DNA from: Thecamonas trahens ATCC 50062
Lineage: Eukaryota > Protista > Apusomonadida
Reading direction: 5' to 3'
DNA length: 64,000 bases
NCBI RefSeq assembly: GCF_000142905.1
Contig: NW_013657620.1
Coordinates: forward strand, 62,001 to 126,000
Shown: positions 1-64,000 of the stretch, piece by piece
Position numbering within the stretch: position 1 is the stretch's first letter
Layout: the number at the start of each line of letters is the position of its first letter
Made by a program: the position numbers and the translations under genes
Notes under the pieces: generated by a model
Database searches by the model: none
What the model saw: the letters and a program-made list of their open reading frames with translations, nothing else
What the model was told of the DNA's origin: nothing

Positions 1-409
1 CCAGCAGTTCCGCCTCGGATGCCTTGCCCGACTGCCCCACCCCGCGCTCGCCAGATCCATTACTCCCGCCACTGCTGCCTGCGGACGTCGTCGAGCTTGT
101 GCTTGCCGCCGCCGTCGAGCTTGAGCCTGTGGCGTGCGGGTCGAGCGGAGACACGTCGTCCTGGCTCTGGTCGTGGCTCTGATCGCCCCGCGGTACAGCG
201 CAGAGGTACTTCCGGCCGTCTGCACCGGTCATGGCCACCACCCGCGGGCCATCGACTGAGGTCAGCAGCAGGTCTGCGCCAGGGGCATGGAGGCCGACAC
301 GGAACTTGGTCTCGTCGAGCAGCGGGAGCAACGGCCCGCCACAGGCCGCCATGCCCACCATGGCGAGGATCATCCCGAGTATGGCCACTCGTGCTACTCT
401 GTTTGTCAT
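1..409 (-). CDS. OS-9/ERLEC1-like ER lectin, N-terminal part (runs off window start)
   Basis: Manual translation from ATG at 409: MTNRVARVAILGMILAMVGMAACG (signal peptide)...VVAMTGADGRKYLCAVP...KASEAELL. The M-x-x-x-x-G-x-x-Y-x-C-x-x-P segment and downstream 'ELL' match the region preceding the MRH domain in OS-9/ERLEC1. The MRH domain itself is outside the window. Not in the ORF track (no stop). Confidence 0.6.
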   Translation of the reverse strand, partial: MTNRVARVAILGMILAMVGMAACGGPLLPLLDETKFRVGLHAPGADLLLTSVDGPRVVAMTGADGRKYLCAVPRGDQSHDQSQDDVSPLDPHATGSSSTAAASTSSTTSAGSSGGSNGSGERGVGQSGKASEAELL

Positions 410-647
410 GGTCTCTCACTCGGTGTGGGTAGTGGGGTGGTGGTGGGGGGGGGCGGAAGGGGGGAGGGAGGGGAGGGGGAGAGGGAGGATCGGTGACACG
501 TTCGATGACTTTCAGTCAGTCAGTCGTTGTTGGTTGGTTGCGGGGAGGGGATGGGATGGGGGGGGGGGATGGGGGGGGATGGGTATGATGTCCGCATCAT
601 CCCCGCATCGGATGGTTGTGCTGTTTGTTCAGTATTGCGGAGGTAGT

Positions 648-1592
648 CTAGATGCCCGGAACATCGATCTTGCCCATGATGCCAGAGGCAGAGTCACCGG
701 CCTCGTCGGCAGCCTCGGCCATGGCGATGGCTGGGTAGACGACAACAAGGACGCTGTGGACGCAGCCAAGGCAGCACGAGGCAATAGCCATGACAACGAC
801 AAAGTAGAAGGAGATGCCAAGCTTGAGCTTGTCTGCGCCGTCAAAGGTCTCCAGATCGTCGTTTGTCTGCGTCTTGTACACGATGGCGGCCAGGGCGGCG
901 AGGAGGAACATCATGAAGTCGCAGCAGAGCGAGGGGAAGAGCGAGAGGTACCGCGGGCCTGCGGCAGCAGCAGTGGTGGCGCAGGGGAAGACGTCCGGGA
1001 CGTCGCAGCCAGGCACGCCGCACGGCAGGCAGTCGCCGATCGACTCAAAGACAGACTCGCCGGCGCAGAAGAGGCAGGCGAGGATGAGGGCAGGAACGAG
1101 GCAGAGGAGGAACATGATGAGCAGGACGCGGGCGACCTTGCCGGCCGAATTCCAGCCCTTGCAAGCATTGGTGCTGCACTTGTCCGAAGACAGCGAGATC
1201 GTCTCCGTGCTTGGCTGGCCCGACGAGACCAGTTCCGGTGAGAGCTTGTACGTCACCTTGGAGATGCCGATCTGGTAGGTGATGGTCCCTGTGGCCGGCG
1301 AGGCAGCCTTGACGTCGCCCACGAGCCAGAGCTGAGCAGCAAAGCCGAGAATGAGACCGATGATGATGAGGATAAAGGCGATGCAGATGAGGCACTCAAA
1401 GCAGTACATGCGGTTGTCGTCACCGTCCTTCTTCCCGCCACCGGAATCGTTCTTCTCCTCGTCCTTGTTGCGGTTGAACATGCCCTTGCCGTCCGACGAT
1501 GACGATGATGACGAGCCGATCTTCATCTCGCCACGCATGGCCTCCCCGGCCTTCTTCCTCATGTATGACATCGGTCCACGTCCTCTTCCCAT
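648..1592 (-). CDS. Claudin/PMP22-like four-TM membrane protein (314 aa)
   Basis: Four hydrophobic segments; large first loop with W...GIS...C-x4-C; Cys-rich inner loop; LGISFY before TM4. Confidence 0.6.
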   Translation of the reverse strand: MGRGRGPMSYMRKKAGEAMRGEMKIGSSSSSSSDGKGMFNRNKDEEKNDSGGGKKDGDDNRMYCFECLICIAFILIIIGLILGFAAQLWLVGDVKAASPATGTITYQIGISKVTYKLSPELVSSGQPSTETISLSSDKCSTNACKGWNSAGKVARVLLIMFLLCLVPALILACLFCAGESVFESIGDCLPCGVPGCDVPDVFPCATTAAAAGPRYLSLFPSLCCDFMMFLLAALAAIVYKTQTNDDLETFDGADKLKLGISFYFVVVMAIASCCLGCVHSVLVVVYPAIAMAEAADEAGDSASGIMGKIDVPGI

Positions 1593-1996
1593 GTTGCTTG
1601 TTTTTGCGGAACTAATCTACAAAGTCAGGTCTATCGCCTTCTCCTTCCCCCCTTCCCTCTCCCGCCTCCACCCCGTGCCTGTTACGCAACGGTGCGATCC
1701 GTTGCGCAACGCTTTTTTTTGTTGTGTTTTTGTGCACAATCTCTGCACCACTAGTGGTGGGCTGTTTCACCCCTCAGAGGGCCAGCTACAAGCCATACTC
1801 TCACCTAAGAACAACAGCGATAGTCTTACCTTCCACTTGCAGTCGTATATAAACATGGTGTGCTCTCTCCCTTCTTCCCTCCCCCCCCCCCCCAGGTAGA
1901 GGGAAAGAAATGGAGGACAGAGTGGCAATGACATGTCGGGGTGCACGTGCCGAGGCATTTGCAGCTGCCTGCCGGGTCGGCATCTTCATCGCACAT

Positions 1997-3997
1997 TTAC
2001 ATGATGGTGCACTCATCCTTGCCGTCAGCAGCACCAGCTTGCGACTCGGCTGAGAGCTGAAGAAGGAGCTTGCTGGTGGGCGATGCCTCTTGCTCTGAGG
2101 GCTTGCGCGACTTGTGCAGGCCCGCCGTGTTGGACTCAGGCCTGGCCTCGGGCTTTGGCATTGCCGCGGCGTTCGCATCGCCGAGCTCCATCGGCTGCGA
2201 CAGGGTCAAAGTAGCGGGTTCGGCGGTCTCGATCTCGAGCACCAGTGCCGGCTCGGCAGTGACAGGCGCAGGCGCGGGGGCCGGCGCAGCGGGGGCCGGC
2301 GCTGGCGCGGCGGTCTCAGGGGCTGCTTCAGCGGCAGCGGCGGGCACTGCATTGCCCGCAAGGGTTTTCGCCTTCTTTGCCGCAGGTCCAGCCTGAGCAG
2401 CCGGCTCGAGCGGCAGCTTGCCTGACACTGCCAGTGCCGCTGCCATGATGCGTGCAGCGCGCTTGGACACCGACCCTGATCCCCGCCGCGACAGCGGGCG
2501 AGAGCCGAGTCTCTCGTCCGCCCGCCGCACCACCAGCTCGCGTCGCCGCTTGAGCGCCGACCGCGGCGTCGGCAGTGCCCGTGGGCGCGGGAGCAGCGGA
2601 GAAGTGGCAGTCACAGGCCCAGGCTGCTCCGGCTGCGGCTGCTGCTGCTCTAGCGCAGCAGTCGGGCTGAACACAATCGCCCGCCGCACATGCCGCCGCT
2701 CACGCGCCCGCGGCGGGTGCAACGACGACTCGGGCGGTGACGGCGGCGTGATCGACGGCGACGCCCGCTCCATCACATTTGTCGGCGTCGACGGCGACGC
2801 TGTGGCTGCAGTTTTGACCATTCGCGGCGACGCCTTGACTGGAAGCGGGCGCGGCGACGAGCTCGACGAGCCAGCTCCAGAGTCGGAGCCCGCTTCCAAT
2901 GGCTCCAACGCCTCTGTATCCCCGAGCGCCTCCAGCGGCGCCGCGTCTGGCATGACAAGGTGGTAAGGCCGCAGCGCGCCGGATTCGTGGGCAAAGAACT
3001 GCGAGTAGAAGAGCGAACGCGGTGAGAGGCCTTCAGGGAGCGGCGCGCCCGGCGGGACAAACGAGACCGTAACCTTGGTCATCGAGCTCGCCAGTGCTTC
3101 GATGGGCACCGACTTGCGCATTGACGTCGCTACCACCTCATGTGGGTGCTTGGAGACAAAGTCTGGGGACAAGCCGCACTGCGGGGCAACCTCGGCCGGC
3201 CGCAGCAGCAGTTCGAGTGTGATATGATCCGGGCCGAGGCCACCCACGCCCGGCGCCGTCGTCCGCCTCCGCCCCGACGCCAGCGTTTGCACGCCCTTCC
3301 GCCGCGCCCGCCCGCGCAGCCGCCACACCTTGAGCACTCTCCCCACAGAGTACGCCTTGTCCTCGATCTCAAACGCCACATGCTCGCCGACTGCAATCTC
3401 GCGCCCATCTACAAAGAACGAGTCGTACATCTTCTTCTTCGTGCCCTTGCCCTTGGCCTTCCCATTCCTCGAGCTCTTGGTCTTCCCCGAGCTCTTGGCC
3501 TTCCCCGAGCTCTTGGCCTTGACCTTGTGCTTCCGGCCCGTCTTGGCCTTGACTCCCACCGATGCCAAGCCCTTACCCTCAACCCCAGCACTGCTCCCAC
3601 CACGGCAACCATCACCCTTGCTCGAGCGGCGAGAGGACGACACGTGCTCGTCCACAGGCGGAGGAGCATGCACAAAGGTGGCATCGTCCCCGCCATGGTC
3701 GTCGTGGCGGGAGACCGAGCCAGGGGCATATCCATGGCGGCTGTGACTGCGGGTGGAGACACAGGCAGAGGCAGAGGCAGAGGCAGAGGCAGAATAAGCA
3801 GAGCTGGACGTGGCAGAGGCAGAGGCAGAGGCAGAGGCAGAGGCAGAGGCAGAGGCAGAGGCAGAGGATGACAAGGAGGCGGCGGCGCGTCGGTGGCGGG
3901 CGGCTCGGTTAGAATCTATGGCCATCGCCAGTTGAGGCAACTTGGTCACGCCCATGGACGACAATGCCGGTACACGTCGACGGAGAAGACGAGGCAT
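1997..3997 (-). CDS. BAH-domain chromatin protein with long low-complexity flanks (666 aa)
   Basis: YDSFFVDGREIAVGEHVAF...VGRVLKVW...LLRPAEV...HPHEVVATS...LFYSQFF is a BAH-domain pattern; Lys-rich NLS-like tract; (SA)n from (GCAGAG)n. Confidence 0.75.
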   Translation of the reverse strand: MPRLLRRRVPALSSMGVTKLPQLAMAIDSNRAARHRRAAASLSSSASASASASASASASASATSSSAYSASASASASACVSTRSHSRHGYAPGSVSRHDDHGGDDATFVHAPPPVDEHVSSSRRSSKGDGCRGGSSAGVEGKGLASVGVKAKTGRKHKVKAKSSGKAKSSGKTKSSRNGKAKGKGTKKKMYDSFFVDGREIAVGEHVAFEIEDKAYSVGRVLKVWRLRGRARRKGVQTLASGRRRTTAPGVGGLGPDHITLELLLRPAEVAPQCGLSPDFVSKHPHEVVATSMRKSVPIEALASSMTKVTVSFVPPGAPLPEGLSPRSLFYSQFFAHESGALRPYHLVMPDAAPLEALGDTEALEPLEAGSDSGAGSSSSSPRPLPVKASPRMVKTAATASPSTPTNVMERASPSITPPSPPESSLHPPRARERRHVRRAIVFSPTAALEQQQPQPEQPGPVTATSPLLPRPRALPTPRSALKRRRELVVRRADERLGSRPLSRRGSGSVSKRAARIMAAALAVSGKLPLEPAAQAGPAAKKAKTLAGNAVPAAAAEAAPETAAPAPAPAAPAPAPAPVTAEPALVLEIETAEPATLTLSQPMELGDANAAAMPKPEARPESNTAGLHKSRKPSEQEASPTSKLLLQLSAESQAGAADGKDECTIM

Positions 3998-4272
3998 GGT
4001 GTGCAGATAGTCCTTGGGATATGGAGGTGCTAAGAGGCGTCTTTCACGGGCTCAATCCTTTCTTGCTTCCCTTCTAGCTACTCTTTGCTCAGCCCACAGT
4101 CGGCCGCTGGCGTCGAGTGGTGGCAGGCGTCGCCGAATCACGACCTTTTTTCGCCGCTGTTCCCCTCCCGCTGTTCCCTCTCCCCCTCCCCCCCTGACCC
4201 AACCGCCTCTGAAGCCGAGCGCGAGCGCAGTCACTGCGGCAGGCAGACAGCCAAGACTTTATGATTGGTATG

Positions 4273-7200
4273 TTATGTAGAAGAAGAGGATGAAGACGTC
4301 AGTGGCGATGCAGGAGGGCCTACCGAGGAAAACGCCAGCGCGTTGCGGCCCTCAAGCCGGTCGAGGGTCACCAGATCGCCTTCGTGGGCGCTGCCAAACT
4401 CGGCAAGCTCGAGGCCGTAGACCGGGCTGTGGTCGGCTTGGGCGAGCCGAGCAAGCATGACTTCGGCCACAGCAGCCATCTCCGGGTCCATGTCCGGGAG
4501 CTCGTCGGCGAGTGCTTCGGCGATGGCGCGCTTGCGCTCGCACTGACCGGCAGATCCTTCCGACCGGGCCGCCACAATCTGCAGGATGTCGGTCACAATG
4601 CCATGGACCGAGATGAGGCAGAGTGCGACCATAGCGACAATGATGGCGACGTAAAAAAAGTCCGATGTCGACTCGGCGTTGCGCCGCTCCGAGTACGAGC
4701 CGGTGCCGAGCGCCAGGACCACCACAAGCATGGCCGAAAGCCGCAGCTCGAGCTTGTTGTACAGCAAGTAGTAGAACGGCTGGTACCGCACAATAGCGTA
4801 CGACGAGGTGAGGAGGACGAGCAGAATGCCGCCGATCTGCACGAGCTGGTGGTTGGAGAAGAACACCGCAGCCACAATGAGACCAAGTCGCTTGCCGAGA
4901 TCCGCCACCCCCGCCCAGTAGAACCGGAGCCGGAACAGCCGGTACAGCGCGCCGTACCGGACATAAGTCACTGGCGAGGTCAGCGTTCTCCGGTTGCGCA
5001 CCAGATGGAGCAGAAAGTAGCCCGGAATGCCCAGAACGTAGCCGGCTACCGCGGCAATACCCACCCAGCAGTACGTCCACCACTGCGAGTTGAAGCAGGT
5101 GACACCCGGGTTTGCATCCAAGATCCAGTGCCCATTAGGCAGCCTCGAGCAATCAAACAGCTGGAACGTCGCCCGCGCCATGGGGATGTAGAACAGCGGC
5201 GCGACTGAGAAAACGACCGCATCGACTAGGCCCATCAGTGAAGTGGCCCGGAGCAGCTCCGCGCCGTACCGCATCAACCCTGCGCCGGCCAGCAGCTTGA
5301 GCAACATCAGCGAGACAATCGTCGCCACTAGGACGAGGACGGGCAGCCCGACCGCAAACACGTACTTGGCGTAGAACGACGAGAGTGAGCACTCGGACGC
5401 AAAGAGGGTGACGTCCACGTTGAACACGTTGAACGAGTCCAGGACCTGCTTTGACGCCTTAGACCACGCAAAGTTGCCGTCGGCAAGCACGCCCACAGAC
5501 TGGAACGCCACAAGTACCATGCTCACGCTTGCAGGCAGCGTCCGCGTCCGCATCACCGCCATCATCTCTGCATTCCCGCCGCCGGCTTCCGCCTTGGGCA
5601 CATGCACAGACCCGATCCGCACCATGCCTACCAGGATGAGGCATGCTGTCGCTGCACAGAGGCCCAGCACCACAAGCAACGCACCGGCGAGAATGCCGTT
5701 GGCAGCCTGGGGACACGCCTTGCACTCGCCTGTCGACGTGGAGTAGAACTTGTCGCGGCAGATGTTGCACATGTATCCGGTGTAGCCAGTCGCGCACGTG
5801 TTGTTGCCGGTGCACGCCGTTGTCCGCCGGCATGCCACAAACGCCACTGTCCCGTCGTCGGCTGGTGCGTAGCCCGGCAGCGATCCCGGCGGCTCAAGCT
5901 CGCCAGAACACACTCCGCCTTCTGGGCATGACTTGCAGGTGAACGATGGCTCTGCTTCGCCGGCAACAGGAGCTGCATAGTAGTTGGCGACGCAAGTGCA
6001 CGCCTCGACACTTTGCGCGCCGCGCTTTCCATGCGTCGACGTGAACGCGGGGCACCCGGTGCACTCGGGCACGTTGATGGCGTCAGAGTACGTGTTGGCA
6101 GGGCAAATCTCGCACGGCCCGGTCGCCTCAACCGCGTATTGCCCCAAGCCGCACTGTGACGCGACTGTCACCACCCACGGCGAGCCTGGAACTGCTCCTC
6201 CGCCCACCGACACTGACAACGTGTACACGCCGGCGTCCCACGGCCGGAAGCTGGTGTCCACCACCCCGACCGCCGCGCTTCGAACGCTGAGATCGAGCTC
6301 CCGCACCTCGTTGCCGAGCTTGGCCGAGACGGTCAGGCTTGCCGCATCCAGGTCGCGCACCGCGTTGCCAAACTCGTCGCGGACTGTGATGACAACAGCA
6401 TTGTCCAAATTGAGCGTCGCAGTCTCGAGGCCTGGTCCGGTGACAATCGATGCGCCTGCAGACGCCGGTCCGGGCACAACGGCGACGCTGATGGGCAACG
6501 GACGGATGGCTCCTCCGTTGACCTCGATGGACACGGCGTAGCTACCAGCGGCGGTCGGCAGCGAGACGCCAAGCTCGTAGCTTGCGTTGCCGACCGCTGC
6601 CAGCGTCAGCGGTAGTGCCGGCGCCGGCAAAGGCGCCAGCCGGACAGCAAAATCGTTGGTAGTAGCGGATGCCACCCGGCCGTAGGTGCGGAAGAGCTGG
6701 ACGCCAAACTGCCACTCTGTGCCTGCAACAACCTCGACAGGCGGCGAAACGAGGTTGCCGTAACCAGCGGCTGAGCGTCTGAGCACAGCACGTTGCTGTC
6801 GCCGGACCACGCCAGCGAGGTGAGGCAGGTCCGGCTCGTTGTGCCGAATGGCGAGTACCCAGTGTTGCATATGATGGTGCAAGTCGATCCAAACGAGGCC
6901 CCGTCGCAGGTGAGCAGGCCGTTGGCCGGCGGTGGCTGGATGACCGAGAGCCGAGGGCACTGCTGCACGTCGCAGAACGGCGAGCCTGCGCCGGACCATG
7001 TACCATCGGTCTGGCATTGCCGGCTTGCTTGCCCGATCAGCAGGTAGCCTGTGTTGCAGGCAAAGGTGGCCACGTCACCGGTCACACCTTCGGCCTGCGA
7101 CACACTCCCGTTGACTGGCCGATCCAGGGCCGGCGTGCATGGGTTCGCCGCGCACAACGGTGCGGCTGCCGACCAGCTCGAGTTCGTGAGGCAGGTCACC

Positions 7201-10200
7201 GTCGCAGCACCGACGATCGAGAAGCCCGCGTTGCAAGAGTAGCTCACCGCGTCGCCGGTCACACCGGTGGTGGCCGAGACTGCACCGTTGGTCGGCGGAG
7301 TGAGCGTTGGGGTGCACGAGCTGGCGCTGCAGCTCGGAGCTGAGCCGCCCCAGCTACCATCAGCCTGGCATGCCTGCGTTGGGTCGCCGACGAGCGAGTA
7401 GCCTTGGTTGCAAGCATAGCTGCGGACCTCTCCAGTCGTGCCGTTGACGGCCGAGACCGTCCCAAAGCTCGGCGGCGAGAGCGGTGGTGTGCATGGCAGG
7501 CCGGTGCAAACGTAGTCGACCGGGCCTGACCACACGCCACTGGTCCCGCATTCCAGCGTCGACGAACCCGAGAGGGTGAAGCCTGCACTGCAGCTGACCG
7601 ACACTGTCGTGCCACTTGTGTTGACCGAGGTCGAGAGTGCGCCGTTTGCCGGTGGCGAGAGGCTCGGACAGGTGACAGGCGTGGCGCAACTCGGGGGATC
7701 GACCAGGCCGGGAGCGCAGGTCAGGCAGTTGCCGGCAGTACCGTCGCACGTCGCGCATTGCGACGCGCAGGTGGCACACGACCACGCCAGGTTCGACCAC
7801 GCCTGCGATGACTGGCAGACTCGCGATGACGGGCCGACCAAGAAGTAGCCAGCGTTGCAGGAGGCAACGCCGCAGGTGTCATCGACCTTGCGGCCGCAAG
7901 GTGCGGCCGAGAGCGACCCGTTTGTTGGCGGACCAAGCGGAGGGCACCATGGGTCGACCTTGGACACACACTCGTCACCGATGGTGTAGCCGCCGATACA
8001 CGAGTTGCAGTTTGTCGGCTGCCCGGCCTCGCACGTTGCGCAATTGCCCGAGCACTGAGTGCAAATCGGAAGTGTACCCGACCAGCTGCCGTCGCTCTGG
8101 CATGTCCGGCTCGCCGAGCCGACAAGCGTGAAGCCAGAGTCGCACGAAAAGGTGGCACTTCCGCCGACTGTGCGAGTCAGCGACGTGAGCGAGCCATCAA
8201 CTGGCGCGGTCTGGGCTGGGCAGTAGTCGGGCGTCAGGCTGCAGCTCTGGTCGTCGCCACCCGACCAGATCTGCGACTGGGAGCACGTCCGCGTGGAGCT
8301 GCCGGAAAAGGTGTAGCCGGCGTTGCAGCCAAAAGCGATGGTGTCGCCGACACGGCCCGAGTAGCCCGGCAGTGCGTAGCCGTTGGTGAGAGGAGCTAGA
8401 GTGGTGCAGGACAGTGGTTCGCAGGTTGGTGCCATCGAGCTCCACACTTGGTTCACCTGGCACGTCCTCGACGTCTCGCCCGACAAAAAGTATCCGGCGT
8501 TGCACGAGTACGACGCCACATCGCCAACCGAGCCCGAGGTGATCGAGACAGCTCCGTTTGTCGGGGCATTCAGCGCCGGACATGGCAACGGGGAGCATAC
8601 CTGGTTGTCGGCGTTGGACCAGGAGCCGGTTGCCTGGCAAGTCCGGCTCGCATCGCCCGAGAGTGTGTACCCGGCGTTGCAAGAGAACGTCGAAGTCTGG
8701 CCTGTCACGCCTGACGCGGACGAGACCGATCCGTACAGGGGAGACGAGAGATTGGGTGAGCAAGCTGCCGGGTTGCACGTCGGATCCGAGCCGGTCCACG
8801 CCTGGTTTGCTTGGCACGTTCGCGACGCCGAACCGGAGAGGTCGTACCCCTGGTTGCACGAGTAGAAGCAGATGTCGTTGGTGGTGCCCGTTGTGCACGA
8901 GACCTGCCCGTTGGCAGGCGGAGTCAGCGGCGGCGAGCACGACGAGGCAGTGCACACCTGATCGTTGAGGTTGGACCACGTGCCCGACGGTTGGCACGTC
9001 CGACTCGACGATCCGCCCAGAGTGTAGCCTGAGTTGCACGAAAAGATGATGGTCTCGCCGGTCTTGCCAGATGTCGACGAGACGACCCCGTTGGTAGGCG
9101 CGAGTTGCGGCGGTGAGCACGGGTTCGGATCGCAGAACTGGTCGTTTGAGTTGGACCAGAAGCCCTGCGGGTGGCAGGTTCGCGACGGAGATCCCACGAG
9201 CGTGTAACCTGCGTTGCAGCCAAAGTTCGAGGTGTCTCCGGTGTTACCGGTCGTTGCGGACACGTATCCGTTGGCCGGTGCCACCAGATCCGGACTGCAC
9301 GGGTTTGGTGTGCACGTCTGGCCGTCGGTGCCCGACCAAGTGCCTGATGGCGTACAGATTCGTGTTGTAGAGCCCGCGGTGAGGGTGTAGCCTTCGCAGC
9401 AGATTGCGGACACTTCCTGCCCACGATAGCCGAAATCAGCCGGGCTCCAGTAGCCAAACGAGAGCGAAGAGAGCGTTGGGCACTCGGCGTAGAACTCGTA
9501 GGAGATGTCAAAGCCAGAGGCCACGGTAGACCCATCGGATGTAAACTCAACAAGGGCTTTTTCAGTCGACGTTGTGAACGTCGTTGAGAACATGAGCGAG
9601 CCCGAAAGTACGCTCAGAACGTCACTGGCGGTACTCGGCCCGTCGTAGAGGGTGACAACGTCAACGTCCTGCTCGGTTTCCAAGTTGATAAAGTCAACTG
9701 TGAGGTAGCCAGGGATGCCAAAGTCAAGCACCCACTTGCAGGTTTGAAGGTTGGTGTAGATCAAGTCGACAAACGGTGCGATATCACCGCTTGTGCCCGA
9801 GTTGATGACCTTGGTCCCGCTGCATGATGAGCAGATGGGAAACGGCGACGTGGGCACCTCAACATTGCTCTCGACCAGGTGTGTCATGTTGCCGACAAAG
9901 TAGTACGTATCAACACTGATGGAGAGCCGCTGAAACGGCGACTGAATGGCAGCGTCGGGGGAGAATCCCAAGTTGTGAGCCTTGGGAAAGCCGCCTAGCT
10001 GACCGGTGAGCTCGTGGTAGGCAAACACTTGGCTTCCTTTGTACGCGTAGATCTTGTTCAAGTCGCCCCGCTGGACAGCGTCGATATGGTTTGGAAAAGC
10101 GCCGGAAAACTCGGATGCGATGGTCTTGGGGAAGCCCGATTTGAGACCAGAAGCGATATCAAACAAGTAGACATTGACGCCCTTGAAGACGTAGAACATG

Positions 10201-10526
10201 TTTCCACTGTTGGTAGAGACAGCGGCATCAATGTTGTTGATGGGCAAGCCAGGGAAGACTGATGCAATGGTACCTTCGAGTGAGGTCGAGCGATATTCCG
10301 CATCATACACCCACACCTTGTTGCCCTTGAACACATACTGCTTATTGATGACACCAGAGTCGGGATGCAGCTTGAAGGCAGCATCAAAAGGTTGCGCCAC
10401 ATTGCAGAGAAAAAGCCGCTCTCCGGAAGGCGCTTGTTTGTCAGCCACGACAGAAATGACGATCAACAACAGCACAAAGCCGACACCAACATGTCCACCC
10501 CGCGACGAGAGCGAGGAGTGTGACAT
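4273..10526 (-). CDS. Giant surface receptor: signal peptide, 4 hemopexin blades, CUB, 14 sushi/CCP, 2 furin-like, 2 filamin/Ig-like, GCC2/GCC3 Cys-rich, multi-TM C-terminus (~2084 aa; one frameshift near 6748)
   Basis: ORF 6606..10772 has DAA hemopexin motifs, CUB (Y-TNLQTCKW...ETEQDVDVVTLYDG...FTSDGSTVASGF) and repeated C...P.NG...C..GY.L.G...R.C...W sushi units. ORF 4273..7017 continues with filamin repeats, CPANTYS and about 8 TMs. One extra T at ACC TCG TTT (T)CG CCG joins them; 6254+1 nt = 2085 codons. Confidence 0.85.
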
Positions 10527-11036
10527 GAGAATGTACGGGAAGGAAAGGAGGTGTAGAGGGGGTTTGGGGGTTTGGGGGGTTGAGGTAGGGGGTAGGTAGC
10601 GGTAGGAGGGGCGGAGCGGGAGTGGGAGTGAAGGAGTGGTGTGGCGGGTTGACAAGAGGCCGAATGTGATTTGCGGCACGATTCGACTTTGACCACTGAA
10701 CAAAATGATGATATCCTTCTGTTTTTCCCGGTGCGGTTGAGCTTGTGCTCGCCCCAATAAATGCCTGCACAAGGCGATGGATCGGGCGAAGCCTTAGGGT
10801 GTGAGGCTATGGTGGGTTGAAAAAGAAATAGAGTGTGTGTTTGTGTGAGTCTGTGCGTCTGTGTTGTACACTGTTGAGATATTGCCAACTACTACCTGTA
10901 TGTTGGGTGTGCGGGGAGGGGAATGCGGCACAGGCGCGATTGTGGCATTATTCATGTTCTGATTCTGGTCATTCGCGTGCCTGTCAAACGTCGTTTGTGC
11001 GGGTATGAGCAGAGATGGAGCGAGAGGAAACAGAAA

Positions 11037-11131
11037 GTGTGTGTGTGTGTGTTTGTGTGTGCGTGTGTTTGTGTATTTATGTATGTATGTATGTGTGTGT
11101 GTGTGTGTGTGTTTGTGTGTTTGTGTGTTTG
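11037..11131. repeat. Imperfect (GT)n microsatellite
   Basis: Direct reading; lies between divergent genes. Confidence 0.9.
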
Positions 11132-11259
11132 CGTGCGAGTGGGGGGGAGGGGGTGTGTGCTCGGCCGATCAGGCTGGCCGATGCCAAACAGTAAACAGTC
11201 GGCACTCTGCAAGCCGAGGCTGAGCTGACACCCCACTCTGATCTCGCTCCGAGTCGATT

Positions 11260-12963
11260 ATGTCGTCTTCATCGAGCGGATCAGATTCGTCATCCAGCTC
11301 ATCGTCTGCTCAATTGGCTCATCATGTTCCCAGTAGTGGTAGTGGTGGTGGTGGTGGTGGTGGTGGTGGTGGTGGTGGTGGCGATGATGATGTTGGCGCC
11401 GATGGTGGCGTGGGGGTTGAGCACCCGACCGCAGCTGCGGCGACAGAGACGGGCATGGGCAGCAGTGCACAAGTTACAGGCACCGAGCAAGGGACAGAAC
11501 AGGAGAATGCATTGTCTGAGGCTCAGGAAAGGGCGGACAAGGAGGTGCTGTCGACCGGCGAGGAATTGCTATATTCTGCACTCGGTCTGCTGGTGGCGGC
11601 TCATCCGTTGGCTGTTGTCTCCTCGCACGATGCCGGTAGTCCGGCTGGCGATGGTGCGGCTGTGAGGACGCCCAAGCGAGACTCACTTCACGGACGGGTG
11701 TCTGGTGCAGAGGCGACGCCTCCGCCTCGGGCTCGGGCTCGGGCTCGGGCTCAGCCTCGAGGTGGCGATGGTACCGAGAATGAGTTTGACTCGCTGACGC
11801 TATCGACAGCGTCGCCGGTACCGACAACGCGTTCGGCGAGTGCTGGGTCAGACGACGGCGCGAGCCAGAGTCGGCTGCAAGCGGCTCATCAAGCTGTGGG
11901 CGCGCGGGTGCCTGTGCGCGATTTGGAGCGGGCAGAAAAGGTGGCACGGATGAAAGATGTGTTTAAGCGATGGCGCGACGAGCGGCGGGCCGAGCTAGCG
12001 GCGCTGCCTGCGCCAGTGCCCGGGGTTGACGACGCGACGACGTGGGCCCGGATCCGGCTGCGGACTGCCGTTGGCAATGTCAAGGCCGCTGGGTCTGCGC
12101 TTCTAAAGGCGGTGCGGGCGACTGCGGCAGAGCCTACACGGCCCGAGCTGTGGCATGGTGAGGATGCGGCCGCAAGCAAGATGGCCATCGCGCTACAGAC
12201 GCTCTGCGACGATGCCGAGGCCCGTGCCGAGCTGGCGCGGATTGCGCAGCTTTGCACAGATGTGCTACATGCGGGACCAGCTGTCTACGCACCTCAGCCA
12301 GCGGTGAGTGATGGCGGCGGCGAGGGGGCCAGCAGCAGCACGCCGGTTTGGACGCCATGCCCGCCGCTGCCGACCGACGGCGAGGTGTGGGAGGCAGCAG
12401 TCGAGGCAGCAGGCGTGGCAGTGACGTCAACGGAGCGAGCATACGCGCGGCGACTGATGGCAGACCTGCCGCCGTGCCCGGGAACAATGTCGGGCATGCA
12501 GGCGCAGGTTGCACTGCTGCGGATGCGGCTGGCGTCAATGCATGAGCTGCTGCTGCACTCGTATCAAGCGCGCAGCTACACTGCTGCCGCGCGGCAAGGT
12601 GCAGACCAGCCGGTGCAGCCAGGGGCTAGGATCAGCCCAGCTCCTCAAAGTGATGGCGTGCCGCCGCGCCAGAGTCGCGAGTTTGGGACCGATCTGGCGC
12701 GAGCGCATCATGTGCTCCAGGTTTCGCACGCACACGCAGTCGAGGAGATCCACGCGCTCAAAGTGCGAAACCTCGACCTCGAGTCAGCCAACTACATGCT
12801 GCGCGGGGAAGTCCAGCGGCTGGCCGCACTGTGCGGCGAGCCTGCTGCGGACGGATGGATGGCTGGCGGTGACGGTGGCGGCGCGAGTGGGAGGTGGAAC
12901 GTCGATCACGGCAGGCTGCTAACAACGCTAGACGTGATGGCAGCGGCGGTGGAGGAGCTGTGA
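11260..12963 (+). CDS. Hypothetical protein with C-terminal coiled coil (567 aa)
   Basis: Long ORF with coding-like codon use; poly-Gly N-terminus; EEIHALKVRNLDLESANYMLRGEVQRL heptads. Confidence 0.65.
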   Translation: MSSSSSGSDSSSSSSSAQLAHHVPSSGSGGGGGGGGGGGGGDDDVGADGGVGVEHPTAAAATETGMGSSAQVTGTEQGTEQENALSEAQERADKEVLSTGEELLYSALGLLVAAHPLAVVSSHDAGSPAGDGAAVRTPKRDSLHGRVSGAEATPPPRARARARAQPRGGDGTENEFDSLTLSTASPVPTTRSASAGSDDGASQSRLQAAHQAVGARVPVRDLERAEKVARMKDVFKRWRDERRAELAALPAPVPGVDDATTWARIRLRTAVGNVKAAGSALLKAVRATAAEPTRPELWHGEDAAASKMAIALQTLCDDAEARAELARIAQLCTDVLHAGPAVYAPQPAVSDGGGEGASSSTPVWTPCPPLPTDGEVWEAAVEAAGVAVTSTERAYARRLMADLPPCPGTMSGMQAQVALLRMRLASMHELLLHSYQARSYTAAARQGADQPVQPGARISPAPQSDGVPPRQSREFGTDLARAHHVLQVSHAHAVEEIHALKVRNLDLESANYMLRGEVQRLAALCGEPAADGWMAGGDGGGASGRWNVDHGRLLTTLDVMAAAVEEL

Positions 12964-12974
12964 AGCTCGAGGAT

Positions 12975-14894
12975 TCATTTCGAATCAAGCGAGGTGGGTG
13001 CCGGCGAGGGTGAGAGCGAGGCCGAGGTCGAAGAGACCCTTGACCGTGACGGGACTCGTGAGCGGAAGCGAGGCGAGGGCGAGCCAGTGGCCACTCGCGG
13101 AACGGCACCGAGCGAGGCGCGAGCGGAGCGGAGCGGGGGCGATGTCTTCACAGGCGGGTGCAGCTCTCCTTGAGAGCGCGAGCCCGAGAGCGGCAGAGAG
13201 CCCAAGGCGACCCGCGATTCGAGCGGGGGGGGAGCTTGCTTGCTGACGCGACGAACGGATCGCTTGCCTCTCTTGGCAGCGTTGGCCACGTCCAGCGACG
13301 ACGACGAGAACGATGAGCCTGTGAGAGCGGCTCGATTGCGTTTCACCCGCGAGTCAGCGCTCGAGTTGGTGACGATGCGGCGGCGAGGGCGGGCGCCACG
13401 AGCAGGTGATGTCGATGACGCGCCGTTCTGGGATGCCGAGCGGACGTGGGCGCGCGAGCCGAGTGAGCTGCGCCGACCAGGCCTGCCACCGCTTCCCTGC
13501 CGCGGCAGCTGTAGCAAGTCCTGCCTGTCAGCGCTGCCGACGAGGGCATCTGCAACAGCGACGGCCTGGGACGACGACGGAGTAACAGGCAAGGTCGGCG
13601 AGCGCATGGTGGTGTTGGATGACGGGCTGTGGTCGGAGAATTCGGTAGCCGACTCGAAGCCCGACTCGAACGGGGTATGAAGGATATCAACACCACCGAG
13701 TGAGACCGAAATGGAGCGGTTGGGCAAGTCGCGCCATACTGGCCCGTCGTCTGCGGCGTTGGTCTTGGAGTCGAGGGTGACCGCCATGGCGCGCTCGAGC
13801 CGGCCCGTCGAGACGGCGTACGCCAGTGACACGTCTCTGACGGCCGCAGTTTGCCTGCAGCGGATGCAGACGATGACGGCGACGACGACGAGCAGGGCGA
13901 CCACGCCCACAATCAGCGCAACCTCGGCGGCTAGAGTAACCGAAGAGAGGCCAAAGATGGGCGAGCGCGGCGGCGGCGGCGGTGGAGGCGACGGGACCGA
14001 TGTTGAAGTCCGGCTTGCTGTGCCAAGCAGCAAGCCCGAAGCCAAAAAACCGTCGGCTGAGCAGGCGACGGCGGGAGGGCTGAGCGGATCGAGATCGTCG
14101 ATGGCCGGACAGGCAGCGTCAAGGCCAACAAACGAAACACCACGGCGGGCGCGGACAGTGACATTGCCAGCAATGACAGCTCGGGAGCCATTCGGCGCCA
14201 GCTTGAAGATCACGCACCCGAGCTCATCCGCAGCACACGCGCATCCAGGTGAAGCCGGGACCGGAGCCGGACCGACACCTGGGACGACACGGCAGAGCGA
14301 AGCATGGCCGGTCTCGGGCACATAGTCGCAAATCTGGGCCGTCGTGGTGAGCTGCGGCTGGGCCGCTGATTGAAGGTGAAAGACGCCCGCTGCGACGTGG
14401 AGATCAAATTGGGACCAGACAGCCTCTGCAGCTTCTGCTGGGCAGGGAGCGGCAGTAGATGCAGACGGCGAAGTGTCCTCAGCGATGGGTGGATGGAAGA
14501 GATTGACCCAGACCGACCGAGCAGTGATGGCGCCATGCCATGTGCCGACGACAGCTTGGCAATAGGAGAGCGAGTCAATTAGCGGCGAGCAGAGCGAAGC
14601 GAGCGAGGGAGCATCTGAGCAAAGAGACGAAGCAGGCCAAGTTGACATAGTATCAGACAGACCATGTCGAAGACCAGAGTATGAGGCACATGTATTTGAT
14701 GTCGAATTCCAGTCACAAGCTGCCCATCCCGAGCTCGAGCTCGTCGACTCGAAACTAGCTTTGCAAGACAAGCATCCAGCAAGTTGGCCACACGACGACG
14801 TCAGCCCATGTTCCATTATGGGTGCGCTTACGGAGGTTACAGAGGATATGAAGGAGAGAAGGAGAACAAGGCCAAGTGTTACATGCAAACTCAT
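12975..14894 (-). CDS. Type I membrane protein, Cys-rich (PSI-like) ectodomain and Ser/Arg-rich cytoplasmic tail
   Basis: Signal peptide MSLHVTLGLVLLLSFISSVTS; C..C..C...CDW.....C motif; TM VALIVGVVALLVVVAVIVCI. Start codon uncertain (14894 or 14936). Confidence 0.7.
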   Translation of the reverse strand: MSLHVTLGLVLLLSFISSVTSVSAPIMEHGLTSSCGQLAGCLSCKASFESTSSSSGWAACDWNSTSNTCASYSGLRHGLSDTMSTWPASSLCSDAPSLASLCSPLIDSLSYCQAVVGTWHGAITARSVWVNLFHPPIAEDTSPSASTAAPCPAEAAEAVWSQFDLHVAAGVFHLQSAAQPQLTTTAQICDYVPETGHASLCRVVPGVGPAPVPASPGCACAADELGCVIFKLAPNGSRAVIAGNVTVRARRGVSFVGLDAACPAIDDLDPLSPPAVACSADGFLASGLLLGTASRTSTSVPSPPPPPPPRSPIFGLSSVTLAAEVALIVGVVALLVVVAVIVCIRCRQTAAVRDVSLAYAVSTGRLERAMAVTLDSKTNAADDGPVWRDLPNRSISVSLGGVDILHTPFESGFESATEFSDHSPSSNTTMRSPTLPVTPSSSQAVAVADALVGSADRQDLLQLPRQGSGGRPGRRSSLGSRAHVRSASQNGASSTSPARGARPRRRIVTNSSADSRVKRNRAALTGSSFSSSSLDVANAAKRGKRSVRRVSKQAPPPLESRVALGSLPLSGSRSQGELHPPVKTSPPLRSARASLGAVPRVATGSPSPRFRSRVPSRSRVSSTSASLSPSPAPTSLDSK

Positions 14895-15671
14895 TACCCA
14901 TGTTCTCCTTGCCTTCTCTACCAACACCATACTCATACACCACGTCAAGTACAGGCTTGGAAAGTCGGGGGTGAGCCGTGCCAATCGTTGTTCGCTCGAG
15001 AAAGTCGCGTAACAAACGTTCGTTAATTGGTATGACAGAAAAAAAATCTCTTTCCGCTCTCCGCTCCACGTGCTGCACAACCAGTTGGTAACGACGAGGA
15101 ATGTCCTGGAGATGGGAGCAGTGATAAGCGAGTGTACGAGGCTGATGAGTACTAGCGAGGGTGGGAGAGGAGGGGGCAGGGGTGTAACCGTGTGGCGTAG
15201 CGGAAGAGTTTGAGTGAGTCGAGCGTTGGCCAAAGGGTGGTGGAATTGGTGGGGGATCTGGGTGGTGGAGACTGGTGACGAGGGTGAGGAGTAGTGGCGA
15301 AGGATGGAGAGGCCGTGATCGTGCGCTGGCTCTTGTCGCCGTCGCCAACGCTATCACTCACTGCACGCTGAAGCACAGTGAGCGCAAGCGGGGCGCTTGG
15401 TCGACGAAGATGCGCTTTGCCGACAGAACCGAGAAACGTATCGCCATCACCCATGATCATGTACTCCAGCCTGAGCGCTGATGAGGGCAGGAAGCTGATG
15501 TACGCGGCCGCGCTTTGCAGAGTCGTGCAGAGGGCATCGACGGCAGCACACACCCATGTACCATCATCTACTGCACCACAGTATGTCTTTGTCAACCAAC
15601 TCCTCTGACCAACGATTAACTCTTGTTCATATTAGTACACCTCATCATCAGCAGCACTCGACTCATTAATC

Positions 15672-17251
15672 ATGGCAACCGATGTGGCGGCATGCCTTGA
15701 CGCCTTTCACCACGCACTGGCCGCAGACTTTGGTGGCATGCGAGCCACGGCAGAGCAAATGCGCTCAGTTGTAGACATGCCTCCACTCTCTGCAGATGAT
15801 GGTAAGCTTCCATTCCCACTCCCCATGCCCATCCCCCCCCCCCCTTCTCCCTCGCTCTTTCCGTAAATTTCAAATTTTGTGTTCCTTTGGCAACGCGCGC
15901 CACCAGAGCACCTGCTAGCCATGGCGGGCGACTTACGACGACGAGCATGTTGGGGCGGCGATGCGGGTGGGGAACAACAGGCTCGCGTGCTCAAGAGACT
16001 AAGAATGAAGTGACTGCTCGGGTGGGCAAGGTCCAGGAGGCGTGTGCCTCGCTCGCGGGCTCGCTGGAAGACGCGCCGTCGGTGGCCGATGTGGTGGCGG
16101 CGGTGCGGGCGCTGATGGCCGCCAACGCGGCGCAGCTGGCGGCTCTGGCAGGTGGGGACGAGACTGCGTCTGGCAAGTTTGGTGATGTCGGTACGGACAC
16201 TGCTGGCGACGGTGTGGGCTATGGCATGGGCATGCACGAGCTGGACGACGAGCCGACCGGCTGGTCGCCTGTCGCCGACAAGTCCGCCGCCGCCGGCCTC
16301 GACGAGCCGGTTGTCAGCTCTTTGCCAACCCACACTCCACTGACGACCAATACGGCAATGAGGGCCCCGGTTGCTGCGATGGGAAGCCCGGGATCGGCCT
16401 TCCGCACGCCCGGGAAGAAGGCGCCACGGGCAGCCGCGCTGATGGCCGAGAGCGGACTCGCCACGCCGACCCTCGAAGACTTTGGCCTCTCTGCGGCATC
16501 AATGGCAGCACTCTCGCTCTCGCAAAACGCACCACCATCTCAGCTTGAGTATCAGCCGCGGCCTGCGGCCCAGCGGACAGTTGAGCCCGTGGTTCAGACC
16601 AAGCCAGTGGCAGCGACAGTCGCGACGCCTGTAGCGCCGCGCGTCGCTGCGGCCACGCAGGCAGAGCCGCGCGTCCCTGCACCCACACAGGCAAAGCCTG
16701 CCCCAACTGAGAACGAGTGGGACATGCTCGAATCTCCCGAACCGATGGCCATGCCGTCGAGCTTGGCTGCAACCGGAGGCTACGACGAGGCCAAGACGCC
16801 TGCCCGGCCGACGGCAGCTGCGGGCGCCGGCGCCGCTGAGCCGGCGGCCGAGCCGGCAGCGGCACTGGCGCCCAAGACGCCGCTGCTTCAGCGGTGCGCG
16901 GCGCTGGAAGCCAAGACGCCGATGTTTGACCGGCTGTCGATGTCTGAGACCAAGCGGGTGTACCCCGAGGGCCTTGATGTGCTCACGCCGCTCGAGGACG
17001 ACTCTGCTATCCCGGCATACCTCCGGGTGCAGGTCTCGCTCAAGTGCGTCAACTCGACGCTCGAGGAGATTAACCAGCTGCTCGCAGACAAGTTTGAGGC
17101 CGGTGACGAGCCGTTCTTCACCCAGGACGAGCTCCTGGAGCTCGGGCTTCAGCGGTCGCAGATGAAGGCCATCGTCCTCATCCTCGTCAATGTCCGCGCC
17201 GTTGCTTCACGCAAGGTCGGCACCGCCACCCGCTACGTGGTCCGTGTGTAG
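15672..17251 (+). CDS. SKA3: Spindle and kinetochore-associated protein 3; join(15672..15801,15981..17251)
   Basis: N-terminal helical region, TPTLEDFGLS motif, many TP sites, C-terminal IPAYLR...INQLL...FFTQDELLELGL...KAIVLILV...TRYVV domain like plant-type SKA3. The intron GTAAGC(15802)..CAG(15980) keeps frame. Confidence 0.7.
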
Positions 17252-17499
17252 CTGGCAAAGAGATAAACTGTATCATGATCAGCATCAGCCAAACCCGGCC
17301 CTTGGCCCAGCCCGGCCCGTGCCCCCGCCCGACCTCCTCTCCCGCGAAACTCGACCAACTGGCATGACCCCGACCCGACTCACTGGCCCTGGGCAGGGAC
17401 ACAAGCTACGAGCACAAGTCCAAGTCGCGAGAGGCGACACGCGACTGTAGAAGAAGAGTCGGAGGAGGCGCGGACAGGAGAAGGACAAAGAGAGGGGCT

Positions 17500-17883
17500 A
17501 TGTTTGACGACGTGTCGTTTGAGTGGGTTGGCGGCGGATGGATACCTGTGGCCGTCGCTCCGTGAGGCTCGGACAATTGGGTGGTGGCCAAGGTCATTGC
17601 CATGGACATGGCCATCATCGGTCTGCCCATTGTTACTCTGGCAATTATTGTCTGGTCCATGCTGTGGTTTTGCTTCCTCGGGCCAGAGCTCCGTCGTCGG
17701 AAGCGTCTCCGTCGTGAGCGACGTCGTCGCATCCGTGCTGCCCGCACTGCCGCCGATCGCGTTCGAAGCGCTGTCGATGGCGATGGCGATGGCGATGGCG
17801 ACGAGGCCTCTGCTGAACCACGGGTGGCTGCGGCGACAGGCGTGGATACATCTGCTAGGCAGGGGATGCGGCACAGGACATGA
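17500..17883 (+). CDS. Small single-TM protein; candidate selenoprotein (in-frame TGA at 17563-17565) or shorter ORF from ATG 17602
   Basis: MFDDVSFEWVGGGWIPVAVAP-TGA-GSDNWVVAKVIAMDMAIIGLPIVTLAIIVWSMLWFCFLG followed by an Arg-rich stop-transfer segment; same frame on both sides of the TGA. Confidence 0.5.
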
Positions 17884-17930
17884 AAGCGCGCGATGTGGAC
17901 CCAGGGGGAATGGGGTGGGGTGCGGGCAAG

Positions 17931-18018
17931 GTCGTTTCGGATGGCGATGACGCCCAGATGCGCAAGGGCCGACTGCCATGCAGCGGTACCAGCATCTGCG
18001 GCCGAGCAAGGACTACGA
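17931..18018 (+). promoter_or_regulatory. SECIS-like stem-loop in 3' UTR
   Basis: ATGA (17947-50), 10-bp helix GCC-CAGATGC/GCATCTG-C-GGC, unpaired AA (17964-65) 13 nt after ATGA, apical ministem, GA (18004-05) opposite the core; ATTAAA at 18046. Confidence 0.4.
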
Positions 18019-18067
18019 GTCCGTTGGGCTGCTTTGCATCCCCACATTAAAGCAGTGCGCGTGAGGT

Positions 18068-19407
18068 TTACTGGACCGCCGGCGCAGCGGGGTCGAGCTC
18101 GTGGTCAGCCTCGGGCGGAGGGGTGTCGCGGTGGCGGAGCGTCTCGAGGACCGAGAAGCCGAGGATGACGACGGCAATGCCGGCCAGACGGACCGGCGAA
18201 GAGTGGACGGCAGCAGAAGGCTCAATCCAGCCGTGGATGTAGTCGACGAGGACGGTGGTGGGGACGCAGAGCATGTTGGCGATGGCCACAAAGAGCGGTG
18301 ACGAAACGAGGAGGGCGACAAAGACAAAGACGTTGAGCGCCTTGAGCAGGAGCTGCGCAATGAGCGTCCACAGCCAGACCTGGCCACTCGGCGGAAGCTC
18401 GACAGGATGCTTCTGGCCGTACTGCTGGATGAGGAAGCCAGGCGCGAGGACAAAGGCCATGAGGCCCATGAGAGTGACGTAGCCAGTGAGGTACGAGATG
18501 TTGGCGCCGCGAAGAGTCATGTTGAAAAAGACAAGACCCAACGCAAGGAGAAGGCCGGCAAAGGCACAGATGATATCACCGGCAACAGGATTGGGGGCGT
18601 GCGACGAGTCGTGCTCCGCCATTGCAGTCATGGCTGTTCCGCCGAGGCAGAGGACCACTGCCAGCGACTTGCCCCACGTCGCCGACTCGCCCAACAGCAG
18701 CCACGAGAGGCCGTAGACAAAGACAGCAGACGACGAGACAAAGGTGATGGCCGATCCAGGCGAGGTCAGCGCCAGGCCTGCAAACGAAGCAGCGTTGGAG
18801 AGGGCAAACAGCGCCGCAACCCCACCCGAGACACCCGCCAGCTTGGCCATGCTCATCTTCCGAGCCGCCAGCGTAGCTTTCAAGTTCTCCCACAGCGACA
18901 TCTCTCCACCATCCGCCCCACCTACGACTCGCTGGTCCGCTGCGGTCAGCAGCGGCGCTGCCTCGCCTTGACCAAGTCGACCACGATCACAATCACGATC
19001 ACGAGCACGAGCACGATCATCCGCAAGGTGATCATCCGCAAGGTGATCATCCGCAAGGTGATGGCGACGTTGACCACCCATGCGTGACGCAATCATATGG
19101 CGAGGAGATGGAAGCGGATCATATGGCGAGGGGATGGAAGCGGATCAGGGGCAGCAATGGACTTGCCCGTGGAGAGGCATGGCCAGATGAGGTAGACAAG
19201 GGGAGCAGCGAGAGCATTGAGGATGGCATTGATGAATGATTGAAGAAATGGTTGCTTGTAATCGAGTCCGGTCGAGACATGCTTGAGTGCCTGCACATAG
19301 CCCACGTACGACGCCACAATCCCACCTGCAAGTCCCAACTGTACCCATAACCCGTTCCTGCCCTTGCGCTCACGAGTGCTCCCACCAACTCTCTCTGCCT
19401 TTCCCAT
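18068..19407 (-). CDS. DMT-superfamily SLC35F-like transporter (~446 aa; frameshift near 19093-19145)
   Basis: N-terminal part YKQPFLQSFIN with 2 TMs; C-terminal part SNAASFAGLALTSPGSAITFVSSSAVFVYGLSWLLLGE...GDII...SPLFVAIANMLCVP. Frame broken within a 26-bp tandem duplication. Confidence 0.8.
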
Positions 19408-19451
19408 ATTCCCTCCAAACACCTCGTCGGATTGAGTTGACTGTCTCGTGT

Positions 19452-19515
19452 GACTCGCCGCACTCGTCCGACTCGCCGCACTCGTCCGACTCGCTGCACT
19501 CGTCCGACTCGCCGC
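19452..19515. repeat. 18-bp tandem repeat (GACTCGCCGCACTCGTCC) x~3.5
   Basis: Direct reading; upstream of the transporter start. Confidence 0.85.
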
Positions 19516-19748
19516 GCGCACCTCACCATCACCTGCCTCTGCGAGTCAGACAGATGCTCAGTTGTGATGGGCGGTGATGACATGAATTGGCACATGCTGG
19601 ATGGGGATCGATTGGTTGGCATTCAAACTCTGCTGGGTATTAGCGGGCGGATTGGCATGCGAGGAGGAGGAGGAGGAGAGGGAGGGGGGGAAGGGTAGTT
19701 TGTGTGGACTCGTTTCCCCGTGGCCTACGTGCAGCTGTACATCATTGA

Positions 19749-21842
19749 CTACGATGATGACGATGATGACGATGGTGATAAAGTTGAGGAGCGAGTAGCG
19801 GCTCGGGTTGAGTCCGAAGTGCTTGCATGCTTTCTGTAGATCTTGTCCGACTCGTTCGACTTGCCCATCGCGTCCTCCTCCAGCGAGGACGCAATTGACT
19901 GAGCCCGCCCCCGCCTAGTGGCGGCAAAGACGATCGCGCCGACTGACGTGAGGACGAGGATAATTGCCACAGCCGAGACGGTGATGAGCAATGTGCTGCG
20001 TGCGAAAGAGGATGATGGCGACGAAGCAGTCTCTGCCGTCGCGGTCACGACGCAACTCTTAGCGTCGCAGGACACCGAGACGCCGGTGGCTGAGCCGGAT
20101 GCCGCCCGGGTCGCGGGGCCGACTAGACGTGCCGCGCTAAACTGTCCTATGACGTTTCCGGCGGTCAAGATGGTGATCTGTGTCCCAGCGTCGAGCAGCC
20201 CGTTGACCGGGAGCCGGATGATGAGAAGCGGACGCTCGAGGGTCACAGACGTTGTTGCCGTCACGTAAGACTGCGCCACGTTTGCCGGGTCAATTGGGAG
20301 CATAATCGAGAGCGTGCTTGATGGACCCAAAACGATGGAGCTTGCGGTGACTCGACCGGCACCCGACACGCTCAGCGTGCCGACAACGGTCAACGTGTTG
20401 GCGATGGTGAGCGAGGACGGGACCGTGACCGTTGCCCCAACCCCGACCTGTGCTCCACCAGTCACTGTCATCGGAACACCGATGGTGAGGCCCTGCGTCC
20501 CGTTGACGACAAGGTCAGCGACGACCGAATCGGTCACCAGCGATCCGGTGTCGCAGAGCGAAACCGAGGCGACCATGCTCGAGACTGGCGTCGCAGGCGC
20601 GTACACCGTTCCACAGAACGAGATGGCAGCTAGCGTGGTGAGCGGCTCCACAGCGGTGCCCAGGGCGGGCGCTGCGCTCCGCTCAGCCACCGGAATCCAC
20701 CCCCCGTCTACATCAAGCGGCGGAGGCGGCGATGGCGGAGGCGGCGACGGCGGCGGAGGCGCTGGCGGAGGCGGCGACGGCGGCGGAGGCGATGGCGGCG
20801 GTAGCGGAGGCGGCGATGGCGGCGGCGATGGCGGCGGAGGTGGGGCTGGGGCGCGGCACTGCGCGGTCGAGTAGTCGCCGATCACACGACTCACCTCGCC
20901 GGACGCCAGGGTGACTTTGCGGATGACCGAGTTGGCCACGCACGCCTGAACAAAGATCAGCGACGTACCGTCAACCGAGAGCGTCAGCGACCGCGGCTGC
21001 AGCCGTGCGGCGGCACCGAGAGCATCAACTGGATCAAAGACGCTGGCACCGCCTGCGATGTTGATCACTTTGCCGGTGGCCACGGCGACAGAGCGGATGG
21101 TGCTCGTGTCGGCGACATACAATGTCGCGCCATCGCTCGAGAGCGCTAGCGCCCGGGGCGAGTCGAACCGAGCAGCGGCACCAGTGGCATCAATGCGCCC
21201 GGCGGCACCTGCTGTGCCTGCAAGAGTTGACACAGTTGCCGCAGCGAGGTCAACTCGACGCACAACATGGTTGCCACGATCCGCCACGTACAGCGTCGTG
21301 TCATCAACAGCCAGATGAACCGGCGACGAGAAGGATGCCGAGGCGCACGCGCCATCAGCCGAGCCGACCGCCCCCACACCGCAAAAGATAGAGACGGCCC
21401 AGTTTGCCCCGGGATCGAGTTTGCGGATGCGGTGGGCCGAGGCACCGATCTCCGACACGTAGACAAAGCCCGCGCCTGATCCGAGGGCAGCTGCCGCCGC
21501 CGGCGACGAGAACCGTGCCGCCGCGCCGACGCCATCCGTCGAGCCTGGCACGCCCGATGAGCCAGCAACGATAGCAGTGGTCATTTCACCATCCCTCACA
21601 TGTCCAGAGTACAGCACATGATTCGTCGGCGAGGGAATGATCAAAGTTGACAACGTCCAGAAAGTGCCAGCGCCGCCGTTGTTCGCCGAACCGCCGCCTT
21701 CCACCGCGAGCCAACCTCCATCGGTGCTGACAAGGCCTCGGGCGGACTGTGTAGCCACCAGAAGAGAGCAAAAAGTCGGGAACGGTAAGAGTATTGCCAC
21801 AAGTACCACAGGGTGCAATAGTGGCGCCACACTTGTTCGCAT
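19749..21842 (-). CDS. Type I surface protein: NHL beta-propeller, (SPPPP)n stalk, beta-strand-rich domain, TM
   Basis: Signal peptide; repeats G..G..DG...AARF.SP...LYVAD..NH..R; extensin-like Pro tract at 20715-20850; TM LLITVSAVAIILVLTSVGAIVFA. Confidence 0.8.
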   Translation of the reverse strand: MRTSVAPLLHPVVLVAILLPFPTFCSLLVATQSARGLVSTDGGWLAVEGGGSANNGGAGTFWTLSTLIIPSPTNHVLYSGHVRDGEMTTAIVAGSSGVPGSTDGVGAAARFSSPAAAAALGSGAGFVYVSEIGASAHRIRKLDPGANWAVSIFCGVGAVGSADGACASASFSSPVHLAVDDTTLYVADRGNHVVRRVDLAAATVSTLAGTAGAAGRIDATGAAARFDSPRALALSSDGATLYVADTSTIRSVAVATGKVINIAGGASVFDPVDALGAAARLQPRSLTLSVDGTSLIFVQACVANSVIRKVTLASGEVSRVIGDYSTAQCRAPAPPPPPSPPPSPPPLPPPSPPPPSPPPPAPPPPSPPPPSPPPPLDVDGGWIPVAERSAAPALGTAVEPLTTLAAISFCGTVYAPATPVSSMVASVSLCDTGSLVTDSVVADLVVNGTQGLTIGVPMTVTGGAQVGVGATVTVPSSLTIANTLTVVGTLSVSGAGRVTASSIVLGPSSTLSIMLPIDPANVAQSYVTATTSVTLERPLLIIRLPVNGLLDAGTQITILTAGNVIGQFSAARLVGPATRAASGSATGVSVSCDAKSCVVTATAETASSPSSSFARSTLLITVSAVAIILVLTSVGAIVFAATRRGRAQSIASSLEEDAMGKSNESDKIYRKHASTSDSTRAATRSSTLSPSSSSSSS

Positions 21843-23848
21843 ACTTGCTCTTGACTTGACTTGGCGAGGTGCGGGAGTTGTGGTGGTGAGTGGAGTGGCG
21901 TCGGACCGTATCTTTTTTTGCAAAGCGCGAGCGAAAAAAAACTCGCATGGCGGCTGCCGGATAGCTATGGGACACGACCGTTGCTGCTCGAGCCAGGCAG
22001 CCAGGCAATGGCCAGAGGTCAGAGATACTGTGTTTGAGTGTTGGAAGGTGAAGGGGTATGTGTGCTTGTTCTCTATGGCGGTATCTAGAGAGGGGAATGA
22101 AGCCCGAATATGTGGATAGATTTGGTTGCTCGCCGGCTTGACGCCGGAAGCTGCTTACGGAGGGAGTGGTCACTCGCAGCGTGCATGTCTGAGCGGAAAG
22201 ATCCTGGCATACTTAATGTATGTACTGCGCTGCTGCTCCGGTGGGGTGGGTGTGTGGGTGGGATCACATGCTGTGGACCTGGTTGTGCGGGCTGTAGGCA
22301 TGCCGACGGCAAGGGCGTCGTCTGCTTGAAAAATGTGCAACTAGCGAGTCTGCTTCGGCGCCTTAGCCATGCCATTGCACGCGATAGAGGGCTTGTTCCG
22401 AGCGAGAATCAGGTGGCATGCCTGAGTCTGCCTTGAGGCTTGCATGAGTGAGTCCTGGTGGTGTCTTGCTGACGCAGCTTGGGCGGCGCCGGCCTTTCCT
22501 GCGGCACCAAAGCAAGCCACAAGGATACAGTCAGTACCGCGGCCAGTCCCCCTCCCCTCCCCCCTACCCAACGGAATACCATCTCCAAACCTCAGCCAAG
22601 GCGGAGGCGAGGGTGCGTGGAGTGGGTGAGGACAGGGTCGCGCTGATGAGCACGCGTCTGGGCGGAGTTGAGCTGTGGCGCAAGGGCGGGGTCAAGGCCG
22701 GGTCGGGAGGAGTCGTCACACCGGGGCCACGTGAAGAGCCCCGCTAGCAACGTTCCTTGCCACGGTGGCAGACAAAAGGAGGCACGTGAGCGGCTGTGCA
22801 CCCGTCACCGGACGGCGTGTTCACCGCGAGGAGGAGGAGGTCAGTAAGTTGACCACGCCGTGTTGACTGGGAAGGTGACGCCGAAACGCGCTTGCTGCAA
22901 GCCGGCTCGTGACTCCACAAGCTTCGGGGCCCCCGGGCGGGCACAGCGTGGGCAGGCACGCAGCAACGAGAGTTTTCGCCACATAGCGATCAGCAACACG
23001 CTGCAAGCATGTCATGGGCAAGCATGTCATGGGCAATCAAAGGTGCCAAGATGGACGACATGGGAATGTGGTGTTACCATAGAAGGTTCGTCGTGAGCTT
23101 GTTGCCTCGTTGTGTGAGAGCCAATTGACTTTCATAAAAACAGAGCCACGCGGTCAACTCGAGAAACAACGCAGCACGGCCACCCACACCGCCACATAGC
23201 GACACACCACACACCCATCTCAAACCGACGAGGTAAGTAAGCTATCCCCCCCAAAATAAGCAAGCTACAATCACATATACTTAGCAATATGTTCTCCAAT
23301 TTTGATGGATTCATCTCATCTTATGCGACTTGCAGCCGTGGCCACTTGCCATCCTTCAGGAAGGTCACGAACCTCCCCCCCCCCATCCCCTTCTTCGGTT
23401 ATTCTACGTGCTTTGATTTTTGTTGTTGCGTGGTCAAAATCGTATTCATTTTGACGTGTGTGCATCGACGTCGACCACGTGGCGTGGCATGGCCGGTCAG
23501 CGGGCGAACGGCATCTGTCACCATCTCGTGGCCCTTGCAAGGATGGGTGTGGTGGTGGCTGGAAATGGATGATTTGCTGGCGTGTCCCTCACTTACCTTT
23601 GCAATTATGGCGGGCGTGCTTTCCTCGTCTTCCCTACTCTTGGCGACGATAATTGGCGTCATGGTGACTCAACGTTACGTCTCGGTGATTACCCTCACAT
23701 GAACATCTTTGATGGATATCGCTCATTGGCACGGCTGCTTTGCCTGCGACTGGCGATGCCCTTGACGTTGCATCGGATCGCGTTGTCTTTCTATGGTGCG
23801 TGTGTGGCTGCTGGACGACGACAGTCTCACTGAACCACACCTTTGACC

Positions 23849-25908
23849 ATGGCTGCTGACATGAAGACGCGCCCGACCGAGGCCTTTGCGTTTGGCCACG
23901 AGGGGCCTGTCAACATCAGATGGAACAAACTGGCGTCGACGTATGTGTCGGACGATCCGCGAGCCAAGGCGTCGTCACTGTTTGAACTGCGGGCGACGAA
24001 CGGATACATGCCGACACATCATCCGCTGACCACGCTGCCTGAGCCGTTTGGCCCGCTCGACTCGCTGCTGCGGCGGATGCCGGCGAAGCTGCGTGCCGAG
24101 AACCCGCGGCCGGGCCAGGAACTAGTGTCGGAGGACAAGGGCCTGTTGTTTGTGGGCGATCGGGTGGAGCCGCCTGCAGGTTCTGCGGCAGCGGCGGAAT
24201 TGAAGCAGATCTGCTCGGAAGAGCGGTCACTGATCAAGGAGCTTGAGGCGGCGACCGAGACCGAGACCGCCGAGGCGCTGTCTGCGGCGCTGCTCGAGGT
24301 GCAGGAGAAGAAGCGGAGCGTGTACCATGGGCTCATTCCCGACGTTGCCGCGCGATTCGAGGCGCTCTACCGCGGCGACCGAGTCGATGCTCAGCTCCCG
24401 CTCTACGGCGAGGTTGCAGCGCTGCCGAACTTGGTGCAGGCTGCACGTGATGTGGTGGCGCACGCCGAGCGTGGGCAGTCGCCGCTCATCATGGCGCTCT
24501 TCCGCGACTACTCGTTCCTGCTCTCGGCGTACATCTTTGAGCCGGCGCACTGGTACTACCAGTTCCACTATCGCATTCCCAGCATCCGTGGGCAGAAGAC
24601 TGAGAACGCGTACGGGTTTGCGCGGTCGGTCGTCCCGCCGCAGATCGCGCAGCCGCTCAAGGTCATTGCCGACGCCATCGGGCTCAAGCCGTTTGTCGAG
24701 TACTCGTGCGGATGGGGCCTCAACAACTGGCGCTTTGTCCAGGACACACTCGAGACCACGGCAGTCCCGCACTTTGTTTTTCCGACGGTTCGCTCAACTA
24801 TGCGGCGCTGACCGAGGCCGGCATGTTTGAGTACGACAACCTCGACATTGTGCGGCCGAACACCGGGACCGAGGACGAGCGTGGCTTTGCCGTCGTCCAC
24901 GTCCAGCTCGAGGCTTACACCTCGCAGCTCATTGCCGCCGCGCGGGTCATTATCGAGAGTGCGGAGCAGCTGACGATCGGCGCGGACGGCGCGGCGAGCG
25001 AGAGCTCGCTGCACGCTCTCCGGTCGGCGCTGCACATGCACGCCGAGGGCATGAAGCGCATTTGCGAGATCCAGCACACCATGTGGAAGCGCTCCAAGCC
25101 AGCAGCGTACCTTGACCTGCGGACGTTCATCTACGGCGTGGAGGGCAACTGCGGGCCAAACAAGATGTTCCCGGCCGAGGGACTTGCGTACGAGTTTGAG
25201 GAGGGCCGGCAGTTCCTCAAGCCGCGCGGCGAGTCGGGCGCCAACTCGTCGATCATTCCGGGCGCCGACACGCTCTTTGGCGTTGTCTTTATGTACCCGG
25301 AGAACAACCTGACCAAGTACCTCTCGGAGCTGCGCTCGTACCGGCCGCTGCTGCAGCGCGATTATCTGCGGCTGCTGGGCGATGCCGTCGTCCGCCACAA
25401 CATTGTCGAGTGCCAAGCGTCGACGGATGCCGACGGTCGCGACACCTCGGTGGTCGGCGGCGTGCTCGCCCGCGATCCAGTCGCCAAGTTCCTCTGGCTT
25501 CTCAACGTCTCGCTCATCCGCCGCTTCCGCATGGAGCACTGGCGCCACACCAAGGCCTTTATCATCAAGCACACTCGCAACCCGGTGGCGACCGGCGGCA
25601 CTCCGATCACCCAGTGGCTGCCCAACCAGCTCGGCGCTGTCCTCCGTCTCATGCAGGCCATTACCGCCTCGTTCACTGAGGACGACATCGATGTCATCAA
25701 CGAGCACTTTGCGCCCGAGCTCACCCAGCTCCGCACCTACTTTGAGTCCCGCCCGGCTCTTCCGCAATCGGTGCTCGACGCCATCGACTCGGCCGACTCG
25801 GCCTACGACATGCTCTCCGCCGCCTTTGACGGCACTGTCGCCTTTTGTCTCCAGGAGCTCCAGCAAGATGCCGCTGAGCTCAAGGGCCTCTTTACCGACC
25901 AGGAGTAA
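23849..25908 (+). CDS. IDO: Indoleamine 2,3-dioxygenase family, fungal IDO-gamma (IdoC)-like (~686 aa; frameshift at 24777-24781)
   Basis: NGYMP..HPLTTLP..F..LDSLLRRMP; ALFRDYSFLLSAYIFEP; KPFVEY; ERGFAVVHV; MWKRSKP..Y...RTFIYG; RGESGANSSIIP; FRMEHW; ATGGTPITQWLPNQL. One extra T joins the two ORFs (2061 nt = 687 codons). Confidence 0.9.
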
Positions 25909-26042
25909 ACGACCGCCGCATTGAATGGCCAACGGTGAGCTCACAGGGAGCTCACCGCGAGCCGCCATCGATGGCAGCCGCACAGCACCGAGACGGCACA
26001 TGCTCGGCGCCAACAGATCCTAAAAGAGTGCGGGGTACTTTA

Positions 26043-27371
26043 TCAAGGGTGGGAGGCAAAGATGTCCGGGACAATCGACGAGAGAAAGTGTCGCAGCGAC
26101 GGCGGGGTGTCCAGAGGGAGGGCGAGGCTGGCGCGCTCGGCCGCGGACGAAGCGGCAGGCGCAGCAGACGATGCAGACGATCCTGATGGCAGCGGCATGG
26201 GCGGCGGGCGCGGCGAGAGCAGATCGGCGAGCGTTGTCGACGAGTACGCCGCCCGCGCCTCCGAGTTGAGGTTCTTGAGCTTCTTGAAGCCCGGCAGCGC
26301 CGCCAGCGGGGAGTGCAGCAGCGTGTGCAGCGACGACGACGCCGCTGGCGTCGCCAGCAGCGCCTGTATCGAGGTCGGCGAGAGGAGCGAGTAGAACGAG
26401 GCGTCGCCCGGCGGCGGCGGCGGGAGCGGTCCTTCCGACGCCGCTGGCATCGCCGCGGCAAGAGGGGGTGCTGCACTTCCATGAGTGCGGGGCTGGCTGG
26501 CCTCGGCTCCGTTTCCGCCTCCGCCGCGCTGCGGCACAACCACCCGCGGCCGCGACCGCGAGCTGGCCCGCGACGCCCGCGCCGACGGCGGACGCGATCC
26601 TGCCGGCGATGCCGAAGCTGAGCTCGACGACCGCTCGCTGCGAGCACGCTGCGCGCTGGGTAGGCTCGCTGCCGCCAGCGGAGCGGCGGCGGTGGCGGCG
26701 GCGGCGGCCGAGGCAGCGGCGGCGGCAGCGGCGGCAGCGGCGGCAGTGGGCCCAGCCTGGTCTGCACTCAGCGCTGCGATAAGGGCACTGACAGTCTCGT
26801 GCATGGCCAGAGTCGTCTGTTGGGTATCGGCCAGCTCTGAGCGGAGGGCAACGACGGTCTCCTCAGCCGCATCAAGGCGCGACTGGAGCTCGGTGTGACC
26901 GGAGGCGAGCAGGGTCAGCTCCGACTCCATTTCGGACCGCTTGCGCTTGAGCGATTCGACTTCGGACTGAAGCGCGAGGGCACGGACCTCAACGTCTGCG
27001 CCAGCGGGCTTGCGGTTGCGGACAATGTTGGCAAGGAGGTCAGGCCGGTCACGGATGAAGCACTTGTGGTAGAAGGACATGTCCGACGGATCGCCAAAGC
27101 GGACTTTGCGGAAGCCGTACAGGTTGAACTGCCGATGCATCGACGCAATTCTCCCATGCTTGAAGAACCGCGGCAGAATCTCCGCCGCCAGCTCGTCGTC
27201 GCCCACAATCTCAAACGACCGTCCGTCCTGCTTCCATCGGATCAGCGCGTCCGTCTCCGGATCAGAGACCAGCTCAAAGGCCTTGGTCAGGAACGGCGAG
27301 ATCTTCTTCTTGCTGCCACTCTTGGTTGCACCAGTACTTTGCGCACCACGAGGCGCGCCACCACCAGGCAT
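26043..27371 (-). CDS. HSF: Heat shock transcription factor (HSF DNA-binding domain and trimerisation coiled coil)
   Basis: PFLTKAFELVSDPETDALIRW..DGRSF...ILPRFFKHGRIASMHRQFNLYGFRKV...FYHKCFIRDRPDLLANIVR, followed by a heptad region. Confidence 0.93.
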   Translation of the reverse strand: MPGGGAPRGAQSTGATKSGSKKKISPFLTKAFELVSDPETDALIRWKQDGRSFEIVGDDELAAEILPRFFKHGRIASMHRQFNLYGFRKVRFGDPSDMSFYHKCFIRDRPDLLANIVRNRKPAGADVEVRALALQSEVESLKRKRSEMESELTLLASGHTELQSRLDAAEETVVALRSELADTQQTTLAMHETVSALIAALSADQAGPTAAAAAAAAAAASAAAAATAAAPLAAASLPSAQRARSERSSSSASASPAGSRPPSARASRASSRSRPRVVVPQRGGGGNGAEASQPRTHGSAAPPLAAAMPAASEGPLPPPPPGDASFYSLLSPTSIQALLATPAASSSLHTLLHSPLAALPGFKKLKNLNSEARAAYSSTTLADLLSPRPPPMPLPSGSSASSAAPAASSAAERASLALPLDTPPSLRHFLSSIVPDIFASHP

Positions 27372-27688
27372 GTTGATGGTCTATTGGGGGGGGGGGGGGG
27401 GGTAATGGGGACAGAATTCGAACCTTCGATTCGAACCTTTCGACGCGGCCTCACGAAGAACTCAGCTCCTTGAGGGACGGCAATGACGGGGGGAGAGGGT
27501 ACGGACTAGAGGTGTGGAGTGCGTGCTTCTGCATATGTTAGGCTTGTTCTTGGTTCGCTCCCGGCAAAGTATGTGGCGGGAGGGTGTGTGGCGGGGGTTG
27601 ACGGTGACGGTGAGTCGGTTTTCCAGGTCTGATGGAAAGTCGGGTGGAGAACGGGGAGCAGGGAGTCGTACCGTACCATTGGAGAGCG

Positions 27689-27814
27689 GAACGAACGAAC
27701 GAACGGGTGAGCGATGACACGAACGAAGCGAACGAACGAATGAACGATGACATGAACGAAGCGAAAGAACGAATGAGCGATGACATGAACGAAGCGAACG
27801 AACGAATGAACGAT
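27689..27814. repeat. 33-bp minisatellite (GAACGAAGCGAACGAACGAATGAACGATGACAT) x~3.7
   Basis: Units start at 27721, 27754 and 27787; lies between the divergent HSF and ZSWIM7 genes. Confidence 0.9.
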
Positions 27815-27957
27815 TGGTGGAACAAACCATCGATTGAAGGTATGTACTCGATGGAACGAAACGATGGCCATCATGTTGGCCTGACCAATGCCTCCTCCTC
27901 CCCTTCACCCTCTCCTCTACCTCCCCCCTCCCCCCCTCCCCCCAGCCCCAGCCCACC

Positions 27958-28588
27958 ATGACCAACATGCCCATCCAAGACCTAGTGGTCAATGTCAACC
28001 TAGGTGACNNNNNNNNNNNNNNNNNNNNNNNNNNNNNNNNNNNNNNNNNNNNNNNNNNNNNNNNNNNNNNNNNNNNNNNNNNNNNNNNNNNNNNNNNNNN
28101 NNNNNNNNCCCCCCCCCCCCCCCCCCCCCCTCCCCCCTCCTCCACCCTGTTCTACGACCTTTTCTGGCCACACTCACCAACCACGACCTTTTTCACCTCC
28201 GCCGCCGCCAGTCTCTTCGGCCTCGCTGGGCAAGCTGGCGGTCCTCTTCCCGGCCGATGACATTGGAGGTGGGCCATCGGTGTTGACTACTGCGTTGGAC
28301 GTCCTTGATCGGGGCCTACTCGAGCTTGTTGAGGCTGTGCCCTCGGGCCGCTCGGCCGTCTTTGCCTCCTCGCGCACCTCGCCCGCCCGCTATTTGGTCC
28401 TCGGCACGCACTACTGCTCGTGCCCGGCGTTTATCCAGGCGGTTCGCTCGGCGAGCGCCGCCTTTTGCAAGCACCAGCTCGCAGCCATGCTCTCGTCGCT
28501 CGGCGTCGGCGGCGCCATCGCGACGCGCCGTGTTGACGACGCCCACATGGCCTGTGCTCTGCTCGACGGCCGAACACGCCTCCGCTGA
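27958..28588 (+). CDS. ZSWIM7: SWIM zinc-finger Shu-complex protein ZSWIM7/SWS1; exon 1 runs into the gap, exon 2 from ~28212
   Basis: ALDVLDRG...PSGRS...YLVLGTHYCSCPAF...FCKHQLA (CxC-xn-CxH). Probable first exon MTNMPIQDLVV; acceptor CAG at 28209-28211. Confidence 0.85.
28009..28108. other. Assembly gap (100 N)
   Basis: N run followed by poly-C. Confidence 1.
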
Positions 28589-28611
28589 GCCACGCGACGC
28601 TGGCTCTGCGC

Positions 28612-30855
28612 TCAGATCCAGCCCCGCTCCAGACCCAGCGCCGCCACCACCATCAGGCCCACGTACGCCGCCACTCCGACTCCCGCCACTCCTATCCGTA
28701 GAGGATACGAGAGACACGGCGCTACTGTCGATTGCAACCGCTCGTGGGTGGCGGCGAGGCTCGCCTCGTCAAGCGGCGCAGGCACCGCCCCGCCCTCCAC
28801 CACGTCCAGCTCGACGGCAACAGTGTGCGGGACGCCAGCGACGCGCGCCGCCTGGTACACGTACGTGTCGATGACAAAGTTGGAGAGCGCAGGGAGGAAG
28901 ACCCACGCCAGAAAGGCGATCGCCAGCGTCTCCAGCAGGCCGAACGAGACGAGCTCGTAGATGGCGCGGTCGCCGCGCGCCGCCACTGTCCTTCGCTCCG
29001 TCTCGCGAAACTCGACCGGCGCCTCAAAGTTGACCCGCTCCGTCTCGACCGTCAGCACCGAGTAGAGGCCGCCAAAGAGCGAGAACGGGAGCTGGAACTC
29101 AGTTCCATTGACCTCGTACCCGGTTTCCAGGCCTTGCTCGACCCACTGACCCTGGCCCTGCAGCTGAGCCATGTAAAAGTTCTTGCGGACCCACGCCGGA
29201 TCGTCCGCCGCCTTGCTTGCGCTCGGCGACAGCCGCCGCCACGTGGTAAGGAACGAGCCGACCAGGAACGGGACCCGATGGAGCCACTCCTCGACGAGAC
29301 TCACAGAAAGCTCGTACCGCTTGACAAGCTGCGTGTAGTGCGTCAGGTTCGCGTTGCGCGCCTGAGTAAAGTTGGCCATGTACTCGGCCCGGAGAGCGTC
29401 GGCATGCGCCCGCTGGCTCCACGATGCGCCGACCTCGGCCACCGAGATCAGCCCGTTCCCGTTAGCCGCCGTGTACCGCGCCGGCACCACAATTGCCATG
29501 TAGTACAGCAGCGCCAGTGCGGCAGCGAGCGCCACGCCCACAACCCACGGCACAAGCTGCTGTACCACGCGCATCGCCTTGCCGGCACACGCCCCGCCGC
29601 GGCAGCAGAACGTGTACACCGACCGCCGCAAGTCGAGCGAGAACGACTTGGACAGCTCGCGTCCGCGCATCCGCCCCACCTCCACCATCACCCGGTACGC
29701 TTGCACCACAAAGTCCACAAAGAGCAGCAGCGAAAAGGCAGCCACAGCTACGGCCTCTAGCGGCGACAGATGCATCTCATACTCGTACGCCAAAATCTCG
29801 GCCTGCGAAGCGTTGGCAGAAAAGACCACAAGCTCTGGCACGCCGACGTCGACCAGCGACTGAATGTACGCCACCTCTTCGTCGCTCACCACCTCGGGTG
29901 GATCGTAGTCGCGGACAACACTAGCCGCCAGCCTGCTCAGTCTACTCCGCAGCTCGCCAGGCACCCGGACCACAACAGATCCAGCGTCTAGCCCGATTGT
30001 CACACGCGCAGAGACCTCAAACAGCGAGTTGAGCGTCGACGAGAAAGGAAAGCCTGGCACAGCCTCGAGCAGTGGCTGGAAGAACCGCAATGTCTCGATG
30101 ACCTGCAGGATCTGCGGCTTGGAGAGCGTCAGCGAGCCCATCACAGACGGCATCTCCGTCTCCATGCTCACCATCTGGCCCTCCACTGTGTAGTTGACCC
30201 GTTGCGTATAGCGCAAGAGGTAGTTGCGGTCGTACGCCGCCCGCACCCGCGCTGAATTGTTGAGCTTGGCAATGAGCCCCGCACCCGTCGCCGCCTCGTC
30301 CACCAGTGGCGGCGTGATCAGGAGCGCCTCAAACTCAAGAAACGTCATCGGCCAGCACAGATCACGCTCCTCCTCCGTCTGTGACGGCGACCCGTGGTCG
30401 CGCTCGATACCCTTCACGTCCGGGTGCATGCCTTCGCACCAGCTCTCACGAAACCGGCCAAACGGAGCGTTAAACACATCCCATCGGCCGCGGACTTGCG
30501 CCGCATACGTCGTCTCCAGCCACGCCTGCCCAACCGTGAGCGAGCCGTTGGCCCATCTGGCGACGTCGAGTGACTCGGCCGCGTAGGCGTGCTCCGCCAG
30601 CCGGAGATCGTGAGCCACAAGATTGGCCACCACTGCACGCTCGCGCTGGACAACCTCCATCTCGCCCACAAACCGGAGTGCAGGCCCGGTGATGCCTACG
30701 AGCACCACAATGAGTACCACATGCGCCACCTTGAGCGTTGCGTAGATGCACAACACACTGCGCGAACGTACGTCTGCCACACCCTCCTCGCCATGCAGAT
30801 CGTATGACTTGCCGTCGTGCTTGGTCCGCGTCCCAGACCGCACCAAACGGCCCAT
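28612..30855 (-). CDS. Uncharacterised multi-pass membrane glycoprotein (747 aa, ~5 TMs, two large loops with N-x-S/T sites)
   Basis: Long ORF with several hydrophobic segments; family not recognised. Confidence 0.7.
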   Translation of the reverse strand: MGRLVRSGTRTKHDGKSYDLHGEEGVADVRSRSVLCIYATLKVAHVVLIVVLVGITGPALRFVGEMEVVQRERAVVANLVAHDLRLAEHAYAAESLDVARWANGSLTVGQAWLETTYAAQVRGRWDVFNAPFGRFRESWCEGMHPDVKGIERDHGSPSQTEEERDLCWPMTFLEFEALLITPPLVDEAATGAGLIAKLNNSARVRAAYDRNYLLRYTQRVNYTVEGQMVSMETEMPSVMGSLTLSKPQILQVIETLRFFQPLLEAVPGFPFSSTLNSLFEVSARVTIGLDAGSVVVRVPGELRSRLSRLAASVVRDYDPPEVVSDEEVAYIQSLVDVGVPELVVFSANASQAEILAYEYEMHLSPLEAVAVAAFSLLLFVDFVVQAYRVMVEVGRMRGRELSKSFSLDLRRSVYTFCCRGGACAGKAMRVVQQLVPWVVGVALAAALALLYYMAIVVPARYTAANGNGLISVAEVGASWSQRAHADALRAEYMANFTQARNANLTHYTQLVKRYELSVSLVEEWLHRVPFLVGSFLTTWRRLSPSASKAADDPAWVRKNFYMAQLQGQGQWVEQGLETGYEVNGTEFQLPFSLFGGLYSVLTVETERVNFEAPVEFRETERRTVAARGDRAIYELVSFGLLETLAIAFLAWVFLPALSNFVIDTYVYQAARVAGVPHTVAVELDVVEGGAVPAPLDEASLAATHERLQSTVAPCLSYPLRIGVAGVGVAAYVGLMVVAALGLERGWI

Positions 30856-30994
30856 CAGCTGTCGGCCGCAGTAAACGCAGCGCTACTCGTGTGCAGGAGT
30901 GGAGTGGCGAGCAGCAACTGGCTTGTCCGCCCTCTCGTACCATGCCGCGGGCACCTGGTCCGTTGATCAATGTCCAGCCCGTTTCCCGGGTACC

Positions 30995-33900
30995 TCAATC
31001 GCAGTACCGCGGCATGTCAAACGAGACCGAGAGCGCGTCGACGCCAAGACCCTTAGCGTCGTCGCTCCCGCCGTCTGCTCCGACTTTGGCATGGGTGAGC
31101 TTAGAAAAGTATGCAAAGTCAGCCACAAAGCCGTTCCATTCGTCAGCAAACTCGTCCTCGGACGTGGTGCCCGACCAGACACGCTGCAGCTGCGCCGCCG
31201 CATCAGTGAGTGCCGGCGAGGCCGATGCCGGAAAGCCAGCGTCCACAAGCGCAGGCACAAACTGGTGGTAGAACTCGTCGAGCACCGGTGCCGCTGCCGT
31301 CCAAGCCAGCGAGCTCATGTCGTCGCGGGCGATGGCAAGCGCATCGCGTGCACCGATGGCGACAAGGACCGAAAGCACTTTCCACCGCAACGACGGCTGC
31401 GCCGAATCAGCGGCAAAGAGCCGCCCCTCGGGTGAACCTAGAATCCGCAGGTAGTTGAGCGAGTCACGGACCGCCACAAGGTCGATCTCGCCCCGCAGTC
31501 GGCTCACCAGCTCGCCGACCACAGCCTCCATCTCTCCCGCCGAGACCAAGTAGTTCGAGTGGAAAAAGGCGAGCTCGTAGAGCAGCCGCAGGTACTTGCG
31601 CTTGAGCACAACCGAGGCCGTCGGCGACGCCGGCGGCAACGCCTCGCCCAGCCCCGAGCCGACTGCAAACGAGACAATGGCAGGCAGAAGGCTTGCAAAC
31701 TCGTCGCGCGCGCCCTGGACCATGAGCGAGAACAGGCCCAGGACTGCACCGACAAGCGCGTCGTGCTCGCGCGCAAGCACGTCCAGCTCGACGCTCTGGA
31801 CCATGCTCAATAGCGTCTGCGCCAGCGCTTCGGTCAGCTCAACTGAGACCTCGGCGCGGATAGCGCCAAAGATGGCAAGCAGGGCCTCCGCAGCATAGCT
31901 GGCCTCGTCAAGCTCGCCGGCGCTCAGTGCGCGCGCAAACAGGCCCCGCACCAGCGGAAGGAGGACAGGTGCGAGAATGCTGGCAACTTGCCGGCGCGCC
32001 AGACTCGCGAGCTCGCCCATGTCGATGCCATCGCGCGCGACCCGGCCCAGGAGGCGTGCGAGCGAGACGCCACCGCCATCGTTGCATCGAGCGTGCGACT
32101 CGAGCTCGTCCAGCGACGTCAGCAACGCCGACGCCAGACCGCCCAGGACGCCTACCAGCGGACCGTCGGCGCCGAGCCGGAATTCCCAGTCCTGGTCGTC
32201 GTCGCTCGTCCACGGGTAGGCGCAGCCGGCAGCAAGCACAAAGACGCCGACCAGCTTGGCCTGGGTCTCACATCTCATTTCCGAGTCGGCCATGTCAGTA
32301 ACGGTCCAGCTTGCGAGGGCGGCAAAGGTATCGAGGTGGACAAGGCCTGGGAGCCGGAGCGTGGTGGCAAGCCCGGCGAGGACGGCGACGGCGGCGTCAA
32401 GGACCTCGGGCGAGTGCGCATCCGGATCGAGCAGGCTTGTTGCGGCTTCGACAAGCGTCCCAACAAGGCCGTGCATCTCGTCGCGGCGGCCAAGGTCGGA
32501 CTCGGCGTACATGCGGGCCCACTCGAGCGAGGCACGCACAAAGTTCAGGTCGGCCACCAGGAGCGCGTCGACCGGACCTGGCGCAAGGCGTGCGACGTCG
32601 CCGGCGTTGGCGGCCCACGCCAGCAGCTCGAGGGTCATGACCAGAACCTGGGCCGCATCATTGCTCCGCTCCGCAAACTCCTCGACAAAGACGGTGACCA
32701 GTGGTGTGAGGAGCTGAACGAGCATGGCCACGTCCTTGAGCGTGCAGTTGAGGATGTGCAGCGAGTGGCGGTCGGTCGCAACCGACGCAGTAGCGGCAAC
32801 ATCTTCGATGCGCTCTAGGTGCGAGTGGAGGACCGAGGTGAGGAGGCCGAGGACGGTGTCTGGATAGACACCGGCAAGCGGGACGAGGACAGCACTGGCT
32901 GCGGCTCGGAGGGTGCCGAGCGTGATGCCGGTCGTGCCCTCAAACTCACCCGAGGCCTTGAGCGCGCCAAGCATGTTGTCCTCCATCGAGAACGAGAGGG
33001 CGGTGACAATGTTGTGGAGGAGGGCCTCGGCGAGCTCGGCGTAAACAGCCGTAAACTCGTTGGCGAGTGCGGCCGACGCGCTACCGCGGGCCGACGAGAG
33101 CAGGGCGGTGAGCGAGGTGGCATCGGCGAGCGCGGCGAGGCCGGTGAGGTACTCGGCAATGGGGAGCCAGACCTCGGAGAGGACTTGGATGTAGAGCTCG
33201 GCGGATGGGAGGGCACGCGTGTACTCGAGCACAAAGTGGAGCCACTGAGCGAGTGAGAACGACTCGAGCCGTGAGGCGGCCGACGCCGAGGCCACTCGCT
33301 CGAGGTGCGACGAGACAAAGAGCGAGACAACGTGGGTGACTAGCGAGCAGATGCGCGGCTGGAGCGAGGCCTCGGCGTCAGCGAGCGATGAGAGGAGCGA
33401 GGCGAGGGTCGAGAAGACAGCAAGAACGTAGTCCTCGAAAGCGTCGGGCATGTACGGCACCTCCATGAGGAGAGCCAAGATGCGGAGGGCCAGGAGGGCG
33501 ACGTGGCCCGAGCCGCCGCTGCTGCCGAGGGCAACCAGCGGGAGAATGAGCGAGACGTCCGAGGCTTTGAGCACGCCCGCCACCTGCTTTGCAGTGGTTC
33601 CGGAGAGGAGCTCGATGATGATAGTGAGAGCAAGCCGGAGGGCATGCTCGGCGTCGTCAGTAAGGGCGGTGAGCGTCGGCGCTGAGGCGACAACGCGCAG
33701 AACGACGGCGAGAATGTCGGGCAGCGAGGAACCGAGAACAGCCACGAGCTCGGCTCGGCGAGCCGATGAGACGTCGCGATGGCGGGCCGTGCCAGTCACC
33801 TCTTCCACAAAGGCAACCAGGATCTTGAGGCCGACGACGGCAAGCGGTTGATGCGAAACAGCCGCGAGGCGGAGGACGGTGGGGAGAAAGGCCGGAAGGC

Positions 33901-34417
33901 GATGAGGCCAAGCCGCCTTTCCCAAAGCAGCGAGAACGACACAAGTCTTTGTCGTTAAAAACGGAATGCCATCGAGAGCTGCAGCCGCGGCCGGATCGAT
34001 GGCGGCGGGTAGATCAGGAGCGGTCTCGGCCGAGGGCGAAGCAGCAGCAGTAGCAGCAGGTGATGGGCGAGTGACCCAAAAAAGGTCGCACTCTCCGGCG
34101 GCAGCCGGGGCGGCTGCGAGGGCGGTAAGGAGCAGCTCAAAGGCAGATTCGAGGACAGGAAGCGAGACTGAGTGTGTCGAGTGTAGCAGAGCTCGCTCTA
34201 TACACGAGAGCGCAAAATGAAGTGTGTCTGGTGACTGGCTGGCCAACGGGTGGCTGAGGAGGTGGAGGCCGTAGTCGGCGGCGAGAGGCGCGGCCTGAAT
34301 GGCCGACAGCGATGATGTGAGGGCCATCTTTTGGGAGACAGGGAGGAATGACGACGAGGCTTCCACCATTGTCCGAAGCTCTGGAACAGACGGGAACGAT
34401 ATTTTTGCGTCTGTCAT
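30995..34417 (-). CDS. XPO6: Exportin-6-like karyopherin (1140 aa)
   Basis: IPFLTTKTCVVLAALGKAAWP...EEV...DVSSARRAEL; LFVSSHLERV...FSLAQWLHFVLEYT; C-terminal DEFYHQFVP...FVADFAYF match XPO6 motifs. True start is MTDAKISF at 34417, not the ORF-track start. Confidence 0.8.
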   Translation of the reverse strand: MTDAKISFPSVPELRTMVEASSSFLPVSQKMALTSSLSAIQAAPLAADYGLHLLSHPLASQSPDTLHFALSCIERALLHSTHSVSLPVLESAFELLLTALAAAPAAAGECDLFWVTRPSPAATAAASPSAETAPDLPAAIDPAAAAALDGIPFLTTKTCVVLAALGKAAWPHRLPAFLPTVLRLAAVSHQPLAVVGLKILVAFVEEVTGTARHRDVSSARRAELVAVLGSSLPDILAVVLRVVASAPTLTALTDDAEHALRLALTIIIELLSGTTAKQVAGVLKASDVSLILPLVALGSSGGSGHVALLALRILALLMEVPYMPDAFEDYVLAVFSTLASLLSSLADAEASLQPRICSLVTHVVSLFVSSHLERVASASAASRLESFSLAQWLHFVLEYTRALPSAELYIQVLSEVWLPIAEYLTGLAALADATSLTALLSSARGSASAALANEFTAVYAELAEALLHNIVTALSFSMEDNMLGALKASGEFEGTTGITLGTLRAAASAVLVPLAGVYPDTVLGLLTSVLHSHLERIEDVAATASVATDRHSLHILNCTLKDVAMLVQLLTPLVTVFVEEFAERSNDAAQVLVMTLELLAWAANAGDVARLAPGPVDALLVADLNFVRASLEWARMYAESDLGRRDEMHGLVGTLVEAATSLLDPDAHSPEVLDAAVAVLAGLATTLRLPGLVHLDTFAALASWTVTDMADSEMRCETQAKLVGVFVLAAGCAYPWTSDDDQDWEFRLGADGPLVGVLGGLASALLTSLDELESHARCNDGGGVSLARLLGRVARDGIDMGELASLARRQVASILAPVLLPLVRGLFARALSAGELDEASYAAEALLAIFGAIRAEVSVELTEALAQTLLSMVQSVELDVLAREHDALVGAVLGLFSLMVQGARDEFASLLPAIVSFAVGSGLGEALPPASPTASVVLKRKYLRLLYELAFFHSNYLVSAGEMEAVVGELVSRLRGEIDLVAVRDSLNYLRILGSPEGRLFAADSAQPSLRWKVLSVLVAIGARDALAIARDDMSSLAWTAAAPVLDEFYHQFVPALVDAGFPASASPALTDAAAQLQRVWSGTTSEDEFADEWNGFVADFAYFSKLTHAKVGADGGSDDAKGLGVDALSVSFDMPRYCD

Positions 34418-34541
34418 TGCTGTTGTTGTTGTTGCTGCTGTTGTTGGTGGCGGTGGTGGTGGCGGGTGGTGGGGTGTGGGCGGCTGCCGGCAGACGGGTG
34501 GCTGGCGGGCGGGCGGACGGTGTGATGATGGTTGGACGGAT

Positions 34542-35943
34542 TCAATTGGAGCGAGAGAAGAGCGATGAGGCGGCCAGGGAGAGGAGGCGGCGAGCGGGGT
34601 GCTTTCCTTGGCGGGCAAGTGAGTCCTGGCGGTTCTTGAGCCACGGCTCGACAAAAAAGCCGGCAACGGCGGCGGCGACGATGCCGGTCGAGTCGCCGAC
34701 CGAGGTGACACCGAGGGAGAACTCGCGGTAGCCCTCTTCGACGTCCTGGGAGATGCGGTAGAAGGCGTTGACGTAGGTGGCGCCACCAAGGAGACCCTCC
34801 CAGAAGATGACGACAAAGACGATGTAGGCCGAGGGGAGGTAGAGAAAGTAGGCCTGCGACCAGAGGAAGACCAGGTTGATGAACTGGAGGACCGAGGGGA
34901 TCCAGATGCGGCGGATGGGGAAGAAATTGACCGAGGAGCGCGAGACAAAGACGCCAGATTGGTAGAGGAACTGATAGTATACGTAATACTCGTCCGGGTC
35001 GGAAAGGGCTTGGTAAAGTGGATGGTGGGCGAGACGGCCTGGTTGGCGAGGTACTCGGAAAAGTACACGAGCATGAGCGGGAGCATGTACTTGAGCAGCG
35101 GACCAAGGAGGCGGAAGCGTGTGGCGAGCGAGAGCTGGGCCGGACGGGCCCCCTTGAGCGAGCCGGGCTCTGGGTCGGGCTCGAACGAGCCGTTGCCGCG
35201 GAGAGCGACAACGCCTGACGGCCGCGCCAGCAGCGGCGCGCCTGCAGTGCGCCGCTCGGCGTCGGGATCGTCGAGAGGAACGTCTTCGATCCGCGCCCCA
35301 CCGTCGAGCGAGGCCGAAAGCACCGGTGTGTCCTCAAACGGCTTGGCGAGCATGAAATAAAAGGCGATGAGGATGCCAAATGGAAAGACTGACGAGACGA
35401 GGAGGGTGAGCGGTGACGAGAGGCCGATCCACGATGTGAGCATGAGGTACATGAACGAGCCGAAGATGCCGGCGCCACCGGTGCCCGACGACCACGCCGA
35501 GACGGTGTTCTTGTGGTAGAACGAGGACATGGCGAGGAACGTGACTTCGCCAAAGCCGGCCGAGATTGACGCAAAGATGACGCCGGTTAGCCGCAGCCAG
35601 ACTGAGGTGAGCCATCCGGTCATCTGGAAGGCAGCGACGCCAAAGATGGCCACGATCCACACTCGCAGCGAGTACGGGAGCTTGTGCATGAAGAACGGCG
35701 CGGTGAGCTTGAGCAAGAAAGTCGGCAGGATGTCTGCCAGAAGAACAGCCGACTTTGGAATATCTGGCGAGTCCTCCAGCAGATGCCCTGCTGCCGAGAG
35801 CATGACAACATAGCCAAAGTTGTTGACCAGTCCACAAAGAAAGAACCCGATGAGATTGAGTGTGTACTGTCTGCGGGCGGCAGGCGAGGGATCTACAGCG
35901 GGGAGAGATGATCGCCATCAAACACAGCCAGTCGGTTCCCCAT
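34542..35943 (-). CDS. CLN3: Battenin CLN3/BTN1 (~467 aa; frameshifts near 35900 and 35004)
   Basis: GFFLCGLVNNFGYVVMLSAA; VLLADILP; SISAGFGEVTFL; AWSSGTGGAG; YMLPLMLVYFSEYLANQ; then in the shifted frame YQFLYQSGVFVSRSS...WEGLLGGATYVNAF...REFSLG. 1402+2 nt = 468 codons. Confidence 0.92.
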
Positions 35944-36141
35944 TGTGAGTCATATTCTGCCACATGCGGATCCTCTTAGCCTGAGCCCCCCCCTCCCTCC
36001 CCCCCCCACCCCCCCACCCCCTTCCCCCGTTCATCACTTCCGTCCATCGCCCCGCTCCGACGGTGACCTGTTGTGACGATAGCCCCGCTCTCTCTCCACG
36101 CATATACACTGTTTTCATTCCGCTTGTGGCTTGGTGGCGGG

Positions 36142-37473
36142 ATGGCGGCAGCCGGTGTGGCAAGCAAGACCATGGCGACAACTACTTTGGCAAGCACCAC
36201 TGCCGGCATGGCCACAACCACGGCTGCAGCATCAGCTGCCGCTGGCACTCGGTCTCTGCCGCAACCGTCATCGACATCGTCTTCTCCCGCAGATGCATCT
36301 GGTTCAGCAGGTACAGGAGCAGTGCCATCTGAATGGAGCTATGTAGGAAAGAAGATCTTGGCTCCCATGGTCCGAGTTGGCACTTTGCCTATGAGACTGC
36401 TGGCTCTCGAGTACGGCGCCGATATGGTGTACACGCCCGAGCTCATCGCGCACAAGCTCGCTCGGTGCGTGAGGGTTGAGAACGAACGTCTTGGCTGTGT
36501 CGACTTTATGGACGATGACTCGCTTGTGCTCCGCATCGCGCCTGCTGAGCGCCACGCGGTTGTACTCCAGATCGGGGCGGCCGACAAGGATCTTGCTCTC
36601 CGTGCTGCTCGCCTGTGCGAGGCCGACATCAATGCCGTTGACCTCAACATGGGCTGCCCCAAGCCGTTCTCGGTCAAGGGCGGCATGGGCGCCGCTCTGC
36701 TCAAGACGCCTGAAAAGGCTGTGGAGATTCTGACGACGCTCGTCAGCTCGCTCTCTATCCCAGTCACCTGCAAGATCCGCCTGCTCGAGGATGACGAGTC
36801 AACCATTGCCCTTGTCAAGCAGCTGGCGGCGACGGGCGTGTCAGCCATCGGCGTCCACGGGCGGACTCGCGACATGCGTCCGCGCGAGCCTGCGCTGTGG
36901 GCGAGGATCAAGGCTGTTGCCGACGCTGTCGACGTGCCCATCATTGCCAACGGTGACTGCTTCAAGTTCGAGGACTTTGCCACTATGACCGCCGCCACCG
37001 GTGCAGCGTCGATCATGGTTGCCCGTGGCGCCCAGTGGAACGTCTCGCTCTTCTCGCCCGACGGCATGGTGCCGCCGGCCGAGGTTGCCGCCCGCTACAC
37101 CCGCCTAGCCCTGCACTGGGGCATGGCGCCGGGCAACGCCAAGTTTACGCTCAACGCCATGACCACCTTTGGCATGGGCCCAGCCATTCAGGCGGCAAAG
37201 ACGTGGGCTGACCTTGCCAGTATGTTTAAGCTCGAAAACGAGTACGAGCTCCTCTGCACCGCCTCGGGCTCGGAGCACGCCAACTGGGTGCCGTCGTCGC
37301 GAACCCGTGCCAAGATGGAGCGCATCAAGCGGTCACGGGCGGAAAAAGCCCGCAACACCGCCAAGAAGCGCTCGGCCACAGACGCGGCCAGCAAGCGTCC
37401 AGCCGCAGATGCCGCCGCCGGAGCCGGCCCGGCCAAAAAGGCGAAGCGGCTCGACGCGACAGCGTCGGCGTGA
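36142..37473 (+). CDS. DUS2: tRNA-dihydrouridine synthase, DUS2 type
   Basis: KILAPMVRVGTLPMRLLALEYGAD; VDLNMGCPKPFSVKGGMGAALL; PVTCKIR; VHGRT; IIANGD; IMVARGAQWN. Start codon uncertain. Confidence 0.93.
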   Translation: MAAAGVASKTMATTTLASTTAGMATTTAAASAAAGTRSLPQPSSTSSSPADASGSAGTGAVPSEWSYVGKKILAPMVRVGTLPMRLLALEYGADMVYTPELIAHKLARCVRVENERLGCVDFMDDDSLVLRIAPAERHAVVLQIGAADKDLALRAARLCEADINAVDLNMGCPKPFSVKGGMGAALLKTPEKAVEILTTLVSSLSIPVTCKIRLLEDDESTIALVKQLAATGVSAIGVHGRTRDMRPREPALWARIKAVADAVDVPIIANGDCFKFEDFATMTAATGAASIMVARGAQWNVSLFSPDGMVPPAEVAARYTRLALHWGMAPGNAKFTLNAMTTFGMGPAIQAAKTWADLASMFKLENEYELLCTASGSEHANWVPSSRTRAKMERIKRSRAEKARNTAKKRSATDAASKRPAADAAAGAGPAKKAKRLDATASA

Positions 37474-37495
37474 CCACCTGCCTCGGCGTCGAGCT

Positions 37496-39796
37496 TCAGC
37501 GCGCGCGGTGAGTGAGCGTCTTGATCTGGTGGATGATGGCCGACGGCAACGGCGCGGCGGCGCGCTGTAGCGCGTACGAGAGGTCGGCGAGGGTGACCCG
37601 CCGCGACGCGCTCGTCCCGTGGACCGGCATGAGGCGGATGTTGAGGTTGGAGAGCTCGAGGGTCTCGTCGGCCGTGGGCGCCGTCTTGGTGCGGAGCTCG
37701 ATGTACCGCTCCTGCTCTGCCGGCGAGAACGAGGCCCAGACCGGGAACGCCGCCAGCGACGCCTTGAGCGCCGCCTGCTCGTTGGCGAGCGACGTGCTCT
37801 TTGTCCGGCCCACCATGACGGCAGCAATCGAGTTGGCCGATTCCTGCTCGGCCCGCGCCTCCTCGGCAGCAGTAAACTCGTCGAGCTTCATGAGCAGCGC
37901 CTCGTACTTGCGCGGGTTGCGCTCGAGTCGCGCCCGCTCGGCCTGTGCCACCTGGAACGCCGCCTTCTCCGCCGCCTCGCGCGCCTGCCACTTCTTGGTG
38001 TGCCGCTCGCGGATGTCCGCCAGCAGCCGCCGCACGTCTGTCGTAATGACGTCGCCCGGATGCGACTCGGACGGCAGCCGGGCCACCTTGGTCCGCGCCT
38101 TGGACGCCTTGATCGCCGCCTCCACAATCCGCGTCATGTACTCCTTCAGTGCAAGGTCGAGGTACTCGAGCGCAGGCCCGGTCATGTTGCGGACAAGCAC
38201 CTTCTTGAACGCCTCAGCGCGCCGGTTGGCAGCCCGTGAGTTGGGCGGAAACCGGTACGGGCCGGCGGCCTCGATGAGCGCTGTCTCGTCGAGGACCTGC
38301 TTGACAAGCTCGAGCATCGGCGCAGGCTCACAAAGCCGGATTGTTCCGCCGCCAATGGCGTGGCCCTCGGACGCGAGCGTCCGCTCCGCCGCCGCTCGGT
38401 TAGTCTTGGTCCGCCGCGCAATCGACGCCATCATCATTGCGCGCTCCTGCGTCAGGTCGACGTTGCCCGGGAAGAGCTGCGCCACGTCGCCGCCGCCGCT
38501 GCCGCCACCACCTGCCGCCGAGCTCGACGCCTCGGCGCGCCGCGAGGCCGACGCCGAGTTCGACGCGGCGCGCCTGCCTGCGCGTGAATCTTCCTCGTCA
38601 TCGTCATCGCCACCGCCGATCACAGACCGCCCGAGCTCGTCGAGCTTACGCCGCTTGACGTCGGCCATCTCGGCCGCGAGCCGCTTGCGCTTGCGCGACT
38701 CGTCCTCGGCCGACGGCGCCGATGCTGTGCCACCGTTTGACGCCGGCGGCGCCGTTGCCGCCGCCGTCGGAACATAGATCGAGAGCGCCACCTCCATAGT
38801 GTACGTGAGGTACCGGTCGCGGTCCGTTGGCGAGAGCGAAACAATGGCGGCCTTGATCGCCTCGTTCATGAGGTACTGCTGCGACTCGCCGTTCGGGTTG
38901 GTGTACGAAATGTGGCCCGACGAGCTGAGCGTTGCCTTGCCCTTCGGCACGTAGTCGGGCGGAATGCCTGCGAGGCCCGTCGCGGCCGAGGCCTGCTGGG
39001 ACTGCTGCTCGGCGGCAAAGGCCTTGGCGCACGACTCGACAAGGTACCTGTGGCCTTCCGCGGCACCCAGTGACTCGACGTACTGCTTGAGAGGCAGAGT
39101 GTACTCGAAGGTCTTGACCCTGCCGCGCGGATCCGTAAAGGTGATGCGATCGCCGACAACAATGACTTCGCCGAGCGGATGGCCACGGCTCCCGATGTCA
39201 AAGTCGTCGTCCGAGTCGTCGTCGGAGCCGTCGCCTGCGTTGTCGTCGTCGTCGTCGGACCCGTTGTCGCCCTTCTCGTCCTCCATCACTACACCAGCAG
39301 CCACATCGCGCTTCCGTTGCAAGGCTTTCGCACCCGCAGCCGCCCCCTGCTGAGGAGTGAGCGTAACATGGACCTTGCCGGCACGAGCCGAGCGGACCTT
39401 CTGGTCAGCGACAGCCAAAGCCCGAGCCAGACCCGACTTTGTGGTCATAGCCTCAAGCAGAGCAGCCCGAGCCTCCTCATCAAGAGGAAGCGGAATGAGG
39501 TATGTGGAGAGAGCGAGATAGACGCGGACTGTGTTGGGCACACCAGGCTCGGCCAGAATGACGGGATTCTGATTGACCCAACCACGGAGAGCACCCGAGT
39601 ATGTACGATAAGCAGACTTTGACAATTCTTGTCGGACAGCAGCCAGAAATTCATCAACAGACATGCTCCCTCCCATCATCTGCGTAAAGTACGTGGTAAT
39701 CACATCGATGTTCTTCCTCGGCAGCTTGTCCTTGTAGCTTTCAAAGTGGCCTGCGACCTGCTCCACAAGGAACTCGCGGTTGTACTTGGACGACAT
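37496..39796 (-). CDS. TAF4: TFIID subunit 4 (766 aa)
   Basis: DVAQLFPGNVDLTQE, histone fold ALEYLDLALKEYMTRIVEAAIKASKAR, DVRRLL coiled coil, SANSIAAVMVG and RRVTLADLSYALQR C-terminal motif; N-terminal RST-like helical domain. Confidence 0.8.
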   Translation of the reverse strand: MSSKYNREFLVEQVAGHFESYKDKLPRKNIDVITTYFTQMMGGSMSVDEFLAAVRQELSKSAYRTYSGALRGWVNQNPVILAEPGVPNTVRVYLALSTYLIPLPLDEEARAALLEAMTTKSGLARALAVADQKVRSARAGKVHVTLTPQQGAAAGAKALQRKRDVAAGVVMEDEKGDNGSDDDDDNAGDGSDDDSDDDFDIGSRGHPLGEVIVVGDRITFTDPRGRVKTFEYTLPLKQYVESLGAAEGHRYLVESCAKAFAAEQQSQQASAATGLAGIPPDYVPKGKATLSSSGHISYTNPNGESQQYLMNEAIKAAIVSLSPTDRDRYLTYTMEVALSIYVPTAAATAPPASNGGTASAPSAEDESRKRKRLAAEMADVKRRKLDELGRSVIGGGDDDDEEDSRAGRRAASNSASASRRAEASSSAAGGGGSGGGDVAQLFPGNVDLTQERAMMMASIARRTKTNRAAAERTLASEGHAIGGGTIRLCEPAPMLELVKQVLDETALIEAAGPYRFPPNSRAANRRAEAFKKVLVRNMTGPALEYLDLALKEYMTRIVEAAIKASKARTKVARLPSESHPGDVITTDVRRLLADIRERHTKKWQAREAAEKAAFQVAQAERARLERNPRKYEALLMKLDEFTAAEEARAEQESANSIAAVMVGRTKSTSLANEQAALKASLAAFPVWASFSPAEQERYIELRTKTAPTADETLELSNLNIRLMPVHGTSASRRVTLADLSYALQRAAAPLPSAIIHQIKTLTHRAR

Positions 39797-39997
39797 AGCG
39801 AGGTAAGGTAAGGTGGCGTAAGGCGTATGTGTGCGTGTGTGAAGGGTGTGTGTATGTGCGTGTGTGGAGGGGAGGGGGGGGGGGAGGGGGGGAGTGGTGT
39901 GGCCGTGGTTGCTGAGCGGGGGTAGCGGTAGTGGTAGTGGTGGTGGTCGAGGCGGTCGGCTGGCCGTGGCTGGCGGTCCGGTCGGCAGCGACACGGC

Positions 39998-40056
39998 GTC
40001 TCGGCGACTCGGCGACTCGGCGACTCGGCCGACTCGGCGACTCGGCGACTCGGCGA
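39998..40056. repeat. 8-bp repeat (CTCGGCGA)n
   Basis: Direct reading; upstream of TAF4. Confidence 0.85.
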
Positions 40057-40179
40057 CCAGCGAGTGGGGGGGAGGGGGGAAGGCTGAAATGAGGCGATTC
40101 AGAGGTTGATGGGGGATTTTCGAGGTAGGAAAGGCTGTGATGTGGTGTAGGGCGGCTGGGTAGTGTGATGGCCTGGAGG

Positions 40180-40180
<1 letters not shown>

Positions 40181-40218
<38 letters not shown>
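40181..40218. repeat. (TG)19 microsatellite
   Basis: Direct reading. Confidence 0.95.
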
Positions 40219-40220
<2 letters not shown>

Positions 40221-40548
40221 GTTTCGGAGTTGCAAGCAAAGAGAGCGAGTGCTTGATCAACGATAGTGACCTCGTCACGGCACCTCATAGTCCGACAGCG
40301 CACTCGTGATTCGAGCCGCGCTCACATCACGCCATCCAAGACGGATCCAACGACTCCATCCTACCTGCTCGTAGACCAAGCCCACGACTCAAATCGAATC
40401 AGCAATTATTATCGGTGACCGACGAGCTGTGAGCGGCGGCGAGCAAAGATCGGGTGGCGGGTGGCGGGCGGAGGGCGGTGGGCGGCAGGCGGTGGGCGGC
40501 GGCAGCACCCGACTGGCGTCGTCGACAGCGGAAGGGGCGGCAGTATCC

Positions 40549-42477
40549 ATGGCCGGGCTCGCCTGGGAGGACTACCTTATCCAGAGCAAAATAGGGACAG
40601 GTGCCTTTTCCACTGTCTACAAAGCACAGCACAAGGTGACCAAGAACCTTGTGGCCATCAAAGCTATCCGTGTACGCCTTGCCCAATGCGGCGCCTGTCT
40701 CGGCTCAGCCTTCCTCCACTTTGGCCGCAAAGTTTTGAATCAACCCAAGTCAGCAACGCAGGTCTTGGAGGAAGGGGCTATCTTTGCAGACGTGTTGAGA
40801 CGGCGAAGAGTAGAAGGAGAGACCGGAGATTGAGTGTGGAGGAGGGAAGGGGGTTGGAAACGATACTTACCAACTATTGAATGTGTGGGTGTGTTTGCGG
40901 GCTGTTGCGGGCGTGGAACGTGGTGTGGCGTGACCGGCGACTTGCGGGCGTGGGTCTGGCTCGTGGCATGGAACGGCGACGGGGGGGGACGGGCTCGCCC
41001 GGGGGAGGGGGGACAGAGAGCGCGACTGTCGAAGAAGCAACAAGCAAATCTCAAGCTGGAGCAGTCTATTCTCAAGTCTTTGGACGATGACAATGTGGTG
41101 CAGCTGTACGAGATCATGAAGACGGAGAAGCACATCTACCTGATCATGGAGTTCTGTGGCGGTGGCGATTTGCACAAGTTTATCAAGGACCGTGGCTCGC
41201 TGCCCGAGGCAGTTGCCATCCACTGCTTGCGGGAGATTGCAGCTGGCCTGCGTGTCCTCCAGGACCGCAACCTCATCCATCGCGACCTCAAGCCGCAGAA
41301 CCTGTTGATCGGGGCGCCAGTCGGCCCGAATGGCATGCCGTCGCTCAAGCTCGCCGACTTTGGCCTTGCGCGGTATATCGAGGAGGAGGACTTGGCAGCC
41401 ACGCTGTGCGGGTCACCGACGTACATGGCACCAGAGGTGCTGTCGGGCAAGCCTTACTCGGCCAAGGCCGACCTGTGGTCGGTGGGCGCTATCTTCTTCG
41501 AAATGCTCACCGGAACGCCGCCGTTTGTTGCCTCGAACCACATCGAGCTGCTCCGCAAGATGCAGCGGGCGCCGCCGCCGATTCCACGCGCCGCCAAGAT
41601 CTCGTCGACCTCGCGTTATCTCATCCAGTCGTGCCTGCTGATTGTCAACCCGGCGAAGCGCATTTCCTTTGACGAGTTCTTCACCCACCCGTATGTGACG
41701 TACAAGGGTCCGATTGCGCTCGGCGCGGCGGGGACGGGAGCGGGAGCTGACCCTGCGGCTGCTGCTACCCCGCCACCGGCTGCCGCCGCCACGGCCGCCG
41801 CACTTGCGGGCTACTCGGCGCCGCTCACGCCATCGTCTGCCTCGGGCAGCGACTCGGGCAGCGACTCGTCGGATGCCGACGACGACGACAAGTTCTACTC
41901 GGCGCTCGCCGCCAAGCACAAGAGCCGTGTTGGCCCTGCGCGGCTAGCCACGCCGGCCCGCGACGCCTCATTTTACTCGGACGAGTACTACTCGGACGAC
42001 GATGGTGAGAGCGGGCCGGAAGCTGTCGAGGCGATGCGGGCAAGAGCAGGTGGCCGCGTCAGACCAAGTGCGGTCAAGGCCGATGCTAGCGCTGCTCAGA
42101 GCGCGGCAGCGTCGGCGCGGACCCCGCTCACCTCGAACGCTGACAACGTGCTGCAAGAGGAGCTCGCGCGGCTGGAGCGGCTCAAGGCGCGGCACCAGGC
42201 GGCACTGCGCGGGCCGGCGGCTGGCGGCGGAGCATCTGTAGCGGCGGTGCCGGCCCGTAAGCGTCCGCCGCCACCGGCAGTCCAGGCGCGGCAGGCGTAT
42301 CCCGGCGCCGCTGTCCGCTCGCTTGCAGCCATCTCGGCCTCGGTCTCGTCATCGCGTTCAGGCTCGGGCGGCTCAAGCTCGGGCTCGGGCGGCTCGGTCG
42401 ACTTTGACGTTTGGCGACAGCGGGCCATGGAGAAGATTGCGCAGATGAATGCCATGCTGGATGCGCAGGCGCAGTGA
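40549..42477 (+). CDS. ATG1: ATG1/ULK-family Ser/Thr kinase; join(40549..40671,41017..42477)
   Basis: IGTGAFSTVYKA...VAIK; intron GTACGC..CAG, phase 0; LIMEFCGGGDL; NLIHRDLKPQNLL; LKLADFGLARY...LAATLCGSPTYMAPE; YSAKADLWSVG; RISFDEFF.HP. Confidence 0.85.
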
Positions 42478-42681
42478 TGGCTAACCATCATCGTAAACAC
42501 CATGTTGCCAAACCGTGACTCGGTTCGCCGATTCGTCGTTGGCCGGTCGAGTGGCAGACGGCCAGGGAGGCCGCGGGCACGACTCGGCGGCCAAAGTGTT
42601 GGGGATTTAGTGGCAACGAGAGCAAAGTCGACCTCTCTTTCAGCGTACGTTAACACGGCATCGATCCCGTAGCCAGTGAGA

Positions 42682-42847
42682 GAGTGTTATGGCATTGGTC
42701 TGAGCAAGTCCCAGGTCTTTACCCAGACACAACCAGCTTGCCATGTAGCTCTTGCGGTGTACATACCCATGAGTGTGTTCCTGACATCTGTTGCTACCTC
42801 TATCTGCATCTAGCCGCGTTGGCGAGACCGTCTCCAACGGGCAGATA
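42682..42847 (-). ncRNA. Candidate structured RNA (three tandem hairpins ending in ACA-NNN)
   Basis: Closing stems TATCTGC/GCAGATA, GTAGC/GCTAC and ATGGCA/TGCCAT sit back to back; G-U pairs favour the minus strand. No canonical H box seen. Confidence 0.3.
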
Positions 42848-43010
42848 TTTGTTTGCATCGATGGCCGACACGACCGTCTCTTGACCAGCCGCAGCACGGC
42901 GTTCTTGCAGCCCCTCCACCTCCCCCCACCCTTGCCCACAACCCCCACCCACCTCTCTCTACTCTACTCACCATCCTCTATCCACCCATACTATCTGTGT
43001 ATAGTTTAAG

Positions 43011-43954
43011 ATGGCCAAGTCCAAGAACCAGTACGTTTCATGCTCCCCCACCTTCCCGCCCACCTCCATCCGACCACTCCGACCACTTCCACTCCGACCC
43101 CCCCTGCACACCCACCACGGCCATGGTCCTCGCTCCCCCCCCCTTCACCCACCAACAACCACCAACTCCTCCACCCCCTGCTGGGTAGAGGTAGCATTGG
43201 TCCTGTGTTTTGGGGTCCCTGTGTGAGGGGGAAGGGAGTGGGTGGGAGTCATTCTGTCGGTATCGGTGGTGTTCGTGTGTGTCGGTCTGCTGTGGTAGAA
43301 GAGGAGGTGAGGGGGAAGGAGGAGAGGGAAGGAGAAGGACCGCCCCCCCCCCCCCTCCCCTCCCTCCCCTTCCCCCCCCCCTCCCCTCCCTTCCCCTCCC
43401 TTCCCCTCCCTCCACCCTCTCCGTTATCTCTCGCCTTCCGTCCTCTCCCTCCCTCCCTCCCTTCCCCCCGCACTCTATTTTCATCCCCTTGGAGGTATTA
43501 TTGTCGGTGGTGGACGTGGAGGTGGAGGTGGTGGAGGTGGAGGTGGACGTGAAGGTGGAGGTGGACTGGACGTGGTGATACAAGAGGCAGCCCTGGTCTG
43601 GCCTGTATGCTTGCTGTTCTTGGTGGGCGTGCAGGCTGGATGATTGGCTGCTCTCAGTGTGTCCACTCCGTCACTCTCCCTCGCCCTCTCCCCGGCTGCT
43701 ACCTCCGATACCCCCCCCCCCCCTTCCCTCCCCCCCCCCCCTCCCATCAATGTCTCACACTCTTTAATGTTGTCGTGTACAGCACCAACCACAACCAGAC
43801 GCGCAAGGCGCACCGCAACGGCATCAAGAAGGCCAAGACCTACCGCAACGCCGCGATGAAGAGCATGAACCACAAGTTCCGCCGCAACCAGCGCCATGCC
43901 CGCAAGGCCTACAAGGCCATGCTCGACGCTCGTGACGCCGAGAACAAGGCCTAA
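43011..43954 (+). CDS. RPL29: 60S ribosomal protein L29 (eL29); join(43011..43030,43783..43954)
   Basis: Spliced product MAKSKNHTNHNQTRKAHRNGIKK...KFRRNQRHARK; intron GTACGT..CAG; AATAAA at 43970. Confidence 0.97.
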
Positions 43955-44054
43955 ACGGAACCGGCTCTCAATAAACGTCATCAACGGTGGTCCTGCATGT
44001 GGATGATGATGATGATGGTGATGTGTGTGTGTGTGGTGTGGTGTGTGTGTGCAT

Positions 44055-45599
44055 TTAGTCGTGGGCAGGCGGCGGCGGAGGCGGATCAGCAGCTGGCACA
44101 GCACCGGCTGTTGACAAAGTGGCAGCGGCTGGCGTGGCCGGAGCTGCCGCGGGCGGGGCTGGCGTGGCCGAGCTCTTCGCGGGTGGTACCGTGGCGGCGG
44201 CAGCGGCGGCAGCAGTGACGGTGGCCGGGTCAAAGGCCGACAGCGAGGAGAGCGACGAGACGGGAGGGGTGGCGGTGGGCGAGGCAAAGGCTGGGGACGG
44301 CAGGGACGATGATGCCGGGCCTCCAGCGCTCGCAATCTTGGCCTTAGCCAATTGGCGGGCTTTGGCCTGTGCAAACAAGGCCTTCTGCCGGGCAATGTCC
44401 TCAGCCGTCGGCTCGTGCTTCTTCCGCTTGGTGTGTGTCAGCTTGGGCCGCTTCGCATCGCGGGCCTTGTGGGCGCCAAGCGCGTCGCGGCTCCGCTTCA
44501 GCACCTCTGTATTAGCAAATCCCAGATCCTCCATGGCCTTGAACACATGGTTTGGGTTAATCACCTTCTTGGTCGACCGCTCACAGACCTCGTGCGCCTC
44601 CGAGCCGACCAGATGCACAAACTCTGTCGCATCACCATCGCTTGTGAGTCTGCTACTCTATCTCTCCCCCCCTCCCCCCCCNNNNNNNNNNNNNNNNNNN
44701 NNNNNNNNNNNNNNNNNNNNNNNNNNNNNNNNNNNNNNNNNNNNNNNNNNNNNNNNNNNNNNNNNNNNNNNNNNNNNNNNNNNNNNNNNNNNNNNNNNNN
44801 NNNNNNNNNNNNNNNNNNNNNNNNNNNNNNNNNNNNNNNNNNNNNNNNNNNNNNNNNNNNNNNNNNNNNNNNNNNNNNNNNNNNNNNNNNNNNNNNNNNN
44901 NNNNNNNNNNNNNNNNNNNNNNNNNNNNNNNNNNNNNNNNNNNNNNNNNNNNNNNNNNNNNNNNNNNNNNNNNNNNNNNNNNNNNNNNNNNNNNNNNNNN
45001 NNNNNNNNNNNNNNNNNNNNNNNNNNNNNNNNNNNNNNTCCCCCCCCCTCCCCCTCTCCCTCGATCTCATACCCAGACAACACTCGTTCAGCAGCTCGCG
45101 CGCCTCCTTGTGGCACTTGATGTCGCCCAAGTCCATGCCCTCGAGCGTAGCGCGGATGACATTGTCGATGGTTCCTGCCACCCGAGTCACGACGAGCCGA
45201 TATGGCCATCATACCAAGTATGGTGCCGAGAACCACAACCAGGTTACCGAGGACCATACCGAGGACCACGACCCACGACGCCAAGGATCACGATCATCGA
45301 TGCCGAGGACAATGTCGCCGAGAATGATGACGCCGAGGACGACAAGAGGCCAAGCCCAAGGCCAAGCCCGAGCAACGATAGTACGATACCCACAACCATA
45401 CCCGCCATCCCATGCCCACCATTCAATGCCCACCACCCCGCCCCCCCATGCCCACCCCATCCCAGATCATCATCATGCCTATGTGAGTGCAGCCCCTCCC
45501 TCTCTCCCCTCCCCCCCCCCGTCCCACCCCTCCCCCCCCCTCCCTCACCCTCCCACGGCACACACACATACGCTGTGGTAGCTTGAGGTCCTCATTCAT
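44055..45599 (-). CDS. DR1: Negative cofactor 2 beta (Dr1); exons 45599-45572, 45174-45073, 44623-44055
   Basis: Spliced product MNEDLKLPQRTIDNVIRATL...HKEARELLNECCLEFVHLVGSEAHEVCERSTKKVINPNHVFKAMEDLGF...RQKALFAQAK; introns GTATGT..CAG and GTATGA..CAG keep frame. Confidence 0.93.
44682..45038. other. Assembly gap (357 N) in DR1 intron 2
   Basis: N run flanked by poly-C. Confidence 1.
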
Positions 45600-45902
45600 G
45601 GCTGCAGTTCCCCGTCCCTCCCTCTGCAAGTCGACGTGTCGTGTGTCCCTCTTCTAGTGTCTCGCTCCTTGGCTCCCGCTGTCCAACGCCTGCTCTCCAT
45701 GTTGGCAATGTCCTCGTCTCGTCACGTCACCATCAGCAAAGGCATGCTGGGCTACCTCCTCTCCCCCTCCCCACATACACCACCAACGGAACTCGACTGA
45801 GTTAATGCTGGGCCAGCTACGTATGTGACACTGTATTAGTGGCTTTGATCACAATGGCCGTGGCCACTACGGGCTGGCGTCGGTTGTCCAGCCATGTATG
45901 GC

Positions 45903-46766
45903 TTAGTCGGTCTTGAGAGCGACAGAGCCGCGGTAGCCAAGATAGATGGCGGCGGCAAGGGCGACAAAGGTGCATGCAGAGAAAAAGGCGACAACAATGA
46001 GGATCTGGGCGAGCGCGTTCTGGTTGACGCCCATGATCGACGACTCGGCCGCGCCAGCCCGCCAGGTGCCCCAGAAGCCACCGCGGCCCGAGGCCTCGAG
46101 GGTGTAGCACTTGCGGTTGCCGTTGGGCGAAACGGTGCCCACGGCGCACTCGTAGCACGTCTTGTCGATGCAGGATCCCTCCCACTCGATCGTTGCCGCC
46201 GAGTTGTCCGGGTTCCACGACGAGACCGCGCCACAGAACAGCTGGTCGTTGGTGCCGAGGGCGACGTTGGCACTGGTCACGCTCGCCGAGCAACGGTTGT
46301 ACAGCGGATCCTTCTTGGGCGCACACTGGCCACGGAGGAAGCTCTCACCTTGGATGTCCAGGTCGATGGCCTGGACGCAGAACTCCTCCTTCTCGCAGTC
46401 GTCCGAGTCCTTGCACTGCACACACCGCAGCTGGCTAGCGGACACTGTCCGGCAGTACACATTGTGCTTGTTGAGCGCACAGTCATTATCCCGCGCGCAA
46501 GCCACTATCCGTAGCACCCCACCATCCCCACCATCCCCATCGGTTCCCCTCATTCCGCCAGGTGAGTCGCTAGCCACAGCGGAACAAAGGCGGTTGATCG
46601 GTCTGCCGCTGCCTTGATCGGCACGGCCTTCTTCTAAAGCTGCACCCCCGCCCGCTGCTGACCATTACGTACCGCCCCAGTCGAGCTTTCGCCCTTGGAC
46701 TGCCACCATGACCATAGCCAAAGCCAGCATACTCAGCCACATCCACACACCTGCTCTCAGCACCAT
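45903..46766 (-). CDS. Cys-rich type I membrane protein; probable exons 46766-46673 and 46504-45903
   Basis: Exon 1 encodes the signal peptide MWLSMLALAMVMVAVQG; intron GTACGT..TAG joins in frame to VACARDNDC...CVQC..SDDC...; C-terminal TM. Confidence 0.7.
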
Positions 46767-46944
46767 AGCTCTTCCTCGTTTCGGCTGCGAGTGCGTTGTT
46801 CCGCCACTCGCGCTCGCCCGCACAACCGCCGGCACCCGCCAACTTGAAGCCTTTTTCCTGCACTCTCCCCACCACGGACGTTTGATCGATCGCCAGCTCA
46901 ACGGCCGACTCGACGACCTTGCCACGCCGCGGGATATAGCGGCC

Positions 46945-49116
46945 ATGCCGCGACGGAACGTAGTAGCCGTGAGCAAGGGCGACCTTGCGCTTGTTGACGA
47001 CCTCCTCGACTATCTCCATCGTGGTCTTCCTCCTGCTGACGGCGAGTCGCTCTCTGCCGAGGCTGCTCTGGTCATGGCCATGGCTCTCGGCGTGCCCGAG
47101 TCGTCCGTCGCCCGAACCGCGCGCAGCATGCACCGCGCCGGCCTTCTCCGCCTTCGCAAGTCGCTCCTTAGTCTGGTTGCCTCGGGCGGCCGGCCGCGCA
47201 TCGATCCGATCGTTGCAAAGGTCCATGCTGTGGTATCGGTTGCCGACAATGGTGTTGGCGTTGATGGCGACGATGACGATGACGGTGACGGTGATGGGGT
47301 TGGCCATGATGGGTGCGATGGCTTGGACGCATCAGACTCGGATGCAGAAGGCGATGGTGCTCAGAGTACCGAGGACGGGGGGACAGACTCGGATGCAGAA
47401 GGCGATGAGGATCAGAGTGCCGAGGACAGAAGAGCAGACTCGGACACAGACCTGGGCACGGGCGGCTCGCCGTCCAGCCCGAGTTGCCCCGATGACGAGG
47501 ACGACAAAGTGATGGTGATCGAGGCACTAGGGGACGACGCGCCCGATGCGTTCACCCCGCTGCTGGAGCGGTTTGTCAAGGTTATGATGTGGAAGGAGGC
47601 ATGGGCTGGTGATGCCGTGTTGGACACGCCGCCACTGGAGAGCTTCGCCCCGCTGGTGGCCAAAGATCTGTTCCTCCCGCCTGATCAAGTCAAGCGACTG
47701 TTGCTTTGGACGGGCCTCCCGCAGTCAGACGCCGAGCTCTTTGCCGCCCGCTTCGCCAAGCAGCCGCTCGCCAAGCTGGCCACTGCGCTCCGCCGCCGCC
47801 TCTCCACCGACTGGGATCAGCTGTTGGGTGCGTTCAACACACACCTTGAGCGTTTTGAGGAGCGACAGCGGCTCAAGTTTAACCTTGCCCAGGCCAAGGC
47901 CAGGCCCGAGGCCGAGGCCGAGACCGAGGCCGAGACCGAGACCGAGACCGAGGCCGAGGCCGCCAGCGTCGCCACTGAGGCCGACACTGAGGCCGACACT
48001 GGGAGTCCGCGCAGGGTCCACTTTGCCAACACTGTCCAAGTGACCGAGTACCAGCCTGGCGAGCGGATGCTTCCTCAAAGCCGGCGACGGCGGCGGCAGC
48101 GCGGCGGCTCGCCCGAGCCGTCGTCGGTCTCATCACAGCGTGTTGTGCGAGGCGCGGCGGAAGCAGAAGCCACTTTGGATGCCAACCCGCGTGCGAGCGG
48201 GCGGCTCGAGAGCCTACTTCGTCTACCGCCTGCCAAACGAGCCGAAGTACTGCTCTTTGGCTCGTCCGGTGCCCAGGCGCTGAATGGGGTGCAGGCGCGG
48301 GCGCTGGCCAAGTCGCTCGGCGATGCTGATGCCGGCATCGCCGCCCAGGACTTGCTTGGACTCGACGGCAAACAAGTTCGGGTGCTTCTCGCGACGTGTG
48401 CTGTGCAGGCCGGTGCTGACGCCGACGATTGGGTCGAGCGGCTCGACGCTGCGCTGTGGAACGGGGCCTCGGACGCGCTGTTTGAGACGCTGGCGCCCGG
48501 CAGCGGACTCGGTACCTCAGCCGACGACCTTGTGGAGAGCTTTTCGCGAACCAGCCTCCACACTGGCTTTCTCACTTCCAGCTTTTACCCGCCTCGGATC
48601 TCGATCTCAGAAACGCCACCGTCGCTGCCGCGCAACGAGCCGCTGGCGTCGCGGTACGCCTCCCTGCAGCTCTCGCCGTCGCCGAGGCAAGAGTCGCCTC
48701 CTGCGGTGCCTATGGCCCACCCTGTGGTGGCACCGCCGGATCCAGCGCCGACTACAGTCAACGTCAACATCAACCTCGGTCCGGCGGCAAGCTCGGGAAA
48801 CTCGGCGGCGTCCTACCCTGTTGTCGATGTTTCGTCGACGGCTGGGGCCGACCCGTCGCCTGGCCGTCCAGGCCTCAAAACGCGGCCGCGGATGGTGCCG
48901 TCTGTGGAGCTTCCAGAGCTGCATCGCGGTGCAGCCAGAAGCGGGGCAGGCAGTCCACTTCGGCCACGGACCGAGGCACTGCCGGCGTACATGCCGCGGG
49001 TGCCTGCCGCGGTCGCGGCAGGGTACATCCGGCGAGTGCCCGAGGTGCATCAGGATGCGACGGTGGACCGCGCGCTGGCCATTGCGCTGCGGATCTGCGG
49101 GCGGGGACAGCGGTAA
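46945..49116 (+). CDS. Hypothetical protein with acidic 17-aa repeats and an RVxF motif (~723 aa)
   Basis: Long ORF; start placed at MPRRNVV because the upstream ATG overlaps the divergent gene. Confidence 0.65.
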   Translation: MPRRNVVAVSKGDLALVDDLLDYLHRGLPPADGESLSAEAALVMAMALGVPESSVARTARSMHRAGLLRLRKSLLSLVASGGRPRIDPIVAKVHAVVSVADNGVGVDGDDDDDGDGDGVGHDGCDGLDASDSDAEGDGAQSTEDGGTDSDAEGDEDQSAEDRRADSDTDLGTGGSPSSPSCPDDEDDKVMVIEALGDDAPDAFTPLLERFVKVMMWKEAWAGDAVLDTPPLESFAPLVAKDLFLPPDQVKRLLLWTGLPQSDAELFAARFAKQPLAKLATALRRRLSTDWDQLLGAFNTHLERFEERQRLKFNLAQAKARPEAEAETEAETETETEAEAASVATEADTEADTGSPRRVHFANTVQVTEYQPGERMLPQSRRRRRQRGGSPEPSSVSSQRVVRGAAEAEATLDANPRASGRLESLLRLPPAKRAEVLLFGSSGAQALNGVQARALAKSLGDADAGIAAQDLLGLDGKQVRVLLATCAVQAGADADDWVERLDAALWNGASDALFETLAPGSGLGTSADDLVESFSRTSLHTGFLTSSFYPPRISISETPPSLPRNEPLASRYASLQLSPSPRQESPPAVPMAHPVVAPPDPAPTTVNVNINLGPAASSGNSAASYPVVDVSSTAGADPSPGRPGLKTRPRMVPSVELPELHRGAARSGAGSPLRPRTEALPAYMPRVPAAVAAGYIRRVPEVHQDATVDRALAIALRICGRGQR

Positions 49117-49141
49117 AGAGAAAGGCTTCGTTTACAAGCGA

Positions 49142-50725
49142 CTACATGTACGTCTGCGCGTTCCACTGGTTTGTCTGGGTGACGGCCTTGGCGCGGTACT
49201 CGCGGGCGCGTTGGTGCTTGTTGACGTAGGCCTTGTTGTACGACGAGACCAGGGCGTCGTGGTCGGTCTTCTGGCCGATGATCATGTCGGGGATGGACGA
49301 CGGCTTGTGGTGGTACGAGTTGAGCGGAAGCGGTGGGTTGGAGCGGCGGGTGTCGTCGTTGGCGTACGAGAGCTGGTAGGTGGTATCGAGCAGGTGGGCT
49401 GACGGCCCGTCGACGCGGCCGTAGCCCTCGGAGGCAAGCGAGGTGCCGCGGCGGGCGTCGATGGTGGGCTTGGTGTAAGTGGCACCGCCAGTGGCCGATT
49501 CTGCAGCAGCGCGGATGGCGGCGGCGTCGGCCTCCGAGTCGAGGCGGGCGGCATTAGCGCGGCGGGTGGCGTCAGCGGCGAGGCGGTCGGCCTTGAGCTT
49601 CGGGCGCTCGCGGCCGACCGAGGCGTTGACCAACGAGCGCGACGACTCGTAGGCATGGCGCGAGACCGCCATTTTGGAGCGCTCGCCCGAGGCAAAGGTC
49701 CGCCAGTCGTGGCCGGCCGCCGTCGTGGTCCGCTTCAGAAAGTCGGTGAATCGCCGCATGACGTCCTTGAACGAGTCCTGCGACCGCTCTGAGAGCGCGG
49801 CGTACCACTCGGCGACGTCGGCCACAAGCGAGGCGCGGAGGACGTCGCCGGCGTAAAAGTGGACAATCTCCTCGGGCGGAAGCGTGTCCGAGGCGGCAAC
49901 AACGGCAGCGCGCGGGAGTGAGAGCGTCTCCTGGTAGACCGAGGTGTAGTTGGTGGCCCTGAAGAACTCGGCTTCATCAGCCCGCTCCAGCGTGGCGGCA
50001 AACGGCGCCGCCTGGTCCGCGCCCCAATCGAGCTTGCGATCGCGGTGGACCTTGGACGCCATACCGCGGGCCGACCAGTCGTGGAAGTCCCTCTGGTAGA
50101 GCGAGACGAGGCCGATCGATTCATCGCCGGCTTGATCCGTGCCGGGCGTCTTTCCACCGGCGCCGGTGCCACCACCGCTTTCCCCATCGAGATGCGAGGC
50201 GGCACGAAGCGCGGCGAGTTCAGCTCGACCAGCGCGCTCGGCCTGCTGCGATGCAAGCGAGGACTGCGGCGGGGCGAGAGTGGCGGTCTTGGCAGCGATG
50301 CGGGCAGGCGTGGCAGCCATGTTGGACTCGATGGAAGCGTTGTAGCCACAGTCATCGAGCGAGCACTCTGAGCCATACTCATGGCGCGAAGCAGACGATG
50401 TGTAGGCCTTGATGGCATTGAAGACGTCGAGGAACTCGCTCCGATCAGGCCCCATGGCCGTCTCCAGGTAGCGGTCGATGTGCGGTGCTGCCCAGTCGGT
50501 GGTCAGCGCCGCGAACCGGGCGTTGGCCTCGGGCACCGCAAGCCCATTGTGCTCACGCGTCCGCCTCAGAATCATGTCTGTCAGTGGTGGGTCTGGGTCT
50601 GGCTGCGGGTCTGGGTGTGGTTGGTCGTCGAGTGGGAGAGGTGCTGTGGCGTGGGCGTGGGCGTGGGCGTGGGCGTGGGCGTGTGGCTGGTGCTGACCCG
50701 CTGCCGTTCCGTTGGCGGCTGCCAT
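49142..50725 (-). CDS. Hypothetical protein with Mn-like (S/T-x-Y-x-x-x-F/Y) motifs; possible axonemal microtubule-inner protein
   Basis: SLYQRDF, SVYQETL, TTYQLSY and SSYNKAY in a strongly coding-biased ORF. Confidence 0.6.
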   Translation of the reverse strand: MAAANGTAAGQHQPHAHAHAHAHAHATAPLPLDDQPHPDPQPDPDPPLTDMILRRTREHNGLAVPEANARFAALTTDWAAPHIDRYLETAMGPDRSEFLDVFNAIKAYTSSASRHEYGSECSLDDCGYNASIESNMAATPARIAAKTATLAPPQSSLASQQAERAGRAELAALRAASHLDGESGGGTGAGGKTPGTDQAGDESIGLVSLYQRDFHDWSARGMASKVHRDRKLDWGADQAAPFAATLERADEAEFFRATNYTSVYQETLSLPRAAVVAASDTLPPEEIVHFYAGDVLRASLVADVAEWYAALSERSQDSFKDVMRRFTDFLKRTTTAAGHDWRTFASGERSKMAVSRHAYESSRSLVNASVGRERPKLKADRLAADATRRANAARLDSEADAAAIRAAAESATGGATYTKPTIDARRGTSLASEGYGRVDGPSAHLLDTTYQLSYANDDTRRSNPPLPLNSYHHKPSSIPDMIIGQKTDHDALVSSYNKAYVNKHQRAREYRAKAVTQTNQWNAQTYM

Positions 50726-50871
50726 CCATTCGGTTGGCTGTTGGCCGTTGGTGGTGGTGGGAAGGGGGGGGGGGTGGGAATGGCATCAAAATTTTGTGAC
50801 TGCCGGAATGAGCCAAGCAGAGTGGTCCTACGAGAAATGACAGGCTTTGTTTGCCGGTGACACAGTCCAGG

Positions 50872-50967
50872 GAGGCAAACAAGTATACCAAGTAGGGGCA
50901 AACAAGTATACCAAGTAGGGGCAAACAAGAATACCAAGTAGAGGCAAACAAGTATACCAAGTAGAGG
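50872..50967. repeat. 23-bp AT-rich minisatellite (GGCAAACAAGTATACCAAGTAGR) x~4.5
   Basis: Direct reading; between divergent genes; no spacers. Confidence 0.9.
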
Positions 50968-51342
50968 CAAACAAGTAGTCCAAGGATACAAAGTATACAT
51001 GTTTGCCGGGCTCTTCCTGCTCTCAAACTGAGGTACTCTGCTGCATCCGGATGACCTCAACGCCTCGTACCACTGTATGCTATGTCGTACAGTTCTTGAC
51101 ATAGCTTTTGTCAAACAGAGTATGTGCATCCATGATGTTTCTGTGTTGTGTTGGTGCGTGGACACCTCAATCCGGAAGAAAAGAGCTCAGGGAGTCGCAG
51201 GGCATCGTTCCGGAACGGCAAACGACCACAAAACACAGGCCGTTAGACCGAGAGTGAGGGTAAGGCGAAGGTAGACTTGAGTTTCAGCTCTCCCTACCTC
51301 CCTCCCTCCCTCTCTCTCTCTCGACTTCTCACTACAGTCACG

Positions 51343-52107
51343 ATGCAGTTTGTGCTTGTCTGCCTCGTTCTCGCTATGCTCACTGCCTCGTCGCTCGGCG
51401 CGAACGTCACGCTCTGCTACTACTCTCAAAATGGACCGGCGTCAGTCGACGCAACGCTGACATCGACGACGACGTCTGCGGTGGTGAACCCGGGCAATCT
51501 GGCCAAGAACAAGTGTCTTGTGATTGTGAGCTCCGTCTCTGGAAGCTACAACGTCTCGATTAGCAGCAGCGGCTCGGAGCTGACGTCGAAGGTCGTGTCG
51601 CTCAGCAGCGACACGCGGATCTTTGTCTCGCCGTCGGGCACGCCGGACTCGGCCAGCGTCGAGATCACGACCCAAGGAATTGCAAACATCGCTAACACCG
51701 ACACCCAAGTCTACACGTCCAACTTTGGCACCGTCTCTCCCATCAACGTTGAATTTGGCACAGCGAACCTCACCCCGGTCAACTTTGGCGTGACTGGGAC
51801 GGCCATCATGCGGCAGAACCCGAGCGTCAACAAGTTCACACTCAAGTACTCGGCCAGGAGTCAGGTCCTCGGTACCATCGGCTACTCGGGCTCGGCTAGG
51901 GTCGACCTGCTCGGTAAGCCTGTCTTTGTGGCTTTTGTTGCTGACGCCTCGGGCTCGACAACGATGCACGTCACGTCTGCGACCGGTGTCGAGATGTCGA
52001 GCGGCAACGCGGCGACGACGTCGTCGACGTCAGGTGCGATCAGCGCGGCACCGGCGTGGGCTGCGGCGGTGACAATGGCGGGTGCTGTACTTGCGGCGCT
52101 CCTCTAG
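51343..52107 (+). CDS. Probable GPI-anchored Ser/Thr-rich surface protein (254 aa)
   Basis: Signal peptide MQFVLVCLVLAMLTASSLG; beta-rich body; terminal SGA...WAAAVTMAGAVLAALL. Confidence 0.8.
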   Translation: MQFVLVCLVLAMLTASSLGANVTLCYYSQNGPASVDATLTSTTTSAVVNPGNLAKNKCLVIVSSVSGSYNVSISSSGSELTSKVVSLSSDTRIFVSPSGTPDSASVEITTQGIANIANTDTQVYTSNFGTVSPINVEFGTANLTPVNFGVTGTAIMRQNPSVNKFTLKYSARSQVLGTIGYSGSARVDLLGKPVFVAFVADASGSTTMHVTSATGVEMSSGNAATTSSTSGAISAAPAWAAAVTMAGAVLAALL

Positions 52108-52190
52108 CGATGACGGCACCAGCACTTGCTAACTAAACAAGTCAGTTTTCACTTTGTACAGTCTAGTATGTGCAGGGAGCTCGAGAAGCC

Positions 52191-53165
52191 TTAAATCGGC
52201 GGCGGCGGGCCCGACGACGAGGCCGAGCCTGGCGGAGAAGAGTAGCCGCTCGAGCCCGACTCGCCGTCGTCCGATGACGGCGGCGGGCCACCCGATGACG
52301 ACGAAAAAGACTCGTCGCGGCGGCGGAGCCGGGCAGGCGGCGCGCGACGCGGCGGCGGCGGAGCAGGCTTGGTCTCGGCCTCGTCAACGTACGACGACGA
52401 CGACGCGGCGTCAAAGTTCATGTACGCGGCACCCGAGACGGCAATTTGGGCCTCGGTCTCGCGGGCCAGCGGAGTCATCTCGACATCGCCGTCGTCGCTC
52501 TCGAACCGCTGCGGCGGCGGGCCCTTGGGCGCGGCCACGCCACCGGAGCCTGTCACAACGCCGCCAGCGGGCGTTGCGCCGAGCGTCACGTGCTCGTCCA
52601 TGTCGACCAGCTCGTCACGATGCTTGGCGGCCGGCTCGTCATAGTGCACGTCGTAGATAAAGCCAGCGTCAGTGAGCTTCTTGTTGCGGCGCTTCTCCAT
52701 CTCGACCTGTGCACGGAACTGGCGCATGACGCGCCAGGCCTCGTCCTGCCTGCGATGGGCACGACCGGCTGCCTTGTCCCTGCGGCCCTTAAAGGTACGG
52801 AAGATACGCCAGAGAACAAGGACAGCGAGGAAGAGGGCCAGACCGACGTAGCCGTGGGTAAAGCCGCCCTTGTCCGAGTCCTTGCGCTCAAAGAACGACT
52901 CTTGCGGCACCTCGCCCGAGGGGCAGTAGCCAGTGTAGATGACCTGACCACGGGAGCAGGCAATGGTTCCATCGGGATTGAGCTCAGAGCACTTGCTCTC
53001 CACCTCGCACCAGCCACAGCTCGCCTGCTGCTCCAGCAGACACGCACCACACTCGTTGTGGATGATACACTGCTCCGAGGTCTCTAGGGCCACTGCGTAG
53101 TTGCACACGCTCGCAATGATCACTACACTCACCCACAAAGTTATAAACCACATGAGTAAAGACAT
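52191..53165 (-). CDS. PSI-domain single-pass membrane protein (PTTG1IP-like architecture)
   Basis: Signal peptide; C.....CGACL.....CGWC.....C; TM YVGLALFLAVLVLW; basic helix; acidic/Pro tail. Confidence 0.75.
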   Translation of the reverse strand: MSLLMWFITLWVSVVIIASVCNYAVALETSEQCIIHNECGACLLEQQASCGWCEVESKCSELNPDGTIACSRGQVIYTGYCPSGEVPQESFFERKDSDKGGFTHGYVGLALFLAVLVLWRIFRTFKGRRDKAAGRAHRRQDEAWRVMRQFRAQVEMEKRRNKKLTDAGFIYDVHYDEPAAKHRDELVDMDEHVTLGATPAGGVVTGSGGVAAPKGPPPQRFESDDGDVEMTPLARETEAQIAVSGAAYMNFDAASSSSYVDEAETKPAPPPPRRAPPARLRRRDESFSSSSGGPPPSSDDGESGSSGYSSPPGSASSSGPPPPI

Positions 53166-53980
53166 CACATTCTCCTCTTTCCAACCATATCCTTTCCATA
53201 CCCCTCCCCTCCTACATCTACCCCTACCAACTGTGTATCCTCTCCCCCTCTCCTCTCTCCCGCCATGTCGGCAATGCCAAAAAACGAACATCGCCCGTTT
53301 GTCCCTCCCTCCCCCCCTCCCCCCCCCTACACAAGCCACGTACCCACCCACACCAACCCCATTACCATGCTTGCATGCATATGGTCACTCGTGCTTCACT
53401 CGTCGTCTCTCTGCTTCAGTGCTGTGTGTCAGACGAGTGGCGAGGGTCGTCTAGCCAACCCTTGCCTGCCCTTGCCCCCCCCCCCCCCCCCCCCTGCCCC
53501 TCCCCTTGGTCAGGCTGTGTGTGGTCGCGCGCGTGGGTGTGCTACGGTGGGGGAAGGAGGAGTGCGTCTGTCACCGATCCCTACTCTCTCGGACTCCTCT
53601 GCTCTGAACGGGTGATCGATAATGTATGATGGTTACTGCTTTGATTGAATCGGTGCGCATCAGTGTCGCCGCCACCTAGATCATGCCGGCCGATGACGAG
53701 GTGATGGGTTGGATGATGACGGGGTGATGGGGGTGGTGGGCTTGGACGATGACGACACTGGTGCCCTTCCCTCCCTCCTGCACCCTCCCTATTTCTCTTC
53801 TTCTGACCAGCAGCCCTCACCACACCTCCCCCACATCACACCAGACGTTCCGATCGGCTGCACCAGCACCCGCGATCCGTCCATTCCTCGACTGCGTCGC
53901 GCCACGAGCCCCCCCCCTCCCCCCCTCGCGCCTCAAAGCTGGACATCCAACTCACAGTTAGACACACTGGGCAACACTGT

Positions 53981-56101
53981 ATGCATGGTGCTGGCAGGAG
54001 CAGACGGAGTAAAGCTGGTGAGCGGCATGTGGCTGTGTCGGCTCTCATCCGCTGTGCTCCGCTCGGTCTGGCACTGCTCGCCGTCCAGGCGCAACTGCAG
54101 GCGCTGACTCACTCGTACTCGGGCACGACGTTTGGATGGTTGGTGGCATGCTGTGCAGCGGCGGCGGGCTTGTCTCTGGCTGCTGGCCTGGTCCTTCGAT
54201 CAAGGTCAGGCGCTTGTGTCTGGTCCATCATCCTCGTCCTTATGCCTTATCTCGCTACTGCCGTCGTCTATCTTGTCTTTCCCCGCCCACTGGCCGTCTC
54301 CCACTCGTTTGATCTCAATCTCGTCCTCACAACCGCCATCACTGGCCTCTTTGCCTCGCTTGCCGCCCTTGCTGCCACTTGCTTCAGTCTATGCGTTCGA
54401 TGCCGAGTTGCCCCTCTCATCCGCGTCGGCCTCTGCATGACCCCGCTCCTCGCGGCCGCTCTGGCAGCCGCGCTCATGGCATGGTCGTACTCTGTGAGCC
54501 ACAGTGAGGACTATTCGGTGGGCATCGGCGGCTGCAACCTCGACAAAAGCGGCAGCTGCGTCATTCCCAGCCACATGCACCTGTTCCACGCCGTACCAGC
54601 GTTCATCACCTCCAACCCGATCCTCCTCGCAGCCTGCCCGGCCCTTGCAGCCGGCGCTCAAGCCCCGACAGTGCTACCGGGCTCACGCGAACTGCTATTT
54701 GACTGCGGCGATCCACATCTACTGCCCGCAGTGGTTGCCAACGTCCACTACGACTCGCGCCCGGCGCGTGGCATGAGCAGGGCGCATGCTGCCATGCCGC
54801 CAGCCTACTGGAATGTCCTCGCCCCGGGCACCACTCGCTATCTGCTTGCCGCACGCACGCTTCATCTAGAGGTCTTCTGCTTTGCGCACATGCCTCCCGT
54901 TCCGGAACTCGTCGCTGATGCCGAGACTGGGACAACTCTGCTGACACCGCCGGTGCTGCCGGCATGGGCTGCGGGCGGGACCTCTCTGGGGCTGGTCATC
55001 ACGCCTAACGCAGCACTACTCCCACCGCCCACGCTACCGACGCAAGAGCAAGACCTGCTTACGGTCCCACCGTCGATCCACATGACCATGCTTGACGCGG
55101 TCTCACGGACCATGTTCACGACCCGGATGCAGGCTACCGTCAACGCGCTGCTCTCGGCCGCCGACCCGGCGCCGTGCACTTCCGATGGCCAGAGTGACAG
55201 GAGCAGGAGGAAGAGTCGCAAGCGATACACACTCTTTCAGTTTATGCGGTTCCACGCACTCGGCGTGCACACCTCATCGTCACTGCCAGCGCTGTACTGC
55301 GATGCAAGCCACTCGCTGCTTCGATGCTCGCAGCAGCCCCCTGAGGCGACGCTCTGGGGCGCGTTCCGGGAGTCGGCTCGAGTTGCCGGCGTGGAGGGGC
55401 GCTCTCTTTTCCTCAACGACCTTTGCGAGGACTACATGACATCGATCTTTTCGCTCCGAACATCGGCCGAGTATGTGCCGGATGTGGAAGCCGCAACACC
55501 GTTCTGCCATCCCGACTACGATGCGCATGGCGCCTGGTCCAATCTTGCGGGACCCAATTCGATTGTGTCGCGGTGCATTGGCTCGACCCGCGTCCACGCT
55601 GTGGCCCTAGACGCCGCCCGCCGGGCTGCAGTCGGTGGCGCCGCTGCCGGCATTCCCACGCTTACCATGACCCACCTCTCAGATGGTCACGAAGGCTCGC
55701 TCGGCGTCCTCTCGACGCTCGACATGCCGCTGGCAGCGCACATCACCGGCATGCTTCAGGACGCACCCGGCGTCCACGTTGTGTTCTCGGATCACGGCAA
55801 CCACATGGGCCCTTTCTACGAGTACTCACACGCCGGGCGGATCCAGAACAAGATGGCGCTACTCATGCTCCTGGTGCCAAACGATCTCCTCGACGCGCAT
55901 CCCGAGTGGGCTCCACGTCTCGCAGCCTGGCAGCAGTCTCTGGTCTCGGTCCACGACCTCCACGCTACACTGCGCGACATCATGGCTGCGCCGGCCACGG
56001 AAGACCGACTCCGCGGCACCTCAATGGTTGCCGCCAATCCCGACCCAGACCGCACTTGCTCTGATGCCGGCATCGGCCGCTCGTTCTGCGTCTGTCCGTA
56101 G
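53981..56101 (+). CDS. DUF229 / alkaline-phosphatase-superfamily enzyme with N-terminal TMs (706 aa)
   Basis: MLDAVSR..F; LGVHTSSSL; SDGHE; VFSDHG; NKMALLMLLVP; QSLVSVHDLHATL; RTCSDAGI...CVC. Confidence 0.8.
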   Translation: MHGAGRSRRSKAGERHVAVSALIRCAPLGLALLAVQAQLQALTHSYSGTTFGWLVACCAAAAGLSLAAGLVLRSRSGACVWSIILVLMPYLATAVVYLVFPRPLAVSHSFDLNLVLTTAITGLFASLAALAATCFSLCVRCRVAPLIRVGLCMTPLLAAALAAALMAWSYSVSHSEDYSVGIGGCNLDKSGSCVIPSHMHLFHAVPAFITSNPILLAACPALAAGAQAPTVLPGSRELLFDCGDPHLLPAVVANVHYDSRPARGMSRAHAAMPPAYWNVLAPGTTRYLLAARTLHLEVFCFAHMPPVPELVADAETGTTLLTPPVLPAWAAGGTSLGLVITPNAALLPPPTLPTQEQDLLTVPPSIHMTMLDAVSRTMFTTRMQATVNALLSAADPAPCTSDGQSDRSRRKSRKRYTLFQFMRFHALGVHTSSSLPALYCDASHSLLRCSQQPPEATLWGAFRESARVAGVEGRSLFLNDLCEDYMTSIFSLRTSAEYVPDVEAATPFCHPDYDAHGAWSNLAGPNSIVSRCIGSTRVHAVALDAARRAAVGGAAAGIPTLTMTHLSDGHEGSLGVLSTLDMPLAAHITGMLQDAPGVHVVFSDHGNHMGPFYEYSHAGRIQNKMALLMLLVPNDLLDAHPEWAPRLAAWQQSLVSVHDLHATLRDIMAAPATEDRLRGTSMVAANPDPDRTCSDAGIGRSFCVCP

Positions 56102-56341
56102 TTGTGGTCGAGTGTCCCGTGTCGGGCCTCCCAGCCAGATCGCACACCACCACCACACCAACGTCAATCACGGCGGCCCACCACCAGTAGTCACGACACA
56201 CCATCAGCAGTCGCGGCTCACCAGCAGCCCAACTCGGGCCCACCATCAGGTAAAACCAGGTCCAACCAAATCGGTCGGGCACGTCGCGCGAGGCCGAGAC
56301 GAGCCAGCGAGGTGCCGACAACGGCGACCACCCAACCCAGG

Positions 56342-57642
56342 ATGGGCTACCGAACACGGGCATGCATTGCCATACTCGCGGTAGTTGGCCTCCTTGCCTT
56401 TCAGCATACCACTGTCTTGCTCGAGGAGCTCACCACCATCTCCTTCCTCCCACCGTGGCCGCTGTTCACGGCTGCCACGGCTGGCCTGACCCTCACCGAG
56501 CGCTCCTTTGCCGCCGTCGCACCACCTGGCGCACAGATTCTTCGCTTGGCCACCGCATACGTGTCATCGGCCTCGCTAACGGCTTCGGTGCAACTCGGCG
56601 TATGGGATGCCCTGGCTGCTGCCCTGCCTCATCCGCTGTCGTCGCGGCATTTGGCTGCGGCCATCGCTGTTCCTGATCACATCGCCCTCGCCAAACTGAT
56701 GACTCTGCTCGCTCAGCACGGCATGGTTGAGCGGATCCCGGGTGACGGCAGCGGCGAGGATGATGCTTGGGCACTCAATCACGTCTCGCGGCTCCTTGTC
56801 TCGTCGCATCCATCGTCACTGGCTCCGGCGGTGGCCCTGCTGGGCGGGCCCGAGCACACAGCACCCATGCACGATCTGGCGGCAGTGATGCGGCGTGGTG
56901 CGGCGCCTGGGGGCTTTGCTGGCTCGCATGCCGGCAAGTCGCTGTGGGAGTATCTGGCGGAGAGGCCGGAGCGCGAGCGGGTTTTTGACGACGCCATGCA
57001 GGCCATCGAGGCGACCGAGAAGGGCGCGGTGCTCGCCGACGGGGGCTGGGCGTCTACGACGTGGTGGTGGATGTCGGCTCCGGCCGCGGCGGCCTCATTG
57101 CCGCCCTCCTCGACGCGTATCCGCACGTCAAGGGCGTCATCCTGGACCGTGGTTCGGTCATCGGCGCTGTTCGCACCGAGTGGTCGACGTCGGCTACGCT
57201 CGCCGCATACCAACGCGCTGGACGGGTCTCATTTGAACTCGGCGATGTGTTTAGCGAGGAGCTTGCGCTCGGGCCTGTGGCGGCGGCGGCCGGCCGCGCC
57301 GGCGACCGTGTTGCCGTCGTCCTCAAGCACATCCTGCACGACTGGAATGCAACGGCGGCGGCAGCGATTGTGGCCAACGTGGCACGGGCGCTGCCGCCAG
57401 GCGGCGAGTTGGTGCTCATCGGGCGGGTGCTCGAGCCGGGTGCGTCGCTGGTCGCCGACCAAGGCTCGTATCTCTCATCGCAGCTGATGTACGCCATGTA
57501 TGGCGGGAGCGAGCGCACTCTTCCCGAGTTGGATGCACTGCTTGCCCCTGCTGGCCTGGTCCGGCTCCGCACTGAGCGGACCCGGTCGGCGGTATGGGTC
57601 GTGGTGGCCGGCCGGGCGCCGACTACACCGCCGACGTCTTGA
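56342..57642 (+). CDS. SAM-dependent O-methyltransferase (COMT/ASMT class) with N-terminal hydrophobic segment (~433 aa; frameshift near 57041-57050)
   Basis: Dimerisation HTH (AsvQLGVWDAL), GKSLWEYL..RPERERVFDDAM, VVDVGSGRG, GVILDR, GDVF, LKHILHDW, GGSERT. Confidence 0.9.
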
Positions 57643-58474
57643 CCTCGAACGAAGTAAAGGCAAGCTCGGGACTCTCCGAGCTGGGATCAGCAACGTGGAC
57701 GCTGACGGGCGAGTCGGCGACATGCTCGGGGCCGATGGCGTCGCACTGGACATACACGTTGCCGACCGCCACCAGCTCGGGGTCGAACGCCTGCGCGTAG
57801 ATGCGAGCGCCGACGTTGCCGGCCAGACCGGCCAGCGCCTTGCCTTTGAGCTTGCCATAGACATGGATGTCGCCGTCGGAAAGGAGCTCCGACCCGGTGT
57901 TGGCCGAGCCCAGAACCACCAGATCCCGGCCCTGCGCGTACACCTGCTGGCCAGACCGGACCGATCCCGAGACAACCAGCGCCGGACGTGGAGCCTGTGG
58001 CTCAGCGGCATCGCCCTGCACAGGCTGCGCCTTTGCCACCGGCTCAGCAGCCGCCTCATCACCACTCTTACCACCGGCGGTAGTGGGCACAAACAGCGGC
58101 AGGGCAGCATCATTGGCGTGATCTGCGCCAAAGCCAGCCCCCAGACCAGCAACACGAAGACCAAGAGCGGCAATGGCCTTGAGAGCCACAGCCAACTCTT
58201 GCGGAGAAGGCGATGGCATGGCTGGATGCGGTTCAATGATGATGGGCGTCTCCTTGAAGAACAGCGGCGAGAGTCGGATCTTTGCTGACAGTTGCTCCAC
58301 AAAGCTCTGTCGGTCAGCAGCCGAATCGAGTGGCGGGAGGATGAGGGTAGGAAGGGCATAACCTCTGGAGACGAGCGAGACTCTCCGTTTCTGCACCATC
58401 ATCATGGTCATCATTCCCTCATACACCGCTCTTCCATATACAAACCCTGTCCTCCACACTTGTGTCCGGAACAT
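57623..58474 (-). CDS. minC: Septum site-determining protein MinC, nuclear-encoded, probably mitochondrial
   Basis: LSAKIRLSPLFFKETPIII (MinC-N) and VRSGQQVYAQGRDLVVLGSANTGSELLSDGDIHVYGKLKGKALAG...ARIYAQAFDPELVAVG (MinC-C beta-helix); ~30-aa Arg-containing N-terminal extension. Confidence 0.95.
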   Translation of the reverse strand: MFRTQVWRTGFVYGRAVYEGMMTMMMVQKRRVSLVSRGYALPTLILPPLDSAADRQSFVEQLSAKIRLSPLFFKETPIIIEPHPAMPSPSPQELAVALKAIAALGLRVAGLGAGFGADHANDAALPLFVPTTAGGKSGDEAAAEPVAKAQPVQGDAAEPQAPRPALVVSGSVRSGQQVYAQGRDLVVLGSANTGSELLSDGDIHVYGKLKGKALAGLAGNVGARIYAQAFDPELVAVGNVYVQCDAIGPEHVADSPVSVHVADPSSESPELAFTSFEVKTSAV

Positions 58475-58887
58475 CTTCGCTCTGTCGCTCTGTCTAGCGG
58501 TGGCGAGCCGAGTTGAGTCTCTTTCCCTTTGGCGCCCTTCTGCCGTCTGCCACTCACTCGGTCACCACCGACCCAATACTGTCATTTGGTGCGCGCGCTC
58601 TCTCTCTGTTGCTTGCCGGCCAAGCGATCGCCCCTACTGGCTCGACGACCTATCCCTCTGTGTCAACACATCATACCAATTGGCATGATGACTTGCGTGT
58701 ACATAACTTGCAGCCGCGCGCTTGTGTAGACACGAGATTAACGTAAGAGTTGGACGCCAAGACGGCGCCCGTTGTCGTTGTCATCATCATCGTCGTCGTC
58801 GTCGTCGCAGAGCCGCCGTTCCTGGCTTGTCAATAGGCATGGGCGCATTGGCCTTACAATGGTAAAGCCTGAGTCGGTGGAAATGTG

Positions 58888-60186
58888 TTAGATGATGGCG
58901 GTTGGCCGAGTAAGGCCGCTTGCTTGCCGCCTGGGACTGACGCTGAATGGTGATGCGATCAGAGGCGGACGAGTGGTATGGGGCCGCGCGCGAGATACGG
59001 CGTATGATGGCGCCTGGAGCTCGCCAAGAAGATCAAATGACGAGGCAAACTCGCACCAGCTGCTCGAGAGTTGCTGGCGAGCATGGCGTTCGCGCCGCTC
59101 GCGCGATGATGAGACGCCCGGATGCAGCGCTTCGAGCTGCAAAACCGCCGAGGCCTTGGTTGGCGATGGCGAGAAGGTAGGTGGCCGGACAGACGCCACA
59201 TCGCGGGCGCGTTCAGCGATCCAGGTCGGGAGTGTAATGCCAGCAGAGACACGCGTAGGTGCGGTGGATGTTTGTCCGGCCCGTCGAGCGGCTGGCGAGT
59301 CGCGGATGTGCCGGCTCTGCCAGTAGTCGGATCGTCGCTGCATGGCCGACGCGGCCGGCGAGGCACGGATGGCAGCTCGCATCAGTGATGAGACCTCATC
59401 TCGGGTAAAAATCTTCCGCTTGGGATGCGGGAGAGAGCGCGGGAGGCCACGAAGCGGATCATGTTCGTTGACCAGGAACTGTGGCGTTCTGTGTGAGCGC
59501 GTCCGCGACCGCTCGGCAGCAACGGCCTCATCCAGCAGCGCGCCGCGATGTCGCCCATCTCTGCTCGATTCGTCATCCGACCACAATGCCGAGTTGGATG
59601 GCAGCGAGGCGGTGGTGAGCGAGGTTCGCGGCGGGAAGAGCGAGTCGCCCGAGTGCAGCGAGAGTGCCAGCGAGTCCGAGTCGCTGCCACCACTCGCGCT
59701 CGCCGCGTCCTGCACCAGCTGCGAGAGAAACGAATCTCGCTGGTCTCTTTCCACCGTCCGATGGCTCTGCACTCGGGCCGGCACCGGCGTCTCCTGATCT
59801 GCCCCCAATGCCGCATTCTGCGGTGCTGGCGTCTCGGATCTGGGCGCCGCTACCACCATCGCGGACGATGCGGCCACCGAGCCCACGCTGCCACAGGAGC
59901 GCGACAATGAACAAGCGGCAACATCATCACCAGAATGATGGCTACATCGACTTGTCTGCGATCGGAGGCTCTGCCTATCCCACCGTTGGCTGTGAGCCAA
60001 TCTGCCGTCGCTGTCTTCCCGCCGCTCCTCCTGGCCGTGCTCGCCGTCATCACCCACACCACCGACACCACCATCTAGCCAGTCATCCAAGACCGAAGAG
60101 TACAGAGAGTCATGGTAGCCACCAGTAGCCCGGCTATGGACTTCTTCCTCGTCATCTTCGCCCCACTCGAGCCTCCAGTCAGTCAT
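58888..60186 (-). CDS. Hypothetical, largely disordered Ser/Arg-rich protein (432 aa)
   Basis: Long ORF filling the space between genes; no recognised domain. Confidence 0.55.
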   Translation of the reverse strand: MTDWRLEWGEDDEEEVHSRATGGYHDSLYSSVLDDWLDGGVGGVGDDGEHGQEERREDSDGRLAHSQRWDRQSLRSQTSRCSHHSGDDVAACSLSRSCGSVGSVAASSAMVVAAPRSETPAPQNAALGADQETPVPARVQSHRTVERDQRDSFLSQLVQDAASASGGSDSDSLALSLHSGDSLFPPRTSLTTASLPSNSALWSDDESSRDGRHRGALLDEAVAAERSRTRSHRTPQFLVNEHDPLRGLPRSLPHPKRKIFTRDEVSSLMRAAIRASPAASAMQRRSDYWQSRHIRDSPAARRAGQTSTAPTRVSAGITLPTWIAERARDVASVRPPTFSPSPTKASAVLQLEALHPGVSSSRERRERHARQQLSSSWCEFASSFDLLGELQAPSYAVSRARPHTTRPPLIASPFSVSPRRQASGLTRPTAII

Positions 60187-60510
60187 GGGTGCGGGTGCGG
60201 CTGAGGCAACGGCCGTATCTGGTCGAGTCAGGTGCCAACCAACAGACCGCCAGCCTCATCGACGTATCGACCAGCATAACCACCAAGTCGAGACAGGTTG
60301 GCCCTTTGACCTGGCAATCCGATTCAGATCCATGGCTGGAGGCCATGGGCACATTGGGCTGAACGGATCCCTTTGTGTTGTACCCTTTGCTCCCGCCAGC
60401 ACCGATCGGACGCTCTGCTCACAAGTGGACACAGTGCGTGTGTGTGATGACATCATTGCAGCATATCGATAACCACACCAATAGCCATCGTAACCTCCTT
60501 CGCCTGCTTG

Positions 60511-60826
60511 GTGCCTCATCAGTGCCTCATCAGTGCCTCATCAGTGCCTCATCGGTGCCTCACCGGTGCCTCATCAGTGCCTCATCAGTACCTCACCGAT
60601 GCCTCATCGGTGCCTCACCGGTGCCTCATCAGTGCCTCATCAGTACCTCACCGATGCCTCATCGGTGCCTCACCGGTGCCTCATCAGTGCCTCATCAGTA
60701 CCTCACCGATGCCTCACCGGTGCCTCATCAGTGCCTCATCAGTACCTCACCGATGCCTCATCGGTGCCTCACCGGTGCCTCATCAGTGCCTCATCAGTAC
60801 CTCACCGATGCCTCATCGGTGCCTCA
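60511..60826. repeat. 11-bp minisatellite (GTGCCTCATCA variants) x28.7 with 55-bp higher-order period
   Basis: Units GTGCCTCATCA, GTGCCTCACCG, GTACCTCACCG and ATGCCTCATCG recur in ordered groups of five. Confidence 0.95.
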
Positions 60827-60870
60827 ACCACAGCACTGTCTGTACCATACTTGTGGTGTGAAAAAGGAGT

Positions 60871-61734
60871 ATGCCGCGGACGACACTGACAACAGGAGCA
60901 GCTGCCTCGCCTCGGACGGGACGACGGGCAGCAGCGCCACGGGCCCTGGCACCCTCTCAGCCAGGCATGCTTGCGCACAAGTCATATGCTGAGGAAGTGA
61001 CTCGTGGAAGAGGCACTCTGCCCATTGCCTCATCGTACCATGCTGATTTTGCATCAAAGCAGGCGTTGACCAGGAACAGGCCCATCGCCTCAAACGGCCT
61101 CGGCGCAACGACCGCATCGAGATCGCCTGGGAAGAACGTGGCAGAGCCTGTTCTCCGCTCGGCTGTGGCCATGCCGGACAGATCGCTGCGAAGGTCAAAG
61201 CCTATTGCCTCTGCTAGGCCGGGGGCCACCACAAACGCCGCCTACCACTCGCCGGCAAAGGACCGCAACCCGTACTACACGCCGCCTTCCCCCGCCGCTC
61301 GCCCGCCGCCGACATCAGCCGCCTCCTCGGCTCCACGCACGCCGGATCGCCTCTCTCGTGCCATGTCGTTTGATGGCCGTGGTACAAACGCCACTCCGTC
61401 GTCGTCCCGTCCGGCGCCAGAGATGCGCCTCCGCTCGCCCATCCACGCCAGCGTTGACGGCCGGACCTCGGTCTCCACCGTCTCGGGCCAGGCCTCGTCG
61501 TTTGACGCGCCCAAGAACGGTGCGCCCCGACCCAAGCCCTCACCGCGCCCATCGTTGCACCGGCCTATCCGCTCGCGCGCCTTTGGCTCCACCACCGCAG
61601 CCGTGGACTTTATCCAGGCCAAGGCTCCGAACGCATCGTCATCTCCCGCGTCCCAGGGCGTCTCCAACTATGCCTCGCCGGGTGTCATCCGCTACGCCGG
61701 TGCCGGTGCCACCACCGCGTCATACCCTCAGTAA
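60871..61734 (+). CDS. Pro/Ser-rich protein with Mn-like motifs (SAXO-like?); 5' end uncertain
   Basis: SSYHADF, TTNAAYH, TTAAVDF and TTASYP spaced through a basic disordered ORF; possible upstream exon 60332-60433. Confidence 0.55.
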   Translation: MPRTTLTTGAAASPRTGRRAAAPRALAPSQPGMLAHKSYAEEVTRGRGTLPIASSYHADFASKQALTRNRPIASNGLGATTASRSPGKNVAEPVLRSAVAMPDRSLRRSKPIASARPGATTNAAYHSPAKDRNPYYTPPSPAARPPPTSAASSAPRTPDRLSRAMSFDGRGTNATPSSSRPAPEMRLRSPIHASVDGRTSVSTVSGQASSFDAPKNGAPRPKPSPRPSLHRPIRSRAFGSTTAAVDFIQAKAPNASSSPASQGVSNYASPGVIRYAGAGATTASYPQ

Positions 61735-61909
61735 CAGCATCATCACCATCTATCGTCTTGTCACCTCTTGACCGTACCGACCCCCCTCCTTCACCGCAAA
61801 CCACCGCCAACTCGAACCAGGCAACAGCCAGGAGCCGACACGCCTCTCTCTCTCCCTCTCTCTCCCTCTCTCTCTTTGACAAACGGCATCCTCTTGCTCG
61901 GCACCATCC

Positions 61910-64000
61910 ATGGCGGGGATGCAGTACCGGCGGAGGATGGTGGTGCTTCTGGCTACGGCGTTACTGGTGGCTTGCATGCTCTACGCGTCTTCCACATGGC
62001 ATTCGTCCGACTTGTCATGGGAGCAGGTTCGGGTGCATGCACCTAATGGGGGTGAGAAAAATATTGATGGTGATGGGCATCATGATGGTTCGGAACAAGC
62101 AGGAGACTCGCACCACTCGGCATTGCCGCAACAACCTATCACAGTGCAACCACTGGTGCATGTGTCGCAAGCTTGTGATGCTCTGCTTGGAAGCCATCGC
62201 ATCGCGGCTTGGAGATCGTCAGTGGCGTGGGAGAACGCGTGTGGCACGTGCTGGAGTCAGAGACTGGCCGAGAGAGATCCACCGTCGTCAGCTTGCGCAC
62301 TGGGCGCGGCAGATGGCAAGGCAAGTTGCTGGCAGGTCCGCATCAACCCACATTTGTTCGACGACTCGCAGCAGAAGATTGCGCTTGCTTCCGGCGTGAT
62401 CGAGCTGGTCGGACCGAGCGCCAACGAAGCTGTGACAGACATCAAGGCCGAGTGGGAGGCAGATGGCCAGTCGCGGTTGCAGGGGAACCGAGCGATTCCG
62501 CCGCTGGCGTGGCTCGGTGCGCTGGAGGCCGACGAGGAGGCGAGCTGCGCCGAGACTGTTACTGATGACTCGCTGGTCTTGCTTGCACGCTGGGACGTGA
62601 CCAATGTGTTCCACACAATGGAGGACATGATTACCATGTTTGAGCACGCGCTACTCCTACAGGTCCATCCTCGGTCGCTGCGGCTGCTCCTGGCCGACGC
62701 GTCGTGGAAGCCAGACGGCCCGTTCTTCCAGCTCTGGTCGCAGCTGTTCTCACCAACACCACCTCGGCGGATTTCGGATCTTGACCAGCCGATCTGCGCT
62801 GCACAGGCTGTGCTGCCGATTTTTGCCGGGGCATCAATCTTTGGTCATCCGACCTCGGGCAAGCCGCGGATGTGCGGATCGGCAGTGGTCCGGGCCTTTG
62901 CTGACTATGTGCGGGCGGCGCTTGGCGTGCCACCGCCACCCCCGCGCGCACCAGCGTGCACCCCAGCACAACCATGCACCGTTATCTGGATCGACCGCAC
63001 CGAGCCGGCCAACGCTACTCATCGCTACAACCGTCAGCTCTCTCGCGACGACACGGCGGCGTTCATTCAGTTCCTGCGCGACCACCTTGGCGTTAGCTAC
63101 TCTGTTGTGGCGGTCGACCTCGAGAGGATGGCCATTGAGGACCAGATCCGGATGGTGGCTAGCTCGCGGGTGCTGATGGGTGCCCACGGCGCCGGCCTAA
63201 CCCTCTCGCTCTTTCTTCCGCGGTATACCGCCGGCAACGGCGCGTCGCTTGTGGTCGAGCTCCCGACCCGTGACGTCAATTTGCACTACCACAACATGGC
63301 GACGGCGCTCGGGCACGACTATGCCGCGGCCGACACAATGCTGCGACACTCGGCGGAGAGGTATACGCTAGATGTTCCGCTGCTGTGGCGTGAGTGCTTG
63401 TCACATGCACTGGGCATACTCGAGGCGGCGCCGACCGAGTTCCTACGAGCAACACGAGCCGAGGCCGCGCGCCCCACCTCTGGCCGGCAGCTCTGCCACA
63501 ACATGACCGCCAACCTTGGCCTCCGCCTGGCGGTACCAGATGAGCCACACTATGCGCCGCTGTATGCAGGAAAGCGATCATTGCGGGTCCTTCTTGTCGG
63601 CGACTCGCTGACCAAGGGCTATCTGATGCCCCGGCCCGATCCGCCAGCAGACTCGCACCACCCATACGCCCGCCGGCTGCGGGCGCTCCTCACCGATGCT
63701 GCGCTCGTGACGGTGGTCGCCGAGTCTGGCTACACCGCGCGTCAGATCACAATCTTGGTTGAAGCCCACCTCACAGATCCGAGCACGCCGTTGTACGACG
63801 TCGCGATTGTGTTGGCTGGCACCAACGACGTCGGCAGAACGCCGTTCCCCCAAGCTCGCACCGACCTCTGTGACCTTCACAAGCTCCTCCTCGAGCACCT
63901 ACCCCGGACTGTGGCACTAACGCTCCCGGGCCTTCCACCAAGCTATACCGACCGCCTCACTGCCACCAACACGTACATTGCCGAGCAACTCGCGGCCGAT
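61910..64000 (+). CDS. Glycosyltransferase family 61 (EOGT-like) fused to an SGNH/GDSL hydrolase; type II membrane protein, runs off window end
   Basis: Manual translation, open from ATG 61910 to 64000: N-terminal TM; RWDVTNVFHTMED; VIWIDR...NRQL; IEDQIRMVASSRVLMGAHGAGLT; VVELP...HYHNMA; then VLLVGDSLT (63599), SGYTA, IVLAGTND. Absent from the ORF track. Confidence 0.88.
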   Translation, partial: MAGMQYRRRMVVLLATALLVACMLYASSTWHSSDLSWEQVRVHAPNGGEKNIDGDGHHDGSEQAGDSHHSALPQQPITVQPLVHVSQACDALLGSHRIAAWRSSVAWENACGTCWSQRLAERDPPSSACALGAADGKASCWQVRINPHLFDDSQQKIALASGVIELVGPSANEAVTDIKAEWEADGQSRLQGNRAIPPLAWLGALEADEEASCAETVTDDSLVLLARWDVTNVFHTMEDMITMFEHALLLQVHPRSLRLLLADASWKPDGPFFQLWSQLFSPTPPRRISDLDQPICAAQAVLPIFAGASIFGHPTSGKPRMCGSAVVRAFADYVRAALGVPPPPPRAPACTPAQPCTVIWIDRTEPANATHRYNRQLSRDDTAAFIQFLRDHLGVSYSVVAVDLERMAIEDQIRMVASSRVLMGAHGAGLTLSLFLPRYTAGNGASLVVELPTRDVNLHYHNMATALGHDYAAADTMLRHSAERYTLDVPLLWRECLSHALGILEAAPTEFLRATRAEAARPTSGRQLCHNMTANLGLRLAVPDEPHYAPLYAGKRSLRVLLVGDSLTKGYLMPRPDPPADSHHPYARRLRALLTDAALVTVVAESGYTARQITILVEAHLTDPSTPLYDVAIVLAGTNDVGRTPFPQARTDLCDLHKLLLEHLPRTVALTLPGLPPSYTDRLTATNTYIAEQLAAD

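Follow-up and report, generated by a model that had tools for sequence, protein, structure and literature searches.

Like the candidate reported here, SELENOK and SELENOS are small (about 90-190 aa) and cross the membrane with a single helix. Their Sec residue lies in a Gly-containing segment that is disordered and has no CxxU-type redox motif. They are largely confined to Sec forms (PMC7539508). In both families, Sec is found on the cytosolic side of the membrane, at a distance of 1-3 residues from the C-terminus. Surveys of algal selenoproteomes distinguish 42 families, which include SELENOK and SELENOS as well as MSP and "Hypo" (PMC7539508). MSP and the "Hypo" proteins of algae and protists are, as the candidate would be, lineage-restricted selenoproteins of unknown function that were found by the UGA-plus-SECIS logic (PMC7539508). 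Compared by description, these families differ from the candidate in that they are conserved across species, whereas the candidate is without a detectable relative. New selenoprotein families have been accepted on the basis of cross-species conservation (PMC7539508), and the candidate falls short of this standard. At the RNA level, its hairpin shares with the Rfam family SECIS_1 (RF00031) the character of a eukaryotic kink-turn stem-loop in the 3' UTR.

The locus was analyzed within a window of 64,000 nucleotides of Thecamonas trahens ATCC 50062 (contig NW_013657620.1, positions 62,001 to 126,000), and positions are given in the numbering of this window. We assign a probability of roughly 0.6 to the reading of 17500-18007 (+) as an unannotated single-exon selenoprotein gene, an orphan coding for a membrane protein of 127 residues. 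The features on which this reading is based are collected in Table 1. The start codon, the 21 codons that follow from it, the in-frame TGA and the 105 further codons with a transmembrane helix and an Arg-rich segment were all found at the positions given in the first-pass annotation.

Table 1. Coordinates of the features of the candidate selenoprotein locus and of example SECIS elements of T. trahens.
Feature	Position	Strand	Basis or remark
ATG (17500-17502) and 21 N-terminal codons (MFDDVSFEWVGGGWIPVAVAP)	17500-17562	+	proposed start
In-frame TGA, proposed Sec codon, residue 22	17563-17565	+	sequence reading
105 sense codons after the TGA, alternative start ATG 17602 included	17566-17880	+	translation
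Predicted single transmembrane helix, about residues 37-60	17608-17679	+	Kyte-Doolittle
Arg-rich stop-transfer segment RRRKRLRRERRRRIR	17692-17736	+	translation
(Asp-Gly) repeat inside the low-complexity C-terminal tail	17776-17802	+	translation
Terminator TGA	17881-17883	+	sequence reading
SECIS-like type II stem-loop	17947-18007	+	fold and local consensus
Core AUGA	17947-17950	+	followed by C 17951
Helix II, 10 bp	17952-17961 with 17992-18002	+	C17999 bulged
5' internal loop GCAA	17962-17965	+	unpaired AA at 17964-17965
Apical stem-loop	17966-17990	+	fold
C18003, GA 18004-18005, G18006 (GC after GA)	18003-18007	+	3' core
Natural variant C to T directly 5' of the SECIS GA	18003	+	ENA contig k141_516502; sole SNP in the hairpin
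ATTAAA hexamer	18047-18052	+	present; unsupported as a signal
Examples of the T. trahens SECIS consensus	L017:2246-2305 (SelK); L042 (C86:5576-5641, -); L008:2529-2595; L010:2652-2716		

The reading frame comprises 127 codons in total and is absent from the annotation. The stop that precedes ATG 17500 in this frame is a TGA near 17365, and the interval between them contains no in-frame ATG; GTG 17581 may also act as the start of the protein. The N-terminal segment of the product is short and acidic, and around the putative Sec22 there is no Cys and no adjacent redox motif. The 19-residue Kyte-Doolittle maximum amounts to 2.42, a value reached by 3.5% of the open frames of 90-200 aa in the window. 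The hydrophobic run WVVAKVIAMDMAIIGLPIVTLAIIVWSMLWFCFLG begins before Met 17602, and hydrophobic residues reach up to W27. By the positive-inside rule, the Arg-rich segment would impose an N-out/C-in topology. In contrast to SELENOK and SELENOS, as the first-pass annotation had pointed out, the proposed Sec (residue 22 of 127) precedes the transmembrane helix, and it is predicted to be extracytoplasmic. The candidate shows neither a match to Pfam SelK_SelG nor sequence similarity to these proteins.

The coding character of the frame was assessed with a codon log-odds model trained on the long ORFs of the window. The 21 codons before the TGA scored +7.5 bits, the best value of the six frames, the 12 that separate the TGA from ATG 17602 scored +8.1 bits, and the transmembrane part scored +18.3 bits. 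The candidate frame ranked first of six in every sub-segment through the end of the transmembrane helix. The low-complexity tail gave -7.8 bits, and the candidate frame was not the best of six there. Both flanks (17275-17499 and 17884-18051) had a non-coding look, with negative scores in all or nearly all frames. These data favour a coding signal before as well as after the TGA, the segments being short and the evidence weak.

The same scores bear on the explanation that there is no gene at all, and that 17252-18067 represents the overlapping 3' ends of the convergent genes AMSG_10540 and AMSG_12364, where the described features coincide in DNA of 65% GC. Several frames are indeed open across the interval on both strands, as GC-rich open frames commonly are here. 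The candidate frame itself is free of TAA and TAG for more than 860 nt, is unannotated and without relatives, and has a negative codon score over its C-terminal 60 codons. We nevertheless regard this explanation as improbable, because this frame outranks the five others and its positive codon scores are limited to 17500-17700, because a hydrophobic window of transmembrane grade is rare among chance ORFs (3.5%), and because the hairpin passes a structure test (see below) otherwise passed only by real or very probably real SECIS elements.

Another alternative is that an ordinary, Sec-free membrane protein of 93 aa is translated from ATG 17602, that 17500-17565 is a uORF or 5' UTR, and that the hairpin has arisen by chance. 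The Kozak context of ATG 17602 is good (GCCATGG), the TGA is not surrounded by a redox motif, and the uORF would end 36 nt before the main ATG, which is a common arrangement. Against this stand the 33 codons located 5' of ATG 17602, which are coding-like in the same frame. With the TGA spanned, they scored +15.6 bits, a value matched by 2.2% of non-coding and 24% of coding windows when TAA/TAG-free windows from 3'-UTR-type sequence were used as the non-coding null. The codon scores, together with the hydrophobic run that extends 5' of Met 17602, thus favour translation across the TGA.

Apusomonads are a sister lineage of Opisthokonta. The T. trahens ATCC 50062 assembly (28.7 Mb, about 63% GC) contains tRNA-Sec (74.4 bits), SepSecS (285 bits) and no fewer than 13 selenoprotein genes. 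Four GPx-like, two Rdx-family (SelW/SelT-like) and three deiodinase-like genes have a TGA in frame at the catalytic position, and another Rdx locus, the third, comes with a SECIS of its own. In addition, SelO ends with ...VVTUSS, SelU carries GUxxC, and a SelK gene with a SECIS is present. Based on tRNA-Sec, SepSecS and the many genes with an in-frame TGA, we conclude that T. trahens decodes Sec, as the reading of the first-pass annotation requires. The SECIS elements of the organism were recovered with an AUGA...AA...GA fold filter applied downstream of the validated genes, and then with bootstrapped covariance models. This yielded ten SECIS elements that belong to recognised families (GPx, DI, SelO, SelU, SelK, Rdx/SelW). 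Their consensus begins with C-(A/C)UGA-C-G and a helix II of 10-11 bp; the 5' internal loop is YCAA (4 nt) and leads into an apical stem, and on the 3' side one unpaired C is followed by the return strand and then C-CGA-(G/C)C. In four of about 15 T. trahens SECIS elements, CUGA takes the place of the AUGA core. The consensus is tight and lineage-specific.

The candidate hairpin can be written as G-AUGA-C-G[CCCAGAUGC]-GCAA-[apical]-A-[GCAUCUG-C-GGC]-C-GA-GC. Its inner MFE is -27.9 kcal/mol, with 10 pairs in helix II and an inner length of 53 nt. It resembles the validated T. trahens SECIS elements in AUGA-C-G, the 10-bp helix II, the AA located 13 nt after AUGA, the NCAA loop, the apical stem, the C-CGA-GC, the inner length and the start 66 nt past the stop. 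Its helix, composed of 3 bp, a 1-nt 3' bulge and 7 bp, is the same as that of the SelW SECIS. Both the sequence and the fold bear out the earlier description of the hairpin, with ATGA-C, the 10-bp helix, the AA, the apical stem and C-GA-G in their places. The MFE fold of 17900-18060 (-74.4 kcal/mol, z = -2.77 relative to shuffles) contains this helix as well as the enclosing pairing of 17915-17927 with 18031-18045 that had been reported with it. The assignment to the type II SECIS geometry agrees with the architecture of the organism's own validated elements. The CGAG core and the 38-nt AA-to-GA spacer had been called atypical; both turned out to be the norm in T. trahens SECIS elements.

The hairpin departs from the validated elements at two near-invariant bases. 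The base before AUGA is G. Of the 15 SECIS elements and candidates examined, 14 show C at this place and one shows A; among false motif matches, G is the most frequent base there. In the 3' internal loop, the hairpin has A at the position of a near-invariant C. The natural variant at 18003 is uninformative, because U occupies that position in two other SECIS candidates as well; the equivalent base is C in most local SECIS elements (14/15 by one count). The ATTAAA downstream of the hairpin is present, as the first-pass annotation had noted, and its interpretation as a poly(A) signal did not hold. No AATAAA, ATTAAA or close variant was found within 112-200 nt after 11 other T. trahens SECIS elements, and the hexamer was therefore given no weight.

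Covariance models were built from a single validated SECIS (R1), from six (R2) and from eight (R3). The candidate scored 10.0 bits with R2 and 11.4 bits with R3. Noise reached 15.9 bits in the window in the R2-stage scan and 10.8 bits in the R3 test. Held-out validated SECIS elements obtained 46.4, 41.2, 33.4 and 26.6 bits with R2, and 21.7 bits (GPx) and 12.1 bits (SelW) with R3. None of the models separates the candidate from noise, and both this and the two deviating bases speak for a Sec-free protein with a chance hairpin. The validated elements lie at 21.7-65 bits, in contrast to the 11.4 bits of the candidate, with the exception of SelW at 12.1 bits. The held-out SelW score indicates that a real SECIS can score so low, but only about one in fourteen does. 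The score deficit of the candidate is mainly due to the G before AUGA and the A in the 3' internal loop.

In a whole-genome scan with R3, in which 150 of about 23,600 first-look candidates were scored, the training set and two new elements were recovered. Two high-scoring SECIS elements were observed at G000:C86:5576-5641 (-), with 46.7 bits, and at G000:C30:23914-23977 (-), with 40.6 bits (R3). The Rfam model SECIS_1 (RF00031) gave no match with E<=10 in 17300-18300. It also gave no match genome-wide, including the six loci with bona fide selenoprotein genes. Since it misses every validated T. trahens SECIS, this model is uninformative for the candidate.

To estimate how often such a hairpin is expected by chance, a motif distilled from the validated T. 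trahens SECIS elements (ATGACG-N10-12-CAA-N31-39-CCGA[GC]) was counted in the genome. There were 59 matches, compared with 9 in the reversed control. The matches were subjected to a structure test that asked for the basal G-C pair, 9 or more pairs in helix II, an AA left unpaired, 6 or more pairs in the apical stem and an inner MFE <= -15 kcal/mol. Eight of the 59 passed: two GPx, two DI, SelO, SelU, the element at C4:153611 and the candidate. The seven other than the candidate are real or very probably real. All eight lie in non-coding DNA with no positive-scoring open frame, and 41 of the 51 failing matches are located inside stop-free frames with a positive codon score, i.e. within coding sequence. 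Of 120,000 random genomic segments on which the motif was imposed, 604 (0.5%) passed the test. At this rate, the whole genome should contain about 0.26 false passers, and the roughly 10 non-coding matches about 0.05.

With about 0.05-0.26 chance hairpins expected per genome, and with the candidate's located 66 nt behind the stop of an ORF, a Sec-free product from ATG 17602 is unlikely. A Sec-containing product is probable, because the 3' stem-loop matches the SECIS elements of T. trahens itself. The reading of the locus as a selenoprotein gene is better supported than before, since the hairpin obeys the SECIS rules of the lineage and has the expected place behind a coding-like ORF.

Other hairpins were noted as well. 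The SECIS at C4:153611 (L029:2668-3073 = G000:C4:153267-153672, +) scored 28.7 bits when held out (R3) and follows a small ORF (ATG at about 2688, stop TAG at 2943 of L029) after 66-69 nt. At the upstream exon boundary of this ORF, CAG|GTC-TGA-GTC-TCG-TGC gives a U-x-x-C motif before a hydrophobic helix. The locus is probably an intron-split, unrecognised selenoprotein that is thioredoxin-fold-like; its exon 1 was not found. A motif match at G000:C55:105681-105742 (-), in L098, narrowly fails the structure test on energy alone (-14.3 kcal/mol), with 10 helix-II and 8 apical pairs. It lies in an ambiguous context and is possibly a further SECIS. Two SECIS-like hairpins without a recognised upstream selenoprotein gene were found at C1:412424-412484 and L028:645-706 (L028 = G000:C1:412300-415500, -). 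In one, helix II is made of 8 pairs and the inner MFE is -26.8 kcal/mol; the other has the form AUGA...U-GA-G and scores 17.9 bits (R3).

The geometry of the candidate gene falls within the range of the validated T. trahens genes. The distance from the stop at 17881 to the SECIS core is 66 nt (37-155 nt in the validated genes), and that from TGA 17563 to the core is 384 nt (Sec-UGA to SECIS, 65-599 nt). In two validated genes, the terminator is a TGA as well, located 48 and 91 nt before the SECIS. The Sec-UGA of SelO is decoded at 65 nt from its own SECIS, and for this reason the candidate's terminator UGA, at 66 nt, might be partly recoded. The candidate sits between convergent genes, AMSG_10540 with its TAG at 17251 and the minus-strand AMSG_12364, which is EamA/SLC35F-like and ends at 18068. 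AMSG_10540 was ruled out as the client of the SECIS, as it has a TAG stop and no in-frame TGA in either exon. This gene (window about 15680-17251, +), in which no Pfam domain was found, apparently has two exons, the first starting with MATDVAACLDAF... near 15680 in another frame than the ORF 15887-17251.

It was also considered that the SECIS is real and the gene model is wrong, owing to a spliced upstream exon (possible acceptor at 17521-17522) or another start. Intron-split selenoprotein genes do exist in T. trahens (the GPx gene on C12), the Sec at C4:153611 apparently follows just after an acceptor CAG, and the TGA of the candidate lies within GTGAGG, which is similar to a 5' splice site. 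However, for an intron that starts at 17562, no acceptor ahead of the transmembrane segment is in frame. The sole AG in that stretch, at 17591-17592, would give a 31-nt out-of-frame intron, and removal of the TGA by splicing was therefore rejected. Moreover, 17275-17499 looks non-coding in all frames, and an ATG, a coding-like N-terminus and a stop are already present without splicing. Such a mistaken model is, in our judgement, very improbable.

A word search of 5.8 billion proteins yielded no homologue of the candidate and no self-annotation, and a phmmer search of 1.84 billion representative proteins, in collections from which apusomonad genomes are absent, yielded no homologue either. The sole phmmer match (P0001) was rejected as a repetitive hydrophobic artefact. 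Pfam contained no family for the candidate and gave only a sub-threshold, Vpu-like transmembrane match. As the first-pass annotation had stated, no family could thus be recognised by Pfam, word search or phmmer. A six-frame search of the T. trahens genome revealed no paralogue, an exact 36-mer of the candidate was absent from the JGI metagenomes, and a look-up of the exact product found nothing. In the literature search, no paper joining Thecamonas and selenoproteins and no published selenoproteome was found.

The sole match in the search for synteny in a relative was the ENA contig ERZ27245236 k141_516502, which represents a second strain or sample. It covers 17772-19249 with 99.7% identity over the aligned bases and breaks at 17772 inside the Asp-Gly repeat. 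In the N-terminal part of AMSG_12364, this contig is without a 26-bp tandem duplication (19107-19132) and one 15-nt repeat unit (19015-19029). As the frameshifting 26-bp duplication is missing from a contig of 99.7% identity, it appears to be strain-specific or an assembly artefact.

In the proposed mechanism, translation would start at ATG 17500, the UGA at 17563 would be recoded to Sec by the type II SECIS (17947-18007) in a short 3' UTR, and translation would end at UGA 17881. The product would expose Sec22 on the extracytoplasmic or luminal side, with its Arg-rich, low-complexity tail in the cytosol. For the Sec-protein reading first put forward, the fit of the SECIS, the codon usage and the Sec decoding of the organism speak in favour; the poly(A) argument was lost, and the covariance models leave the hairpin at noise level. 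Insertion of Sec at UGA 17563 is predicted from the sequence. Among redox roles, the most likely would be that of a selenol at the membrane surface that forms a selenenylsulfide with a partner, which is proposed because no resolving Cys is nearby. With slightly better than even odds, the candidate is the founding, species-restricted member of a new class of selenoproteins. This class would be defined by a type III single-pass protein of roughly 127 aa, a lone Sec in a 35-residue extracytoplasmic N-terminal segment and decoding through a variant SECIS (G before AUGA and A in the 3' loop) close to the limit of acceptance by the T. trahens machinery.

That the Rfam SECIS model misses all T. trahens SECIS elements, those with CUGA cores included, matters for the automated annotation of selenoproteins in protists. 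If the selenoprotein reading of 17500-18007 is true, one unannotated gene and a new orphan family would be added to the selenoproteome of T. trahens. Its product would have a topology not described for SelK and SelS, with Sec ahead of the transmembrane helix and on the non-cytosolic side.
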